Assembly: GCA_965224245.1 (NCBI GenBank)
Contig: OZ245046.1
Span: 5,664,001-5,728,000 of the forward strand
Direction: 5' to 3'
DNA: 64,000 nucleotides
Source: Candidatus Eiseniibacteriota bacterium
Lineage (GTDB): Bacteria > Eisenbacteria > RBG-16-71-46 > CAZAMP01
Part shown: positions 1 through 64,000 of the stretch, piece by piece
How positions within the stretch are numbered: position 1 is the first letter of the stretch
How the letters are laid out: the number at the start of each line of letters is the position of its first letter
Program-made: the position numbers and the translations under genes
The notes under the pieces: model-generated
What the model was told of the DNA's origin: nothing
What the model saw: only the letters and a program-made list of their open reading frames with translations
Databases searched by the model: none

Positions 1-2
1 CG

Positions 3-308
3 GTGTCGAACTCCGGCCCGAAGGTCTTCGGCGATCCGGCGTCGGGATCCACGGTCGCGGCGGCGTTCGCGTCGGATCCGAGTGCGGCGGCGAAGGACGT
101 GGACGAGGAGCCGATCTTCACCGCGTCGCTCGACGACGTCACGTCCAGCGTCCAGGTGCTCGACGGTCCGCGGATCTCGAACCGGGGCGGCATCGGCTCG
201 CCGAACAACGGCCTCCTGGTGGACACGACGTACGCCATCGGCCCGCAGTTCTACACGCCGGTCGCGAGCTTCGACGCCACGGTGACGTTCACGCTGGCCA
301 CCCCCTAG
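3..308 (+). CDS. Putative pilin/fimbrial-like subunit A (3' part; runs off the left edge of the window)
   Basis: Open from the window edge. Shares DPSxxAKxxDxEPxF and A[IV]GPQ[FY][YF]TP motifs with the next ORF and ends in an alternating beta-strand (FDATVTFTLATP). Confidence 0.6.
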   Translation: MSNSGPKVFGDPASGSTVAAAFASDPSAAAKDVDEEPIFTASLDDVTSSVQVLDGPRISNRGGIGSPNNGLLVDTTYAIGPQFYTPVASFDATVTFTLATP

Positions 309-312
309 CGCG

Positions 313-1095
313 ATGTCTCGACAGGTCCCTCCCAGGGGCGCGCGCGGCGCGCCCCCGCGATCGAGGCATCCGATCGCCGACGGTTCCCATCCGAGGAGCC
401 CCGGACCGCGCACGTCGCGGGGCCGGGGCCTCGTGCGTTTCGGCGCCGTCGTGCGCCGGGCGCTCTGGTGCACGGCGATGCTCGGGCTCTGGGGCACGAG
501 CGTCGCGGTCGCGGAGCTGGGCCCGGTCCTCGTGCTGCCCGAGCCTCCCGGTCCTCCCCCCAAGCCCCCGGCCGGCTTCGACGGCGAGATCGTCGTGCTG
601 CCCGATGACCTCGCCGAGACCGGGACCGCTCGGATCCCGCTCGGCACCGTCGAGCTGGGAGAGCTGACGCCGGGTGTCGGCGTGCCGTGGGTGCGCGAGG
701 AGACCACGATCGCGATCTACTCGCCGTTCGGGTACTTCCCCCGCTACCGGCTCACGGCCCGGTCGCTGACGCCGGCCGGAGGGCCCGTCGGCGCGTTCAC
801 GACGGCCGACATCGGCATGGGGATCACCGATCCGGTGGGGCGGGCGCCGCGGATCAACCCCGACTACGACTACGACCCGTCGACCGTGGCCAAGAACGCC
901 GACGACGAGCCGCTGTTCGTCGGCACGGTCCAGTCACTGGGTCCGTTCATTCCCGGCACCGAGATTCTCCGGATGCGCGGCTTCTACTGGGGCTCGTGGA
1001 ACTACTTCACGCTCATCTTCGCCGTCGGGCCGCAGTACTTCACCCCCGGACCCTCGCAGGTGGTCCAGCTGGAACTGGAGCTGATCCTCCTATGA
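313..1095 (+). CDS. Putative pilin/fimbrial-like subunit B, secreted (true start probably GTG 433 or ATG 478)
   Basis: Signal-peptide-like stretch (VRRALWCTAMLGLWGTSVAVA), Pro-rich linker, C-terminal half paralogous to the preceding ORF, terminal beta-strand VQLELELILL. Stop overlaps the next start (ATGA 1092-1095). Confidence 0.6.
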   Translation: MSRQVPPRGARGAPPRSRHPIADGSHPRSPGPRTSRGRGLVRFGAVVRRALWCTAMLGLWGTSVAVAELGPVLVLPEPPGPPPKPPAGFDGEIVVLPDDLAETGTARIPLGTVELGELTPGVGVPWVREETTIAIYSPFGYFPRYRLTARSLTPAGGPVGAFTTADIGMGITDPVGRAPRINPDYDYDPSTVAKNADDEPLFVGTVQSLGPFIPGTEILRMRGFYWGSWNYFTLIFAVGPQYFTPGPSQVVQLELELILL

Positions 1096-1964
1096 CGATC
1101 CCGACCCGTTTCGCGAGCGCCGTGGCGCTCGCCCTGGTGACGACCTCGGTCGCCGTCCCCGCCGCCCGGGCCGGCGACGTGTCGATCATCCCGAGCCTCG
1201 TCGAGGTGCGGGTTCCGCCGGGCGAGGACTTCACGACGCTCGTGGAGATCGTGTACGCCAAGAGCAACGACCAAGACGACATGCCGCTTCGCATCGTCCT
1301 GTCCACCGAGGACTGGGACATGAACGCCGAGGGACGGCTCTCATATGCAGTGCCCGACAGCCTCCCGGAATCGGCCGCGTCGTGGGTCGTCTTCTCGCCG
1401 AGCGAGGCCGAGATCGTCCCCGGACAGATCATGCATGCGCGCATGTCGGTCATCGTGCCCGAGGACGCGCGGGGCGGCGAGTATCGCGCCGCGCTGATCG
1501 CCCAGCCGAGGCCGGCGTATCGGCCGCTCGAAGAGAATCAGAAGCGTCTCCAGTTTCGCTACCGCCTCGCGTCCACGATCTACGTGAGCGTGCCGCCGAT
1601 CGAGCACGAGCTGGATCTGGTCGGTCTGGACGTGGTCGCCGATCGCGGGCGGTGGGCGGTGGTTCCGTCCTTACGGAACGACGGCGGAGAGCACGCCCGT
1701 ATCGTCGACTCGTTCGAGGTGCTGCCGATCGAGAACCCGCTCCTGGGGAGCGCATACGTGAAGCAGACCGAGGAGGCGGGGGTCGTGCTGCCGGGACGAC
1801 TGCGCCGACTCCGACACTGGCTGCCGGAGTACCTCGAGCCCGGTGCCTACCGCATCGTGTACGAGGCCGACGCGGGAGATCCCTACCCCCTGATGGTGGG
1901 GGAGAGCACGTTCGAGATCCCGGGTCCCGACGACGTCCCGACGGTCGTCGCCACCCGGGACTGA
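1092..1964 (+). CDS. PapD-like/fimbrial chaperone-like periplasmic protein
   Basis: Signal peptide (MTIPTRFASAVALALV...ARA), then VSIIPSLVEV, WVVFSPSEAEIVPGQ, VPEDARGGEYRAAL, RLASTIYV, and a second Ig-like domain (LRNDGGEH...VVLPG...LEPGAY). Translationally coupled to the upstream gene. Confidence 0.65.
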   Translation: MTIPTRFASAVALALVTTSVAVPAARAGDVSIIPSLVEVRVPPGEDFTTLVEIVYAKSNDQDDMPLRIVLSTEDWDMNAEGRLSYAVPDSLPESAASWVVFSPSEAEIVPGQIMHARMSVIVPEDARGGEYRAALIAQPRPAYRPLEENQKRLQFRYRLASTIYVSVPPIEHELDLVGLDVVADRGRWAVVPSLRNDGGEHARIVDSFEVLPIENPLLGSAYVKQTEEAGVVLPGRLRRLRHWLPEYLEPGAYRIVYEADAGDPYPLMVGESTFEIPGPDDVPTVVATRD

Positions 1965-2010
1965 CGGTGGTGTGCCGCCGCGATCCGATCCGACCGGTGC
2001 GGCGGGCACG

Positions 2011-3594
2011 CTAGTCCGGATCCGCCGAGCGCGCGGAGAAGGCGAGCGCGGCCGCCGTCCAGACGAACGGCAGCAGCGGCATCACGTAGCGCCTGAGAAC
2101 GAGATGACTCCAGGCAACCGCGAATCCACAGGCGATCGCGAACGCGAAGATCAGGATCGCGATCCGGCGCGCCCGCCGCGCGTCCGGGCCCGCCGGACGC
2201 GTGAACGCGGCGCACAGGATGACCGCGGCGACCGCCCAGCTCACCATGGCCCACGGGGCGTAGAGCTTCCGGAGAGCGGCCATCGGGTCGCCGTGGCGCG
2301 GCGTCCACTCGGTGGTGTGCTGTCCGGGCCAGAAGGCGGTGATGGAGCCGTCCGGATGCTCGCGGTACGTGTACCGGCCGTGCGCCACGGGAGAGGTCGG
2401 TACGAAGACCCGTGCGAAGCTCGGCAGCACGAACGTCCGCAGATACGTTCCCAGGTTCTGCGCGATCCACTCGTGCGTGAACGACCGGAAGAGCTCGTTC
2501 ACGAGAATGAACGCGTTTCGGTACTGCAGCGCGAACGCGGGGAGAGCCGGGTTCGTCCGGTTCCGGTGCTCGACGAAGTACCGCTGAGCCGGCGTCGTCG
2601 GTACCTTCGCCTCGCGGATGAAGCCCGTCAGGAACCGACGATAAGGCTCCACGTCCTTCGGTTCGGGCTCGTAGCGGGGCCAGAAGGCTCGCAGCAACCG
2701 TTTCGCGGGTGATCTGCGATTCCAGCGATGCCAGTTCGAGTCGTGGTCGGGTCGGATCGACGATGGGTACGCGGTGAGGAACTCGGCGACCAGACGGGCC
2801 TCTGGGTCGAGGAAGTCTTCGGGGGCCAGCTCGTCGAGGTGAGGCGCAATGTTGCCGTAGAGGGCCCAGCCGTCGAACGTGGTCGGGCGAAAGCGTCCGA
2901 GGCTCCAGTCCACGTGCGCGCTGATCGCCAGGATGCTGGCCGAGGACACGAGCACGACCATGCCGGCACGACGGGCACGGCTCGCATGCGACGGCGCACG
3001 CCACACCACGGTGGCGGCCAGCAACGCCGGATTGGCGAGGCCCACGAACCGGAGGAACATCGTCGACACCGACAGCGCGAGCGCGCCGGCGAACCACCGT
3101 CTCGTCGGGGAGTCGACGTACGCGAGAATCGTGGCCAGGAAGCCGATCGTCTGCGCCGTATAGACGGTATCGGCGATCAGGAAGTGATCGAGGTACCACG
3201 CGTGGGGATCGAACGCGATCAGCGCTCCGGCCGCAACCGCGACCTCCCGGCGAACGCGCTGGTGGCGGTGAAGCACCCACGTCAGTCCGAGCGACGCGAT
3301 CAGCCGAAGCAGAGCGGCCAGCACGACCGACACCGTCGGCGTCGGCGAGAACACGCGGGTGGCGGCCAGGTATAGCGAGTAGCCGATCGGCTTGTACGGG
3401 TTCGCCTTCAACGACTCGGCCGACAACACGTACTCCTCGCTGTCGCCGACGAGATAGGGATGAGGGTACAGGTAGACCTGGAGGAGCTTGAGCAGCACGA
3501 ACGCCACCGTCATCCAGACGAGCGGGGTGACGAGCGAGCCGGCGGGGCTGCCTGACGATCGCTCGCCTCGACGGGAGTGTCCGGCGCTCGTCAT
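2011..3594 (-). CDS. Polytopic membrane protein, probable GT-C fold glycosyltransferase
   Basis: Many TM helices; acidic first loop (GDSEEY) and YKPIGYSLYLA motif typical of PMT/ArnT-like enzymes; large extracytoplasmic loop; C-terminal RRYVMPLLP. Confidence 0.6.
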   Translation of the reverse strand: MTSAGHSRRGERSSGSPAGSLVTPLVWMTVAFVLLKLLQVYLYPHPYLVGDSEEYVLSAESLKANPYKPIGYSLYLAATRVFSPTPTVSVVLAALLRLIASLGLTWVLHRHQRVRREVAVAAGALIAFDPHAWYLDHFLIADTVYTAQTIGFLATILAYVDSPTRRWFAGALALSVSTMFLRFVGLANPALLAATVVWRAPSHASRARRAGMVVLVSSASILAISAHVDWSLGRFRPTTFDGWALYGNIAPHLDELAPEDFLDPEARLVAEFLTAYPSSIRPDHDSNWHRWNRRSPAKRLLRAFWPRYEPEPKDVEPYRRFLTGFIREAKVPTTPAQRYFVEHRNRTNPALPAFALQYRNAFILVNELFRSFTHEWIAQNLGTYLRTFVLPSFARVFVPTSPVAHGRYTYREHPDGSITAFWPGQHTTEWTPRHGDPMAALRKLYAPWAMVSWAVAAVILCAAFTRPAGPDARRARRIAILIFAFAIACGFAVAWSHLVLRRYVMPLLPFVWTAAALAFSARSADPD

Positions 3595-3852
3595 CGCGCA
3601 CCACGCGGTGCGCCGTCCGCCGCGGCGCGCGAGCGTCTGTCCCGGTCGTCGACGACGTCGTCGATCCAGGCGAGCGCGGGCATCGAGCGGGCCATGGGAC
3701 GTCCCCTGGTGAGTCACGGTGAATGAATGATGGGGGGATCGTGCGAGCTTACCCTGCGAGGCCGTCGAAGGGAACCCGTGGCCCGGTTCACGGCGTGGAT
3801 ACGATGCTCGGAATACGAGCATCGTATCCGGGGACCATCCTGGTGGTGCCGA

Positions 3853-4083
3853 CTAGCCCAGCACCTCGACCAGCGCCTTCCGATGATGCTTGCTGCCCAC
3901 GGCGGCGACGATCGTCCGGAGCGCTTCGAGGTTCCGGCCGTGCTTGCCGATGATCAGCCCCATGTCTTCCTTGGCCACCGACAGCTCGTAGATGGTCAGC
4001 GATTGACTCGAGATCTCACGCACGGAGACGCTGTCGGAGTTGTCGACGAGCTCGCGGGCCATGTTCTCGATCAGAGACTTCAT
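3853..4083 (-). CDS. khpA: KH domain RNA-binding protein KhpA (76 aa)
   Basis: MKSLIENMARELVDNSDSV...YELSVAKEDMGLIIGKHGRNLEALRTIV: classic KhpA/YlqC with the IIGKxG KH loop. Confidence 0.9.
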   Translation of the reverse strand: MKSLIENMARELVDNSDSVSVREISSQSLTIYELSVAKEDMGLIIGKHGRNLEALRTIVAAVGSKHHRKALVEVLG

Positions 4084-4433
4084 GAGTCGCGTCCTTTTGC
4101 CGGGACGACGGGACGTCATCCTCGATTGCAGTGTCGGGTACGTGTCGGTTCGCGGCTCGTCGTGGCACGTGTGCGACGACGAGCGTGTCACGCATGCGGA
4201 AGGCGACCGGGAGCCGGAGGATTCCGCGTCGACCAGCAGTCGCGAACCGGTCTCCGGATCGGAATCGCGCGCCCGCGCGTCACACGGATCTTGATCGACC
4301 GACCCCCGCACGATGTTTCGCGAAAAGGGAACGTGCTCGGGACGGCCGGCCGCTCCGGAACCGGGGTCAGCCGTCGAGCCGTCCGCCTTCTGGCGATCGA
4401 CTGCTCGATCGGGCGCGAGGCCTCGGGGGCGCG

Positions 4434-6890
4434 CTAGAACCGTTTCCGGACGACCGCGCGGGGCCGTGGCACCACCCCGACCTGGATCCCCGTGACGTCG
4501 CGAGTCACCGGCACGTCCACCTGCATCGTGGCCGGCGCGATCAGCTCGCCGGGGAGCGACGCCGGCGCGATCTGGAGGGCGTGCCGTCCCGGGGGCACGT
4601 CTCCGAGCCGGAACGAGCCGTCCGGGCTCGAGAGCGTGTTGGAGCCCCCCGCGATGAACACGAGCGCATCGGACACGACCGGCTCGTCGGTGTCGTGCCG
4701 GTCGTTTCCGTTCACGTCGACGAACACGATGCCGGTCACGCGGCGGTTCACGCACGCGCGGAAGTCGATCCGTGCCCGGGTCAGGGGCCCGATCGTCACG
4801 TCGCCCGACAGTGCGCCGAGCACCGAGAGGTCCGCCCGCAGCGTGGTCGCCTCCACGGTCACGTGGTGGCGGCCCGGGGCGAGCGACTCGAACGCGTATC
4901 GTCCCTCGCGGTCGGTCTCACGCCGGTCCATGCCGCGATCCAGCGTGACCACGATGCCGCGCAGCGGCCGCTCGCCCTCGTCGTAGCGCCCGTTCAGGTT
5001 CGTGTCGACGTAGATGCGACCTTCGATCGCGACCGGTCGGTTGCGGCCGGCGGCATCGTCCATGCCCGCGTGCCGGAGCCGATCCTCGTCCAGCACGAAG
5101 CGTCCGCGCCAGTCCGCGCGCGTGAGATGTCCGACCTGCTGCTGATCCACGGCGATGCTGGCCCCGTGATCGCCCGAGGCGTAGCCGATGCGGATGCGCG
5201 CGGTGAAGCCTCGCTGCTCGTCCACGAATGTGCGCGTCCATCGGCCGCCGACGGTCATCGAGAGGCCCCCGAGCATGCGGACCGGTGGCGACCAGTCTGC
5301 CGACGCTCCGGCGAAGCGATGATCGCTCCACGACGTCGCGAGCTGAGCTCGACCGGCGCGGGTGTCGACGAGGAGACCGGCGGAGGCGAAGAACGCATCG
5401 GAGCCGCTCAGCCGTCGTCGCATCGATCCGTACCACTTGCCGATCGGCAGCCGTCCCCGGAGGTCCAGCGAGAGGTCGGTACGTGTCGAGGTTCGGCCGA
5501 GATCGGCGATCGACAGCGTGGCGACCGCGGACTGGAGCGCCGGATGTGACGGGGTCCACGCGGTCGCCGCATCGTAGAGCCGGTCCGTCGACCGGAGGAC
5601 CGGGTCGTAGTGCAGCGAGTGCGACGCGCCCAGCGACACGCGCTCGGACAGGCGGCGGTTCGCACCCAGCGTGTAGAACGACGAGCCGTCCTCGGCGAAC
5701 ACCGACGCGCGCTGGAACGCGGTGCCGAAGTGCCCCGCGCGCACGCGGAGCGCCGTGTCGTCCTCCGGTGACCACTGCGCGTGGAGCTCGATCGCCTCGC
5801 GATCGGCGAGGTCGTGTCCGGGGCTGACGAACGCGCCGCCCTCCACGCGGGTCAGCCATCGCTCTCGCCGCGCCTCGTGACGCACGCCGACGAGCATGCC
5901 CTCGCGCCGGGACGCCCCGCGTCCGATCCAGGACGCCCCGACATCGAGGGCGTCGGCCGCCGTCGGCTCGTCTCGCAGGCGCCAGCCCATCGACACCGTA
6001 CCCACGTGCTCGTCGAAGCGAGGTCCCACGAAGTTGCTCCGGGCGCCGGTGAATCCGGACGAGAGCTGCACGTAGCTGGCCGACAGCCGCCGGGCGCCGC
6101 CGTTCAGCTCCAGATCGGCGCCGATGCCACGGCCGTGCGCGCGTAGCCACGACATGCGCGTGTCTCCGCGGAGGTCGCCCAGCATCACCCGACTCCCGGC
6201 TCCGGAATCGAGCTGGGTCAGGAAGGTGTTCAGATGAGCATGCTGTGCATCGGTGTACCGCCCGTCCAGCCGCGTCGACAGGAGCCCCGTCCGGACGCGG
6301 GTCCGGTTCTCGAGCGTGAGCGCGCCGTTGACCACGTCGCCGCGCTCGACCGCGTTGCCGTGGTAGCGGACCTCCTGCACGCCGATGGCCGGAAGCTCCG
6401 CGCGGAGCTGCTCGGGATCCAGCGGATTGGACGTGACGATGAGGGCGTCGGTCAGCGCATCGACCCGGATCGTTACCCCGAAGAGGATCGATGCCAGCTC
6501 GATCGGGACCCGGAGATCGCCCTCGTGCGTGCCGACCGGCAGCCCGGGCGCCAGACGGCTGCCGATGGCGAAGTCCCGGCTGACCTCGCCGGTCAGCCCG
6601 TCGTAGTACGCGGTCACCCCCTGCGACGGGATCGACACCGAAACCGATCGCGAGTAGCTCTCGAACACGACGGTGGCGCCCAGCGTCTGGGCGATCGGAC
6701 GCGTGGGCACCAGCCAGACGTCACCCCGCCGCTCGGGCGCATGTCCCGGGGTCACGATCGTCTCGCCGTCGATCACGAGGCCGGGAACGGTCTCGGCCCG
6801 CACGATCGGTGCGCTCCAGGCGAGCGCCATCAGCGCGAGAATCGCGACCACGCCGCGCGTGTTCCGGCCCGGGCTCGTGTCGATCCGCAT
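4434..6890 (-). CDS. Large outer-membrane protein, non-canonical usher-like (N-terminal stalk domain, central beta-barrel-like region, two C-terminal SdrD-B/carboxypeptidase-regulatory-like domains)
   Basis: Signal peptide; N-domain LVPTRPIAQTLGATV / LRVPIE (copper-amine-oxidase-N-like); amphipathic beta-strand-rich middle; two repeats GRIYVDTNLNGRYDEGE...GRYAF..L.PG.H and GIVFVDVNGNDRHDTDE...GSFRL..VPPGRH. Confidence 0.6.
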   Translation of the reverse strand: MRIDTSPGRNTRGVVAILALMALAWSAPIVRAETVPGLVIDGETIVTPGHAPERRGDVWLVPTRPIAQTLGATVVFESYSRSVSVSIPSQGVTAYYDGLTGEVSRDFAIGSRLAPGLPVGTHEGDLRVPIELASILFGVTIRVDALTDALIVTSNPLDPEQLRAELPAIGVQEVRYHGNAVERGDVVNGALTLENRTRVRTGLLSTRLDGRYTDAQHAHLNTFLTQLDSGAGSRVMLGDLRGDTRMSWLRAHGRGIGADLELNGGARRLSASYVQLSSGFTGARSNFVGPRFDEHVGTVSMGWRLRDEPTAADALDVGASWIGRGASRREGMLVGVRHEARRERWLTRVEGGAFVSPGHDLADREAIELHAQWSPEDDTALRVRAGHFGTAFQRASVFAEDGSSFYTLGANRRLSERVSLGASHSLHYDPVLRSTDRLYDAATAWTPSHPALQSAVATLSIADLGRTSTRTDLSLDLRGRLPIGKWYGSMRRRLSGSDAFFASAGLLVDTRAGRAQLATSWSDHRFAGASADWSPPVRMLGGLSMTVGGRWTRTFVDEQRGFTARIRIGYASGDHGASIAVDQQQVGHLTRADWRGRFVLDEDRLRHAGMDDAAGRNRPVAIEGRIYVDTNLNGRYDEGERPLRGIVVTLDRGMDRRETDREGRYAFESLAPGRHHVTVEATTLRADLSVLGALSGDVTIGPLTRARIDFRACVNRRVTGIVFVDVNGNDRHDTDEPVVSDALVFIAGGSNTLSSPDGSFRLGDVPPGRHALQIAPASLPGELIAPATMQVDVPVTRDVTGIQVGVVPRPRAVVRKRF

Positions 6891-7201
6891 CGTGCGGTGG
6901 ATCCCCCTCGTGGGCGTTTCCGGAGGCGAACACGCCGGAACGTGCCGCGCGCGGGCGTTTCACGTTCCATGGGCCGCGCCGCACCGGGGCGCGGACGGTA
7001 ACGGAGCTCGGCTCGTGGGCAAGAGCGAGGCCGCCGACGCGGCGAGGGCGATCACGTGACATGGAGCTGCACGGTCGTAACGATCGGGCCGGCGCGGCGC
7101 CATCTTTAAGCATTTGCAACGTCCTAGGGCGCTGTCAGAATACGCGGTGACCAGAACCAGGTTCGCATTCGTGACGCACTCGCGCCGCCACAGGAGGTCA
7201 C

Positions 7202-8635
7202 GTGGCCACACGCAAAGCCAGGGCCGAAGATCTGAACTTCAAGAACGTCGTCGACCGGCAGTTCGATCGCGCGACCCGATTCCTGAAGCTCCCGGAGGGT
7301 CTCGTCCAGTCGATCAAGGTCTGCAACAACGTGTACTACGTGCAGTTTCCCGTGAAGTTCGGTAAGCGGTACCAGATCTTCGAAGGATGGCGAGCCGAGC
7401 ACAGCCACCACAAGAAGCCGCTGAAGGGCGGCATCCGCTACTCGCGAATGGTGGAGCAGGACGAGGTCATCGCGCTCGCGGCGCTGATGACGTACAAGTG
7501 CGCCATCGCGAACGTCCCGTTCGGGGGCTCGAAGGGCGGGGTCAAGCTTCGACCCCGCGACTACACGCCCGACCAGCTGGAGAAGGTCACCCGTCGCTTC
7601 ACTGCCGAGCTGATCAACAAGCGTTTCATCGGCCCGGGGATCAACGTGCCGGCGCCCGACTACGGCACCGGCGAGCGAGAGATGGCGTGGATCGCCGACA
7701 CCTACGATGCGTTCCACGCCGGTGAGCTCGACAACATGGCCTGCGTCACCGGCAAGCCCGTGAGCCAGGGCGGAATCCGCGGACGCAGCGCGGCCACGGG
7801 GCGGGGCGTCGTGTTCGGGCTGCGAGAGTTCTTCCAGCACAAGAAGGACGTGGTCGCGGCCGGCCTCTCGGGCACGCTCGAGGGCAAGCGGGTCTCGGTC
7901 CAGGGCTTCGGCAACGTCGGGTTCCACGTGGCGAACATCCTCGCGCGAGAGGACGGCGCCAGGATCGTCGCCGTCGGCGAGTACGACGGCACGGCGTACG
8001 ATCCGGACGGTCTCGACCTCGCCAAGCTGGAGCGGCACTTCAGATCCAAGCGCTCCATCCGGGGTTTCCCCGGCGCCAAGACGCTGCCGACGGGGCTCGA
8101 CTGCCTGGAGGTGGACTGCGACGTGCTCGTGCCCGCCGCGCTCGAGCATCAGATCACCCTCGCCAACGCCAGGAAGGTCAAGGCCCGCGTGATCGCCGAG
8201 GCGGCCAACGGGCCCACGACGCCCGAGGCCGAAGCCCTCCTGATGAAGCGCGGGGTCTGGATCCTGCCCGACATCTACCTCAACGCGGGTGGGGTGACGG
8301 TCTCGTACTTCGAGTGGAGCAAGAACATCTCGCACATGCGTCTGGGCCGCATGGAGAAGCGACGCGACGAGGCGGTCTCGCGCCAGCAGGTGCAGGAGAT
8401 CGAGAAGCTCGTCGGGCGCAAGTTCCCGTCCGAGGTGCGTCGGAAGATGATGATCGGCGGCAACGAGGAGGATCTCGTCAACTCGGGGCTCGAGGAGACG
8501 ATGGTCACCGCGTACAACGAGATCCGCGACACGAGAAAGCGCCATCGCGGCGTCGAGGATCTCCGGACCGCCGCCTTCATCTGCGCGATCCAGAAGATCG
8601 CCGAGAGCTACCTGGCGCTCGGGATCTTCCCCTGA
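7202..8635 (+). CDS. gdhA: Glu/Leu/Phe/Val dehydrogenase (glutamate dehydrogenase)
   Basis: PLKGGIRYS, MTYKCA..VPFGGSKGGV, VPAPDYGT, VTGKP..GG, VQGFGNVG, EAANGP, NAGGVTVSYFEW. AGGAGG RBS before the GTG. Confidence 0.95.
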   Translation: MATRKARAEDLNFKNVVDRQFDRATRFLKLPEGLVQSIKVCNNVYYVQFPVKFGKRYQIFEGWRAEHSHHKKPLKGGIRYSRMVEQDEVIALAALMTYKCAIANVPFGGSKGGVKLRPRDYTPDQLEKVTRRFTAELINKRFIGPGINVPAPDYGTGEREMAWIADTYDAFHAGELDNMACVTGKPVSQGGIRGRSAATGRGVVFGLREFFQHKKDVVAAGLSGTLEGKRVSVQGFGNVGFHVANILAREDGARIVAVGEYDGTAYDPDGLDLAKLERHFRSKRSIRGFPGAKTLPTGLDCLEVDCDVLVPAALEHQITLANARKVKARVIAEAANGPTTPEAEALLMKRGVWILPDIYLNAGGVTVSYFEWSKNISHMRLGRMEKRRDEAVSRQQVQEIEKLVGRKFPSEVRRKMMIGGNEEDLVNSGLEETMVTAYNEIRDTRKRHRGVEDLRTAAFICAIQKIAESYLALGIFP

Positions 8636-8709
8636 TCGGGCCCTCGTGAGCGCGGTGCCCGCCCGCTCGCGGGCACCGACGGCCGGGGCGGTCGGCCGGG
8701 ACGGCGCGG

Positions 8710-10752
8710 TCAGCGCAGCCGGAGCTCGAGCCGGATCCGCCGCCCGGGGGCCGGCAGGCCCCACGCGTCGTAGAGCGCGACGTCGCCCAGGTTGTCCACG
8801 GCGATCCGCGCCTCGGCGCTGGAGAAGGTACCTGCGCCCCAGGACACGCGTACCGGCCAGGATCGGGAGACCGATGCGGAGAGGATCGCCTCGGCATCCA
8901 GCTCGACGCTGTCGCCGGTGATGCCGTCGATCACGCTCTGATCCCCGGTGTACGAGACGCCGACGCTGCCCACCGCGCCGGCGGCGATCGGGAACCGCGC
9001 GCGGGCATCTCCGAACGCGGACGGCAGGTTCTCCGGCCGCGTGGTGTCGTCCGTCTCGGTGTCGGTCAGATCCACCGACTGAAGCGTGGCGTTGGCCGAC
9101 AGCTCGATGCGCCCGAGGCGATGGGCCCCGATGAGCTCGAGCCCCGTGCTCGTCAGCTCGTTCCGGTTCACGCGCATGAACTTCCCCGTGCCGTCGTCGA
9201 GGAGCACGCGCACCACGGCGTCCTCCAGGAGCGTGTGGAACACGACGAGCTGGGCCGATCCGTCGCCGACGCGCGAGCTGATTCCCGCCTCGGTGGTCAG
9301 CAGCTTCTCGGGCTCGAGGTCGGGGTTCGGCACGAATCGATCGAGTGCGCCGGAGTAGAGCTCGCGGAGCGCCGGGAACCGGCCCCGCCGGCTGACCCCG
9401 GCGTGCACCACGGCCCGACCCATCACGGCCGAGAGGCCGGCGCGCGCACCCAGCTCGGACAGCGGTTCCTGGGTGTCGCGGCCACCCGCCTCGGGCGTGG
9501 CGGCACGATCGTAGGCGGCTCCCACGCTGAACGAGAGGGCGTCGACGGCTCCGAAGCCGTCGGTGCGCCAGACGTTCTCGACGCCGACGCTGCTGATCTC
9601 CTGGCGGTAGCGAGCGTCGCCTTCGGGAAGGCTCTCGTCGTGGCGAATGCCCGACCACGTGAACGCACCGCGCAGCATTCCGCGGCGTCCGAGCGTCTGA
9701 TCGGCGAGGAGGCGCAGCGTCACCGTCCGGTCCTCGCCGTCGTCGAAGCCGACGACCTCGTCGTACGCACGGGTGGCATAGGCGTCGATGTCGGTCCGGC
9801 CGCGATCGTATCCGACGCTCAGCTCCAGGTCGCCGCGGCCGCCGAACGGTGAGCGCCGGAGGCCGGTACCGCCCGAGAGCACCGCCAGCGTTCGGGACAC
9901 GCTCGGGTAGCGCCACAGTCGGGCGTCCTCGTCGGGCACTCCGAGCTCGGCGGCGATGCCACGCTCCTCGTCGAACGAGGATCCCGAGAACGAGAGCCAC
10001 GCGCCGCCGGGCGTGTCGTAGCGCAGCGCGACGAATCCGTTGACGTTGCGGAGGTCGGTGTTGAGGCGGAGGTCGTCCTTGGTCCGGACCGGCTCGCGGA
10101 TGCCGTCGGCCAGGGGCTCGCCGTCTCGGTCGCGAAAGCCGACCCCGGCCCGGGCCAGCCAGCTCCCGGAGCGCGACTCGAACGGGATCGACGTCGTGAC
10201 CGTGGTCCCGAACGCACCGGTGTCGTCCGCGCCGGTGGTGATCTCGAGCCGTCTCTCGGGGGATCGCGCGCGAGCGTCACCGACCCGGACCTCGACGACG
10301 CCGCCGAGCACGTTGGGCCCGTGCAGCATCGACGAGAGCCCTCGCGTGAACGTGACGTCCTCCAGAGCCGTGGCCGGGATGACCGAGACGTCGGCACGTG
10401 CGTCCCACGCCAGGGTGATCGGTACCCCGTCCACCAGCACTGCGACCTGACGCGACTCGGATCCTCTCGCGGAGATCTCGGCCTCGCCGCGAGAGTTCGT
10501 CCGGACGTGCAGCATCGGCAGCTCGCGAAGGACGTTCTCGAGCGAGGCCGCCGCCGGCACCGGCAGCGAGTCCAGCTCCGCCTCGACGGCGCTGGCGCCG
10601 CCGATGGTGGTCACCGCGCGGGGTGCCTGTACCACGACCTCTTCGCCGGTGTAGATCGGCTTCCGGTCGGAGTCGTCTGGGGCGTTCTCCGTGGCGGAGC
10701 CGTCGAACCCGATCAGACACACGATCGAGGCGTAGAGAGCCGAGCGTTGCAT
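8710..10752 (-). CDS. TonB-dependent receptor
   Basis: TonB-box-like EEVVVQA, plug motifs (ISARGS...VAVLVDGVPI; GLSSMLHGPNVLGGVV), barrel motifs R.P.L.ELY and NPDLEPE, terminal PGRRIRLELRLR. Confidence 0.9.
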   Translation of the reverse strand: MQRSALYASIVCLIGFDGSATENAPDDSDRKPIYTGEEVVVQAPRAVTTIGGASAVEAELDSLPVPAAASLENVLRELPMLHVRTNSRGEAEISARGSESRQVAVLVDGVPITLAWDARADVSVIPATALEDVTFTRGLSSMLHGPNVLGGVVEVRVGDARARSPERRLEITTGADDTGAFGTTVTTSIPFESRSGSWLARAGVGFRDRDGEPLADGIREPVRTKDDLRLNTDLRNVNGFVALRYDTPGGAWLSFSGSSFDEERGIAAELGVPDEDARLWRYPSVSRTLAVLSGGTGLRRSPFGGRGDLELSVGYDRGRTDIDAYATRAYDEVVGFDDGEDRTVTLRLLADQTLGRRGMLRGAFTWSGIRHDESLPEGDARYRQEISSVGVENVWRTDGFGAVDALSFSVGAAYDRAATPEAGGRDTQEPLSELGARAGLSAVMGRAVVHAGVSRRGRFPALRELYSGALDRFVPNPDLEPEKLLTTEAGISSRVGDGSAQLVVFHTLLEDAVVRVLLDDGTGKFMRVNRNELTSTGLELIGAHRLGRIELSANATLQSVDLTDTETDDTTRPENLPSAFGDARARFPIAAGAVGSVGVSYTGDQSVIDGITGDSVELDAEAILSASVSRSWPVRVSWGAGTFSSAEARIAVDNLGDVALYDAWGLPAPGRRIRLELRLR

Positions 10753-10878
10753 GCAGGTCGTCCTCTCGGTTGGGTATCGCGTTCGTCGGTCGCGCCGGGC
10801 GCCCCGCACACGGACCGGACGTGTCGTACGGCGGCACTGCCGGTCGTTCCGATGACGCCCGCATGTGCCGAGTGAGAG

Positions 10879-12807
10879 CTAGCCGCCGCCGAGTCTCCGG
10901 CGTGCACGGTCGATCCACGGCGTCACGCGGGCCTTCTCGGTCCGGGGAGCCTGTGACTCCGCCCGGCGAAACGCCTCGAGCGCGTCGCGGTACGCACCGA
11001 TCGCCAGCGCGCGCCGCCCTTCGAGGATGGCGACGCGGTAGTCGCCGGGGGAGGCGCGTCTCGCGCCCGCGACCGCCGCGTCGAACCCATCCCAGTCGTT
11101 CGTGGCGCCGCGAGCTTCGGCGAGCCGGAGCCAGGATAGCACGCGTGTCGAGTCCAGCGTGACCGCGCGTTCGAACGCGAGCGCGGCGTCCTTCCAGCGG
11201 TTCATGACGACGTACGTCTCTCCGAGCCCGTGATGCGCCTCGGGATCGCCCGGGGTCAGCGCCACCGACCGCAGCTGCATCTCGAGCATGTTGGCCACCT
11301 GCATCTCACTCGAGTGCAGGATCGAGTCGGAACGTGCCTGCCAGCGCTCGATCATCGTGCCGAGCGGCGTGGGCTCGAACTCGCGCGTCTCGGGCGCGGT
11401 CCCCGCATCGTCGCCCATGACGTAGCCCAGCGACATCAGGCGCCGGCGCATGTCCTCGTCGATGGCCTCGGCGTGCTGCGGAGCGGCGTGGGCGGCCACG
11501 CGTTCCGTCAGCTCGAACTGCAGCTCGGCGGCGGCGCGAGGCATCTCCGAGACCGTCGGCGGTGCATCGCCGGCGAGCAGGTTCTTCCGCTCGTCCCGAT
11601 CCCGCGCGAGGTCGTAGTACTCGGGCCACGGGGCATCGATGAACTTGTCGCCGTGGCGGCGAAGCGCGTGGATCGGCGCCCAGCCGTGCATGAGGTGGGG
11701 CCAGAGGGTCTCCAGGTACACCGTTCGCGGCTCGTCCGGTGGCGGGTCGAGGAGCGAGAGTGCCTCGCCGGACGTGTCGTGAGTCATGCCGAGCAGGTCG
11801 AGCACGGTGGGGAACACGTCGCACGTCGTGACCACGCGGCCCGACAGCGTGGCCGGTGCATTCATCGCGTTGCCCGGGACGAGTATCAGGGGCACGTGCA
11901 TGGTCGATTCGTACACGAGGTGCGCGTGAGTCCGCTCGCCGTGCTCGCCGAGCCCCTCGCCGTGATCGGCGGTGACCACGATCAGCGTCCGGTCGCCGAC
12001 TCCACCGGAGTCCAGCGCGGCCAGGAGGCGGCCCAGCTCCCGATCCACGAACGCGATCTCGCCGTCGTACGGGGCGTCCGCGAACGACGCGTCGAACGGG
12101 CTCGGTGGCGCGTACGGATCGTGGGCGTCGAAGTAGTGCACCCACACGAAGAACGGCTGGCGATCGATCATGTCGATCACGTTCGAGTTCAGCCACGAGA
12201 GCGCGGCGTCGGTGACGCGGTCGGCCGGGCGCTCCGCGGAGCCGCGCTGGGCCCGCGGGTCGTCGGAGAGCTGATCGTCGTACACGTCGAAGCCCTGCGC
12301 GAGCCCGCGGCTCCGCTCGAGCACCGACGCGGCCACGAAGGCCGCCGTGGCGTAGCCCGCCCCGGACAGTCGCTCGGCCAGCGTGGTCACCCGATCGTCG
12401 AGATGGTGCACGCCGTTCAGGCGGACCCCGTGATCGGGCGGAACGAGTCCGGTGAAGAGGCTGGCGTGTGCCGGCAGCGTGATCGGCACCGGCGTGACGG
12501 CGTCGGTCACGCGAACGCCGCGTCCGGCGAGGCCGTCGATCACCGGGGTCTCGGCGGCGCGATACCCGTAGCAGCCGAGGTGATCGGCGCGCACGGTGTC
12601 CAGCGTGACCACGAGCACGTTGTATCCCTGGAGCGCCCCGCGCGCGATCGGCATCGCGCTCACCTCGCGTCCGGGCGGCGTCGACTCGTCGCACGACACC
12701 AGCGCCCAGGCCGACACGGCCAGCGCCACCACCGAGACGGCGCGCGATCCCGGCGCGTCCGGCGAAGCCGGCCGGCTCGGCCGCGCGGGGTTCCGGCTCC
12801 ACCACAT
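10879..12807 (-). CDS. Sulfatase-like hydrolase with C-terminal TPR repeats (probable lipoprotein)
   Basis: NVLVVTLDTVRADHLGCYGY, TLPAHASLFTG, FFVWVHYFDAHDPY, YDGEI, VTADHGE, H...YE....VPL; TPR-like C-terminus; lipobox-like LVSC. Start approximate. Confidence 0.85.
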   Translation of the reverse strand: MWWSRNPARPSRPASPDAPGSRAVSVVALAVSAWALVSCDESTPPGREVSAMPIARGALQGYNVLVVTLDTVRADHLGCYGYRAAETPVIDGLAGRGVRVTDAVTPVPITLPAHASLFTGLVPPDHGVRLNGVHHLDDRVTTLAERLSGAGYATAAFVAASVLERSRGLAQGFDVYDDQLSDDPRAQRGSAERPADRVTDAALSWLNSNVIDMIDRQPFFVWVHYFDAHDPYAPPSPFDASFADAPYDGEIAFVDRELGRLLAALDSGGVGDRTLIVVTADHGEGLGEHGERTHAHLVYESTMHVPLILVPGNAMNAPATLSGRVVTTCDVFPTVLDLLGMTHDTSGEALSLLDPPPDEPRTVYLETLWPHLMHGWAPIHALRRHGDKFIDAPWPEYYDLARDRDERKNLLAGDAPPTVSEMPRAAAELQFELTERVAAHAAPQHAEAIDEDMRRRLMSLGYVMGDDAGTAPETREFEPTPLGTMIERWQARSDSILHSSEMQVANMLEMQLRSVALTPGDPEAHHGLGETYVVMNRWKDAALAFERAVTLDSTRVLSWLRLAEARGATNDWDGFDAAVAGARRASPGDYRVAILEGRRALAIGAYRDALEAFRRAESQAPRTEKARVTPWIDRARRRLGGG

Positions 12808-13020
12808 GCTCACGACGCTCACGAACGACGGCAACGGTGCGTCCTCCAGTCGGGGTCCAGGGACGGGCAGTCTACCAGGATCGCGGCCGAAGTCCGGACA
12901 ATCGCACGAGGCCCGCCGTCCGGATCGGGGCCACGGTTGCCGCGCCGAGCCCGAGCGGGTACTGTCATGTTGCGATGAAACGGTATCTCCACGGCGTCGA
13001 AAGACAGCGGAGGACGCCTC

Positions 13021-15771
13021 ATGTTCGATCAGTTCAAGCAACAGCTTCCCGACATCGACCCGATCGAGACCCAGGAGTGGCTGGAGTCTCTCGAGTCGGT
13101 GATTCAGCAGTCGGGCGCCAAGCGCGCGCAGTACCTGATGTACAAGCTCCTGAAGGCCGCGCGCATGCGGAACGTCGGCCTGCCGCCGACCACACAGACC
13201 CGCTACATCAACACCATCAGTCCCGAGCAGGAGCCCACGTTCCCCGGAGACGAGGACATGGAGCGGCGCATCCGGCGTCTCATCCGCTGGAACGCGGCCG
13301 CGATGGTCATCCGGGCCAACCGCCGTTTCGACGGACTCGGCGGACACCTGTCGACCTATGCCTCGGCCGCGACGTTGCTGGAGGTCGGGTTCAATCACTT
13401 CTTCCGGGGCAAGGATCATCCCGGCGGTGGGGACCAGATCTACTTCCAGGGCCACGCCGCGCCGGGCATCTACGCCCGCGCGTTCCTGGAAGGTCGTCTG
13501 TCGGAATCGCAGCTCGATCGGTTCCGGCGCGAGACCGGCGGGGGCGGGCTCTCGAGCTATCCGCACCCGCGGCTGATGCCCGAGTTCTGGGAGTTTCCGA
13601 CCGTGTCGATGGGACTGGGACCGATCAGCGCGATCTACCAGGCCCGGTTCAATCAGTACCTCCATGCCCGGGGCATCGCCGACACGTCACAGAAGCGCGT
13701 GTGGGCGTTTCTGGGTGACGGCGAGTGCGACGAGCCCGAGGCGCTGGGCGCGCTCACACTCGCGGCGCGTGACGGCCTCGACAACCTCACGTTCGTCGTG
13801 AACTGCAACCTCCAGCGACTCGACGGTCCGGTGCGTGGCAACGGGAAGATCATCCAGGAGCTGGAGGCGGTGTTCCGCGGCGCCGGCTGGAACGTGATCA
13901 AGGTGATCTGGGGCCGCCAGTGGGATCCGCTGCTCGCCAGGGACCGCCGCGGTGTGCTCGAGCAGAAGATGATGGACACGCTCGACGGCGACTATCAGCT
14001 CTACTCGGTCGAGGACGGCGCCTTCATCCGCAAGCACTTCTTCGGTCCCGATCCGGAGCTCGCGCGCCTCGTCGAGGACCTGTCCGACGAGGACATCAAG
14101 CGGCTGCGCCGCGGCGGCCACGACTATCGAAAGATGTACGCGGCGTACAAGCGTGCCACCGAGACCGTCGGGCAGCCCACCGTGATCCTGGCCAAGACCG
14201 TCAAGGGGTGGACGCTGGGCCCGGGCGTCGCCGGACGCAACGTCACGCATCAGAAGAAGAAGCTGGAGGACGATCAGCTCAGGACGTTCCGCGATCTCCT
14301 CGAGCTGCCCATCCCCGACGATCAGCTGGACGACCTCCCCTTCCATCACCCCGGTCCGAAGTCGGACGAAGTGCGCTACCTCATCGAGCGGCGGCGGGCG
14401 CTGGGCGGCTTCGTCCCCACGCGACACGCTCGCGCCAAGACGCCGATCTCGCCCCCGGCGGACTCGGTGTTCACCGAGTTCCTGGCGGGCACCAAGGCGA
14501 ACGTCGAGGCCTCCACGACGATGGCCTACGTCCGGATGCTGCGGAAGATCATGAAGGACCCGGCGCTCGGGCGTCGGGTGGTTCCGATCATTCCCGACGA
14601 GGCGCGCACGTTCGGGATGGATCCGCTGTTCGCCGAGTTCGGCATCTACGCGTCGCAGGGGCAGAAGTACACGCCGGTCGACGCGGACTACGTGATGAAG
14701 TACCACGAGGCCGCCGACGGGCAGATCCTCGAGGAGGGGATCACCGAGGCCGGCGCGCTGTGCGACTTCACCGCGGCCTCCACGTCGTACGCGACGCACG
14801 GCGAGCCGACGGTGCCGTTCTACATGTTCTACTCGATGTTCGGCTTCCAGCGGGTCGCAGACCTGATCTGGGCGTGTGCCGATCAGCGCGGTCGGGGCTT
14901 TCTCCTCGGTGCCACGGCCGGCCGCACGACGCTGATGGGCGAGGGGCTCCAGCACGACGACGGCCAGAGCCACGTCATGGCCTCGGTCGTGCCGTCGGTG
15001 CACGCGTACGATCCGGCCTACGCATTCGAGGCGGCCATCATCACCCGCGAGGGCCTTCGCCGGATGCTGGACGAGAACGAGGACGTCATCTACTACATCA
15101 CCCTCTACAACGAGGCGTACACGATGCCCGCGATGCCCGAGGGAGCGTCCGAGGGCGTGCTCAAGGGGCTCTATCGATTCCGCGAGGCGCCGACGGGCAA
15201 GCACCGCGTGCGCCTTCTGGGAAGCGGTCCCATTCTGAACGAGACACTGCGCGCCGCCGAGATGCTGGCCGAGGGCTACGACGTGGCCGCCGAGGTCTGG
15301 AGCGCGACCAGCTACTCCGAGCTCCGGCGAGACGCGCTCGAGGTGGATCGTTGGAATCGCCTGCATCCGGGCGAGGAGGCGCGAAAGCCGTACGTGACCG
15401 AGTGTCTCGGCGGCGAGGACTCCCCGATCGTCTGCGCGTCGGACTACATGAAGACGATGCCGGACATGATCGCGAAGTGGGTGCCGGAGACCTTCATCGC
15501 GCTCGGAACCGATGGGTTCGGGCGAAGCGACACGCGTCAGTCGCTCCGGCGCTTCTTCGAGGTCGACGCGGGACACATCGTGGTGGCGGCGCTGTCCGGG
15601 CTCTGTCGCGCCGGCGCGGTGAAGGCGTCGGTCGTCCAGAAGGCGATGAAGACGCTCGAGATCGATCCGGACTCCAGGGCGCCCGAGAGTCGTGACCTCG
15701 GTGAGCAGGTCGTCGAGAAGACGAACGGCGCCCGAGGCCGCCGGTCTCGGCGAAAGGCGCCGTCCCGGTAG
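13021..15771 (+). CDS. aceE: Pyruvate dehydrogenase E1 component, homodimeric type
   Basis: DIDPIETQEWLESL, GGHLSTYAS, YPHPRLMPEFWEFPTVSMGLGP, GDGECDEPE, NLQRLDGPVRGNGKIIQELE, LGTDGFGRSDTR. Confidence 0.97.
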   Translation: MFDQFKQQLPDIDPIETQEWLESLESVIQQSGAKRAQYLMYKLLKAARMRNVGLPPTTQTRYINTISPEQEPTFPGDEDMERRIRRLIRWNAAAMVIRANRRFDGLGGHLSTYASAATLLEVGFNHFFRGKDHPGGGDQIYFQGHAAPGIYARAFLEGRLSESQLDRFRRETGGGGLSSYPHPRLMPEFWEFPTVSMGLGPISAIYQARFNQYLHARGIADTSQKRVWAFLGDGECDEPEALGALTLAARDGLDNLTFVVNCNLQRLDGPVRGNGKIIQELEAVFRGAGWNVIKVIWGRQWDPLLARDRRGVLEQKMMDTLDGDYQLYSVEDGAFIRKHFFGPDPELARLVEDLSDEDIKRLRRGGHDYRKMYAAYKRATETVGQPTVILAKTVKGWTLGPGVAGRNVTHQKKKLEDDQLRTFRDLLELPIPDDQLDDLPFHHPGPKSDEVRYLIERRRALGGFVPTRHARAKTPISPPADSVFTEFLAGTKANVEASTTMAYVRMLRKIMKDPALGRRVVPIIPDEARTFGMDPLFAEFGIYASQGQKYTPVDADYVMKYHEAADGQILEEGITEAGALCDFTAASTSYATHGEPTVPFYMFYSMFGFQRVADLIWACADQRGRGFLLGATAGRTTLMGEGLQHDDGQSHVMASVVPSVHAYDPAYAFEAAIITREGLRRMLDENEDVIYYITLYNEAYTMPAMPEGASEGVLKGLYRFREAPTGKHRVRLLGSGPILNETLRAAEMLAEGYDVAAEVWSATSYSELRRDALEVDRWNRLHPGEEARKPYVTECLGGEDSPIVCASDYMKTMPDMIAKWVPETFIALGTDGFGRSDTRQSLRRFFEVDAGHIVVAALSGLCRAGAVKASVVQKAMKTLEIDPDSRAPESRDLGEQVVEKTNGARGRRSRRKAPSR

Positions 15772-15998
15772 CCGTCACCGCCGATCGAACAGCTTCCCCG
15801 GCTGGCGCCCCGCGAATCCCGTACGCGTTCGACGTCCGGGGCGCTGCCGGCCACGGTGACACCGCTCGATACCCCGCGAGTGCCCGCGAGACGCGTCCGC
15901 GCACCGAGCTCCGGAGCGCCTACCCATCGCCACGAGCGTGATCGACGGCCACGAGGCGGGACCTCTCCTTTCCTGAGCTTCCGGCTTGATCGAGATAG

Positions 15999-16008
15999 TC
16001 AATATTGA
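15999..16008. promoter_or_regulatory. Perfect palindrome TCAATATTGA in an AT-rich promoter patch upstream of the S8 peptidase operon
   Basis: Seen directly in an AT-rich island (about 15985-16030) within GC-rich DNA. Confidence 0.35.
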
Positions 16009-16082
16009 GTACATTGATATCCAGATCAGAGTTCGTCGCCCATTGACGATCCGCGCATCGATCACATGCAGGGGAACGGAAC

Positions 16083-18320
16083 ATGCGTACGTACCAGATC
16101 ATCGTCCTGGCCTTGCTGACCTCGATCGGGGAGAGCGTCGACACATCCGAGGCGTCCCCGGACGGAGCCTCCGCGCGTGAGGAGGCGGTGGTCCTGGCCC
16201 GGTTTGTGCCGGGGTCGATCGCCCTGCCGCCGGGTGTCACCGAGCTGGCGCTGGCGGATGCGGTCGAGACGCCCGGCGTTCTGACCCGGCACGCGCTCGG
16301 CGCCGAGCTCGACGCCGTGGGCGTGGTCGGGCTCGGGCACCTGATCCCGACCTTCGATCCCACCGTGGTGGACCGCAACGGCGAGCCGGTGACCGACGCG
16401 GATGGTCATGTCCTCACGGTCCCGCACGATCTCGGTCTCTGGTACGTCCTCGATCTCTCGCACGACCGGGTGGAGGAGAGCTGCGCGATCCTGGCCGAGA
16501 GCCCGGACGTCGAGGTGGCCGAGCCCGACTGGCGCCGGCGCGCCAACGCGCTTCCGAACGACGACTACTTCGATCGCCAGTGGGGCCTGCGGAACACCGG
16601 CCAGTATGGCGGCGTGCCGGGAAAGGACCTCAACGCCGAGGACGCCTGGGACGACTTCGGAGCCGGGCTCCATCCGGTCCGGATCGCGGTGCTCGACACC
16701 GGCATGGACTTCGCTCACCCCGACTTTCACGAGGTCGAGGTCGGCGTGAACCTCGTCACCGGCGGGCTGCCCGAGGACGACAGCGCAGGCGTCTGGCACG
16801 GGACGGCGGTCGCCGGCATCGCCGGCATGAAGGGCAACAACGGGATCGGGGGCACGGGCGTCGGATGGCAGCTGACCATCGTGCCGGTGAAGGTGCTCGA
16901 TGCGGGCGGCGGCGGCTTCGATTCCTGGATCGCCGCGGGCCTCGACTGGACACGGAGCCAGGGAATCAAGATCGCGAACATGAGCCTCGGCGGTGAGCCG
17001 TTCTCCTCGCTGGTGCGCGAGGTCGTGCGAAACGGGCGCGCCGCCGGCATGACGAACGTGGCGGCGGCCGGGAACTACCAGCCGGTCTCCGGCGGTGCGC
17101 ACTATCCCGCCGCCTACGGCCGGCATTGCCTGTCGGTGAACGCCTTCATGATGAACGGTGACCGATGGGTCGACGACTCGCCAGTTCTTCTCTGCGGCGT
17201 CGAATCGGCCGTGTGTGGCGATCGGCCGGACTACGAGCCGTGCGAGTCCTACCACGGCACCACGGTGGATCTGACCGCTCCCGGTGGACGGGCCATCTTC
17301 ACCACCAAGCACTCGGTGTTCGACGACGGATACTACGAAGTCACCGATCCCTGGCGCTCGTGTGCCAACGGCGGGATCACGGACTGGAGCACGGTCGATG
17401 CCTTCGGCGGTACGTCGGCCGCCACGCCGCACGTGAGCGGCGCGGCGGGGCTTATCCTGGCCATGAACCCCGACCTCGACGGTGAGGACGCCGAGAAGAT
17501 CCTGATCCGGACCGCCCACGACCACAGGCAATACGAGATTGGATGGGACGAGCATTCCGGCTGGGGGCGGCCGGATCTCGAGGCCGCGCTGGAGCTGACC
17601 CAGTGGCCCTACGTGGCCGAACGGCGGACCGGGGTGAGCGGTGGCAGCGCGGTGCTCGATGGGACCGGCGTGGCCGTGTTCATGAACGTCGAAGGTCTGG
17701 GAGCGGCGGGCTACGCCTTCCAGCGCTACCGGGTCGACGAGACGATCCCCCTGGACGACGGCTTCGTCGCACAGCCCCTGGCATGGGGACGGGTGCAGGG
17801 CGCGATCGGGTGGCGGCGCATCGTGGACGGCGACGTGTTCGACCTGCCCGGCGAGAACGCCGGCCACACGAGCATCGCGGCCGTGTCGAGCTCGAGCATC
17901 ACCGTGCGAACCTACTACTACGATCTCTACCGGGTCTCCGATGGGGGATACGTGGGGCGGTTCCCGAACGGTGGAACCGTCCGGTTCTCGTTCACGGTGA
18001 TCGGGCCGGCGCCGGCCCTGGCGGTGGGGGACGGCGCGGTGCCGAGTACCCGGGTATTGCGGGTCGTTCCGAACCCGGCATCGACCTGGGCGGCCATCCG
18101 GCTGCCGTTCGCGGACCGGGAGCGCTCGCCGGACACCCGGCTGTCGATCTACGACGCATCCGGTCGCGAGGTGCGGCGATTCGAGGCTCACGGAAACTCG
18201 AGCCTCGTCTGGGATCTGACCACGGGGACCGGTAGGCCGGTCGCCGCCGGCGTCTACTTCCTGAAGCTGGAAGACGGAGCCGACAACCTCGGGCATGCAC
18301 GCATGCTCGTGACGAGATAG
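16083..18320 (+). CDS. S8 (subtilisin-like) serine peptidase with propeptide and C-terminal FlgD/secretion-type Ig domain
   Basis: Triad IAVLDTG / HGTAVAG / GTSAATPHVSG, oxyanion AAAGN, PNDDYF..QWGL start of the mature domain, tail VVPNPAST...IYDASGREVR...WD...GVYFLKL. Confidence 0.92.
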   Translation: MRTYQIIVLALLTSIGESVDTSEASPDGASAREEAVVLARFVPGSIALPPGVTELALADAVETPGVLTRHALGAELDAVGVVGLGHLIPTFDPTVVDRNGEPVTDADGHVLTVPHDLGLWYVLDLSHDRVEESCAILAESPDVEVAEPDWRRRANALPNDDYFDRQWGLRNTGQYGGVPGKDLNAEDAWDDFGAGLHPVRIAVLDTGMDFAHPDFHEVEVGVNLVTGGLPEDDSAGVWHGTAVAGIAGMKGNNGIGGTGVGWQLTIVPVKVLDAGGGGFDSWIAAGLDWTRSQGIKIANMSLGGEPFSSLVREVVRNGRAAGMTNVAAAGNYQPVSGGAHYPAAYGRHCLSVNAFMMNGDRWVDDSPVLLCGVESAVCGDRPDYEPCESYHGTTVDLTAPGGRAIFTTKHSVFDDGYYEVTDPWRSCANGGITDWSTVDAFGGTSAATPHVSGAAGLILAMNPDLDGEDAEKILIRTAHDHRQYEIGWDEHSGWGRPDLEAALELTQWPYVAERRTGVSGGSAVLDGTGVAVFMNVEGLGAAGYAFQRYRVDETIPLDDGFVAQPLAWGRVQGAIGWRRIVDGDVFDLPGENAGHTSIAAVSSSSITVRTYYYDLYRVSDGGYVGRFPNGGTVRFSFTVIGPAPALAVGDGAVPSTRVLRVVPNPASTWAAIRLPFADRERSPDTRLSIYDASGREVRRFEAHGNSSLVWDLTTGTGRPVAAGVYFLKLEDGADNLGHARMLVTR

Positions 18321-18375
18321 AGGCGTGCGAACCGAGCGGTCCGAGGCGGTGGCCCGGTGTTGCAGGAGCCGCGTC

Positions 18376-19347
18376 ATGCGGCGAGTCGCTCCAGCGCTGA
18401 TGCTGATCGCGATTGCATCCTGCGAGCAACGGCCGACGGGTCCCTTCGAGCTGGAGCGGCCATGCACGCCCCCTGTGCAAGATCGATCGCCCGGCGTCGA
18501 CATTCTGCCCGCCTGGTCACCGACCGGGGAGTTCATCGCGTATCGCACCTGGCCCACCACGGGGGGACAGGTGATGGGGCTCCACCGGGTGTTCGTCGAC
18601 GAGGACGGTCAGCGAGAGAGCGATCCCGAGCTGCTTCTGGACCTCACGGAGCTGGGGCCGGCAGGCGAGCTCCGCATCTCACCCGATGGGACCACCCTCG
18701 CGTACTGGTTCGCCGGCGACATCTGGACGCTCGACTTCGCGACGCACGACACCACGCGCGTCACCCGCGTCGGAGACGCCCGCTGGCCCGACTGGCATCC
18801 GGACGGTGAGTGGCTCGTCTACGCCCAGGTCCTCGGCGGCTCGCAGATCGACCCAGACTCGACCGGCGGCATGCACGTGGTGAACGTGAGGACGCTCGAG
18901 GATCGGCAACTCACGCGGCGCGGGGGACTGATCATCGCGGGCGGCCACCCCAGGTGGGATCACGAGGGAAGGAGCATCGTCGTGTTTCGTGGTCGGCACG
19001 ATCTCGAGCTTTTTCGCGTGTTTCCCGACTCGACGGACTACATCCAATTGACACGTACCGGATGGGACAACGAGGCCCCGACATGGTGGCTACTGCACGG
19101 TGAGGAGGTCGTCTTCACCCGTGTGGATGAGAGAGAGGACATGGAGTACGTGATCGACCTGGATACCGGCCGTGTCCGATGCTTCTCCTCCAACGGCGAG
19201 CCCGTGAACCTGCGCGCGTTCGACTTCAGCCCGGACCACACGAAGGTCGTGACCACGCGCGCCGACACCACCGGCACCATCGGCGTGCTCTGGGTGCTGG
19301 ACATCCCCAGCGGTCGGTGGACACAGCTCACCGATCCGCCGCTCTAG
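18376..19347 (+). CDS. TolB-like beta-propeller (PD40 repeat) lipoprotein
   Basis: Lipobox IASC; repeats PAWSPTG, ISPDG, PDWHPDG, PRWDHEG, FSPDH; QLT motifs. Confidence 0.8.
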   Translation: MRRVAPALMLIAIASCEQRPTGPFELERPCTPPVQDRSPGVDILPAWSPTGEFIAYRTWPTTGGQVMGLHRVFVDEDGQRESDPELLLDLTELGPAGELRISPDGTTLAYWFAGDIWTLDFATHDTTRVTRVGDARWPDWHPDGEWLVYAQVLGGSQIDPDSTGGMHVVNVRTLEDRQLTRRGGLIIAGGHPRWDHEGRSIVVFRGRHDLELFRVFPDSTDYIQLTRTGWDNEAPTWWLLHGEEVVFTRVDEREDMEYVIDLDTGRVRCFSSNGEPVNLRAFDFSPDHTKVVTTRADTTGTIGVLWVLDIPSGRWTQLTDPPL

Positions 19348-19364
19348 TCAGAAGGAGGGACGCG

Positions 19365-19982
19365 GTGCGCTGGACGACGATTGCGCTGGCCGTTGCCACG
19401 CTGTGCCTGGCGCCGCCGCTCACGGCGAGGACGTGGGAGGCTGGGTTCGTCGTTCGCGACGACGAGTCGACCGGTGTGCTGAGGAGCTGGGACCAGACGT
19501 TCGGCCTCTCCGCGGGTCTCACGCTGCCGCTGGCCCGGAGCCTCGAGCTCGCGTCCCGCCTCACCACGCGCATCGGGTGGTTCGATCGGTACGAGGGCGC
19601 TTGCCCGTACTGCGCGGGCTTCGGGTGCGGATGCGCGTTCGACGGGGTGGGGCTGCGGACCCTGGAGGGAACCTTCACGCTCCGCGGTGTCGGCGGCACC
19701 TCGGTCAAGCGCTTCGTCGGCCTCTGTGGAGGGGTCCTCGTGGCCGACGTGGGGAAGGTCACGCGAACGATTCGATTCGTGAGTCGTCCCGATGACCCTC
19801 GGTTCGATACGGTCGAAGGGACCGGGAAGATCACCTTCAGGGCCCTCTTCGGCCTCGCCGCCGGCACCATCTTCCGCGGTCGCGACCACGGACTGGGCGT
19901 GGGCTTCGAGGGGTCGGCGACGATGGCGACGGACCGCTCGACGCTGTGGTTCCAGCTGGCCTATCTCGTCGAGTTCCGGTGA
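19365..19982 (+). CDS. Small secreted protein, probable outer-membrane beta-barrel, with a Cys-rich loop
   Basis: GAAGGAGG RBS before GTG 19365; signal peptide; alternating amphipathic strands ending WFQLAYLVEFR; CPYCAGFGCGC insertion. Confidence 0.55.
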   Translation: MRWTTIALAVATLCLAPPLTARTWEAGFVVRDDESTGVLRSWDQTFGLSAGLTLPLARSLELASRLTTRIGWFDRYEGACPYCAGFGCGCAFDGVGLRTLEGTFTLRGVGGTSVKRFVGLCGGVLVADVGKVTRTIRFVSRPDDPRFDTVEGTGKITFRALFGLAAGTIFRGRDHGLGVGFEGSATMATDRSTLWFQLAYLVEFR

Positions 19983-20103
19983 ACGCCGGGCCACGTGTCG
20001 GCCGATCGCCTTCACGGTGGCCGGTCGCTTTGCACGTCCGTGGCGACTGCCCGGCTCGCCGCCTCCCACACGATCCGAAGCGGCGGCCGGGCGAAGCACC
20101 CGT

Positions 20104-20895
20104 TCACCAGTCGGCGATCACCTGACGGCGGCGGTCCCCGCGTCCGTCGTGAGGGTCGTCGCCGCGAGGACCGCGGCCGTCACCACGGCCGTCACCGTGC
20201 CAGCCACCGCGCGGTCCGCGACCCGGTCCGTCGTCGTCCCAGTCCGACCAAGGCCCGTGTCCGTTCCCGCGGATCCACGACGCGCGGACCGTCTCGCCCT
20301 CGTGGCTCAGGTTCAGAATGCGACCACTGGCCAGCACGAGCACCCGGTCGCCCCGGCGCCAGTCGCGCGCCTCGGCACCGACGCCCCGAGAGATCGCGAG
20401 CACGCCGCCGCCCTCGAGCACGAGACGACCGCGGCGCACGGTCCGGATCTCGTCCAGACCCGCGAACGCGATCTCGTCCGCCCTGGGCCGTCGGATCATG
20501 TGGACGCGGACCGTGCCGTGATCGGCGATCCAGAGCGACCATCCGCCACGGGCACGGTACAGGACCACGCGCTGGTTCCTGAGGACGCAGTCGAGCCGCC
20601 GGGTGGCCCGCACGACGGCGCCGCCGGCGAGCACGATGCGCCGTCCGTGTCGCACCCGGTCGATGCGAGAGGCGACGTAGGGAACCGAACGATACGCGCC
20701 GGGGGTCGCGTCACACCACTCGTCGAAGTCGGGAAGGCCGCCGTGCCAGGCGGTCATGATGCTGCCGATGGATCGGGAGATCTCGGGCTTCGAGGTCGGC
20801 TCGGGAGCCCCGCAACGGGCTTCCTGAGCATCGGCCGACGCCACGCTGATGGCGAGACAGAGCACGCCGCAGAGAAGTCGTTTCATCGTCGTCAT
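20104..20895 (-). CDS. Secreted hypothetical protein with an internal duplication and G/R/D-rich tail
   Basis: GAGG RBS; signal peptide MKRLLCGVLCLAISVASADA; two similar beta-rich modules; low-complexity C-terminus. Confidence 0.55.
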   Translation of the reverse strand: MTTMKRLLCGVLCLAISVASADAQEARCGAPEPTSKPEISRSIGSIMTAWHGGLPDFDEWCDATPGAYRSVPYVASRIDRVRHGRRIVLAGGAVVRATRRLDCVLRNQRVVLYRARGGWSLWIADHGTVRVHMIRRPRADEIAFAGLDEIRTVRRGRLVLEGGGVLAISRGVGAEARDWRRGDRVLVLASGRILNLSHEGETVRASWIRGNGHGPWSDWDDDGPGRGPRGGWHGDGRGDGRGPRGDDPHDGRGDRRRQVIADW

Positions 20896-21108
20896 CCTCG
20901 TTGTGCCCCCCTCGGATCGAGGAAGGCGGTCCGGCGTGGAGGCAATTGCCGGTTGCTCAGAGGACGATCGGCCCCCGCGTTTCGTTACACCCGGGTGTTC
21001 TGGAAGTCGTAACTCGTTGTCAATGTGAGGCTAACGGCCTCGGGTCGACCGGTCTCGGCCACCCGTCGTACACTGTCGGCCGCACGAAATCAACCGGAGC
21101 CGCGACCG

Positions 21109-23094
21109 ATGACCCAGACCCGACCGACCCTGACCACACCGGCCGAGATCGAACGCCGTTTGCAGTCGATCCTGCCCCGGGTGCAGAAGCCCGGCCGTTA
21201 CACCGGCGGTGAGCTCAATCAGGTCGTCAAGCGCTGGAACGACGTGGACGTTCACGTCGCCCTGGGCTTTCCCGACATCTACGACCTCGGCATGTCCAAC
21301 CTGGGCCTGTCGATCCTGTACGACATCCTCAACCGCGAGGACTGGATCGCCGCCGAGCGCGTGTACTCGCCGTGGTCCGACATGGAGGCGGAGATGCGCG
21401 CCGACGCGCTCCCGCTGTACTCGCTGGAGACCAAGCACGCGATCGCCGAGTTCGACGTGCTCGGGGTCTCGCTGCCCTACGAGACGCTGTACACCAACCT
21501 CTTGAACATGCTCGATCTGGCCGGCATCCCGGTGCGCGCACGCGACCGCAACGAGTCGCACCCGATCGTGGTGGCCGGCGGTCACGCCACGTTCAATCCC
21601 GAGCCGATGGCCGACTTCGTGGACGTGTTCGTGATCGGCGACGGCGAGGAGGCCATCGTCGACGTCGCCGACGTCGTGCGCGGGTGGAAGGGATCCGGTC
21701 GCTCGCGACGTCAGCTCCTCGAGGAGCTGGCCGGGGTCTGGGGGCTCTACGTGCCCTCGCTCTACCGCGCGCGCTACGCGGAGGACGGCACGCTCCAGTG
21801 CACCGAGCCCGTCAGCGATTCGGCTCCCGCGGTGGTCCTGAAGCGCGTCGTGGCCACGATGCCCGAGCCCGTCACGCGGTTCATCGTGCCCTACGTGGAC
21901 ACCGTCCAGAACCGCATCGCGATCGAGATCATGCGCGGCTGCACGCGGGGCTGCCGCTTCTGTCACGCCGGCATGATCGCGCGGCCGGTGCGCGAGCGGA
22001 CGGTGGACGAGGTCGTGGACGCGATCGGCACGGCGCTCGAGCACACGGGCTTCGATGAGGTCGCCCTGCTCTCGCTGTCCTCGTCCGATTACGACGAGAT
22101 CCTGCCGCTGGTGAAGGCGGTCAGCGCCCGGTTCCACCACAAGAAGCTCAACATATCGCTGCCGTCGCTCCGGATCGAGTCGTTCTCGGTCGAGCTCATG
22201 GACGAGCTGATGAAGGACACCCGCCGGGGCGGGTTCACGCTGGCCCCCGAGGCGGCCAGCGAGAAGATGCGGCGCATCATCAACAAGCCGGTCTCCACCG
22301 AGGGCGTCATCACCACCGCGCGCGAGATCTACTCGCGTGGGTGGCACACGATCAAGATGTACTTCATGATCGGGCATCCCACCGAGACGCTCGAGGACGT
22401 GCAGGAGATCGTGAATCTCTCAAAGGCCGTGCTCGAGGAAGGGCGCAAGGAGATCGGCGGCCGCGCGCGCGTGCACATCGGTGTGAGCACGTTCGTGCCC
22501 AAGCCGTTCACGCCGTTCCAGTGGGTGCCCTGCGACACCGTGGATCAGATCCGGGCCAAGCAGCAGCTCCTGCACGGCCAGACGCGCGGCATCAAGGGCA
22601 TCAAGCTGAACTGGAACGACTGGCGCGAGACCTTCCTCGAGGTCATGCTCTCACGCGGCGATCGCCGACTGGGCGACGTCATCCACGAGGCGTGGCGGCG
22701 AGGCGCGCGCTTCGACGCCTGGGGTGAGCACTTCGTGTGGGACGAGTGGATGGCCGCGATGGACGCCTGCGGGCTCGATCTCGACTTCTACACCCACCGC
22801 GAGCGCGCGCTGGACGAGGTGTTCCCGTGGGATCACATCGACGCCGCGGTCAACAAGCCGTTCCTGGCCGACGACTACAAGTGGTCGCTCCTGGAGAAGA
22901 CCCGCGTGGACTGCCGCGATCAGTGCTTCGCGTGTGGCATCCTGCCCAAGTTCAAGGAGCTCCGGCGCGAGAACGCGGGCGACGTCTGGGAGTGCCCGGA
23001 CGTGAACGGCCCGAGACCGGCGTCCGCCACGATCGACTTTCGCTCGCGCAAGGACGTGGCCGCGGGCGTGCCGATCTCCGGGGCGCCCCGATGA
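21109..23094 (+). CDS. TIGR03960 family B12-binding radical SAM protein
   Basis: VQKPGRYTGGELN, FPDIYDLGMSNLGL, EIMRGCTRGCRFCHAG (CxxxCxxC), TLAPEAASE, FVPKPFTPFQW, C-terminal DCRDQCFACG. Confidence 0.92.
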   Translation: MTQTRPTLTTPAEIERRLQSILPRVQKPGRYTGGELNQVVKRWNDVDVHVALGFPDIYDLGMSNLGLSILYDILNREDWIAAERVYSPWSDMEAEMRADALPLYSLETKHAIAEFDVLGVSLPYETLYTNLLNMLDLAGIPVRARDRNESHPIVVAGGHATFNPEPMADFVDVFVIGDGEEAIVDVADVVRGWKGSGRSRRQLLEELAGVWGLYVPSLYRARYAEDGTLQCTEPVSDSAPAVVLKRVVATMPEPVTRFIVPYVDTVQNRIAIEIMRGCTRGCRFCHAGMIARPVRERTVDEVVDAIGTALEHTGFDEVALLSLSSSDYDEILPLVKAVSARFHHKKLNISLPSLRIESFSVELMDELMKDTRRGGFTLAPEAASEKMRRIINKPVSTEGVITTAREIYSRGWHTIKMYFMIGHPTETLEDVQEIVNLSKAVLEEGRKEIGGRARVHIGVSTFVPKPFTPFQWVPCDTVDQIRAKQQLLHGQTRGIKGIKLNWNDWRETFLEVMLSRGDRRLGDVIHEAWRRGARFDAWGEHFVWDEWMAAMDACGLDLDFYTHRERALDEVFPWDHIDAAVNKPFLADDYKWSLLEKTRVDCRDQCFACGILPKFKELRRENAGDVWECPDVNGPRPASATIDFRSRKDVAAGVPISGAPR

Positions 23095-23134
23095 GGCCGT
23101 GACGGCCTCGAGCCAGGGACGCCGAGAAGCCGCC

Positions 23135-23845
23135 ATGCAACCGGATCGCGACGGTCTCAGCCGGATCGATGCGTACCGCTACCGCATCACGTTCGCCAAG
23201 ACGATCGAGATGCGCTACACGAGCCATCTCGACGTGCAGCGCACGTGGGAACGTCTGATCCGGCGAGCCGAGCTGCCGCTGCTGTTCACGCAGGGGTTCC
23301 ATCCACGCGCCCGATTCAACCTGGCGGCCGCGCTGCCTCTCGGGTTCATCGGCGAGGCCGAGATCGCCGAGCTCTACCTGGTCGAGGACCGTGCGCCCGA
23401 ATCGCTGGCCGCCACGCTGCGCAAGTCGGCGCCGCCGGGCATTCGCATCGATCACGTCGATCGCGTGGATCCCCGCGCACCGGCGGTGCAGACCGAGATC
23501 GCCGCCTCGGACTATACGGTGCGACTGGCACCCGAGGTGGACCTGGACGCCCTGGCCCTGCGCGTGACGGCGGTGCTCGCCGCGGATTCCGTTCCGCGCG
23601 AGCGTCGGGGAAAGGCGTATGATCTGCGTCCGCTGATCGGATCGATGACGCTGGATCCCCCGGGCCACGGGCCGGGCGGCCACGACGTGGGTGCGGAAAG
23701 CCCGCCGGCGGGGATACTGCGGATGACGCTGGTGGCGCGTGACGGCGCGACGGGTCGGCCGGACGAGGTGCTCTCGGAGCTGGGTCTGGATCCTCTCACG
23801 CAGCTCGTCTGCCGCGACAGGCTCGTACTCGAGAGTGACTCATGA
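23135..23845 (+). CDS. TIGR03936 family radical SAM-associated protein (DUF2344)
   Basis: YRITFAK...RYTSHLD...ERLIRRAELPL.F.QGFHP..R...AAALPLG; usual position after TIGR03960. Confidence 0.88.
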   Translation: MQPDRDGLSRIDAYRYRITFAKTIEMRYTSHLDVQRTWERLIRRAELPLLFTQGFHPRARFNLAAALPLGFIGEAEIAELYLVEDRAPESLAATLRKSAPPGIRIDHVDRVDPRAPAVQTEIAASDYTVRLAPEVDLDALALRVTAVLAADSVPRERRGKAYDLRPLIGSMTLDPPGHGPGGHDVGAESPPAGILRMTLVARDGATGRPDEVLSELGLDPLTQLVCRDRLVLESDS

Positions 23846-25098
23846 GACGTGCAGCGACGGGCGCCGCCGGGCTCCCGGTGGTGGTTCCGGCGATCGTGCT
23901 CACCCTCCTGGGACCGGCCTGTGCGTCGCACCGTCCCGACCCGCTGCCGGCACCCGACGCCGCCGTGGTGTCGGGATCGCCCGCCGAGGTGTTCACGGGC
24001 GATGCGCCCGCCGGCAACCCCGATCGCGACGCATCCGTGGAGCCCCCGGAGCCCGACGAGCTGGTTGCCGGCGAGTGGGTCCCGATCGGACCGCCGGCCG
24101 CGCTGATGGGAACGCTGCCCGGGGATCGTGGCGCCGTACAGGACGTCGTCGTGTACCGTGGCGACGTCGTCGTCGCCGGATCGATTCGCGTGAGCGCGGA
24201 TCGAGATCCCGCGTACATCGCGGTGTGGAACGGGTCCACCTGGCGGTCGTTCGACGGTGGGGCGGACCGCATGGTGCGCGAGCTCTTCCGGTGGGGCGAC
24301 CGGCTGGTGGCCGGCGGCCACTTCACGGAGATCGGAGGCATCGCGGCCGATCACGTCGCCATTCACGACGGCGACCGCTGGGCGGCCATGGGCGACGGGC
24401 TCGACGGCGGCGTCGAGACGTTCGCCGTTCACGACGGGGCGCTCTACGCCGGCGGCGAGTTCCGGTTCTCCGGCGACACCGAGATGAGACGTATCGCCCG
24501 GTGGGACGGCACGCGCTGGCGACCGGTCGGGTCCGGCGTCGGTGATCCCGGCCCGAGCGCTGACGTGGTCCATGCGCTGGCGAGCCACGAGGGCACGCTC
24601 TGGGTCGGTGGCGCGTTCAAGACCATCGGGGACGCGCGCATCCGGAACCTCGCCGTCTGGAACGGCGAGACGTGGAGCGCGGGCGGCGACACCGACGACG
24701 CCGTTCAGACGTTCGGTCACTACCGGGGCGAGCTCATCGTCGGTGGCAAGTTCAAGACGATCGGCGGTGCACCACTCGCGTACATCGCCCGCCGATCGGT
24801 GAACGGGTTCGAGCCGCTCGGCGCTGGCCTCAGCCGCTGGGCGGTCGACGTCGCGACCCATCGGGGATGGCTGGTCGTGGGTGGGTGCTTCCTGACCGCG
24901 GGGGACGTGGCTGCGGAGTTCGTCGCCGCCTGGAACGGATCCCGGTGGGTTCGGCTCGGCTCCGGGCTCGACATGTGCGCCTGGTCGGTCAGCGCGACGG
25001 ACGATCGTCTTCTCGTGGGTGGCGGCTTCACCCGCGCCGGCGGCGCTCCGGCGCAGTACGTCGCCACCTGGGATCCGGACGCGAGGCGCGGGAAGTGA
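23842..25098 (+). CDS. Beta-propeller repeat lipoprotein
   Basis: Lipobox-like GPAC; about six repeats of L.[VA]GG.F...G......IA.W.G..W..[LM]G.G; ATGA overlap with the upstream gene. Confidence 0.75.
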   Translation: MRRAATGAAGLPVVVPAIVLTLLGPACASHRPDPLPAPDAAVVSGSPAEVFTGDAPAGNPDRDASVEPPEPDELVAGEWVPIGPPAALMGTLPGDRGAVQDVVVYRGDVVVAGSIRVSADRDPAYIAVWNGSTWRSFDGGADRMVRELFRWGDRLVAGGHFTEIGGIAADHVAIHDGDRWAAMGDGLDGGVETFAVHDGALYAGGEFRFSGDTEMRRIARWDGTRWRPVGSGVGDPGPSADVVHALASHEGTLWVGGAFKTIGDARIRNLAVWNGETWSAGGDTDDAVQTFGHYRGELIVGGKFKTIGGAPLAYIARRSVNGFEPLGAGLSRWAVDVATHRGWLVVGGCFLTAGDVAAEFVAAWNGSRWVRLGSGLDMCAWSVSATDDRLLVGGGFTRAGGAPAQYVATWDPDARRGK

Positions 25099-26498
25099 GG
25101 GCCCCGGACGCTCGTGCCGGGACGCCGCGTCGCGTGTTCCTCGACAGTCTCGGGTGCCGGCTCAACGACGCCGAGCTTCAGAGCTGGGCGCGCGCGTTTC
25201 GCGGAGCGGGGCATCGCATCGTCGGGCACCCGATCGACGCGGACGTCGTGGTGGTCAACACGTGTGCGGTCACCGGCGAGGCGGTCCGGAAGTCGCGCCA
25301 GCTCATCCGGCGGCGGCATCGCGAGAATCCCCGGGCGCGGCTCGTGCTGTCCGGATGCTTCGCCGAGCTCGACCGCGACCGCGCAGCCGCTCTCGAGGGC
25401 GTGGACCTCGTCGTCGGCAACCGGGAGAAGGACCGACTGGCCACGATCGTGCTCGACACCCTGATGCCGGGCGTGATGCCGGCGCCTGCCCGCGAGCCGC
25501 ACGCGACGCCCTATCCGCGCGCGGCGAGGACGCGGGCGTTCGTGAAGGTCCAGGACGGATGTCGCCACCGGTGCACGTTCTGCATCGTGACCGTCGCCCG
25601 CGGCGAGGAGCGGAGCCGCACCCTCGACGACGTCGTCGGCGAGATCTCCGATCTCGAGGCAGCAGGGGTCCAGGAGATCGTCCTCACCGGCGTTCATCTC
25701 GGGGGATACGGCTCGGACGTCGGCGTGGACCTCCGGACGCTCGTGGAGGCCGTTCTGTCCCGGACGCGGGTCCCGCGAGTGCGTCTGTCGTCCCTGGAGC
25801 CGTGGGACCTTCCCGACGGCTTCTTCGACCTCTGGCGAGACCCGAGGCTGATGCCGCACCTCCACCTGCCGATCCAGAGCGGGGCGGACACCGTGCTCCG
25901 CCGCATGGGCCGCCGGTGCGACGTGGCGACGTTCCGCGCCCTGGCCGACACGGCGCGCGCGGCGATCGACGGCGTGACGCTGACCACCGACGTGATCGTC
26001 GGCTTCCCGGGCGAGACCGACGCCGAGTGGCGCGAGACGATGCGCACGATCGAGTCGATCGGGTTCGGGCACCTTCACGTGTTCACGTACTCCGCGCGGG
26101 AGGGAACGGGGGCGGCTCGCCTGGCCAATCAGGTGACGACGGCGACGAAGCGGGCGCGAAGCGCGGAGATCCGGGAGCTCGCGGCCCGCATGAAGGCCGA
26201 CCACCTCTCGCGGCACGTGGGCACGTCGCGGCCGGTCCTCTGGGAGACCCGCGTGGACGACGGCGCCTCGCCTCGCGTCGACATCGGCATCGACGTCGCC
26301 GCCGGGGCCTCGGACACGACCGTGCGATGGTCGGGATACACCGACAACTATCTCCGCGTGTGTACCCGGGTACACGAGTCGCGGTCGCTGGCCAACCTGA
26401 CCGTCGACACGAGGCTCGTCTCGCACGACGGCGAGACCCTGACCGGTGACGTGACGGTCGCATCGCTGCTCGCCGTCGCGACGCCGTCTGGCGGGTGA
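25095..26498 (+). CDS. mtaB: tRNA t6A37 methylthiotransferase MtaB
   Basis: LGCRLN..E, VVNTCAVT..A.RKSR, RAFVKVQDGCRHRCTFCIV..ARG, EIVLTGVHLG.YG, RVRLSSLEP, PHLHLPIQSG, DVIVGFPGET, GYTDNYLRV. GTGA overlap. Confidence 0.88.
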   Translation: MRAPDARAGTPRRVFLDSLGCRLNDAELQSWARAFRGAGHRIVGHPIDADVVVVNTCAVTGEAVRKSRQLIRRRHRENPRARLVLSGCFAELDRDRAAALEGVDLVVGNREKDRLATIVLDTLMPGVMPAPAREPHATPYPRAARTRAFVKVQDGCRHRCTFCIVTVARGEERSRTLDDVVGEISDLEAAGVQEIVLTGVHLGGYGSDVGVDLRTLVEAVLSRTRVPRVRLSSLEPWDLPDGFFDLWRDPRLMPHLHLPIQSGADTVLRRMGRRCDVATFRALADTARAAIDGVTLTTDVIVGFPGETDAEWRETMRTIESIGFGHLHVFTYSAREGTGAARLANQVTTATKRARSAEIRELAARMKADHLSRHVGTSRPVLWETRVDDGASPRVDIGIDVAAGASDTTVRWSGYTDNYLRVCTRVHESRSLANLTVDTRLVSHDGETLTGDVTVASLLAVATPSGG

Positions 26499-27106
26499 CC
26501 GCGATGGCGAGGGGCCCGTCTCGCGTCCGGTCACCGCGCGGTCCTCGCGGCTTCTCCAACGTCATCGCGTTCGACGACGCGCCGTTCGATCGCACGCACC
26601 GCGGCGACGTGCCCGTGGTCGGCGCGGTGTTCGCGGAGACCCGGCTGGACGGCGTCGTGGTCACGCGCGTGCGCCGCGACGGCGCCAACGCCGCGCAACG
26701 GCTGGCCGAGGCGCTCGTGGACTCCCGGTTTCACGAGCACGTGCAGCTGATCCTGCTCCAGGGGGTCGCGATGGCCGGGTTCAACGTGGTCGACGTGCCG
26801 GATCTCGCGGAGCGGACGGGACGGCCCGTGCTCGTGGTCGCGCGCCGGGCCCCGGACCTCGATGCGATCCGGCGCGCGCTCCTCGGGAGCGTGCGCGGGG
26901 GACGTCGGAAGTGGGCGCTCATCGAACGGCTGGGGCCGATGGAGCCGATGGGGTCGGTGTACGTGCAGCGGGCGGGTATCGACGCCACCGACGCCCGCGT
27001 GACGCTCGATCGGCTGACGGTTCACGGGTCGATCCCCGAGCCCATCCGCGTGGCGCACGTGCTGGTCGGCGCGTGGGGGGAGGGGCGCAGCCGGGGGCGA
27101 GCCTAG
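26495..27106 (+). CDS. DUF99 family protein (endonuclease V-like fold)
   Basis: NVIAFDDAPF, VVGAV...LDGV, RRDG..A, LILLQG.AMAGFNVVD, PEPIRVAH. GTGA overlap with mtaB. Confidence 0.85.
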   Translation: MTAMARGPSRVRSPRGPRGFSNVIAFDDAPFDRTHRGDVPVVGAVFAETRLDGVVVTRVRRDGANAAQRLAEALVDSRFHEHVQLILLQGVAMAGFNVVDVPDLAERTGRPVLVVARRAPDLDAIRRALLGSVRGGRRKWALIERLGPMEPMGSVYVQRAGIDATDARVTLDRLTVHGSIPEPIRVAHVLVGAWGEGRSRGRA

Positions 27107-27121
27107 ACGGAAGCGAGTCCG

Positions 27122-27826
27122 TCAGTACATCTCCTTGACGCGGCTCCAGGACGCCGATTCGACCGGCACCACCGGATCGCCCCGGAGTCGGAACGCCGAC
27201 TCGTACGGAATCCCGAACACCGACGTGTGCGGCACCCAGTCGGCGAAGCCGAAGAACGCAGACTGGAACGCGCCCTCGAGCCCGTTTCCGGAGCCGGTGG
27301 CCTGACCGTACTGGGGATTGATGCACCCCTGCGACCGGCAGGCCAGCCAGTAGCGCTTGCCGATCTCCCCCTCGAACGGCGTGTCGAGGAGAATGCAGTA
27401 GCGGTTCTTGTTGAAGTCGGGATCGCGGAACTCGTGATACTCGGTGTCGATCTCCTCGTACGCGACCGAGCCCGGTGCGCCGGCGTCGTCGGTGTAGATC
27501 CGGATCCGGAAGTTGTCCGGCGGGATCGGCGAGCCGCACCAGTAGACGCCCCACCACTCCACGGCCACCACCGTCGAGCCGTCGTACGTGAAGTCGTCCG
27601 CGACCTCCGACTCGAACGGGTAGCACGGGTCGTACTGCGAGGAGAGCCCCGACTGATCGTCGGGAACCTGCTCCCACACGATCTCGTACGGGCAGTCGAA
27701 CTCGTCACCCCCGGGAGCGATCATCCACTCGTCGCTGCCGGGCAACAGGTGTCCCTGAGCACCGGCGGAGCCGACGATGCCGGGCACGATACATGTCAGC
27801 ACGCACAGCAAGAGCGGAAGCCGCAT
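27122..27826 (-). CDS. Secreted hypothetical protein with a C-terminal SWxxVKxxY tail
   Basis: AAGGAG RBS, signal peptide, EVADDFT and V.WWG.Y beta-sandwich motifs, ends VPVESASWSRVKEMY. Confidence 0.75.
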   Translation of the reverse strand: MRLPLLLCVLTCIVPGIVGSAGAQGHLLPGSDEWMIAPGGDEFDCPYEIVWEQVPDDQSGLSSQYDPCYPFESEVADDFTYDGSTVVAVEWWGVYWCGSPIPPDNFRIRIYTDDAGAPGSVAYEEIDTEYHEFRDPDFNKNRYCILLDTPFEGEIGKRYWLACRSQGCINPQYGQATGSGNGLEGAFQSAFFGFADWVPHTSVFGIPYESAFRLRGDPVVPVESASWSRVKEMY

Positions 27827-28013
27827 CGCCGTCTCCTTCTCGAAAGCGGGTTTTTCGGGGCGTCGGACGGCATTCTAGCAGAATCGTCGCCGGGGACGCG
27901 GCGCGATTCAAGACGGGGCTGCGCGAGCAGGATCGGTTCCAACCCCGGCCCCGATCGGCGCGTCCAAGCCCTTGGAGAGTCGACTCGCATCCAGCGCCAT
28001 GAGGAGGATCACC

Positions 28014-29690
28014 ATGCCGCCCGTCGCCCTGCTCGGTGAAGTCGCCAAGACGCTGCCGCGCGCGACGCTGCTCGCGCTCCTGACGGCGGTGCTCGTCGCG
28101 ACCGGGGCCGTCGCCCACGATCTGGAGGACACGCGGCGGGCGGCCACCGACGCGTACGACCGCGGGGACTACGCCGAGAGCGCGTCACTCTTCGAGGAGG
28201 CGATCGCCCAGGGCGCACGCGATTCCACCACGCCGTACAACGGCGCCTGCGCGTTCGCTCTCGCCGGTCGCACCGGCGACGCGCTTCGGATGCTCGATCT
28301 CGCGGTGAGGCGGGGCTTTCGCAACCTCGAGCTCATTACGACCGACTCCGACCTGGCGCTCCTTCGGGACGACCCCGCGTGGCCGGACGTCGTGGGCGGG
28401 GCAGAGGCCAACGCGAGGGCCCACGATCGCCTCTGGAACAGCCCCGCCCTGGCCACGCCGTACGCAGAGAACCTGACTGCGGTGCAGAAGATCGCCGGCC
28501 TGTCGCGCCTGTGGTCCGAGGTCCGGTTCAACTTCGTCAACTTCGATCTCGTCCCGTCGCTCGACTGGGACTCGCTGTATGTGGACGCACTGGGATCCAT
28601 CCAGGAGACGCCGTCCACGGCGGCGTACTACCGGCGCCTCCAGCGTCTGGTGGCCGCGCTCCGGGACGGCCACAGCAACGTGTATCCGCCGAGGGAGCTG
28701 AGCGCTCGGTTCTACGCGCGTCCGCCGCTCCGGACACGCCTCGTCGGCGACGCGGTGCTGGTGATCGACGTCTACGATGACGCGCTGGCGGCCGACGGCG
28801 TGAGCGTCGGGGACGAGCTCGTGGCGATCGACGGGGTCCCGGTCGAGACGTACGCGCTGGAGCGCGTGCGCCCCCATCAGTGTGCGTCCACGCCGCAGGA
28901 TCTGGACGCGCGGACCTACGAGAGGGCGCTCCTCCAGGGGCCCGCGAACGAGTCGATCGAGCTCACCCTGGTCGGGGCCGACGGCGAGCGCCGGGTGCGG
29001 TCCGTCACACGCCTCTTCGGCGCGGACTATCGGAAGCTCGTCCCGCCCCGCCCGCCGATCACGATCGAGCGGCTGGACGGCAACGTGGCCTACGTGGCGC
29101 TGAACACGTTCCAGGACCCCGAGGCGGCCGACGCGTTCGAGGCCGCGTTCGACGAGATCGCGACCGCGGATGCCCTGATCCTGGACGTGCGCGAGAACGG
29201 CGGCGGCAACAGCAGCATCGGCTGGCGCGTGCTCGCATGCCTGACCGACGGCGGGGTCCCCACCTCTGGATGGTTCACCCGAAGCTACCGTCCGGCCTAT
29301 CGCGCCTGGAATCGCGCCGAGGAGACCTACGGCGTGGATTCGGACACTTTCACCCAGGACGAGGATCGAGTCTTCGACAAGCCGTGCGCGATCCTGATCG
29401 GCCCCCGCACGTTCTCGGCGGCCGAGGACTTCGCGGTGTCGTTCGACATCATGGGGCGCGGTGCGATCATCGGCGAGCCCACCGGCGGCAGCACCGGTCA
29501 GCCGCTGTCGGTCGTGCTGCCCGGCGGGGGATCGGCCAGGATCTGCACGAAGCGGGACTTCTATCCCGACGGCCGGCAGTTCGTCGGCGTCGGCGTGCAG
29601 CCCACCATCCCGTGTCACCAGTCGATCGAAGACGTGCGCGCAGGTCGCGATCGCGCGCTCGAGGTCGCGCTGGCGCACCTCACCGATTGA
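28014..29690 (+). CDS. S41 family peptidase with N-terminal TPR module and PDZ-like domain
   Basis: GAGGAGG RBS before ATG 28014; YNGACAFALAG...TDSDL; LRDGHSNV; GDELVAIDG; LILDVRENGGG; TFSAAEDF; IIGEPTGG; GVQP. Confidence 0.88.
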   Translation: MPPVALLGEVAKTLPRATLLALLTAVLVATGAVAHDLEDTRRAATDAYDRGDYAESASLFEEAIAQGARDSTTPYNGACAFALAGRTGDALRMLDLAVRRGFRNLELITTDSDLALLRDDPAWPDVVGGAEANARAHDRLWNSPALATPYAENLTAVQKIAGLSRLWSEVRFNFVNFDLVPSLDWDSLYVDALGSIQETPSTAAYYRRLQRLVAALRDGHSNVYPPRELSARFYARPPLRTRLVGDAVLVIDVYDDALAADGVSVGDELVAIDGVPVETYALERVRPHQCASTPQDLDARTYERALLQGPANESIELTLVGADGERRVRSVTRLFGADYRKLVPPRPPITIERLDGNVAYVALNTFQDPEAADAFEAAFDEIATADALILDVRENGGGNSSIGWRVLACLTDGGVPTSGWFTRSYRPAYRAWNRAEETYGVDSDTFTQDEDRVFDKPCAILIGPRTFSAAEDFAVSFDIMGRGAIIGEPTGGSTGQPLSVVLPGGGSARICTKRDFYPDGRQFVGVGVQPTIPCHQSIEDVRAGRDRALEVALAHLTD

Positions 29691-29758
29691 TCGTCGGACG
29701 GTCGTGTCCCGCTGCCGGGGAATCGCACCGCCGAGAAGCCCGATCCCGACGCGCGTCG

Positions 29759-30304
29759 CTACCCGTTGCCCGCGACGGCGGCCGCGATCCGGTCGATCTG
29801 CCGGCAGTGTACGATGTCGTGGGCGGCGAGGAGCTTCACGATGAGCCGCACGCTCTCGGGGCCGCGCTCGTCGTGGTGTCCCACGCGATCCAGCTCGGCA
29901 TCCGACAGGGCCTGCACGAAGCGCAGGTTCCGGCGGCGCATGAACGAGAGCTCCTCGAGGGTGTCGCCGACGTCGCCGAGCTCGGAGTGGAGCCGTGTCG
30001 CGAAGTGATCCTGATCGTACCCGACGAGTGCGGGCTCGTCCTCGGCGACCACCAGCCGCATCCGGTAGCCGTAGACCATCTCGCTGTCGGCCAGATGCTC
30101 GATGACCTGTCGGATCGACCACTTCCCCTCGGCCTCGGGGCGTGCGATCGCATCGTCGGAGAGCGCGGACAGGCGCCCCGCCAGCCCGGCCATCAACGAT
30201 CGCAGCACCACCAGGGGATCGCGATCGCCCAGAAGATCGAGGAGCGCGCGGGTGTAGGCCGCCGAAGACCCCCTGGCCATCTCGGCCGGGTTCGAGAACG
30301 TCAT
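29759..30304 (-). CDS. DinB/YfiT family protein
   Basis: EGKWSIRQVIEHLADSE..YGYRMR, GYDQD, AAHD..H..QI. Confidence 0.85.
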   Translation of the reverse strand: MTFSNPAEMARGSSAAYTRALLDLLGDRDPLVVLRSLMAGLAGRLSALSDDAIARPEAEGKWSIRQVIEHLADSEMVYGYRMRLVVAEDEPALVGYDQDHFATRLHSELGDVGDTLEELSFMRRRNLRFVQALSDAELDRVGHHDERGPESVRLIVKLLAAHDIVHCRQIDRIAAAVAGNG

Positions 30305-30320
30305 GGGACCCTCCGATTGC

Positions 30321-31121
30321 TCAAGGGATGGTCTGGTATACCCGGCGCGCCGGCACCGACACGACACGATCCTCGTCCACGAGCCACGCGCTGAGCGCGC
30401 CGCCCCACACGCAGCCGGTGTCGAGACCGACCACCCGCTCGGTTCGCACCAGGCCGCGCATGGCCCAGTGCCCGAACACGACGCGCGTCGCGCCACGATA
30501 CCACGCGTCCCAGGGCGCGAAGCCGTCCGGGGGGTCGACGTCGTCGTGGGGGCGGACTCCCGAGGCCGAGCAATGCCGGACGCGGGTGAAGAATGCGAGG
30601 TCCTCGTCGTCCCAGGGAACGTCGCCGCGACGGATGCGGGTCTCGAGCCGTCGCGCGGCGATGCCAGCTCGCGAGGCACTCGCGGCGCCCGTCCCGTGCG
30701 ACGCACCGTCGGCGTTCGACAGGCCGCCCGCGTCGGTCCAGGCCGGGTGCAGCCCCGCGTGCACGAGGACCAGATCCGGCCACGTCTGGAGAAGGGGACG
30801 CGTCCGCAGCCAATCGAGAAGATCGTCTCGATCCGGGGCGCTCGAGAGCGCGTCGAGCGTGTCGCGACGCCTGGCGGCGCGATCTCCGGCGGCCACGCCG
30901 AGGGCGTGGAGGTCGTGATTGCCCAGGACCGAGCCGGCGTCGATCGCCACGGCGCGGCGGAGCACCTCCAGCGACGAGGGGCCGCGGTTGACGAGGTCGC
31001 CGGTGAACCAGATCTCGTGTCGTGCGGGGTCGTACGAGACCGACTCGAGGAGGGCGTCGAGCTCGTCGGCACAGCCGTGCACGTCGCCGACGATGAGGCG
31101 TTCTCGCTCGTACGGCGGCAC
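30321..31121 (-). CDS. apaH: Symmetrical bis(5'-nucleosyl)-tetraphosphatase / metallophosphoesterase
   Basis: IVGDVHGC, FTGDLVNRGP.SL.VL, VLGNHDLH, LVHAGLHP.W, VVFGHWA, GLDTGCVWGG.L. Start estimated (GTG 31121). Confidence 0.88.
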   Translation of the reverse strand: MPPYERERLIVGDVHGCADELDALLESVSYDPARHEIWFTGDLVNRGPSSLEVLRRAVAIDAGSVLGNHDLHALGVAAGDRAARRRDTLDALSSAPDRDDLLDWLRTRPLLQTWPDLVLVHAGLHPAWTDAGGLSNADGASHGTGAASASRAGIAARRLETRIRRGDVPWDDEDLAFFTRVRHCSASGVRPHDDVDPPDGFAPWDAWYRGATRVVFGHWAMRGLVRTERVVGLDTGCVWGGALSAWLVDEDRVVSVPARRVYQTIP

Positions 31122-31132
31122 GGGCGCGTCCG

Positions 31133-31567
31133 TCAGCGTGGCGTCTCGAGCCGGCTCGGTCGCGTGAGGATGTAGCCCGCGACGACGGCCATGACCGCCG
31201 CGATGGACCCGGTCACCAGCCAGTTGCTCCCGGTGACCACCGTCAGCACGGCGAGTCCGATCGACATCGAGATCAGCGCGAGGATCTTGGCCCGCCGGGG
31301 AATCACCCGGTGCGTGGACCACGCCTGCAGCGGGGGACCGAACCGCGGATGCGTGTAGAGCCACCGATGCAGCCGGGGCGAGCTCTTCGAGTAGCACCAG
31401 AGCGCGGCGATCAGAAAGCACGTGGTGGGCACGATCGGTAGGATCGCGCCGATCACGGCGAGCCCCGTGAAGAGGAGACCGCCGGCCAGGTAGAGCATTC
31501 GCGCGGGCGAACGCGACCCGGTGGCGTCGTCGGCCGTGCGGTCGTGATCGCGGCGTGTCATGACCAT
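31133..31567 (-). CDS. YbaN (DUF454) family inner-membrane protein
   Basis: GL..IGAILPIVPTT.FLI.A..C..KSSPRLH.WL..HP.FGP....W...VIPRRAK. Start approximate. Confidence 0.85.
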   Translation of the reverse strand: MVMTRRDHDRTADDATGSRSPARMLYLAGGLLFTGLAVIGAILPIVPTTCFLIAALWCYSKSSPRLHRWLYTHPRFGPPLQAWSTHRVIPRRAKILALISMSIGLAVLTVVTGSNWLVTGSIAAVMAVVAGYILTRPSRLETPR

Positions 31568-31701
31568 GCGTTCCACCTCGATGCCGGGAGCTCCGTCAAC
31601 AGCCTGGGAGCATACCGCGTCGCTGCGCACCGTGTCACCGCCGGAGAGGTGACGCAGTCGGTAAGTTTCCTATTTTAAATGAGTTGTCGCCGTATCCCCG
31701 A

Positions 31702-32112
31702 TCACATCAGGCCCAGCTCGAGCTTCGCGGCCTCGGTCATCAGGTCGGGCGTCCACGGGGGATCCCACACGAGGCTCACGGTGGCGTCGGTGACGCCGTG
31801 CACGCCGCGGACCTTCTCCTCGACCTCGGGCGGGAGCGACTCGGCCACCGGGCATGCCGGTGACGTGAGCGTCATGTCCACCTGGACCCGCCCGTCCCCG
31901 GAGACCTTCACGCCGTAGATCAGCCCCAGGTCGTAGATGTTGACCGGGATCTCCGGGTCGTAGCACGTCTGGATCGCCTCGATCACGCGCGCCTCCAGCG
32001 ACGGGGTGCCGCCGGCGGTGTCGGGATCGGCCGGTGACGCGTCCTCTCGGGCCCCCGGCGGTGTGGAAGCGCGTCCGACCGGTGGTCGGCCGTTCTCTGC
32101 GTCGTGGGTCAT
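31702..32112 (-). CDS. sufT: SUF-associated DUF59 (SufT) Fe-S assembly protein
   Basis: YDPEIPVNIYDLGLIY, MTLTSPACPVA, LVWDPPW, EAAKLELG. Confidence 0.88.
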   Translation of the reverse strand: MTHDAENGRPPVGRASTPPGAREDASPADPDTAGGTPSLEARVIEAIQTCYDPEIPVNIYDLGLIYGVKVSGDGRVQVDMTLTSPACPVAESLPPEVEEKVRGVHGVTDATVSLVWDPPWTPDLMTEAAKLELGLM

Positions 32113-32160
32113 CGTCGTTTCCTCTCCATCGTTCGGGCCGGACGGCGCGGGCGCCCGGGG

Positions 32161-32613
32161 TCACTCGGTGGTGATGGGATCGGACGCGTTCTCCAGCGCG
32201 GCCTCGAGCGTGTGCCAGGCCAGCGTGGCGCACTTCACCCGGACCGGGAACTCGCGCACGCCGGCGAAGACCGCCAGCTTGCCGAGGTCCACGGTGTCGG
32301 GCGTCTCGCCGATCGGTGCGGTGACCATCGTCTTGAAGCGGTCGAACAACCTCCGGATCTCGTCGATGGTCTTGCCGGTCACGATCTCGGTCATCACCGA
32401 CGCGGACGCGGTGGAGATCGCGCACCCCGAGCCGGTGAACGACGCGCTCGCGACGACGCCGTTCTCCACCTTCAGGTACAGCACGAGCCGATCGCCACAG
32501 AGCGGATTCAGGCCCTCGGCGCCGTGGCTCGCGTCGTCCATCGCATGGAAGTTCCGCGGGTGCTTCCCGTGGTCCAGGATCACCTCTTGATACAGATCGC
32601 GTAGATCGTCCAC
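32161..32613 (-). CDS. sufU: SUF system NifU-family protein SufU
   Basis: LYQEVILDH, NPLCGD, GCAISTAS, PVRVKCATLAWH. Confidence 0.93.
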   Translation of the reverse strand: MDDLRDLYQEVILDHGKHPRNFHAMDDASHGAEGLNPLCGDRLVLYLKVENGVVASASFTGSGCAISTASASVMTEIVTGKTIDEIRRLFDRFKTMVTAPIGETPDTVDLGKLAVFAGVREFPVRVKCATLAWHTLEAALENASDPITTE

Positions 32614-32632
32614 GGCGGGTCGTCCCTCGCGC

Positions 32633-33895
32633 TCAGGAGAACATGTCGATGACGCGCTTCAACCCGGTGACGAGCGCGTCGATCTCGGACTTCGTATTGT
32701 AGAACGTCAGCGAGGCTCGCGTCGTGGCCGGAACCCCGAAGTGCGCCATCACCGGCTGCGCGCAGTGGTGTCCGGTGCGAACGGCGATACCGTCCCGATC
32801 GAGCACCGTGCCCACGTCGTGCGGGTGGACGCCATCCACGACGAACGACAGGACGCTGGCCTTGCGGCGGGCGCGTCCGATGATCCGGACGCCATCCACC
32901 GCAGAGAGGGCCTGGGTGGCGTACTCGAGCAGCATCGCGTTGTAGAGCGTGATCGGCGTCATCCCGATCTCGTCCAGGTACGTGAGCGCGACGCCGAGAC
33001 CGATGGCGCCGGCGATGTCGGGCGTTCCGGCCTCGAACTTGTGCGGCAGGTCGTTGTACGTGGTCTTCTCGAACGTTACCGACCGGATCATGTCGCCGCC
33101 ACCCTGATACGGCGGCATCGCGTCCAGGAGCGATTCCTTCCCGTACAGGACGCCGATTCCGGTGGGTCCGTAGACCTTGTGGCCGGAGAACGCGTAGAAG
33201 TCGACGTCCAGCTCCTGCACGTCCACGGGGAGGTGTGCGATGCCCTGCGCACCGTCGAGCAGAACCGGGATCCCGCGCGCATGCGCGCTCTCGATGAGCG
33301 TTCGGACGGGGTTGATCGTGCCCAGTGCGTTCGACAGGTGCGAGACGGCCACCAGCCGCGTGCGATCGGTCAGGAGCGACTCGAGCCGGTCGAGCACCAG
33401 CTCGCCCCGATCGTCGATCGGGATCACGCGAAGCGATGCCCCGACCTGCTCGCACACGAGCTGCCACGGCACGATGTTGGAGTGGTGCTCCATCTCGGAC
33501 ACGAGGATCTCGTCACCGGCCCGGAGGTGGCTTCGGCCGTAGGTCTGCGCGACCAGGTTGATCGACTCGGTGGTGCCCCGGGTGAACACGATCTCTCGCT
33601 CGGACGCGGCGTTCATGAACCTCGCCACGACGCGGCGCGCCGCCTCGTACTCGGCGGTGGCCCGGATCGACAGATCGTAGACGCCTCGATGGATGTTGGC
33701 GTTGATCTCGCCGTAGACTCGCGTCACCGTGTCGATCACGCGCTGCGGCTTCTGCGTGGTCGCCGCGTTGTCCAGGTACGTCAGGGGCTTCCCGTGCACC
33801 GTCGTGGACAGGATCGGGAAGTCGCGGCGGACCTTCGCCACGTCGAAGTCGACCGGCGACGAGGATCGCCCCTGGACCGTCACTACGCCCTCCAT
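32633..33895 (-). CDS. sufS: Cysteine desulfurase SufS
   Basis: YLDNAATTQKP, MEHHSNIVPWQ, FSGHK (PLP lysine), RTGHHCAQP. Confidence 0.96.
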   Translation of the reverse strand: MEGVVTVQGRSSSPVDFDVAKVRRDFPILSTTVHGKPLTYLDNAATTQKPQRVIDTVTRVYGEINANIHRGVYDLSIRATAEYEAARRVVARFMNAASEREIVFTRGTTESINLVAQTYGRSHLRAGDEILVSEMEHHSNIVPWQLVCEQVGASLRVIPIDDRGELVLDRLESLLTDRTRLVAVSHLSNALGTINPVRTLIESAHARGIPVLLDGAQGIAHLPVDVQELDVDFYAFSGHKVYGPTGIGVLYGKESLLDAMPPYQGGGDMIRSVTFEKTTYNDLPHKFEAGTPDIAGAIGLGVALTYLDEIGMTPITLYNAMLLEYATQALSAVDGVRIIGRARRKASVLSFVVDGVHPHDVGTVLDRDGIAVRTGHHCAQPVMAHFGVPATTRASLTFYNTKSEIDALVTGLKRVIDMFS

Positions 33896-33916
33896 GCCGT
33901 CTCCCCGGCTCGCCGG

Positions 33917-35263
33917 TCAGCGAGCCTGATGAATGGCCTCGCCGTTCGGCAGGCCCTTGGCGAACTCCCGCTCCACGGCCTCGCGGACGCCGTCGATCTC
34001 GATCTGGTCGATCAGCTCGCGTGCGAACGCGTGGGTCAAGAGCGATCGGGCAGCCTCGGGACTGAGTCCACGCGCCCGCAGGTAGAACAGCTGGTCGTCG
34101 TCGAGCTCGCCCGTGGTCGCGCCGTGCGTGCACTTCACGTCGTCGGCGTAGATCTCCAGCTGAGGCTTGTTGTTCGAGACCGCATCGTCGCTGAGCAACA
34201 GGTTACGGCTCGTCTGCTTGGCGTCGGTCTTCTGGGCGTCGACGTACACGTGGATCTTCCCGTCGAACACTCCGCGCGACGCGCCGTCCAGGATGCCCTT
34301 GAACATCTGCCAGCTCGTACAGTGCGGGACAGCATGATCGATCCGGGTGTGATTGTCGACGACCTGCTCGCCCTGGCTCAGATAGAGGCCGTTCAGCGTG
34401 GCGTGTGCGCCCTCGCCCGACAGCTTCGCGTGCCCCTCGTTCCGGACGAGAAGGCCGCTCGACGTGAACGCGTGCGCGGTGTAGGTCGCCTCGGTGCCCA
34501 CGTCGATCGCGCTGACGCCGATGTGGTAGGCGACGTCGGAGTCGCGAAGCAGCCGCACGTGCAGCACCTCGCTCCTCGGCTCGCAGAAGATCTCACTCAC
34601 CGGGTTGGTGAGGTAGGCGTCATCGCCGAGCCCGGCGTGCGTCTCCAGGATGGTCACGCGTGCATCTCGCCCGCACCGAACCAGCATGCGCGGATGTGCG
34701 AGCGTCGGGCCCTCGGGCGTCGTGGTCAGGTGCACGACGTGAACGGGGACGCCGATCTCCGCACCGTCGGCCACGTCGATGACGACGCCGTCGCCGAGGA
34801 ACGCGGTGTTGAGCGCCGCGAACGCACGGGAGTCGACGGGGGCGATCGTGGCCAGCTTCTCGAGCACGAACGCGTCTCCGCCGGCGACTGCATCGGACAG
34901 CCGGCGGCAGGTGAGCCCGGACATCGCGTCGTCGGTCCAGCTCAGCAGCGCGGCGTAGTGTCCGTTGACGAACACCAGTCGGATCGTGTCGGCGTCCGCG
35001 AACGTGTATGCGTCGAGCGCGCTCGTGGACAGGGTCGACAGGTCGATCGTCTCGGTTCGGGCCAGACCGGACTGCATCATCTGCGAGAGGCTCGTCCAGC
35101 GCCAGTCCTCGTGCTTGGTGGTCGGGATGCCCTGCGATCGAAACGCCGCCATGGCCACGTTGCGGCGTTCGGCGAGCCATGCCGGCTCGGTGGCCACGCG
35201 CGCGGCCTGGAAGCTCTGGAATGCGTCGACGAAATCGTCGGTTCGCTGAAGGGTCGTGCTCAT
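33917..35263 (-). CDS. sufD: Fe-S cluster assembly protein SufD
   Basis: EDWRWT, AQKTDAKQ, KPQLEIYADDVKCTHGAT.G, LFYLRARG. Confidence 0.95.
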   Translation of the reverse strand: MSTTLQRTDDFVDAFQSFQAARVATEPAWLAERRNVAMAAFRSQGIPTTKHEDWRWTSLSQMMQSGLARTETIDLSTLSTSALDAYTFADADTIRLVFVNGHYAALLSWTDDAMSGLTCRRLSDAVAGGDAFVLEKLATIAPVDSRAFAALNTAFLGDGVVIDVADGAEIGVPVHVVHLTTTPEGPTLAHPRMLVRCGRDARVTILETHAGLGDDAYLTNPVSEIFCEPRSEVLHVRLLRDSDVAYHIGVSAIDVGTEATYTAHAFTSSGLLVRNEGHAKLSGEGAHATLNGLYLSQGEQVVDNHTRIDHAVPHCTSWQMFKGILDGASRGVFDGKIHVYVDAQKTDAKQTSRNLLLSDDAVSNNKPQLEIYADDVKCTHGATTGELDDDQLFYLRARGLSPEAARSLLTHAFARELIDQIEIDGVREAVEREFAKGLPNGEAIHQAR

Positions 35264-35288
35264 CGGATGGCTTCTCCTCGGCGTTGGC

Positions 35289-36044
<756 letters not shown>

Positions 36045-36160
36045 GTGATGTTCACTCTCCGTGTCTGACGTGACGCGCTCACGGCGCTGATCTCAGGTTC
36101 AAGACTCGACGTCACCGCACCCCGCGACGATCCCAGCCTCCAGGAATGATCCACATGAAT

Positions 36161-36203
36161 GGGCGTTTGCGAGGCAAACGCCCGAGTCGTCGCGAAGCGA
36201 CGA
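36161..36203. repeat. Two adjacent perfect hairpins immediately downstream of sufB
   Basis: GGGCGTTTGC-GAG-GCAAACGCCC (36161-36183) and TCGTCGC-GAA-GCGACGA (36187-36203). Confidence 0.6.
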
Positions 36204-37649
<1,446 letters not shown>

Positions 37650-37658
37650 GGAGACTCC

Positions 37659-38189
37659 CTACTTCCCGCCGACTCGGCGGGGCTCCGTCTGCGTCGTGCT
37701 TGCGGTGTCGGAGAGCGCGGCGCGGTTCTGTCGGCGCCGCGTCAACGGAAACGAGATCGGATCCGGCGAGCGAACGTCCCTGAGCGGACGGGCCATCTCC
37801 GCCAGCGAGATCGTGCCCAGCGAGTCGAGCACGCGCCGATTGATGAGCCGCCAGTTGCCGCGGACGTGGCACATCGATTCGCGCTCGCAGTCGCCGTGCG
37901 TGGTCTCGGCGCACTCGGTGAGCGCGATCGGGCCCTCGATGGCCGTGATGACGTCGGCCACCGACAGCGACTCGGGTGGCTGCGCAAGGCGATACCCGCC
38001 CCGGGCGCCGCGCTGGGACCGCAGGAGCCCCTCCCGGGCCAGCTGCTTGAGGATCTTGCTGACCATCTGGTGGCTGACCTGCGCATCGTCGGCCAGGTCA
38101 CGCGCGCTGACGGGCTCGGTGCTCCCGAGCTGCGCCAGCCGGGTCATCAGGACGATGCCGTAATCCGCTTCCCTGGAAAGCTTTAGCAT
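37659..38189 (-). CDS. Rrf2/IscR-like SUF system transcriptional regulator
   Basis: MLKLSREADYG, S.RG..GGY.L, I.AIEGPI.LTEC...C.....CH (three Cys plus His); first gene of the suf operon. Confidence 0.9.
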   Translation of the reverse strand: MLKLSREADYGIVLMTRLAQLGSTEPVSARDLADDAQVSHQMVSKILKQLAREGLLRSQRGARGGYRLAQPPESLSVADVITAIEGPIALTECAETTHGDCERESMCHVRGNWRLINRRVLDSLGTISLAEMARPLRDVRSPDPISFPLTRRRQNRAALSDTASTTQTEPRRVGGK

Positions 38190-38205
38190 GTGCTCCTCGC
38201 TAATT

Positions 38206-38222
38206 CGGACTGAATTGGTCCG
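38206..38222. promoter_or_regulatory. Inverted repeat CGGAC-TGAATTG-GTCCG, candidate Rrf2 operator of the suf operon
   Basis: Palindrome with an AT-rich core 17-33 bp upstream of the Rrf2 start codon. Confidence 0.5.
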
Positions 38223-38401
38223 CTTTCGGGAGCATAGTCGCTGCCGGCCCTGGATTTCAAGGCCCTTTGCCGGCCTCGGCGGGACTCGTTCCGGATCCGG
38301 GGGCGGCCTTCGGTCCGGCGGAGGTCCCTTTGTCGCGAGCTCCCGCCTTGATACGCTCGTGCCGCCCACCACCCACGACGACGCTTGCCCAGGAGGGAAC
38401 C

Positions 38402-39337
38402 ATGTACCCCCGCATCGACCGCGGATTCGGCGTCACGGTACTGGCCACCGGGATCCTCGGAGCGCTCGCCACCTCGGTCCCGGCGACCGATGTCGAGTTT
38501 CACGACGAGACGTTTCCCGACGCGCAGTGGACGCTCGTGAAGCTCATCGACACGACCGAAGGGGCGCTCGTCTCCGCCGAGCGCGTGGAGACCGGCGGGA
38601 ATCCGGGAGACTACCGGGAGACCACCCACGTGTATCGGGCCACCGATCTCCACGTCGCGCACACGAAGGACGACGCCGTCTACGATCCGTCGGAATCCGG
38701 TCCCATCGGCACCGTCGACGTGCTCTACGACGTGAAGCACGATCCGGTCAGCGGCTGGGGCGTACGCTACCGGCCGATGCTGGTCCAGGACGGGATCTAC
38801 TACTCCTGTGAGTGCGGAGACGCCGTGTTCGACGCCGTCTGGCAGTCCGCAGTGCACGTCGCGCTGACGGCGACCGACTTCACGCCCATCGAGGCGGTCG
38901 AGTCGCCCGGCCCCGCGTACCCCGACTTCTCCGAGGCCGGCGCCCCGATCACGTTCGGGTACGAGACCTCGAACCACGCGACCGCCCACGATCCCCAGAC
39001 GCGGGTGCACGGCATCGACAACTGGCGAGTCGTCGTGCACGCGCCCGTCGTGGGCATCGCCGACGCCCCCTCCGCGCCGGCGCGCGTGATCGTGAGACCC
39101 AACCCGTTCCGCTCGCGGATCGCGGTCGTGGTTCCCGGTGCGCCGCGAGCCGGCCGGATCTCGATCTACGACGTCGCGGGCCGCCTCGTGGGCAGCACGC
39201 CGATCGTCGACGGCACCGCCGTGTGGAGCGGCCGGGATGCCTCGGGGCAGGCCGTCTCGCCGGGTGTGTATGTCTTGCGGGCGGTAGGGGCCGACGATCG
39301 ACCCCTCTGGCACCGTCGGGTCGTGCGCCTGGAGTAG
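38402..39337 (+). CDS. Secreted protein with C-terminal FlgD/secretion-type Ig domain
   Basis: GGAGGG RBS; signal peptide; TGGNPG and PDFS..GAPITFG motifs; tail RPNPFRS...IYDVAGRLV...WSGRD..G..V.PGVY.LR. Confidence 0.8.
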   Translation: MYPRIDRGFGVTVLATGILGALATSVPATDVEFHDETFPDAQWTLVKLIDTTEGALVSAERVETGGNPGDYRETTHVYRATDLHVAHTKDDAVYDPSESGPIGTVDVLYDVKHDPVSGWGVRYRPMLVQDGIYYSCECGDAVFDAVWQSAVHVALTATDFTPIEAVESPGPAYPDFSEAGAPITFGYETSNHATAHDPQTRVHGIDNWRVVVHAPVVGIADAPSAPARVIVRPNPFRSRIAVVVPGAPRAGRISIYDVAGRLVGSTPIVDGTAVWSGRDASGQAVSPGVYVLRAVGADDRPLWHRRVVRLE

Positions 39338-39670
39338 CCGCCGCCGGTCCACGCTGGACCGGCGCCGAGGTCCCGGGCCGGGACCGTCGATTCTCGCGTG
39401 AAAGGGTTCTCAACGACCCGATGCCTGCCGAGGGTTACAGGGTGGCCGTCCTCGGCGGTTTCCATCGCTCATACACGTTCGCGACGACGGGTTTCGCGAA
39501 CGGGACGAGCGAGCCCCCGACCTTGCCGGCCGCGGGACGGCACGACCGAGCCGCCGAAGGCGCCCCACCGGGGGGTTGGCTCCGGCGCCGGTCACTGCCA
39601 GAATGAGCGCCGCGACGTCGCCGGCGACGTCGCCGGTGCCTGCCAGCGCCAATCGTCTCCGGAGGCCGAG

Positions 39671-40504
39671 ATGTCCCAGTACGACACGACCGACGAGAAA
39701 GTCGCCGACATCGAGCGTTACCTGGTCCGCAAGGTGGATCGCATCCACCGCGCCGTCATGCTGGCGCTGGGGCTGGCGGCCATCGCGGCGGTGACGTCGG
39801 TGTGGACGGCGGTTCGCCCCGGAGGTGGCGACCGTGCGAGCGACGTCGCCCAGGTCGCGCCCGCCGACCGCGGGGCCACCGCGAACGAGTCCGACGACGC
39901 GGGAGCCGAGCGCGCCGAGGCCGACGCTCCCGCCCATTCCGCGACCGGCGACCGCTCCGACGCCGAGGGCGTCCAGGTGACCCCTTCAGGGACGGCCGCG
40001 GTGAAGGATGGGGGAGAGATGGCCGCCGAGGACGCCCGGCCGCGATCCCGACCGGCGGTCGATCCCGGCGCGGCGCGGGCGAGTGCCTCCGAGCCGAGCG
40101 CCGACGGAGGCGCGTCGAGCGTGGACGCCGCGCCGGCCGTGCCCGCGGACGTCACGCCGGCCCCGCCGGGGGCCCAGTTCACGGTGGGCGCGTCGGCGAT
40201 CGCGACGAACATCGTCAGCCTGGAGCCCGTGGGGACCGGGACGTCGTTCCGCGTGGGGACGAAGCTCTTCTACTGGACCCGGATCGAGACCCCCAACCTC
40301 CTGGCCGTCGACGATACCGATCGGTTCGTCGTGCATCGGTGGATCCACGGCGGTGAGACGCACCACGAGCAGAAGATCACGATCGGGTCACCGCGATATC
40401 GGGTTTACAGCATGCACGAGCCCCAACAGCCGGGGGACTGGCGCCTCGAGGTCGTGGATTCCGACGGGCGGCTCCTGCACGTGGAGCACGTCACGGTCGA
40501 GTAG
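39671..40504 (+). CDS. Membrane-anchored DUF2914-domain protein
   Basis: GGAGG RBS; single TM helix; Ala/Asp/Pro-rich linker; C-terminal LFYWTRI...HRWIHGG...IGSPRYRVYS...GDWRLEVVD. Confidence 0.75.
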   Translation: MSQYDTTDEKVADIERYLVRKVDRIHRAVMLALGLAAIAAVTSVWTAVRPGGGDRASDVAQVAPADRGATANESDDAGAERAEADAPAHSATGDRSDAEGVQVTPSGTAAVKDGGEMAAEDARPRSRPAVDPGAARASASEPSADGGASSVDAAPAVPADVTPAPPGAQFTVGASAIATNIVSLEPVGTGTSFRVGTKLFYWTRIETPNLLAVDDTDRFVVHRWIHGGETHHEQKITIGSPRYRVYSMHEPQQPGDWRLEVVDSDGRLLHVEHVTVE

Positions 40505-40603
40505 CGGCTCGCGCGCGATGGCGCGAGGGATGCGGTATGATGCCGGCCGCCGGAACGGCGTCCAAGTCAACCCCGTCACCCAGCGCCTCGGACGGCCAAC
40601 TCG

Positions 40604-41968
40604 ATGAAGCTCGTCTCCCTGCGCGACATTCTGCGGTTCTACATCCCCCTGGTCCTGAACTCCCAGATGATGACCCTCTCGGGACCCATCATCAACAAGG
40701 CCGTCGGGAACGACTCGGACGCCACGCTGCAGCTCGCCGCGTACTGGATCGGGTTCACGCTCCTGATGTTCCTGGAGAGCCCGTGCCTCGCCATCCAGCA
40801 GATCACCTCGTCCCTCGTCGACTCGGGGCGGATGCTGCGCCACGTGGTCGCCTACTCGATGACGTTCGCCGCGCTGGCCGTCGTGGGCGTGCTTGCGGTC
40901 GCGTTCACACCGCTCGGGGACCTCGTCTTCGATCACGTCGTGAAGACGACGCCGAGGGTGGCCGAGCTGTCGCGGTGGGTGCTCGGCGCACTGGCACCGG
41001 TGCCGGTGCTGATCTCGCTCCGCGGGATCGGGAACGGGATCGCCATCCGACAGCGCCAGACCGTGCTCGTGGCCCGAGCCACGCTGTTCCGGCTTCTGGC
41101 CCTGTCGTCGGTCGTGGGCGTCGTCGTGCTCGTGGGGACCGGGTCGGGAGCGTTCGCCGGCGTGGCGGCACTCGAAGCCGGCATCGCACTGGAGACGGCC
41201 GTGATCTGGATCGGGGTGCGCCGCAGCTGGCGCCGGGGCCGACCCTGGACGGATACACCCGTGGCCCGGCCGCGTCTGGAGCGCGACGTCGTCGCGAAGG
41301 TGCTGCGGGTGGCCCTTCCGCTCGCAGTCTCCTCGATCTCGTGGACGGCGTTCCGTCCGCTCCTGAACGCCATCCTGGGCCGCCTCTCCGATCCCGAGCT
41401 GGCCCAGGCGGGGTTCGGGTTCATCATGCCGCTCGTTCTCCTGACGTCCTCGCCGCTGTGGACGATTCAGAACGTGAGCCTGGTGCTGCCCGAGTCGGGT
41501 GCGGATCTCCGCCGGGTGATCCGGTTCGCGGCCGCCGCGGCCGTGTTCTTCGCCGGCTTCATCGTCGTCCTGACACTGACGCCGATCCGCAGCCTCGTGC
41601 TCGACGGCTTCTACGACCTCACGCCCGAGCTGGAGCAGGTCGTGGTTCCCGCACTGATCCTGCTCGTGCTGGAGCCGTTCTTCCTGGCGGCTCGGTCGGT
41701 GTCGCAGGGACTGCTGATCAAGGCGCAGCGCACCGACTCGTTCATGGTGGTCTCCCCGATCAAGACCGTCCTCGTGGCCATCGTCGGCTTCGGAGTCGTC
41801 CACCAGAACCCCGACGTCAACGGGGTGGTGCTGGGCACGCTCCTGTTCCTCGGGGGCGACTGCTTCGAGGCGATCATGTACAGTCTCCAGGCGCGTCGCC
41901 TTCTGGTCGAGAGGATCCTCTTCGGCGAGGTGCCGAGGCGGGAATCGGCGGCCGTGGTGACGCCATAG
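40604..41968 (+). CDS. MATE/MOP-superfamily membrane transporter, ANKH-like
   Basis: About 12 TM helices in two repeats (ILRFYIPL... / VLRVALPL...); LAAY..F.L..FLESP and VAFTPLG motifs. Confidence 0.7.
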   Translation: MKLVSLRDILRFYIPLVLNSQMMTLSGPIINKAVGNDSDATLQLAAYWIGFTLLMFLESPCLAIQQITSSLVDSGRMLRHVVAYSMTFAALAVVGVLAVAFTPLGDLVFDHVVKTTPRVAELSRWVLGALAPVPVLISLRGIGNGIAIRQRQTVLVARATLFRLLALSSVVGVVVLVGTGSGAFAGVAALEAGIALETAVIWIGVRRSWRRGRPWTDTPVARPRLERDVVAKVLRVALPLAVSSISWTAFRPLLNAILGRLSDPELAQAGFGFIMPLVLLTSSPLWTIQNVSLVLPESGADLRRVIRFAAAAAVFFAGFIVVLTLTPIRSLVLDGFYDLTPELEQVVVPALILLVLEPFFLAARSVSQGLLIKAQRTDSFMVVSPIKTVLVAIVGFGVVHQNPDVNGVVLGTLLFLGGDCFEAIMYSLQARRLLVERILFGEVPRRESAAVVTP

Positions 41969-42102
41969 CCGAGAGAGCCGGGACCGCGGTCGTGCGGGGT
42001 CGGAGCCGGTCGGATCCAGAATCCGAAACCCGGGCCCACGCGCGCCGTTAGATCCCTCACCCCCAAGCCCGGACGCGGCCGCGCCGCGCTGGGTCGTCAC
42101 GC

Positions 42103-42867
42103 ATGGGACCGTCGATGCGACACGTCTCGATCGCGTTCTGGACGTACGTCACGCCGATGACGTCGGCGCGAGCCTTCAAGATCACGATCATCCTCACCAT
42201 CCTCTTCTGCGTCGGTGCGGCGCTGGCCATGGCCGGCGGGGCCATCGACGAGGACATCACCGAGGCCGCTCTGACCGGGCTCCAGCACATCGCGATCCTG
42301 ATGGCGGTGCCGCTGGGCGCGGCGGTGCTGGGAGAGATGTCGCTCCGGGACGGGATCACTCACCGGACGCTCCTCTACCCGCTGCTCGGCCCGGTTCCCC
42401 GGGCCACGCAGGCGCTCGTTCGCACCGGGGTCACGATGGGTCTGGTGGCCGCGCTCGGCACCATCCTCCTGCTCCTGGTGCGCTTCCTGATGATGCTCCA
42501 GCTCGGCGAGGACCTGCGCGGTGTGCCGTCGGAGGTCGTGTCGATCTGGCTGGCCTCGTTCGCGTACGTGGCGCTGTTCGGGCTGGTGCATCTGCTCAAT
42601 CAGCGCGGCCTGATCTTCGCACTGATCTACCTCTTCATGTTCGACATGCCCGTGGGGCGCGTTCCCTTCTCGGTCCGCAACGTGTCGCTGTCCTATCACG
42701 TGGCCGTCGTGTCCGATCACGTCGAGACGACGATGCTGCCGATCCCGGTGGATGCTCCGGCATCGTCGGTGTTCTGGTCGTCGATCGTGCTGCTCGCGGT
42801 CGGCACGATCTGCCTCGCCGTCACCGCGCACCTCTTCGACCGCCGCGATCTCGGGGAGCTGTGCTGA
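42103..42867 (+). CDS. ABC-2 type transporter permease
   Basis: About six TM helices, RDG...TL.Y.L..PV.R motif; coupled to an ATPase (TGATG). Confidence 0.75.
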   Translation: MGPSMRHVSIAFWTYVTPMTSARAFKITIILTILFCVGAALAMAGGAIDEDITEAALTGLQHIAILMAVPLGAAVLGEMSLRDGITHRTLLYPLLGPVPRATQALVRTGVTMGLVAALGTILLLLVRFLMMLQLGEDLRGVPSEVVSIWLASFAYVALFGLVHLLNQRGLIFALIYLFMFDMPVGRVPFSVRNVSLSYHVAVVSDHVETTMLPIPVDAPASSVFWSSIVLLAVGTICLAVTAHLFDRRDLGELC

Positions 42868-43805
42868 TGAGCGACGCCGCGACGACTCGCTGGATCGAGC
42901 TCGAGAACGTCCACCTGTTCCGCGGTGGGCGTCCCGTGCTGAAGGGGCTGAACGCGGCGCTGTCCGGTCGTGCCATCGGGCTCGTGGGCGCGAACGGCGC
43001 CGGAAAGTCCACGCTGATCGGCGCGCTCCTGGGTGTCCTGCGCCCGCGGTCGGGGCGCGTGGCCGTGCTGGGTATCGACGTCGGGTCCGACGCCATGGAG
43101 GTGCGGGCCCGGGCCGGCGTCATGGCCGAGCAGGCGGGTATCTTCCCGGGCGGGTCGGGAGTGGACGCGGTCGTGTTCGCGGGCATGCTGTCGGGCCTCG
43201 GTCGTCGGGAGGCGTTGCGACGCGCGCACCGCGCGCTGGACGCTCTCGACGTGGGCGACGAGCGCTATCGCCCCACGAAGGGCTACTCCACCGGCATGCG
43301 TCAGCGCTGCAAGCTGGCCATGAGCCTCGTCCACGATCCCGAGATCCTGATCCTCGACGAGCCCACCGTCGGTCTCGATCCCGCGGGCCGGGCACAGCTC
43401 CTCGATCTCATCCGCGGTCTTCGCGACGAGGGGCGGCGCATCATTCTCTCGACGCACATCATGGCCGACGCCGACGGGCTCTGCGACGAGCTCCTGTTGA
43501 TCGCCAAGGGGCAGATCGCGTTCGCGGGACCGCTGGGCGATCTGGTCGGATCGGGCCTCGGGGTCATGGTGGCCCGCGGGCCGGGCCTCGGTCTGGCCGT
43601 GGCCGACGAGCTGACCGCGTCCGGCTACACGGTCCTGGAGCAGAGCGAGCACGCCGTCCGCTTCGAGCCGGTGGACGATCTCGATCTGGATCGCTTCTGG
43701 AGGGCGGTGGTCGAGGAGGACGCCGAGGTCCGTTTCCTGGGGCGCGATCTTCCTTCACTGGAGGACGCCGTGGTCGCCGCGATGGAGAAGGCCGATGCTC
43801 ACTGA
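42867..43805 (+). CDS. ABC transporter ATP-binding protein
   Basis: GANGAGKST, YSTGMRQR, LILDEPT.GLDP, STH. Confidence 0.92.
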   Translation: MSDAATTRWIELENVHLFRGGRPVLKGLNAALSGRAIGLVGANGAGKSTLIGALLGVLRPRSGRVAVLGIDVGSDAMEVRARAGVMAEQAGIFPGGSGVDAVVFAGMLSGLGRREALRRAHRALDALDVGDERYRPTKGYSTGMRQRCKLAMSLVHDPEILILDEPTVGLDPAGRAQLLDLIRGLRDEGRRIILSTHIMADADGLCDELLLIAKGQIAFAGPLGDLVGSGLGVMVARGPGLGLAVADELTASGYTVLEQSEHAVRFEPVDDLDLDRFWRAVVEEDAEVRFLGRDLPSLEDAVVAAMEKADAH

Positions 43806-44595
43806 GAGGCGCGCCCCGACGACACTCCAGGTGATCCGGGCCATTTCGCAGCGCGAGCTCGCCACCGCGCGCCGGCGACGGCTGGTGAAGTGGCTCTTCA
43901 TCCTGAGCCTCCTGCCGCCGGTGGTGGTCGCGGTCGTCCTCGTGGTCATGGTGCTCGTGGAGAAACAGGGGTTCACGCTGGACTGGGATCCGGTCCTGCG
44001 CTTCTTCCAGGCTCAGCTCACGCCGGTGATCTTCCTCTCGCTCGGGATCGGCACGCCGTGCGTGGCCCGCGACCGCGCCGAGGACGTGCTGTTCCTGTAC
44101 GCCACCCGACCGGTGTCGCCGTCGGCGTACGCGCTGGGGAAGATGTTCGCGGTCGCCGTGCCCACGGGGCTCCTCTTCTGGATCCCCGGCGTCCTGATCG
44201 CGACCCTGCAGTACGGGCTGGTGCCCGATCAGGTCGGCTTCGCCGCGACGATCGGGATGATCCTGAAGGTCACGATGGCCGCGATCCTGATCGCGTGGGG
44301 GCTGGCCGGGGTCGCCGTGGGGTCCAGCGCGACCGCGACCAAGGCCCGCTGGGCGATGCTGATCGCGTTCGCGTGCCTGGCCGTCCCGAACATCATCTCG
44401 GATGCGGTCTGGTTCGGTGACGACACGTACGCGCTGGGGCCGCTTCGGGGCTGCCGCGATCTCCTGTACGCGCTGTTCGAGACCGAAGAGGGGTGGTTCG
44501 CGTTCGGCGTGGCGGGCACGCTGGCGCTGGCGGCCTGGGGCGCCGCGGGGCTGTTCGTGACGCGCTGGCGCATGCGACAGGAGATGACGCCATGA
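43795..44595 (+). CDS. ABC-2 type transporter permease
   Basis: Hydrophobic; ARDRAE..L.LY.TRPVS...Y.LGK motif. Confidence 0.8.
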   Translation: MLTERRAPTTLQVIRAISQRELATARRRRLVKWLFILSLLPPVVVAVVLVVMVLVEKQGFTLDWDPVLRFFQAQLTPVIFLSLGIGTPCVARDRAEDVLFLYATRPVSPSAYALGKMFAVAVPTGLLFWIPGVLIATLQYGLVPDQVGFAATIGMILKVTMAAILIAWGLAGVAVGSSATATKARWAMLIAFACLAVPNIISDAVWFGDDTYALGPLRGCRDLLYALFETEEGWFAFGVAGTLALAAWGAAGLFVTRWRMRQEMTP

Positions 44596-45587
44596 CCGGT
44601 GTCACGTCGACCACGGTCTCCCCCTCGCGCGACGCGTCCGCCGCCGGCGGTGACGTCCCCGTCGTGCTGGATGGCGCGACGGTCTTCTACGGCGAGGTCA
44701 TCGGCCTCAGCCGCGTCGATCTCACGCTCGTCCCCGGCATCACCGGGATCGTGGGACCCAACGGAAGCGGCAAGACCACGCTGATGCGCGGTCTGGTGGG
44801 CCTCATCGCCCCCCAGGAGGGCTCGATCCGCGTCCTGGGCGGGAGCCCGTTTCGGGACGCCGAGATCCGCTCCCGGATCACGTTCGTGCCCGCCACCGAG
44901 AACTTCTTCCCGGGTCTCTCGGGACGGCGAAACCTCGAGGTGGCCTTCCTCGCGCACGGCGCCGATCGGGGTCGCGCGGCGTCGCTGGCCGACGAGGCGC
45001 TCGAGGTGGTCGGACTCACGGCCGACGGCCATCGCCGGTACGGGACGTGGTCGCGCGGCATGCGCCAGCGTCTGAAGCTGGGACTGGCCCTCGTCTCCAG
45101 CTCGACGCTGGTGCTTCTGGACGAGCCCTTTCTCGGTGTGGATCCGCCCAACCGGAAGGCGCTCCGCGAGCACATCCTCGCGCTCGGGGCGGCCGGCCGC
45201 ACGGTGCTCGTCTCGTCGCACATCCTGCACGAGATCGAGACGCTGACCGACCGCGTGGGGGTTCTGGCGCATGGACGGCTCCTCGGGTTCGGCCACATCC
45301 ACGATCTGCTGCACCAGATCCGCGACCGGAACCCGCACCGCGTGCGGGTGGGGACCCCCGCTCCCCGCGAGTTCGCCAAGTCGCTGGTGAGTCTCGAGCA
45401 CGTCCGCACGCTGGCCATCGATCACGATGCCGTGGAGTTCGTGACCGATCAGCCCGACTCGGCCTACAAGGAGATCGGTCGGATCGTCCTGCAATCGGGC
45501 ATCCGCGTGCACCGCGTCGAGACGCTCGACGCGTCGCTGGAGGCCGTGTTCACCCACGTCACCGAGGGTGGCACTCGGCGTCTCTGA
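44592..45587 (+). CDS. ABC transporter ATP-binding protein
   Basis: GPNGSGKTT, WSRGMRQRLK, LLDEPF.GVDP, SSHILHE, DASLEAVF. ATGA overlap. Confidence 0.92.
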   Translation: MTGVTSTTVSPSRDASAAGGDVPVVLDGATVFYGEVIGLSRVDLTLVPGITGIVGPNGSGKTTLMRGLVGLIAPQEGSIRVLGGSPFRDAEIRSRITFVPATENFFPGLSGRRNLEVAFLAHGADRGRAASLADEALEVVGLTADGHRRYGTWSRGMRQRLKLGLALVSSSTLVLLDEPFLGVDPPNRKALREHILALGAAGRTVLVSSHILHEIETLTDRVGVLAHGRLLGFGHIHDLLHQIRDRNPHRVRVGTPAPREFAKSLVSLEHVRTLAIDHDAVEFVTDQPDSAYKEIGRIVLQSGIRVHRVETLDASLEAVFTHVTEGGTRRL

Positions 45588-45719
45588 GCACCGATCGACG
45601 ATCCCGGGGCCGACCGGTACCAACCGCGTTACCGGGCCGTCGACGTGCACCTCCGTCGCCGGCCGGGTGCGCGAGCAGCCCCGCCGCAGACGCGGTCCCC
45701 ACACGTCGCGGGCGCGAGC

Positions 45720-45795
45720 GATGTGTTTCTACAATCAGGCAGAGAGATGTTTTTCATTATATTTGATGTACACTCATGGATCTGCTAGAGTAGTG
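45720..45795 (+). promoter_or_regulatory. AT-rich putative promoter region
   Basis: TTTTTCATTATATTTGATGTACACTC...TAGAGT upstream of the dockerin-like protein, in otherwise GC-rich DNA. Confidence 0.35.
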
Positions 45796-45865
45796 ATCGT
45801 TCGCCCGCGCCCGCTCCCGGCTACTCGCGTCGGTCCGCTGGACGCACTGGAGAAGGGAACGACAG

Positions 45866-46435
45866 ATGGCCAGTTCACTCAATGCCGCCGCCGTGGGGCT
45901 CGTGGCGTCACTCGCGCTCTGGCTCCCCGGCGCGCGAGCCGACATCATCGACTGTGACTCGAGCGATCTCCCGGAGTGCATCCGAGTGTGCCCCGGTGGC
46001 GACTTCCCCGTGGAGGCGACGCTGATCGGCATCTCGGGCGCACCGCTCGCGAACACCCCGGTGCGCCTGATCATCGATTCGTCCTGCACCGAGCTGCTGC
46101 CGTGCCCCGGCGACCCCTACCCCGTGTACGAGGGCGTCACCGACACGGGGGGACACGTGGTCTTCGACATCGCGTTGAGCGGCTGCTGCACGAGCCCGGC
46201 GGCCGTGGTGCTGGAGGTGGATCCGGGTGGCGTGGCCTGCGCGGTGTACGATTCGATCACGTCGACCGACACCAGTATCCCGCTCGACGGCTTCGTGGGG
46301 CTCGCGGACTTCGTCCTGTTTCAGACGCACTTCCTGAGCGACGACCCCTGTCACGACTACTACGGCTGTGACGGGTTCGTGGCCCTGCCCGACTTCGTGG
46401 TCTTCCAGACGCACTTCCTGCACGAGTGCCCCTGA
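45866..46435 (+). CDS. Secreted Cys-rich protein with a C-terminal dockerin-like duplication
   Basis: Signal peptide ending ARA; Ig-like middle (GVTDTGGHVVF); two copies of DGFV.L.DFV.FQTHFL. Confidence 0.75.
   Translation: MASSLNAAAVGLVASLALWLPGARADIIDCDSSDLPECIRVCPGGDFPVEATLIGISGAPLANTPVRLIIDSSCTELLPCPGDPYPVYEGVTDTGGHVVFDIALSGCCTSPAAVVLEVDPGGVACAVYDSITSTDTSIPLDGFVGLADFVLFQTHFLSDDPCHDYYGCDGFVALPDFVVFQTHFLHECP
46286..46420 (+). repeat. Intragenic duplication of about 51 nt at 84-nt spacing encoding dockerin/EF-hand-like units
   Basis: 46286-46336 and 46370-46420 encode DGFVGLADFVLFQTHFL and DGFVALPDFVVFQTHFL. Confidence 0.8.
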
Positions 46436-46459
46436 GAGCAGTGACGCCGGCACCGAGGG

Positions 46460-46491
46460 CCGGTCGCGTCCCCCCTCGGGGGGCGCGACCG
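46460..46491. terminator. Hairpin between convergent genes (possible bidirectional terminator)
   Basis: CCGGTCGCGTCCCCC-TC-GGGGGGCGCGACCGG; no long U-tract. Confidence 0.5.
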
Positions 46492-46507
46492 GTTCCCACG
46501 AGCGGGA

Positions 46508-47200
46508 TCAGGGCAGCTCGAGCAGCTCGACGTCGAAGATCAGCGTGGCCTTCGGCGGAATGCTCGGCGGACGCCCGTTGGCGCCGTACGCGAGCTGGTA
46601 GGGAATGATCAGCTTCCGCTTTCCGCCCACGTTCATGCTCTGGACGCCCTCCGTCCAGCCCGCGATGACCTGATTGAGGCCGAACGTGATCGGCTGGCCG
46701 CGCTCGACCGAGCTGTCGAACTGGGTTCCGTCCACGAGCCAGCCGCTGTAGTGGACCTTGACGCGGGCCTCCGGGCCGGATGGCGCCGGGCCGTCCCCTT
46801 CGACGAGATCGAAGTACTTGAGACCGGACGCGGTCTCCGTCCAGTCGCCGGAGACCGGGTCGCCCGGGAAGCGCGTGACGGCGGACTTGGAGACGATCTC
46901 GCCGCTATCGGCATCCACGCGCAGGTCCCACGCCGCCCCGGTGCCGTACACGCGGATCTCGTAGTACGGCGTCTCGGCGTCCATCGTCAGCGTACAGCTC
47001 GAGGCACGGCCCTTCCCGTGCTCCTCGGCGATCTGGATCGCCTTGCCCATCGTGACGGCCAGACCTCCCAGCTCGGCTGCGACGTCCGACGGTGCTTCCG
47101 GCAAGGCCGTGTAATCGGTGGCGAGGACCGGGCTCGCCGCGGTGACGGCCAGGAGTGCCAGGCCGAGGCCCAGGCGCCGAGGATCTCCCAGTGTGCTCAT
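46508..47200 (-). CDS. FKBP-type peptidyl-prolyl isomerase with N-terminal PepSY-like domain
   Basis: [60 protein letters not shown]-domain MGKAIQIA...YYEI...VDADSGEIV. Confidence 0.9.
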
Positions 47201-47546
47201 GATCGAGGTCTTCTCCCGTGTAGAGGGTGTCGGGCGCGCGATCGTGCGCCACCGGCGCCGCGTGCCTTCGTCGGAGGCAGGCCGAGAGACTAGCAGTCGG
47301 CCCGTCGGATCGAAACCCGCCTCGTCGGATCCCGGACGGTCCGATGAACCCCGTCCGCACGCCGAAGGTCCGGCCGGCACACTCGGAGAGTCCTTTCGCC
47401 TCGCGACTTCCGGCGCCCCGAGCCCCCTTCCGAAGTCGCCGTCGTGCCGATGGCCCCGGGCTTGCAATCGACCTCACGCTCCCGGGTGTTGCGAGCGGTG
47501 GCCCGCGCACGAGGCGGCGCGCCGACGCACGAGAAGGAGGTCACGC

Positions 47547-48338
47547 GTGCGAGGATCGACTGGAACGAGCGGACTCTGGGCGCTGGGTGTCGCGGTGGCG
47601 ATGGTGGCCGCATGCGACCGCACGGACGAGCTGGGTCCCGGATGGGTCGGCGGTGGCGCCGGGCCGGGGGAACGCCTGTCCGACGCCGCGAGCGAGCCGG
47701 ATGTAGGTCCCACCCCCGGGCTCCCCCCGGTGAGCGTCGAACGGTGGACACACGACGACGTGTCCGCCACGTTCGACGTACGGGTCGACGGAGAGCCCGC
47801 TCACGTCGTGGTGGCCCACGACCCGCGAGGCGGGGCGTGGTCGGCCCGGATTCGCGACCCGCGCTCGGGCGAGCTCGGCTTCGGAGTCGTGAGCGGCTCG
47901 ATCGGGAGCCTGCACTACGTGCGCGAGTTCACGGCCGCCGACACGTGTGTGATCGCGTGGCATGGCGAGGCACCGGTCCGCGAGACCTACCGGATCGGCG
48001 ATCGCACGTGGACGCGGTCCGGCGACACGATCGGCTCGTCCGATCTGGATGCGCTGGACGACCTCCTGGCCACGGCGCCGAGCCTCATGCACTGTCCCGC
48101 CGGAGAGAGGCTGATGATGGTGCTCGCGTCGCCGTCGCTTCGCGAGTTCCTCGTCTCCGAAGGGGTCCTGGCAGCCACCGAGGGCGCGCGATACCAGCCC
48201 AGCTACTGCCCCGACGGTGCGTTCTGCGGACTGACCAAGTGCACGCGCTTCGACCACGCGAACCCCCTCTGCATCGACTGCTACGGCGTGGCCGCGTGCA
48301 TCGTGCAGATTCTGTTCTGCCGGGAGGGAGCGTGCTGA
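47547..48338 (+). CDS. Hypothetical lipoprotein with an 8-Cys C-terminal tail
   Basis: AAGGAGG RBS before GTG 47547; lipobox VAAC; eight Cys in the last 43 aa. Confidence 0.6.
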   Translation: MRGSTGTSGLWALGVAVAMVAACDRTDELGPGWVGGGAGPGERLSDAASEPDVGPTPGLPPVSVERWTHDDVSATFDVRVDGEPAHVVVAHDPRGGAWSARIRDPRSGELGFGVVSGSIGSLHYVREFTAADTCVIAWHGEAPVRETYRIGDRTWTRSGDTIGSSDLDALDDLLATAPSLMHCPAGERLMMVLASPSLREFLVSEGVLAATEGARYQPSYCPDGAFCGLTKCTRFDHANPLCIDCYGVAACIVQILFCREGAC

Positions 48339-48339
48339 A

Positions 48340-50010
48340 TCAGAAGCCGATCGCGCACCCGTCCTTGCGGTGATCGGAGGCGGCAACGTAGCCGCCGTCG
48401 ACGCGCTCGGCGAGCTGCGCGCCGCCGAACACCCACTCGGGAGGATCGTCTTCGACCTCGTGTCCGCGCGCGGCCAGGTCGCCCCCGATCGACTCGCGGA
48501 GCGCGGGCTCGAGCGCGATCGCGCCGGACTCGCGCACGAACCAGCGCGGGGCGTCGCTCGCGGCCTGGACGTTCTGTCCGTACGTGAATCGCCGGACGAC
48601 CATCTGCACGTGCCCTTGCGTCTGCATGTGGCCGCCCATGACGCCGAAGCTCAGGATCGGCGCGCCGTCCCGCGTGACGAAGCCGGGAATGATCGTGTGG
48701 AAGGGACGCTTTCCGCCGCGGACCTCGTTCACGTGGCCGGGCGTCAGGACGAACCCCGATCCACGGTTCTGGAGGCTCACCCCGGTTCCGGGCACCACGA
48801 CGCCCGATCCGAAGCCCCAGAAGTTCGACTGGATGAACGAGACCATCATGCCCCCCGAGTCCGCGGCGGTCAGGTACACGGTGCCATGATCGGTGGGCAC
48901 CGGATCCGGAGGGGGCGACGCCCGATCCAGCCGGATCGACGCCGCCCGGGCGGCGAGTCGCTTCGCATCGAGCAGCTCGTCCACGCTGACGCGCATCGCA
49001 CTCGCGTCGGCGACGTGGTCGGCGGCGTCGGACAGCGCGAGCTTCATCGCCTCGATCTGCACGTGCACCGAGTCTGCCCCGTCCACCGGATGCGAGCCGA
49101 GGTCGACGTGGGCGAGCGTCCCGAGCGCGATCAACGCGGCCAGGCCCTGTCCGTTGGGCGGGATCTCGTGCACGCGCAGGTCCGCGTAGGTCGTGTCGAT
49201 GGGGTCGACCCACTCCGATCGGTGCTCGGCCAGATCGGTCGTGTCGAGGGCCGCACCGTGATCTCGCGCGTCGCGCACGATCCGCTCTGCGATCTCGCCG
49301 CGGTAGAACGCGGCGCCGCGAGACTCCGCGATCGCCCGCAGCGTGGCCACCTGATCCGGACACCGAAAGCGCTCACCGGCGCGCGGAGCGCGTCCTCCGG
49401 GCAGGAACGTGGCCGCGAACGCCTCCTCACCGCCGAACGCGTCCTGGGCGGCACGCCAGCGATCGGCGGTGATCGGCGACACGAGAAAGCCGTCTCTCGC
49501 GTACGAGATGGCCGGACCGAACAGCTCGCCGAACGGAAGCGCTCCGAACCGGTCGGACAGCGTGGCCCAGGCGTCGACACAGCCGGGAACCGTGACCGAC
49601 TCCCATCCCCGGAGGGGCATGCGTTCGAGGTGTGCGAAGCGCTCGGGCGTCCACGATCTCGGGGATCGGCCGGAGCCGTTCAACGCGTGGAGCGTCCTCC
49701 CGTGCCACACGAGTGCAAACGCGTCGCCGCCGATGCCGTTGCTGGTCGGCTCGACCACGGTCAGCGCGATCGCCGCCGCGACGGCGGCGTCGACGGCGTT
49801 GCCGGCGTTCGCCAGCATCGACAGACCGGCCTGCGCCGCGAGAGGCTGTGACGTGGCGACGACGTTGGCCGCGAGCACCGGCATGCGCCGTGACGGATAG
49901 GGCAGGTGCCAGTGTGGATCGGCGCTCGTCACGGTACCGACCGCATGTGCGGCCCGGGGGTCCGCGGGGGCGGGTCCGCGATCCGGCACGCGCCGGGAGT
50001 CGATCGCCAT
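48340..50010 (-). CDS. ggt: Gamma-glutamyltransferase family protein (cytoplasmic type)
   Basis: ATSQPLA, GNAVDAA, NGIGGDAF, EIPPNGQG, GT.YL.AAD (Thr nucleophile), SFIQSNF.GFGS, KRPFHTIIP, GVMGG.MQ.QGH, SD.RKDG. Confidence 0.92.
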   Translation of the reverse strand: MAIDSRRVPDRGPAPADPRAAHAVGTVTSADPHWHLPYPSRRMPVLAANVVATSQPLAAQAGLSMLANAGNAVDAAVAAAIALTVVEPTSNGIGGDAFALVWHGRTLHALNGSGRSPRSWTPERFAHLERMPLRGWESVTVPGCVDAWATLSDRFGALPFGELFGPAISYARDGFLVSPITADRWRAAQDAFGGEEAFAATFLPGGRAPRAGERFRCPDQVATLRAIAESRGAAFYRGEIAERIVRDARDHGAALDTTDLAEHRSEWVDPIDTTYADLRVHEIPPNGQGLAALIALGTLAHVDLGSHPVDGADSVHVQIEAMKLALSDAADHVADASAMRVSVDELLDAKRLAARAASIRLDRASPPPDPVPTDHGTVYLTAADSGGMMVSFIQSNFWGFGSGVVVPGTGVSLQNRGSGFVLTPGHVNEVRGGKRPFHTIIPGFVTRDGAPILSFGVMGGHMQTQGHVQMVVRRFTYGQNVQAASDAPRWFVRESGAIALEPALRESIGGDLAARGHEVEDDPPEWVFGGAQLAERVDGGYVAASDHRKDGCAIGF

Positions 50011-50128
50011 CGTATCTCCGGTCGTCGCTCGAGAGGTCGCCGCCGCGTTCGGGCGGTGCATTCGATCATAGCTGCTCGCAGACACCGAAGGGGAGGCCGA
50101 TGTGCACTGGCCGCCCCCGTGCGGAGCA

Positions 50129-51583
50129 CTAGTCGCCCGGATCGCGCGGGGCGTAGGTCTCGAAGATCGCGTCCTCCGCCGGGACCCCGCCGACAGGATG
50201 GTCATACGGGTTCACGGCCACGTATCCGGTCGGGTTGCCGTCGGTGTCCCGGAACGTCCGGGTGTACAGGGTGTCTCCAGAGAAGATCTCGCGCCGGTAC
50301 GGATCGGCCACGTCCCCCAGCTCGAGGTCGTAGTACTCGGACACCCACGGGTTGCGCGCGGTCGTGGCCGATCGGGTCTCGGTGTCGACCAGGCAGAAGT
50401 AGCCGTCCCCGAGAAGCGTCGTCCCCAGAAAGAGCCGCACGTAGCGCCGCATCGACTCCGGGTCGTCCCACTGCCAGCGCGCGTCGTTCCGCCAGCTCAC
50501 CTGGTTGATCGACAGGGACCAGCCGGCCAGCGCGTGGTCGCGCTGAAACACGTACCCCCGTCGGGGATACGTGGTGTGGGTGTTGTAGAACTCGTCCCAC
50601 CAGGTCCAGCGAGGTCCGGACCAGCGGTTGCGGTTCATCCAGTCCTCGTTCTTGAAGCCGTGGAAGTACTCGAGTGGAGGCGTGAAGACGTCGCCGCCGG
50701 CGATGATCGGGTAGTCGGGACCGAGCTGGCGCCGCACCTCCTGGATCCACCAGGTCGTGACCTCGACCCAGTCCTCCACGAAGCGATCGAACTCGGCCTG
50801 CCCGCCTTCGGTCCAGTCGGCGACGCCGTTGCGGTTCCAGTCCAGGAGCCCGCCCGTGCCGCTGGGGGTGTCGCGATACCACCAGTACTGGTTGGGACGC
50901 TCCGCGACGACCTCCCACCAGAGGCCTTCGTAGCCCGTCATCTGCGTCTCCACGAACCACGGGATGAAGCGGGTGGCCATCCACTCGGCCATCGTCAGCC
51001 CGGTGCTGTCGAGCTCGGGGTGATCGGGCTCCGAGTACGTGCCGAGCGGGCAGTGGCTCGTGAAGTCTCCCCAGCGCCAGTACGTCCCCCACCCTCGGGC
51101 CACCGCCTCCTCGCCGTTGTGATGGCGCATGATCCAGTCGTTGGCGGCCGCGTACTCGCGGACGACGTCCTCCCACGACCACTCCTCACCCCAGTCGGTC
51201 TCGGGAACGATCTGAGGCATCGTGCGGCGGAAGAGGCGCGCGTCCGGGTTCCGGAGCCGGATCTCGCGCACCTCGCCCGGGTCTCCGCGCAGCGTGATCA
51301 GGCCGAAGCGCGCGATGTCGTCCTGCTCCCCGGCGGAGTAGGCCGACCAGTCGCCGATGAACGCACATACGCGCGGGAATCCGCCGTCGGGCGCCGAGGT
51401 GTCGCCCGGCGCGCTGGGGCCGCCGGGTCCGGTCGTGTCCGGCGGTGTGTCACCTCCCGTGGAGTCGCCAGCGGCCGAATCGTCGCCGGCGGGGTCGGTG
51501 ACCCGGGTGATGTCGCAGGCGGATAGCGCGATCACGCCGAAGCCGATCGCGAGCAGCGCCATCAGGGCTCGTGTGGAGGTCAT
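50129..51583 (-). CDS. Trp-rich lipoprotein, putative glycoside hydrolase-like (TIM-barrel) protein
   Basis: Lipobox LSAC, G/D/T/P-rich linker, IARFGLITL, IRLRNPD..L, TTLLGDGYF, EYYDLELG, Y.R.F, V.VNP motifs. Confidence 0.55.
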   Translation of the reverse strand: MTSTRALMALLAIGFGVIALSACDITRVTDPAGDDSAAGDSTGGDTPPDTTGPGGPSAPGDTSAPDGGFPRVCAFIGDWSAYSAGEQDDIARFGLITLRGDPGEVREIRLRNPDARLFRRTMPQIVPETDWGEEWSWEDVVREYAAANDWIMRHHNGEEAVARGWGTYWRWGDFTSHCPLGTYSEPDHPELDSTGLTMAEWMATRFIPWFVETQMTGYEGLWWEVVAERPNQYWWYRDTPSGTGGLLDWNRNGVADWTEGGQAEFDRFVEDWVEVTTWWIQEVRRQLGPDYPIIAGGDVFTPPLEYFHGFKNEDWMNRNRWSGPRWTWWDEFYNTHTTYPRRGYVFQRDHALAGWSLSINQVSWRNDARWQWDDPESMRRYVRLFLGTTLLGDGYFCLVDTETRSATTARNPWVSEYYDLELGDVADPYRREIFSGDTLYTRTFRDTDGNPTGYVAVNPYDHPVGGVPAEDAIFETYAPRDPGD

Positions 51584-51859
51584 GACTGTCGTCCTGGTGG
51601 ATGAAGGCCCCGTCGTCGGGCGGAGCAAGATCGCTGCCCGCGAGCGTGGTCGGGATCCACCACCTTGAGACGAGTCGACGAAGCGGCTAGTGTTCCGCGA
51701 CTTCGGACGCGGGACGCGGGTGTTCCGCGACCTTGGACGAAGGATGGTCGTGGCCCGAGCCTCGCCTCGGCCGCGCATCGAACCGGGGTCGGGACGGCGG
51801 GCTCACGGCGATCGGGGCACACGCCCGAGGCGCCCCGATCGGTGGAGGGGACGTCAGCG

Positions 51860-52360
51860 ATGTCGGTGGCCATTCGGTTCATCACGACCGGCGGGACGAT
51901 CGACAAGGTCTACTTCGACGCGGCCAGCGAGTTCGAGGTCGGCGAGTCCCAGATCCCCGATCTGCTCTCACGCTCGCAGGCGACGTTCGACTACGAGGTC
52001 GAGACCGTCTGCAAGAAGGACAGCCTCGATCTCACCGACGAGGATCGGGCCACCATCCGCGAGCGTGTCGTCGCGGCGCCGGAACGGCACGTCGTGATCA
52101 CGCACGGTACCGATACGATGGTCCAGACGGCCCGCTCCCTCTCGGGCATTCCGGACAAGGTGATCGTTCTGACCGGATCGTTGAGCCCGGCGCGGTTCCG
52201 CCGAAGCGACGCGGAGTTCAACGTGGGGATGGCCATCGGCGTCGTGCAGTCGATGCCGCCCGGCGTCTACATCTCGATGAGCGGACAGGTCTTCGATCCG
52301 GACCGCGTGCGGAAGAACCGCGAGCAGAATCGGTTCGAGGAGATCGACGCGGGCGAGTGA
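51860..52360 (+). CDS. Short asparaginase domain protein (N-terminal domain only)
   Basis: TTGGTIDK, KKDSLD, ITHGTDTM, VLTG; 166 aa; GGAGG RBS. Confidence 0.85.
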   Translation: MSVAIRFITTGGTIDKVYFDAASEFEVGESQIPDLLSRSQATFDYEVETVCKKDSLDLTDEDRATIRERVVAAPERHVVITHGTDTMVQTARSLSGIPDKVIVLTGSLSPARFRRSDAEFNVGMAIGVVQSMPPGVYISMSGQVFDPDRVRKNREQNRFEEIDAGE

Positions 52361-52392
52361 CGCTCGAGCCGGGGTGCTCGGCGTCGGCCGCT

Positions 52393-53466
52393 TCAGACGC
52401 CGCCGCCGCCGCCGCCGTCGACGTAGGCCTTGAGACGCATCATCTGCTGGCTCGTCCCCAGGACGACCATGTTGTCGCCGGCCGCGACCACTTCCGACGG
52501 ACCGGGGTTGTAGCGGTACTCCTCCGACCCGCTGTGACGAAGGGCGAGCACGATCAGCCCGGTGCGCCTGGGCACCTCGAGCGTGGCCAGCGTCTGCCCG
52601 GCCAGGATCGAGGACTCGGGGATGGTCACGCTGTCCAATCGCATCTCGATGTCGGACGTTCGCATCGTGGCGTCCAGGAAGCCCGCGATGGTCGGCTTGG
52701 TCACCATCGTGGCCATGCGCACGCCGCCGGTCACGTTGGGGAGGATCACGTGGTCGGCGCCGGCATGGCGGAGCTTGGAAATCGTCTCCTCCTCGGCGGC
52801 GCGAGCCGCGATGACGATGTCCCGTCTCAGCTCGCGCGCGGTCAGGCACAGGAAGAGGTTGTCGGCATCGCTGCTCAGGCACGCGGCCAGCCCTCGCGCC
52901 CGATGCAGACCGGCTTCCTCCAGAACGTGGTCCTTGGTCGCATCGCCGTCGATCACGAGCGCGTCGGGGTGGTTCTCGAACAGGAGCTCCGCCGCTCGCT
53001 CGGACTGCTCGATGCACACGAAGTCGACGCCGTCCCGGACGAGCTCGTCGACGACCACCCGGCCCATGCGACCGGTCCCGCACACGATGAAGTGGTCACG
53101 GAGATCGTCTATCTCACGCATGGTTCGTCGCCTCCTCATGAACCCGCCGAGGTCCACCTCCACGATGAACGCTGTCATCAGAGCCCAGAACCCACCCAGA
53201 CCGATGATGCTGAACGCCAGCAATACCGCGGTGAAGATCCGACCGCCGTCGGACAGGGGCTGGATCTCGCCGTAGCCGACCGAGGTCGCCGTGATGACGC
53301 TCATGAAGAAGCTGTCGCCCCACGACCAGTGCTCGAGCGTGTGATACCCGGCGGCCCCGAGCGCGATCACCGAGGAGAAGTACAGCGTCGTCCACCCGAA
53401 GCGCGGAATGAACGGGCGAACCGAGTCGCGCAGCGTGGGCTGTGTCGGATCGTAGGATTGCTTCAC
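52393..53466 (-). CDS. Potassium channel protein with TrkA-N/TrkA-C (RCK) domains
   Basis: Two TM helices with pore TSVGYGE, IVCGTGRMG, GDAT, GADHVI.P, C-terminal RCK-C (YNPGP). Confidence 0.92.
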   Translation of the reverse strand: MKQSYDPTQPTLRDSVRPFIPRFGWTTLYFSSVIALGAAGYHTLEHWSWGDSFFMSVITATSVGYGEIQPLSDGGRIFTAVLLAFSIIGLGGFWALMTAFIVEVDLGGFMRRRRTMREIDDLRDHFIVCGTGRMGRVVVDELVRDGVDFVCIEQSERAAELLFENHPDALVIDGDATKDHVLEEAGLHRARGLAACLSSDADNLFLCLTARELRRDIVIAARAAEEETISKLRHAGADHVILPNVTGGVRMATMVTKPTIAGFLDATMRTSDIEMRLDSVTIPESSILAGQTLATLEVPRRTGLIVLALRHSGSEEYRYNPGPSEVVAAGDNMVVLGTSQQMMRLKAYVDGGGGGGV

Positions 53467-53628
53467 CCGAGCGGTCCCTCGCGACGAGCATGACGTGTCT
53501 CGCGGCGGAACACTAGCAGCTTTCGTCGCCCCGTCGCGAGATGGACGTTGCGCCGTCGCGCTCGGCCGGGCGGGGTCACCGGAGACCGGTACGGCGCCGA
53601 CCTCGCGTCGAGCCGGCCACGGTCACGT

Positions 53629-54114
53629 CTACCGGGTCCTCGTGGCGTCCTCCCGGAACACCGCGGAGACGATGTCACAGACGCGCCCGAGAAACAGCCG
53701 GTCCTCCTCGGCGAAGGCGGCCGGGGTGTGCGAGTCGATGTCGAGCTGCGCCACGAACACACCGTCCACGAAGATCGGCACCACGATCTCGGACAGGACG
53801 TCGAGGCTGCACGCGAGGTAGTTCGACTCGTTTCGGACGTCGTCGACGATCCGGGTCCTCTCGGTCTCGGCGACCTGGCCGCAGATCCCGCGGCCATAGG
53901 GGATGCGCACGTGGTCGGTCGGTGCCCCCTCGTACGGGCCGAGCACCAGCTCCCGCTGGGCGTCGGGGGCGATCCGGTAGAAGCCCACCCAGTCGTAGTG
54001 TGGGACGTTCTGCTGGAGGAGGTAGCACAGTGCCTTCAGGCGCGCGTCCGCGGGCGACGGCGCGGACGTGATCTGCTCGACCTTGGGGAGGAGCGAGACG
54101 AAGTCGGTATCCAT
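53629..54114 (-). CDS. GAF domain protein, free methionine-R-sulfoxide reductase (MsrC)-like
   Basis: DWVGFY, LGPY.G, I.YGRGICG, NYLACS...SEIVVPI, LDIDS. Confidence 0.8.
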   Translation of the reverse strand: MDTDFVSLLPKVEQITSAPSPADARLKALCYLLQQNVPHYDWVGFYRIAPDAQRELVLGPYEGAPTDHVRIPYGRGICGQVAETERTRIVDDVRNESNYLACSLDVLSEIVVPIFVDGVFVAQLDIDSHTPAAFAEEDRLFLGRVCDIVSAVFREDATRTR

Positions 54115-54231
54115 CGGATCCTCTCGGCGAGCGTCGCGGCCGCGAGGGGTCGCGTTCGCCCGGCTTCGTCGGTGTATGTCGAGGGTCTCGGTTACCCGGG
54201 TCGGGGCGTTCGTCCCGATCGCCCCACTCGC

Positions 54232-55371
54232 TCAGGTGGCGAGGGCGCGGTCCAGATCCTCGATCAGATCGTCGGCGTCCTCGATCCCCACCGACAGCCG
54301 GCACAGCGAGTCGGTGATTCCGATGGCGTCCTTCTCGGTCTGCGGGATCGCGTGGTGCGTCATCCGGGTCGGGTAGCACACGAGCGACTCGACGCCGCCC
54401 AGACTCTCGGCCAGCTTGAACACGCGCAGCTTCTTGAAGAAGTCGTCCGCGCCCTGGCGTCCGCCGCGGACCCAGAACGAGACCATGCCGCCGAAGCCGC
54501 ACATCTGCCGGGAGGCGATCGCATGGCCGGGAGCCTCGGGATCACCGGGATAGAACACGCGCTCGGCGCGCGGGTGATCGGCCAGGAACGCCGCGACCCG
54601 CCGCGCGTTGGCATCGTGGCGCTGCATGCGCACCTCGAGCGTCTTGACGCCGCGCTGGACCAGAAAGCAGTCGAGCGGCGCGGGGATGCCGCCGCAGGCG
54701 TTCTGGTAGAACTTCACGCGGGCGTGGATCTCGGGGTCGTTCGTGACCACGGCGCCGCCGACGACGTCGCTGTGACCGCCGATGTACTTCGTCGTGCTGT
54801 GGACGACCACGTCGGCCCCGAGCGCCAGCGGCGTCTGGAAGACCGGCGTCGCGAAGGTGTTGTCGACGACGAGGGTGAGCCCCGGCCGCCGCTCCTGGGC
54901 GAGGCGAGCGATGTCGATGACGTTCAGCATGGGATTCGTGGGCGTCTCGATCCAGATCATGCGCGTCCGGTCGGTGATGGCCGCGGCGATGTCGTCCGCG
55001 GAGCTCGTGTTCAGGAACGTCGACCGGATCCCGTACTTGTCGTAGACCATCCTGAGCTGGCGATATGTGCCCCCGTACACGTCGATCGTGGAGACGAACT
55101 CGTCGCCGGGCTTCAGGAGATCCAGGAGGGCCGCCGTCGCGGCCGAGCCCGAGGCGAAGCAGGCGCCGTGCTTGCCGCCCTCGATGCTGGCGAGCGTCTC
55201 CTCGAGCGCGTCGCGCGTGGGATTCTGCGTGCGGGCGTACTCGTACCCCGACCGTGGCGCATCGACTCCGTCCTGCTCGTACGTGGATGTCTGGAAGATG
55301 GGGACCGTGACGGAGCCGGTCCGTTCGTCTGACGGCTGTCCGGCGTGGATGGCCCTGGTGGCGAACTTCAT
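54232..55371 (-). CDS. Cystathionine gamma-synthase/gamma-lyase family PLP enzyme
   Basis: FATRAIHAGQ, PIFQTSTY, YEYAR..NPTR, ETPTNP, VDNTFATP, HSTTKYIGGHSD, LAESLGGVESL, RLSVGIED. Confidence 0.93.
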   Translation of the reverse strand: MKFATRAIHAGQPSDERTGSVTVPIFQTSTYEQDGVDAPRSGYEYARTQNPTRDALEETLASIEGGKHGACFASGSAATAALLDLLKPGDEFVSTIDVYGGTYRQLRMVYDKYGIRSTFLNTSSADDIAAAITDRTRMIWIETPTNPMLNVIDIARLAQERRPGLTLVVDNTFATPVFQTPLALGADVVVHSTTKYIGGHSDVVGGAVVTNDPEIHARVKFYQNACGGIPAPLDCFLVQRGVKTLEVRMQRHDANARRVAAFLADHPRAERVFYPGDPEAPGHAIASRQMCGFGGMVSFWVRGGRQGADDFFKKLRVFKLAESLGGVESLVCYPTRMTHHAIPQTEKDAIGITDSLCRLSVGIEDADDLIEDLDRALAT

Positions 55372-55588
55372 CGTGTGGCTCTCCGAGGTGGACGCCCGGT
55401 GGCCGGCGGGCCGGCGCGGGTGTGCGCCCGGGCACACCGTGCCCGGGTCGCAGGAGGCTGATCGGCGGCGCATCGCGCCCATGGAACCGCGGGAGTCTAG
55501 CAGACCCGGGCAGGTGGAGGGGACCGGTGGTCGCACGCAGCCACCCCGAGCGCGCGACTGATCCGGTACAGACGAGTCGAACGGGGCG

Positions 55589-56314
55589 TCAGTCCGCGTA
55601 GCGGTAGACCTTCCACGTCCCGTTGCACTCGGCGACGGTGCGGACGAACGTCAGCTCCACGGGCTGTTCGCTCGCGTCGACGCAGTGCAGGACGAGGCCC
55701 CGGTGCAGCGTGAAGTTCGTGTAGGGCGTGATGCCCTCGGAGTAGGTGACGTGACTGAACGTCAGCTGACGCCCGTCGATGGCATCGGCACCTCGAGTCG
55801 CGCCCGAGAGGTTGCTGCGGTGCAGGAACCCCCAGGCATGCGTGGCCTCGATGTGGGTGACGGGACGACTCTCGGGGAACTCCCGCCACAGCACGTCCTC
55901 GAAGTCGTGAGCGTCCACCGCGAGCGCCTGAAGGCGAGCCCGGTCGTCGCGGACCGCGGCATCGACCACGGCCGTGAGCAGCGCCTTGAAGCTCGGCTGT
56001 CCGCCCTCGAGCCTGAGATTCGTGTTTCGCGGAACCTCGCGACGGCCGCTCTCCACGGCGTCTCGTTCAGGATCGTCGGGCGGTGTGTAGCCGGGCGCGT
56101 TGGCGAGGGCGGACGGCGCAACCGTCCTGCCGGGGGCGACGATCGGTACCGCCGGCACGTGCCCATCGGCATCGGCCTCCAGGACCTCGCGAACGTCATC
56201 GGAGACGCCGTCGGCCCGTGCCGTATCGGGTCCCTTCGAGCAGCTCGACCCGAGCACCATCAGCGCGATGCCGAGCATGAGGGGACGAACTCCGGTGTGT
56301 CGTGACTCATTCAC
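55589..56314 (-). CDS. Hypothetical lipoprotein downstream of a TonB receptor
   Basis: Lipobox-like GSSC after a hydrophobic stretch; starts 8 bp after the receptor stop; ends G.WKV..Y.D. Confidence 0.65.
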   Translation of the reverse strand: MNESRHTGVRPLMLGIALMVLGSSCSKGPDTARADGVSDDVREVLEADADGHVPAVPIVAPGRTVAPSALANAPGYTPPDDPERDAVESGRREVPRNTNLRLEGGQPSFKALLTAVVDAAVRDDRARLQALAVDAHDFEDVLWREFPESRPVTHIEATHAWGFLHRSNLSGATRGADAIDGRQLTFSHVTYSEGITPYTNFTLHRGLVLHCVDASEQPVELTFVRTVAECNGTWKVYRYAD

Positions 56315-56322
56315 GGTACGGT

Positions 56323-59244
56323 TCAGCCCTTCAGGTTGAATGAGATCGAGGCCTTCCGACCGAGGCGATGACCCTTCGTCGTGAAATCGCCCTGGCGGTA
56401 CTCGACCTCGTCGTCCAGGATGTTCTCGAATCCGATCTTCACGAGGCCGTTTCCGAGCGAGAACTTGGCGTCGAGGCTATGGAACGGTCGCTCGTACTCG
56501 TCCGGCTGGCCGAAGCCGGCGATCTTGCGCAGTCGCTTGCCGAACACGTTGTACAGAAGCGACGCCGACGTGCCGCCGGTCACCGACGTGAAGTGCACGC
56601 CCAGATTCACGATGTACGGGGACTGCCCGTCGAACGGCCGGTTGCCGGCGGTCTGGATGCCGGGAAGACCCTCGGAGTTGAGCTTGGAGTCCGTGAACGT
56701 GAAGTTCGTGCTGAGTCCCCAGCTGCGGTACTTGTGCGACAGCCGCCCCAGGCCGAACCGGGCCTCCAGCTCCAGGCCGCGGACCCAGCCGTCCTTTGCG
56801 TTCTGCGGAACGTACAGGTAGCTGCCGCCCGCCGTGATCGTCTGCACGACCGGGTTCTCGAAGTCCTTCCGAAACAAGCTCACGGCCAGGAGCTCGGTGG
56901 GGCCGAGGTACGTCTCCACCCGGAGATCGAGGTTCTCGATGAGCGTCCGCTTCAGATCCGGGTTGCCGACGTTGTACTCGTCCTCTTCGAAGTTGTAGAA
57001 CACGATGCTGGCCAGCTCTCGAAGCTGTGGTCGCGTCAGCGTCTCGGTGAATGCCGCACGAACGTTGGTCCGGTCGCTCACCCTGTACACGAGATTGACC
57101 GCCGGAAGCGCGTCCCGGGTGTCCAGCTTGGACGCGGTCGCCAGCTCCTGCACGCCGAACGGGTTGGACGAGTCCACCTTCTGGAGCGAGTTCTCCCAGC
57201 GGACACCGAAGGTCGCCCGCAGGCGTGACCGGATCGGGATGTCGAGCATCGCGTAGCCCGCGTCGATCTCGTGTGAGCCCTCGTATCCGTCGAACCACTG
57301 GGTCGTCTCTTCGATGCGGAACGAGCGCGCCGCGGACTGCCCTCCGATGTTCTCGTCGGTCAGTAGCTCCTCGATGCCGGCGCCCTCCTGGATCAGTCGG
57401 CCCGCGTCGCCGATGCTGGGGACCGAGTACTTGAAGCTCCGGTAGAGCGTGTTGCGGTCCTCGTCCTTTCGGAAGTACCCGCCCTTGAAGCGGGCCACGC
57501 GGCTCGCTTTGGAGTCGTCGTCGCTCTCACCCCAGAGCGGCACCGTGAGATCGATCTTCGACACGCGCTCGTCGTCGTTGGTGTCGCCGAAGATCATCTG
57601 CAGGTTCGACTGGTCGTTGTTGCTGAGCGCGTAACGGCCGTCATTGCGTTTCTCGTACGTGTACTTCCGATGATCGGGCTCGCTGCGATCGGCCAGCGAC
57701 CGCGAGTACTTCCATTCGAGCTGCGCTCCCACGAGGACCGGGTGTTCCAGCTCGAACGAGTTGGTCTGGATCGAGCGCTCGACGAACGCCAGCTCGGTCA
57801 CTCGCACCGAGTCCCGGAACTGCTCGTCGACGCCGGACTTGATGAGCGTGATGTCCTCGGCCGAGCGGTTGTACATCGACCGGAACCGGAACGTGGTGTC
57901 CTCGAGGAGCTCCGCGGTCACGTTGCCGACGCCGCCCCAGAGGATGCTCCGCTCGTTGTAGTCGAGGTCGTAGGACACGTCGATCTCGGTGCTCTCCTCG
58001 TCCTGGATGTTCGTCGGGATCACCCGCGTCCGATCCTGCTGAGAGAACCCGTGTGAGTACGAGCCGGACGCGAGGACGCCGATGCGGCGTCCGAACACCT
58101 TGGCCTGGTCGGAGTACGACGCGCCGTAGCTCTGGTTGGGATCGGCGATGGCGCGACGCGTGCCCCAGCTCCTCGGGAAGGCCTCTCCGATCGCCTCGAT
58201 CTCCTCGGCCGAGAGCCCACCGGCGATGCCGCCCCTGACGACACGCTGATCCTCGGGGACGATGTCCGGAAGCGCGCGTGTCCCGTCGTCGTAGCCGAGC
58301 CAGTCGCGCCTGCCGCCGGCATAGGTCGTCCGGCCGAAGCCGGTCGCGCGGGAGTTCTGCCCGACCGACGCCGAGAGACTCCAGGCGCGATGGCCGGGAA
58401 AGTCCTTCGTGCGGATGTCGACCGTGCCCCCGGCGAACTGCCCGGGCTGGTCCGGGGTGAAGCTCTTCTGCACGACGATGTTGTCCACGAGACCGGTCGC
58501 GAACAGATCCAGCGGCACCACGCGGCGGTTCGGGTCGGGGCTGCTGATGGTGGCGCCGTTGACCTGCGTGGAGCTATACCGATCGCCCAGGCCTCGCACG
58601 TACGTCTCGCCGCCGATGTTCGTCAATCCGGTGACGCGCGAGAGCGCCTCGGCCGCGTTGGAATCGGTGCCCCGGCTGATCTGCTCGGAGCTGATGCCGT
58701 CGAGCACCGCGAACGACTCGCGCTGCTCGGTGAGTACGGCCTGTTCGGTGTTCTCGAGCCGCAGGTCGACGACGTCGAACGAGTCGAGGACGACGACGTC
58801 CTCGCTGAGCGGGAAGTCGACCACGGTCGTGTCGGCCTCCACGCGTACCGCTCGAGCGCGATAGGGCTCGTACGAGAAGTACGCGACCCCGAAATCGTAC
58901 AGGCCCGGCTTCAACACGAGCTGGTAGTACCCTTGCTCGTTCGACCAGATTCCCCCGGAGCTCGTGCCGAGCGTGTCGGCCAGGGACTCGATGCGATAGG
59001 CCGTCACGGGCGCGAGCGCGATGCCGTCGCCGGTCACGCGGTCGTACACGCGCCCCCTGACGATGCGATCGCGCTGTTCCTCGCCGGTCCCCGGCACGGG
59101 AAGCGACTCGACGGTATCCGGAGGCTCGATGACGTCGTCGACGTCGTCCTGGGCGAGGGCCCGGGGCGTTCCGAAGAGGAGGGCGGCGAGAACGAAGAGA
59201 CCGACAGAGGCGGGGAAGGCCACATCGCGCGATGACACGGCCAT
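56323..59244 (-). CDS. TonB-dependent receptor with N-terminal carboxypeptidase-regulatory-like domain
   Basis: VRGRVYDR.TG, DSNAAEAL.RV.G, VRGLGDRY, RVVPLDLF, KSFTPD.PG.F.GG, T.TRP..REL, GNPDLK, GQSPYIVN. Confidence 0.92.
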   Translation of the reverse strand: MAVSSRDVAFPASVGLFVLAALLFGTPRALAQDDVDDVIEPPDTVESLPVPGTGEEQRDRIVRGRVYDRVTGDGIALAPVTAYRIESLADTLGTSSGGIWSNEQGYYQLVLKPGLYDFGVAYFSYEPYRARAVRVEADTTVVDFPLSEDVVVLDSFDVVDLRLENTEQAVLTEQRESFAVLDGISSEQISRGTDSNAAEALSRVTGLTNIGGETYVRGLGDRYSSTQVNGATISSPDPNRRVVPLDLFATGLVDNIVVQKSFTPDQPGQFAGGTVDIRTKDFPGHRAWSLSASVGQNSRATGFGRTTYAGGRRDWLGYDDGTRALPDIVPEDQRVVRGGIAGGLSAEEIEAIGEAFPRSWGTRRAIADPNQSYGASYSDQAKVFGRRIGVLASGSYSHGFSQQDRTRVIPTNIQDEESTEIDVSYDLDYNERSILWGGVGNVTAELLEDTTFRFRSMYNRSAEDITLIKSGVDEQFRDSVRVTELAFVERSIQTNSFELEHPVLVGAQLEWKYSRSLADRSEPDHRKYTYEKRNDGRYALSNNDQSNLQMIFGDTNDDERVSKIDLTVPLWGESDDDSKASRVARFKGGYFRKDEDRNTLYRSFKYSVPSIGDAGRLIQEGAGIEELLTDENIGGQSAARSFRIEETTQWFDGYEGSHEIDAGYAMLDIPIRSRLRATFGVRWENSLQKVDSSNPFGVQELATASKLDTRDALPAVNLVYRVSDRTNVRAAFTETLTRPQLRELASIVFYNFEEDEYNVGNPDLKRTLIENLDLRVETYLGPTELLAVSLFRKDFENPVVQTITAGGSYLYVPQNAKDGWVRGLELEARFGLGRLSHKYRSWGLSTNFTFTDSKLNSEGLPGIQTAGNRPFDGQSPYIVNLGVHFTSVTGGTSASLLYNVFGKRLRKIAGFGQPDEYERPFHSLDAKFSLGNGLVKIGFENILDDEVEYRQGDFTTKGHRLGRKASISFNLKG

Positions 59245-59443
59245 CGAAATCCGTTTACCTGGCTGCATCATGGCACACGCTCCTCGGGGACCGAGACGGG
59301 GGGTACCGATCCGAAGTCCGGGAAGTCTACGGCCGCCCTTCGAGGACCTGATGTTAGGAAACTGTGTTTTCCGGGCGCGGAGCCGCGGGGCCGCGGGAGG
59401 TCGAAGGGCATCCGTCGCAGAGCTGCCCGTCGGCAAACCAGAG

Positions 59444-59470
59444 GAGAGCCCCGACGGGGTCGGGGCTCTC
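59444..59470. repeat. 12-bp perfect hairpin in the intergenic region
   Basis: GAGAGCCCCGAC-GGG-GTCGGGGCTCTC. Confidence 0.6.
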
Positions 59471-59531
59471 GACGGTCAGAGATGTAACGCTGAGCTGTCA
59501 GTCTCTGAAACGCGGCGCTGCAAGCTGTCGC

Positions 59532-59555
59532 GTCGAGCCCCCGGAGGGGCTCGAC
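59532..59555 (-). terminator. Hairpin just after the stop of the 59563-61347 gene
   Basis: GTCGAGCCCC-CGGA-GGGGCTCGAC; lacks a U-tract. Confidence 0.5.
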
Positions 59556-59562
59556 ATCGTGA

Positions 59563-61347
59563 TCATTGCATGTGGAACAGGCGACCGGAGACCTGCTCGG
59601 CCCCACCGATCATGCGGTAGTAGTACACGCCCGTGCTGAGGCCCGAGGGAACGGCCCACGTGATCTCGTGCGCACCGGCCGTCAGCTGCTGATCCGCGAT
59701 CGAGTCCACGAGGCGGCCGCTGACGTCGTACACGCCCAGCTCGACGTGCGCATCGGCGTCGAGCGTGATCGCGAACGTCGCATGGGTCTTGACCGGGTTC
59801 GGAAACGCTCGGAGCGCGACGCTGGCCGTCGGCGCCTGAACGTCACCCGCGGCGACCGTCGGGCTGCAGAACACACCCGGGTCCGCGCAGTTTCCGTCGC
59901 ACCCGAGTCCGCGAGCGAGCGAGGCCGCGTTCTGCACCTGGATGCCGTAGGCGTTCCAGTACGCGATGATCGAATTGTGCACCGATGCGTCCGTTCCGCG
60001 GCGGAGGTTGATGCCGTCGGTCGGGCTGCCGCCCGCCGGGCCGGGGCCGATCAACGTCAGGTTGGCCAGGATCGGCTTGGAACGGCACGGCGCATCGTTG
60101 TCGAACTCGTTGTTGTCGGCCTCGATGCCCTTGTCGCCGTCGTCGGCCCAGTGCTGATCGATCGCGAACTGAAGCCCGCCACGGAAGCCCATCTGCCAGT
60201 CGAAGCCGTCGTCGCCGCCACCGGTCGAGAGCCAGTGGTTGCCGTACGGCTTACCGCCGAACCACTCGAAGTTGTCGTCGAAGCCCATGTGGGCCTGGAG
60301 GTACTCGAGGGCCGTGGCGCAGCCGAGGCCGTTGAACGTCCAGGCGTTCAGCTCGTTGTCGATCGTGATGCCGATGCCGGCGTACTCGACGCGCGCGTAG
60401 CGGACGAGACCGCTGTCGTCGCAGTCGTCGCTGCCGCAGAAGAAGCCGGCGGTTCCACCCTCGGACGCGCAGCTCTCGCCGCCGATGCAGTCGGCGCAGT
60501 TGGCGATCGCGTTGCCGTGGATGACGACGCCGCCCCAGCCGCCGCGAGCGTAGTCGCCCGGGAGCGCGTCGGAGGTGAAGATGATCGGACGGATCTCGCG
60601 AACGCCGGTACCCGGGTTCACCCATTCGCCGTCCGCGTGGATCTTCGCGTCGCGCTCGATCACGAGGTAGCCGGCCGTGGCGGCCTCGCCGAAGATGACG
60701 GTACCGGCCTCGATGACCAGCTCGTCGCCTGCGGCCACGCTGACACGCCCGCGGAGCAGATGGTTCGAGGCGGCCGACCAGTTGAGCTCGCCCGGTCCCA
60801 GAACGCCCTCGTGAATCTCCAGCGGCTTACCGAAGTCGATGTCGGTCCGCGGGTTCCCATCCTCGTCGAGCCCGTCGAAGCTGTAGTACGTCCAGCCGGC
60901 GGTCCAGTCCTCGCCGCCCGGCTCGATCGCGCCGCGGTAGCACACCGGCACGAACTTGTCCCGCATCTTCGCGCACAGGTCGATCTCGCCCTCGCAGTTC
61001 TCGCAGTCGTCGTCGATGAACCAGAACTTCGAGACGGCATCGACCATGCCGCTGGCGATCGAGCCCGCCGCCGGGGTCATGTCGGGCGCGAAGCCCGGCG
61101 TGCCGTCGATCGGGTTGTTGAGCGGATCGGCGAGCATCGGGTTGGCGACGTCGTTGTGGAAGAGGTCGCCGGCGTTCCCGACGTGGTTCTGCGGACAGCC
61201 GGCCACCGCGTAGTTGCCGCTGGCGTCGTCCTCGGCGCCGCTCGCGTTGTCGAAGAAGATGTTGCCGGACACGGTGTCCTGCGCATTCGCACCGGCCGCG
61301 AACATGAGCAGCGTGACGCACACACCAGCCCACTTGACGTGCTTCAT
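59563..61347 (-). CDS. Secreted beta-helix-like protein with C-terminal secretion-type Ig domain (TonB-receptor-associated family)
   Basis: AAGGAG RBS, signal peptide, L.IEAGT, PIIFTS, GGWGGVVIHGNA, DDSG..RY.RVEYAG, NELN, DD..EWFGG, GIEADN; tail AFPNP...VYDVSGRLV...GVYYYR. Confidence 0.85.
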   Translation of the reverse strand: MKHVKWAGVCVTLLMFAAGANAQDTVSGNIFFDNASGAEDDASGNYAVAGCPQNHVGNAGDLFHNDVANPMLADPLNNPIDGTPGFAPDMTPAAGSIASGMVDAVSKFWFIDDDCENCEGEIDLCAKMRDKFVPVCYRGAIEPGGEDWTAGWTYYSFDGLDEDGNPRTDIDFGKPLEIHEGVLGPGELNWSAASNHLLRGRVSVAAGDELVIEAGTVIFGEAATAGYLVIERDAKIHADGEWVNPGTGVREIRPIIFTSDALPGDYARGGWGGVVIHGNAIANCADCIGGESCASEGGTAGFFCGSDDCDDSGLVRYARVEYAGIGITIDNELNAWTFNGLGCATALEYLQAHMGFDDNFEWFGGKPYGNHWLSTGGGDDGFDWQMGFRGGLQFAIDQHWADDGDKGIEADNNEFDNDAPCRSKPILANLTLIGPGPAGGSPTDGINLRRGTDASVHNSIIAYWNAYGIQVQNAASLARGLGCDGNCADPGVFCSPTVAAGDVQAPTASVALRAFPNPVKTHATFAITLDADAHVELGVYDVSGRLVDSIADQQLTAGAHEITWAVPSGLSTGVYYYRMIGGAEQVSGRLFHMQ

Positions 61348-61512
61348 GAGTGAAGCTCCTTTGGAAGTACTGGTTCCAGGATGCAGTGCCGGCTTCTCCC
61401 TCTACGCCGGCGCTTGTCGGACGAGGTCTCGGTTCCACGGAGGTACCGGTGTCGGAGGCGTGCACCGGTTCCTCCAGGCGCGGGAAGAGTAGGTATGTTC
61501 GGCGAGCCGTGG

Positions 61513-61550
61513 GTTAACGGACGGTGAGACGCTGGTTAGTCCCGCGTTAG
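61513..61550 (-). promoter_or_regulatory. Four direct repeats at 11-bp period (PHO-box-like)
   Basis: On the minus strand: CTAAC-gcggga-CTAAC-cagcgt-CTCAC-cgtccg-TTAAC. Plus-strand starts are 61513, 61524, 61535, 61546. Confidence 0.6.
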
Positions 61551-61645
61551 TGCAGGGTGGGAAGCCTATGTCGGCGCGGGTTTCCGGCCGCGCCCGTTCA
61601 GACGTCGGGCCCGGCGTGACCGCGGTCGAGACGTCGGCGTGCTCC

Positions 61646-63466
61646 CTAGCTCGTTCGCGGTGCCGGCTCCTGGTCGCCGGTTTGGACCCGCCAGAGCTTC
61701 GCGTACACCCCGTCGCGGGTGGCGAGGGAATCGTGAGTTCCGCGCTCGACGATGCGCCCCCGCTCCATCACCACGATCTCGTCCGCGTGTCGAATGGTCG
61801 AGAGGCGGTGCGCGACCACCACCGTTGTCCGGTGGGCGGCGATGCGGGCCAGCGAGCGCTGGATGGCCGCCTCGGTCTCGTTGTCCACCGACGAGGTGGC
61901 CTCGTCCAGGATCATGACGGGCGGATCCTTGAGGAGTGCGCGGGCGATCGACAGCCTCTGACGCTGTCCGCCCGACAGCTTCTGTCCGCGTTCACCGACG
62001 AGCGTGTCGTATCCGTCGGAGAGCTCCTGGACGAACCCGTGCGCCTCGGCCGCGATCGCGGCGGCGACGATGGCGTCGTCGTCGGCGTCGAACGTCCCGT
62101 AGCGGATGTTGTCGCGGACGGTGCCGTCCAGGAGAAAGACGTCCTGACTGACCAGCCCGATCGCACCGCGGAGGTCGGCGAGCGAGAGCGTGGACAGGTC
62201 GTGACCGTCCAGCGAGATCGAGCCGGCGTGAGGCTCGTAGAACCGGAGGAGGAGCTTCACGAGCGACGTCTTGCCCGATCCGGTGGCGCCCACGATGGCC
62301 ACCGTCCGACCGGCCGGGACATGGAGCGAGAAGTCCTCGAGGACGATCGGACCGGACGGATATCGAAACGACACCCGATCGAAGGTCAGCTCCCCGGAGA
62401 CGTCCTCGCGACGGAGGGGTGTCGACCCGTTTCGGATCGTGATTGGCTCGTCCAGGAGATCCAGGATGCGATGGGTGGAGGCCATCGCACGCTGATACAG
62501 ATCGACCGTCGTGCCGAGGCGGGTGAGGGGCCAAAGGAGCCGCTGCGTCATGAACACCATCACGCTGTAGGCGCCGACGGCCAGGTCGCCCGCGAAGACC
62601 GACCGCCCGCCCAGGAGAAGCGTGAGCACGAAGCCCACGACGATCACCATTCGGATCAGCGGCGAGAACGCCGAGCTGAGCCGGATGGCGGCCGAATTGC
62701 TCTCCCGGTAGCGGCTGCTCTCCCGATCGACACGGGAGATCTCGTGCGCCTCGGCGGTGAAGCTCTTGATGGTCGCGATACCGCCGAGGTTGTTCGCGAG
62801 GAGACCGTTCAGCACGCCCACGCGTTCCCGCACCGCGGCGTATCGCGGCGCGAGCCGCTTCTGAAACGAGAACGACCCCCACAGGATGAACGGGATCGGC
62901 AGGAACGCGAGCCACGCCACCTGGGGGGCGAGGGAGAAGAAGATGGCCCCGATCACCACCACGGTGGTGCCGACCTGCAGGAGATCGTTGGCGCCACCGT
63001 CCAGGAATCGCTCGAGCTGGTTCACGTCGTCGTTCAGGATCGACATGAGTCCGCCCGAGGAGCGGTCCTCGAAGTACGCGAGGTCCAGCCGCTGGATGTG
63101 GGCGTATGCGTCGAGCCGGAGCGAGTGCTGCAGCGCCTGCGCGAGATTCCGCCAGCGCACCGCGTAGAGATACTCGAAGAGCGACTCGAGCCCCCAGATG
63201 ACCAGCGTCAGGATCGCCAGCACCCAGAGCTGCCCCTCGGGGTCGGTCACGCCCGCCTTGGCCACCAGCGATTCCTCGCGCTGCACGACGACGTCGACCG
63301 CGGCGCCGATCAGCAGGGGTGGAGCCAGGTCGAAGACCTTGTTCAGGATCGAGTACGTCGTGGCCACGCGGATCGCGCCGCGGTGCTCCCGGGCGTAGGA
63401 CCACAGCCGCGCCAGCCCCGACGACCGGTGCTGGCGGCTCGGCGGGGCCGGCGCTGGCATGCTCAC
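61646..63466 (-). CDS. ABC exporter, fused permease/ATP-binding protein
   Basis: [60 protein letters not shown]. Confidence 0.94.
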
Positions 63467-63648
63467 GTGTGATCACCGTCCACGGAGATTGGGCCTTCCT
63501 GGGGGCGCGACGCCGGCCGGCTCGGCCGGTCGGGAGGCCTCGCCGGGATGGGCACCGGCCTCCGCTCGAACGAACGTCATTCTACAGGTTGACGGCCGCC
63601 CCGCCGAGTGGTTAGAAACCGCGTTTCCCCCCGATTCTCGGAGGATCC

Positions 63649-64000
63649 ATGGCGAGAGCGGCCCACCACAGGCGGCGCGCGGTCGTGGCGCTGGGTGGCA
63701 ACGCGATCACCCGCACCGGCCAGGAGGGAACGGTCGCGGAGGACTACCAGAACATCGACCAGAGCCTGGACGGGGTGGTCGCGCTTCTGGAGACCGGATA
63801 CCAGATCCTCCTGACCCACGGCAACGGCCCGCAGATCGGCAATCAGATGATCCGGGTCGAGCTCGCGCGTGGAGAGGCGCCCGACCTTCCGCTCGACGTC
63901 ATGGGTGCGGACATCCAGGGTGGGCTCGGCTACATGATCGAGCGGGTCCTCCGATCGAAGCTGCGCAAGCGCGGGCTCTTGCCCCGGGTCTGCTGTGTGC
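63649..64000 (+). CDS. arcC: Carbamate kinase (5' partial; absent from the ORF track because it has no stop in the window)
   Basis: Translated by hand from ATG 63649 (GGAGG RBS): MARAAHHRRRAVVALGGNAITR...LLTHGNGPQIGN...LPLDVMGADIQGGLGYMIE. Confidence 0.92.
   Translation, partial: MARAAHHRRRAVVALGGNAITRTGQEGTVAEDYQNIDQSLDGVVALLETGYQILLTHGNGPQIGNQMIRVELARGEAPDLPLDVMGADIQGGLGYMIERVLRSKLRKRGLLPRVCCV

Follow-up and report, generated by a model that had tools for sequence, protein, structure and literature searches.

Pili held together by donor strands are a textbook feature of Proteobacteria. The year 2026 brought reports, in the text available to us, of two versions that dispense with an usher and have membrane-anchored chaperones, one from Bacillota (Elr/WxL; bioRxiv 10.64898/2026.10.17.759780) and one from CPR bacteria (Pam; PMC13278184). 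Four genes of a Candidatus Eiseniibacteriota bacterium, encoding two subunit-like proteins (A and B), a two-Ig protein (C) and an 818-aa protein (P818), raise the question of whether a double-membraned lineage builds such fibres with machinery of its own. The original prediction, made on a 64,000-nucleotide stretch of this genome (the window), read the locus as a divergent chaperone-usher-like fibre assembly system, a reading that the fold of the pore, a model of the C:A complex and the linkage of the genes support. We consider it probable that A-B-C and P818 form a chaperone-plus-pore pilus system of a double-membraned bacterium.

Architecture of the locus

All four open reading frames are present where they had been predicted, and their families have relatives elsewhere, which marks them as genuine genes rather than random reading frames of a genome with 70% GC (Table 1). 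The A gene begins 378 bases upstream of the window and in full (G000:C1:5663622-5664308; L003:13622-14308) encodes a 228-aa protein that carries a signal peptide; the part coding for the conserved N-terminal strand of mature A lies upstream of the window, and the C-terminal strand corresponds to residues 215-228. Downstream, the stop codon of B overlaps the start codon of C as ATGA (1092-1095). The P818 gene is clustered with A-B-C but lies outside that operon. Its convergent orientation had been predicted correctly, with the correction that two unrelated genes, for a 603-aa membrane protein and for KhpA, separate it from C; its position on the opposite strand, 2.5 kb away and beyond these two genes, was counted against the pilus reading. 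A promoter and terminator scan of the locus returned no sites. The host has an outer membrane, as indicated by the P818 barrel together with a TonB-dependent receptor gene at 8710-10809.

Table 1. Features of the locus, with positions numbered from the first base of the window
Feature	Position	Strand	Remarks
Subunit A, 3′ part	1..308 (ORF listed 3-308)	+	With C-terminal strand at 264-305
Subunit B	313..1095	+	Paralogue of A; start codon uncertain
Chaperone C	1092..1964	+	290 aa, signal peptide, two Ig-like domains, without membrane anchor
Predicted donor strand of C, residues 152-165	1545..1586	+	Alternating hydrophobic residues; C:A model
Usher-like outer-membrane protein P818, whole gene	4434..6890	-	818 aa
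P818 N-terminal alpha/beta domain, residues 37-153	6432..6782	-	Model and weak Pfam match
P818 barrel region, residues 170-599	5094..6383	-	26 DSSP strands, no inserted plug domain
P818 C-terminal beta-sandwich domains 1 and 2, residues ~621-714 and 716-808	4467..5030	-	SdrD_B / CarboxypepD_reg

A predicted PapD-shaped chaperone related to WxLIP

The AlphaFold2 model of C places two beta-sandwich domains behind the signal peptide, and 41 of the 50 VIA rows are soluble periplasmic L-shaped two-Ig chaperones, so that C is predicted to have the shape expected of a periplasmic chaperone in the chaperone-usher pathway. Its sequence points elsewhere: at profile level C matches WxLIP over its full length, seven orders of magnitude above the next match. 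On this sequence evidence C is homologous to WxLIP (DUF916+DUF3324) and, despite its PapD-like shape, sits nearer the Gram-positive WxLIP/ElrE family than PapD. The PapD-like chaperone of the original prediction stands in its two-Ig L shape but not in its sequence family.

Family-level searches placed C outside the established models. C had no match to PF00345 (PapD_N) at E up to 10, and PapD_N was not found in a search of its own genome, with the E. coli control detected; among 32 members of the wider C family, a single one matched PF00345, below cut-off (E 0.0063). PF06030 matched eight of the 32 (best E 1.7e-4, 22 bits against a cut-off of 27.3), its Pfam cut-off being reached by no C-family member, while PF11797 was not among the matches listed for the wider family and neither model was found in the genome itself. 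None of the 18 close relatives of C (query included) has a C-terminal transmembrane helix; in the wider family a crude hydropathy cut-off is exceeded by one of 32, whose segment contains charged residues. A, B and C all fall outside the families of Pfam and NCBIfam.

Among the C-like proteins, the Pfam entry matched by most members is a generic domain, NPCBM_assoc (19 of 32, all weak), which is also the one match, again weak, of C itself in Pfam and NCBIfam scans. Such a count could be taken to mean that the resemblance reflects common Ig-like and barrel architecture only, in an unrelated envelope function such as substrate binding or uptake, the more so as both folds are common and the function of the locus is read from sequence and models. 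We regard this as very improbable in view of the full-length WxLIP match and its lead over the next, the specific parallel strand geometry predicted at the complex interface, and the recurrent joint occurrence of two subunit genes with a chaperone and a pore gene, the latter two described below.

Subunits and a predicted donor-strand complex

BLASTP bears out that A and B are paralogous, as had been proposed (E 8e-9, 31% identity over 120 residues), and A has 73 relatives, query included. In B the signal peptide is followed by a conserved amphipathic N-terminal strand (window ~514-549), a proline-rich linker and a core domain; the N-terminal strands of both subunits are amphipathic and rank among their most conserved parts. 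A is likely the major subunit because it is very conserved and first in the operon, and we propose B as a minor, adaptor or base subunit.

Scans of the whole Pfam and NCBIfam libraries left A and B unmatched, also to any fimbrial-subunit or SCPU family; the WxL domain (PF13731) had no Pfam match in the subunits at E up to 10, and a profile of A searched against the PDB found no WxL chain. The sole match of that profile, a nanobody (E 1.2), was rejected as chance, as were MARTX fragments (E ≥ 0.28), the only PDB matches to the profile of a distant subunit family, A4. Comparison of the A family with the distant subunit family by hhalign gave a probability of 47% (E 1.9e-4), achieved partly through signal peptides. 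A language-model search listed an SCPU cluster (0.94) and a WxL cluster (0.92), and the Atlas feature hits also included SdrD_B clusters, all as leads only.

The predicted C:A complex scored 0.88, against 0.00 for the best of three controls; this pass may reflect resemblance to chaperone:subunit and WxLIP:WxL complexes of solved structure, and because author-made alignments were used the calibration counts are only approximate. In the model, a strand of C (residues ~152-165) runs parallel to the last strand of A, with pairs from 153:219 to 160:226, and the N-terminal strand of A stays outside the chaperone interface. The modelled geometry is that of donor-strand complementation between chaperone and subunit, which the original prediction had anticipated.

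The interface modelled here is chaperone:subunit only, and would also suit an arrangement with no fibre, in which C stays bound to A and B for good, in a static complex of the periplasm or the cell surface, and P818 is a membrane dock or unrelated. Such a static platform is the older model of WxL clusters (PMC10599100) and, in the available portions of both sources, their accepted reading until 2026 (PMC10599100; bioRxiv 10.64898/2026.10.17.759780), and the A-B-C operon contains no adhesin-like tip subunit. We nonetheless find a static complex quite unlikely: the N-terminal strands of A and B are highly conserved, that of A lies outside the chaperone interface as a donor strand would, and for the homologous WxLIP-type chaperone family polymerisation has been shown by experiment in Enterococcus, according to the accessible text of the preprint (bioRxiv 10.64898/2026.10.17.759780).

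P818, a predicted plug-less pore with usher-like architecture

The predicted model of P818 comprises a signal peptide, an N-terminal domain, a 26-strand core and two C-terminal beta-sandwiches, the arrangement of large barrel, N-terminal domain and two C-terminal domains that characterizes ushers, and the best 12 matches of the whole model in Foldseek are all full-length FimD or PapC ushers. Residues 170-599 form 26 consecutive strands with a longest inter-strand gap of 15 residues, and the model contains no plug domain; of the usher that had been expected, the large barrel and the two C-terminal beta-sandwiches are there and the plug is not. The C-terminal domains match CarboxypepD_reg/SdrD_B (Pfam E 3.5e-12 and 7.6e-11). 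They are of the SdrD_B type, a common kind, and this was counted against the pilus reading. The N-terminal domain matches Cu_amine_oxidN1 weakly, below the Pfam cut-off (E 0.0019), and gave no alignment to the usher N-terminal domain.

Compared by structure on its own, the barrel scores highest with MtrB, and OccK porins tie with FimD; the modelled P818 barrel alone does not single out ushers. P818 had no match to Usher PF00577 at E up to 1, nor did 11 related large proteins at E up to 0.1, and a PF00577 search of the genome found no usher, with controls detected in E. coli and Deinococcus. An exhaustive search yielded about a dozen near-full-length single-stretch relatives, query included, among the best 150 of 3435 matches, and a word-index search with the core (residues 150-620) returned P818 itself only. 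The non-specific barrel, the missing plug, the missing Usher Pfam match and the unaligned N-terminal domain were likewise counted against the pilus reading.

A reading of P818 as an MtrB-like cytochrome sheath was rejected because no cytochrome family occurs among the genes scanned at 1-13665 and only ushers align full-length. The MtrB sheath of MtrCAB (6r2q_B) shares only 9% identity with P818, lacks the N-terminal domain and the two C-terminal sandwiches, and does not align over the full length as ushers do.

Gene linkage across the phylum

As the original prediction required, members of the four families lie near one another and recur jointly in further genomes. Among the 10 close loci with sufficient flank, 8 have the pore gene converging on C. 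Of the 206 genomes of the phylum, 3 combine A, a close C and the full-length P818 type; these three are related to one another, which was counted against the pilus reading. The full-length P818 type is confined to those three, which carry A-B-C. The distance between C and P818 varies across loci from 0.05 to 10.3 kb. In the two remaining close loci (L031 and L037) there is no P818 homologue within 6.3 and 7.4 kb downstream of C, which was counted against the pilus reading.

Subunit, subunit, chaperone and pore genes recur together across loci, clustered as in chaperone-usher systems, though here not as one operon. In 16 of 18 distant paralogous loci the chaperone gene is followed, immediately or almost so, by the gene for an equivalent large protein in the same orientation. 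These distant large proteins were matched by the profile of the P818 C-terminal domain pair only; because a barrel-only profile of close P818 relatives matched none of them, the link between the distant loci and P818 is that domain pair, not barrel homology. In all, at least 43 of the 206 genomes carry a related chaperone-plus-pore locus, and the records carrying relatives are labelled Gemmatimonadota, Candidatus Eisenbacteria or Acidobacteriota.

The variable distance, the opposite strand and the two loci without a nearby homologue would also fit a fibre or oligomer that A-B-C builds by chaperone-assisted strand swapping without P818, either periplasmic or leaving by a different route, much as Elr and Pam pili do without an usher, with P818 an unrelated protein kept nearby by local synteny. 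MtrB as the best barrel match, the lack of a plug and of an Usher Pfam match, and the absence of an usher from WxLIP-type systems, as far as the published text available describes them, point the same way. A surface fibre of a double-membraned cell requires a pore, however, and the genome has no PF00577 usher; the P818 type occurs only in the three genomes with A-B-C, and the 16 of 18 distant paralogous loci place an equivalent protein directly or nearly so after the chaperone. Fibre formation independent of P818 is thus a credible but unlikely account.

Proposed assembly pathway

In a chaperone-plus-pore pilus system, A and B would be exported by Sec to the periplasm with an incomplete fold. 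Soluble C would cap the subunits there, inserting its own strand (~152-165) into the groove beside the subunit's last strand, as in the C:A model. By donor-strand exchange, suggested by sequence conservation and by analogy, the free conserved N-terminal strand of the next subunit would displace the chaperone strand and so link the fibre. From the fold, topology and gene linkage of P818 we infer that its N-terminal domain and its pair of C-terminal beta-sandwiches, facing the periplasm, would take up chaperone:subunit complexes in the manner of an usher, and that the fibre, polymerising, would be secreted from the cell through the 818-aa outer-membrane barrel.

Relation to known donor-strand systems

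With classical and archaic chaperone-usher pili (Fim, Pap, Caf1, CFA/I, Csu) the locus shares a soluble L-shaped two-Ig chaperone, the modelled geometry of donor-strand complementation and, in P818, a large barrel with an N-terminal domain and two C-terminal beta-sandwiches. Several features set it apart from those pili. Pfam, NCBIfam and own-genome searches matched no component to PapD_N or Usher, and A and B lack a fimbrial-subunit or SCPU family match. Where ushers have 24 strands and a plug, P818 is modelled with 26 DSSP strands and without a plug; its N-terminal domain weakly matches Cu_amine_oxidN1, its C-terminal domains are SdrD_B-like, and its gene converges on the operon instead of forming part of it.

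The Elr/WxL pilus of Enterococcus faecalis and the WxL-WxLIP clusters of Bacillota belong to single-membrane hosts, whereas the host here has an outer membrane and a linked usher-like pore gene. In its accessible sections, the 2026 survey reports the Elr/WxL system as confined to Bacillota, defines WxL chaperones by the Pfam cut-offs of PF06030 and PF11797, and gives a C-terminal membrane helix for 96.7% of them (bioRxiv 10.64898/2026.10.17.759780); the C family falls below the PF06030 cut-off and lacks the helix (0 of 18), and the subunits have no WxL match by Pfam or PDB sequence search. The single-membrane host and sortase/LPxTG anchoring that mark Elr/WxL do not apply here, and no LPxTG motif was seen on reading the A, B and C sequences. 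Pam pili of Candidatus Mycosynbacter amalyticus (CPR), in the available text, have Ig-like pilins joined by strand donation and, as here, PapD/FimC-like chaperones predicted to complement the pilin fold; by contrast, those chaperones are membrane-anchored, the host has neither outer membrane nor pore, and the pilins, which we compared by description rather than sequence, are two-domain and reported as exclusive to CPR (PMC13278184).

Literature searches, as far as the text was accessible, found no description of a WxLIP-type chaperone combined with an usher-shaped pore. We tentatively suggest that the locus is one branch of a third, undescribed donor-strand pilus lineage in double-membraned bacteria, whose soluble chaperone shares ancestry with the membrane-anchored WxLIP/ElrE and whose 26-strand pore, lacking a plug and ending in SdrD_B-type C-terminal domains, acts as an usher although by sequence it is no homologue of PapC/FimD.

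A relative of a chaperone so far reported, in the sources available, only from Gram-positive bacteria is found in a double-membraned, uncultured lineage, where a WxLIP-type chaperone appears joined to an usher-shaped outer-membrane pore. The origin of chaperone-usher pili, long open, and their kinship with Gram-positive systems become directly testable with four small genes, and gating becomes a question of its own in a pore without a plug. Given related loci in 43 or more of the 206 genomes, the machinery may be a widespread, unannotated surface-fibre pathway of environmental bacteria.

Gene order and annotation

The window spans contig positions 5664001-5728000. Within a region of ~70% GC, the genes for subunits A and B and chaperone C form an operon that is preceded by a divergent cyclophilin gene and occurs as a single copy in its own genome. 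Reading 14 kb upstream (L003) revealed that the first subunit ORF of the original prediction is part of a real gene, but that the window holds just the 3′ tail of the 228-aa subunit A, which carries a signal peptide. BLASTP matched A to B (E 8e-9, 31% identity across 120 residues), upholding the earlier view that the two are, judged by sequence, paralogues, and the stop codon of B overlaps the start codon of C, as their proposed coupling would have it. Pfam and NCBIfam scans left A and B without a family and gave C nothing beyond a weak NPCBM_assoc match. Searches of the genome itself found no PapD_N, Usher or WxLIP_PGBD match, with controls positive in the expected named genomes, in keeping with the earlier remark that none of the parts looks like a textbook sequence.

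Three minus-strand genes, encoding a 603-aa membrane protein, KhpA and the usher-like candidate P818, are convergent to the operon. The signal peptide and paired end domains foreseen for P818 were both recovered. Neither the 603-aa gene nor khpA was found in related loci, which suggests that both were inserted between the convergent genes. Genes farther along, up to position 13665, are ordinary, without evident link to the pilus-like system; among them, the TonB-dependent receptor gene shows the host to be, by its coding content, outer-membrane bearing. The last 15 residues of P818 contain a short motif, approximately (A)RP-x3-R-x2-F, that is kept in close and distant relatives.

Coordinates of features in the window and, where a locus handle is given, in related loci
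Feature	Position	Strand	Remarks
Subunit A, 228 aa	L003:13622-14308
Subunit B	313-1095	+	starts four bases past stop codon of A
Chaperone C	1092-1964	+	start codon overlaps stop codon of B as ATGA
603-aa multi-pass membrane protein	2011-3822	-	no Pfam or NCBIfam match
KhpA	3853-4095	-	PF13083, E 4e-22
P818, 818 aa	4434-6890	-	signal peptide; weak Cu_amine_oxidN1 match; two CarboxypepD_reg/SdrD_B domains
C-terminal motif of P818	4434-4480
Glutamate dehydrogenase	7202-8635
TonB-dependent receptor	8710-10809
Sulfatase with TPR repeats	within 10879-13665
Gene directly downstream of P818 homologue, same strand as it	L005:3259-4878; L006:13864-15450; L008:10892-12916	-	alike C-terminus in all three
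Three large ORFs, 700-840 aa	L037:6331-12990	+	after A-B-C, where a P818 homologue would stand
~180-aa small protein	L025:3442-3990	-	weak outer-membrane barrel matches
~180-aa small protein	L024:3254-3796	+	weak outer-membrane barrel matches

Subunit conservation and the predicted C:A complex

Subunit A belongs to a family of 73 relatives, itself counted, whose records carry the labels Gemmatimonadota, Eisenbacteria or Acidobacteriota, with identities of 50-82% save for the weakest match at 31%. An alignment of 44 relatives gave a mean column identity of 61%, and the mature N-terminus (QSTGTVxVxGxV) and C-terminus (ATVTYTxxTP) rank among the best-conserved parts. Homologues of B share a conserved amphipathic strand right after the signal peptide (consensus (Q/E)xExxIVLPEP; ELGPVLVLPEPP in the window); the linker behind it varies and is often rich in proline. 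By language-model features, the clusters nearest to A carry SCPU (0.94; 14% of members) and WxL (0.92; 75%), matches that serve as leads only.

We modelled C residues 28-290 together with A residues 22-228 in three runs and three controls. The predicted complex scored 0.88, 0.88 and 0.87 where the best control scored 0.00; contacts agreed between runs to at least 91%, and partner pLDDT was at least 81. In calibration, 116 of 157 solved complexes and 2 of 215 mismatched pairs attained this score mark, counts that are only rough since the author's own alignments were used. Residue numbers of the closest C:A pairs (153:219, 154:220 and onward to 160:226) ascend jointly in both chains, so strand 152-162 of C, with its alternating L, F, Y and L, is predicted to pair in parallel with the last strand of A, a donor-strand-type interface of the kind originally proposed. 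The model places the first strand of C (28-36) in further contact with A residues 34-41 and leaves A residues 22-33 outside the interface. This modelled geometry is as reported for ElrE-ElrD and chaperone-usher complexes, and resemblance to those solved structures may have helped the model to pass.

Linkage among close relatives

Co-localisation, which the original prediction had anticipated, was borne out among relatives. A, B and C are all present at 5/5 species-representative loci with a C relative, and a P818 homologue (31-36% identity) lies convergent downstream at four of them, the fifth contig ending too early. Distances from operon to homologue range from ~50 bases (L004) to 8.3 kb (L008), with varying genes in between. 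Including metagenome loci (16, the majority too short to judge this linkage), the putative pore gene is linked at 8 of the 10 loci with enough flank and convergent every time; these loci are kin rather than independent, and the count is support, not statistics. At the metagenome loci L031 and L037, no P818 occurs within 6.3 and 7.4 kb downstream, respectively; L037 instead has three large ORFs at that place.

Across the phylum, A, C (at E 1e-92 or better) and the N-terminal and barrel part of P818 match the same 3 of 206 genomes, where the pore gene is convergent at 2.5, 0.16 and 10.3 kb. The host's family has one further genome (97% complete), which lacks the set, as does one (86% complete) of the three genomes in genus g8. 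The set is thus patchily distributed and moves as a unit.

A lower-GC branch (L031, L038 and L039; 56-59% GC) has two chaperone and three subunit genes per locus, ordered A, C1, A′, B-like gene, C2 and, in L039, then a convergent P818. Relative to the window, A is 49-57% identical and the chaperones just ~28-33%; by this comparison the presumed fibre subunit is much better conserved than its helper chaperone.

Directly behind the P818 homologue, three related loci carry a further gene, whose L006 copy gives an HDOD match (E 4.5e-34) and a weak match to one HD domain. This HDOD-type gene, absent from the window, may be a regulatory partner.

A wider family of loci

The C profile matches 43/206 genomes of the phylum, and search coordinates alone put a protein with P818-like C-terminal domains on the same strand within a few kb downstream at 15 of the 50 places matched. 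The P818 search tally of 65/206 genomes takes in one unpublished genome (G072), on which no other result depends. We examined 18 distant loci (L009-L021 and L024-L028). At 13, a 700-1200-aa protein whose gene comes first or almost first behind a chaperone-like gene ends in a match to the profile of the C-terminal domain pair; at three more, search coordinates place the pair there. In typical loci (L013, L020, L025, L026), two subunit genes, a chaperone gene and a large-protein gene follow one another on a single strand, their stop and start codons overlapping or adjacent. Their subunits, ~155 aa, form another unannotated family (N-terminus ATSGTS..., C-terminus ...YTNTLTYTVVxQ), and their large proteins gave no match to the P818 barrel profile.

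Certain distant large proteins have DUF2914 at the end and NPCBM_assoc/Ig domains at the start. In L025 a ~180-aa protein gene adjoins the large-protein gene on its downstream side, and in L024 such a gene stands likewise behind the chaperone-like gene; the weak barrel matches are Opacity at E 8e-5 and OMP_b-brl at E 1.6e-5, the latter short of its cut-off.

Discussion

A recent preprint presents cryo-EM and biochemical evidence that donor-strand exchange polymerises WxL pilins, with ElrE, a membrane-anchored DUF916/DUF3324 chaperone, priming the exchange, in a system described there as having no usher and, from a screen of 4,698 genera, as confined to Bacillota, with a transmembrane helix on 96.7% of WxL chaperones (bioRxiv 10.64898/2026.10.17.759780). 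Pam pili of CPR bacteria are reported likewise to have membrane-anchored chaperones, in cells where the outer membrane is absent (PMC13278184). Profile comparison relates C to the WxLIP chaperones by apparent common ancestry, and the soluble-chaperone-plus-pore logic, with P818 as a putative 26-strand pore that has no plug, is common to this system and chaperone-usher pili.

Collectively, A, B, C and P818 are encoded by a conserved and linked gene set, with folds predicted by structure models. We consider it quite probable that C is the strand-donating chaperone of A and B. In the full chaperone-plus-pore fibre model, which we favour by a modest degree, A and B would polymerise through their own N-terminal strands, the fibre would pass through P818, and the end domains of P818 would play roles in assembly. 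Searches of the accessible literature found no description of a WxLIP-type chaperone combined with an usher-like pore. Because none of the parts falls in an annotated family and their combination is absent from the literature searched, the system is not an ordinary find.
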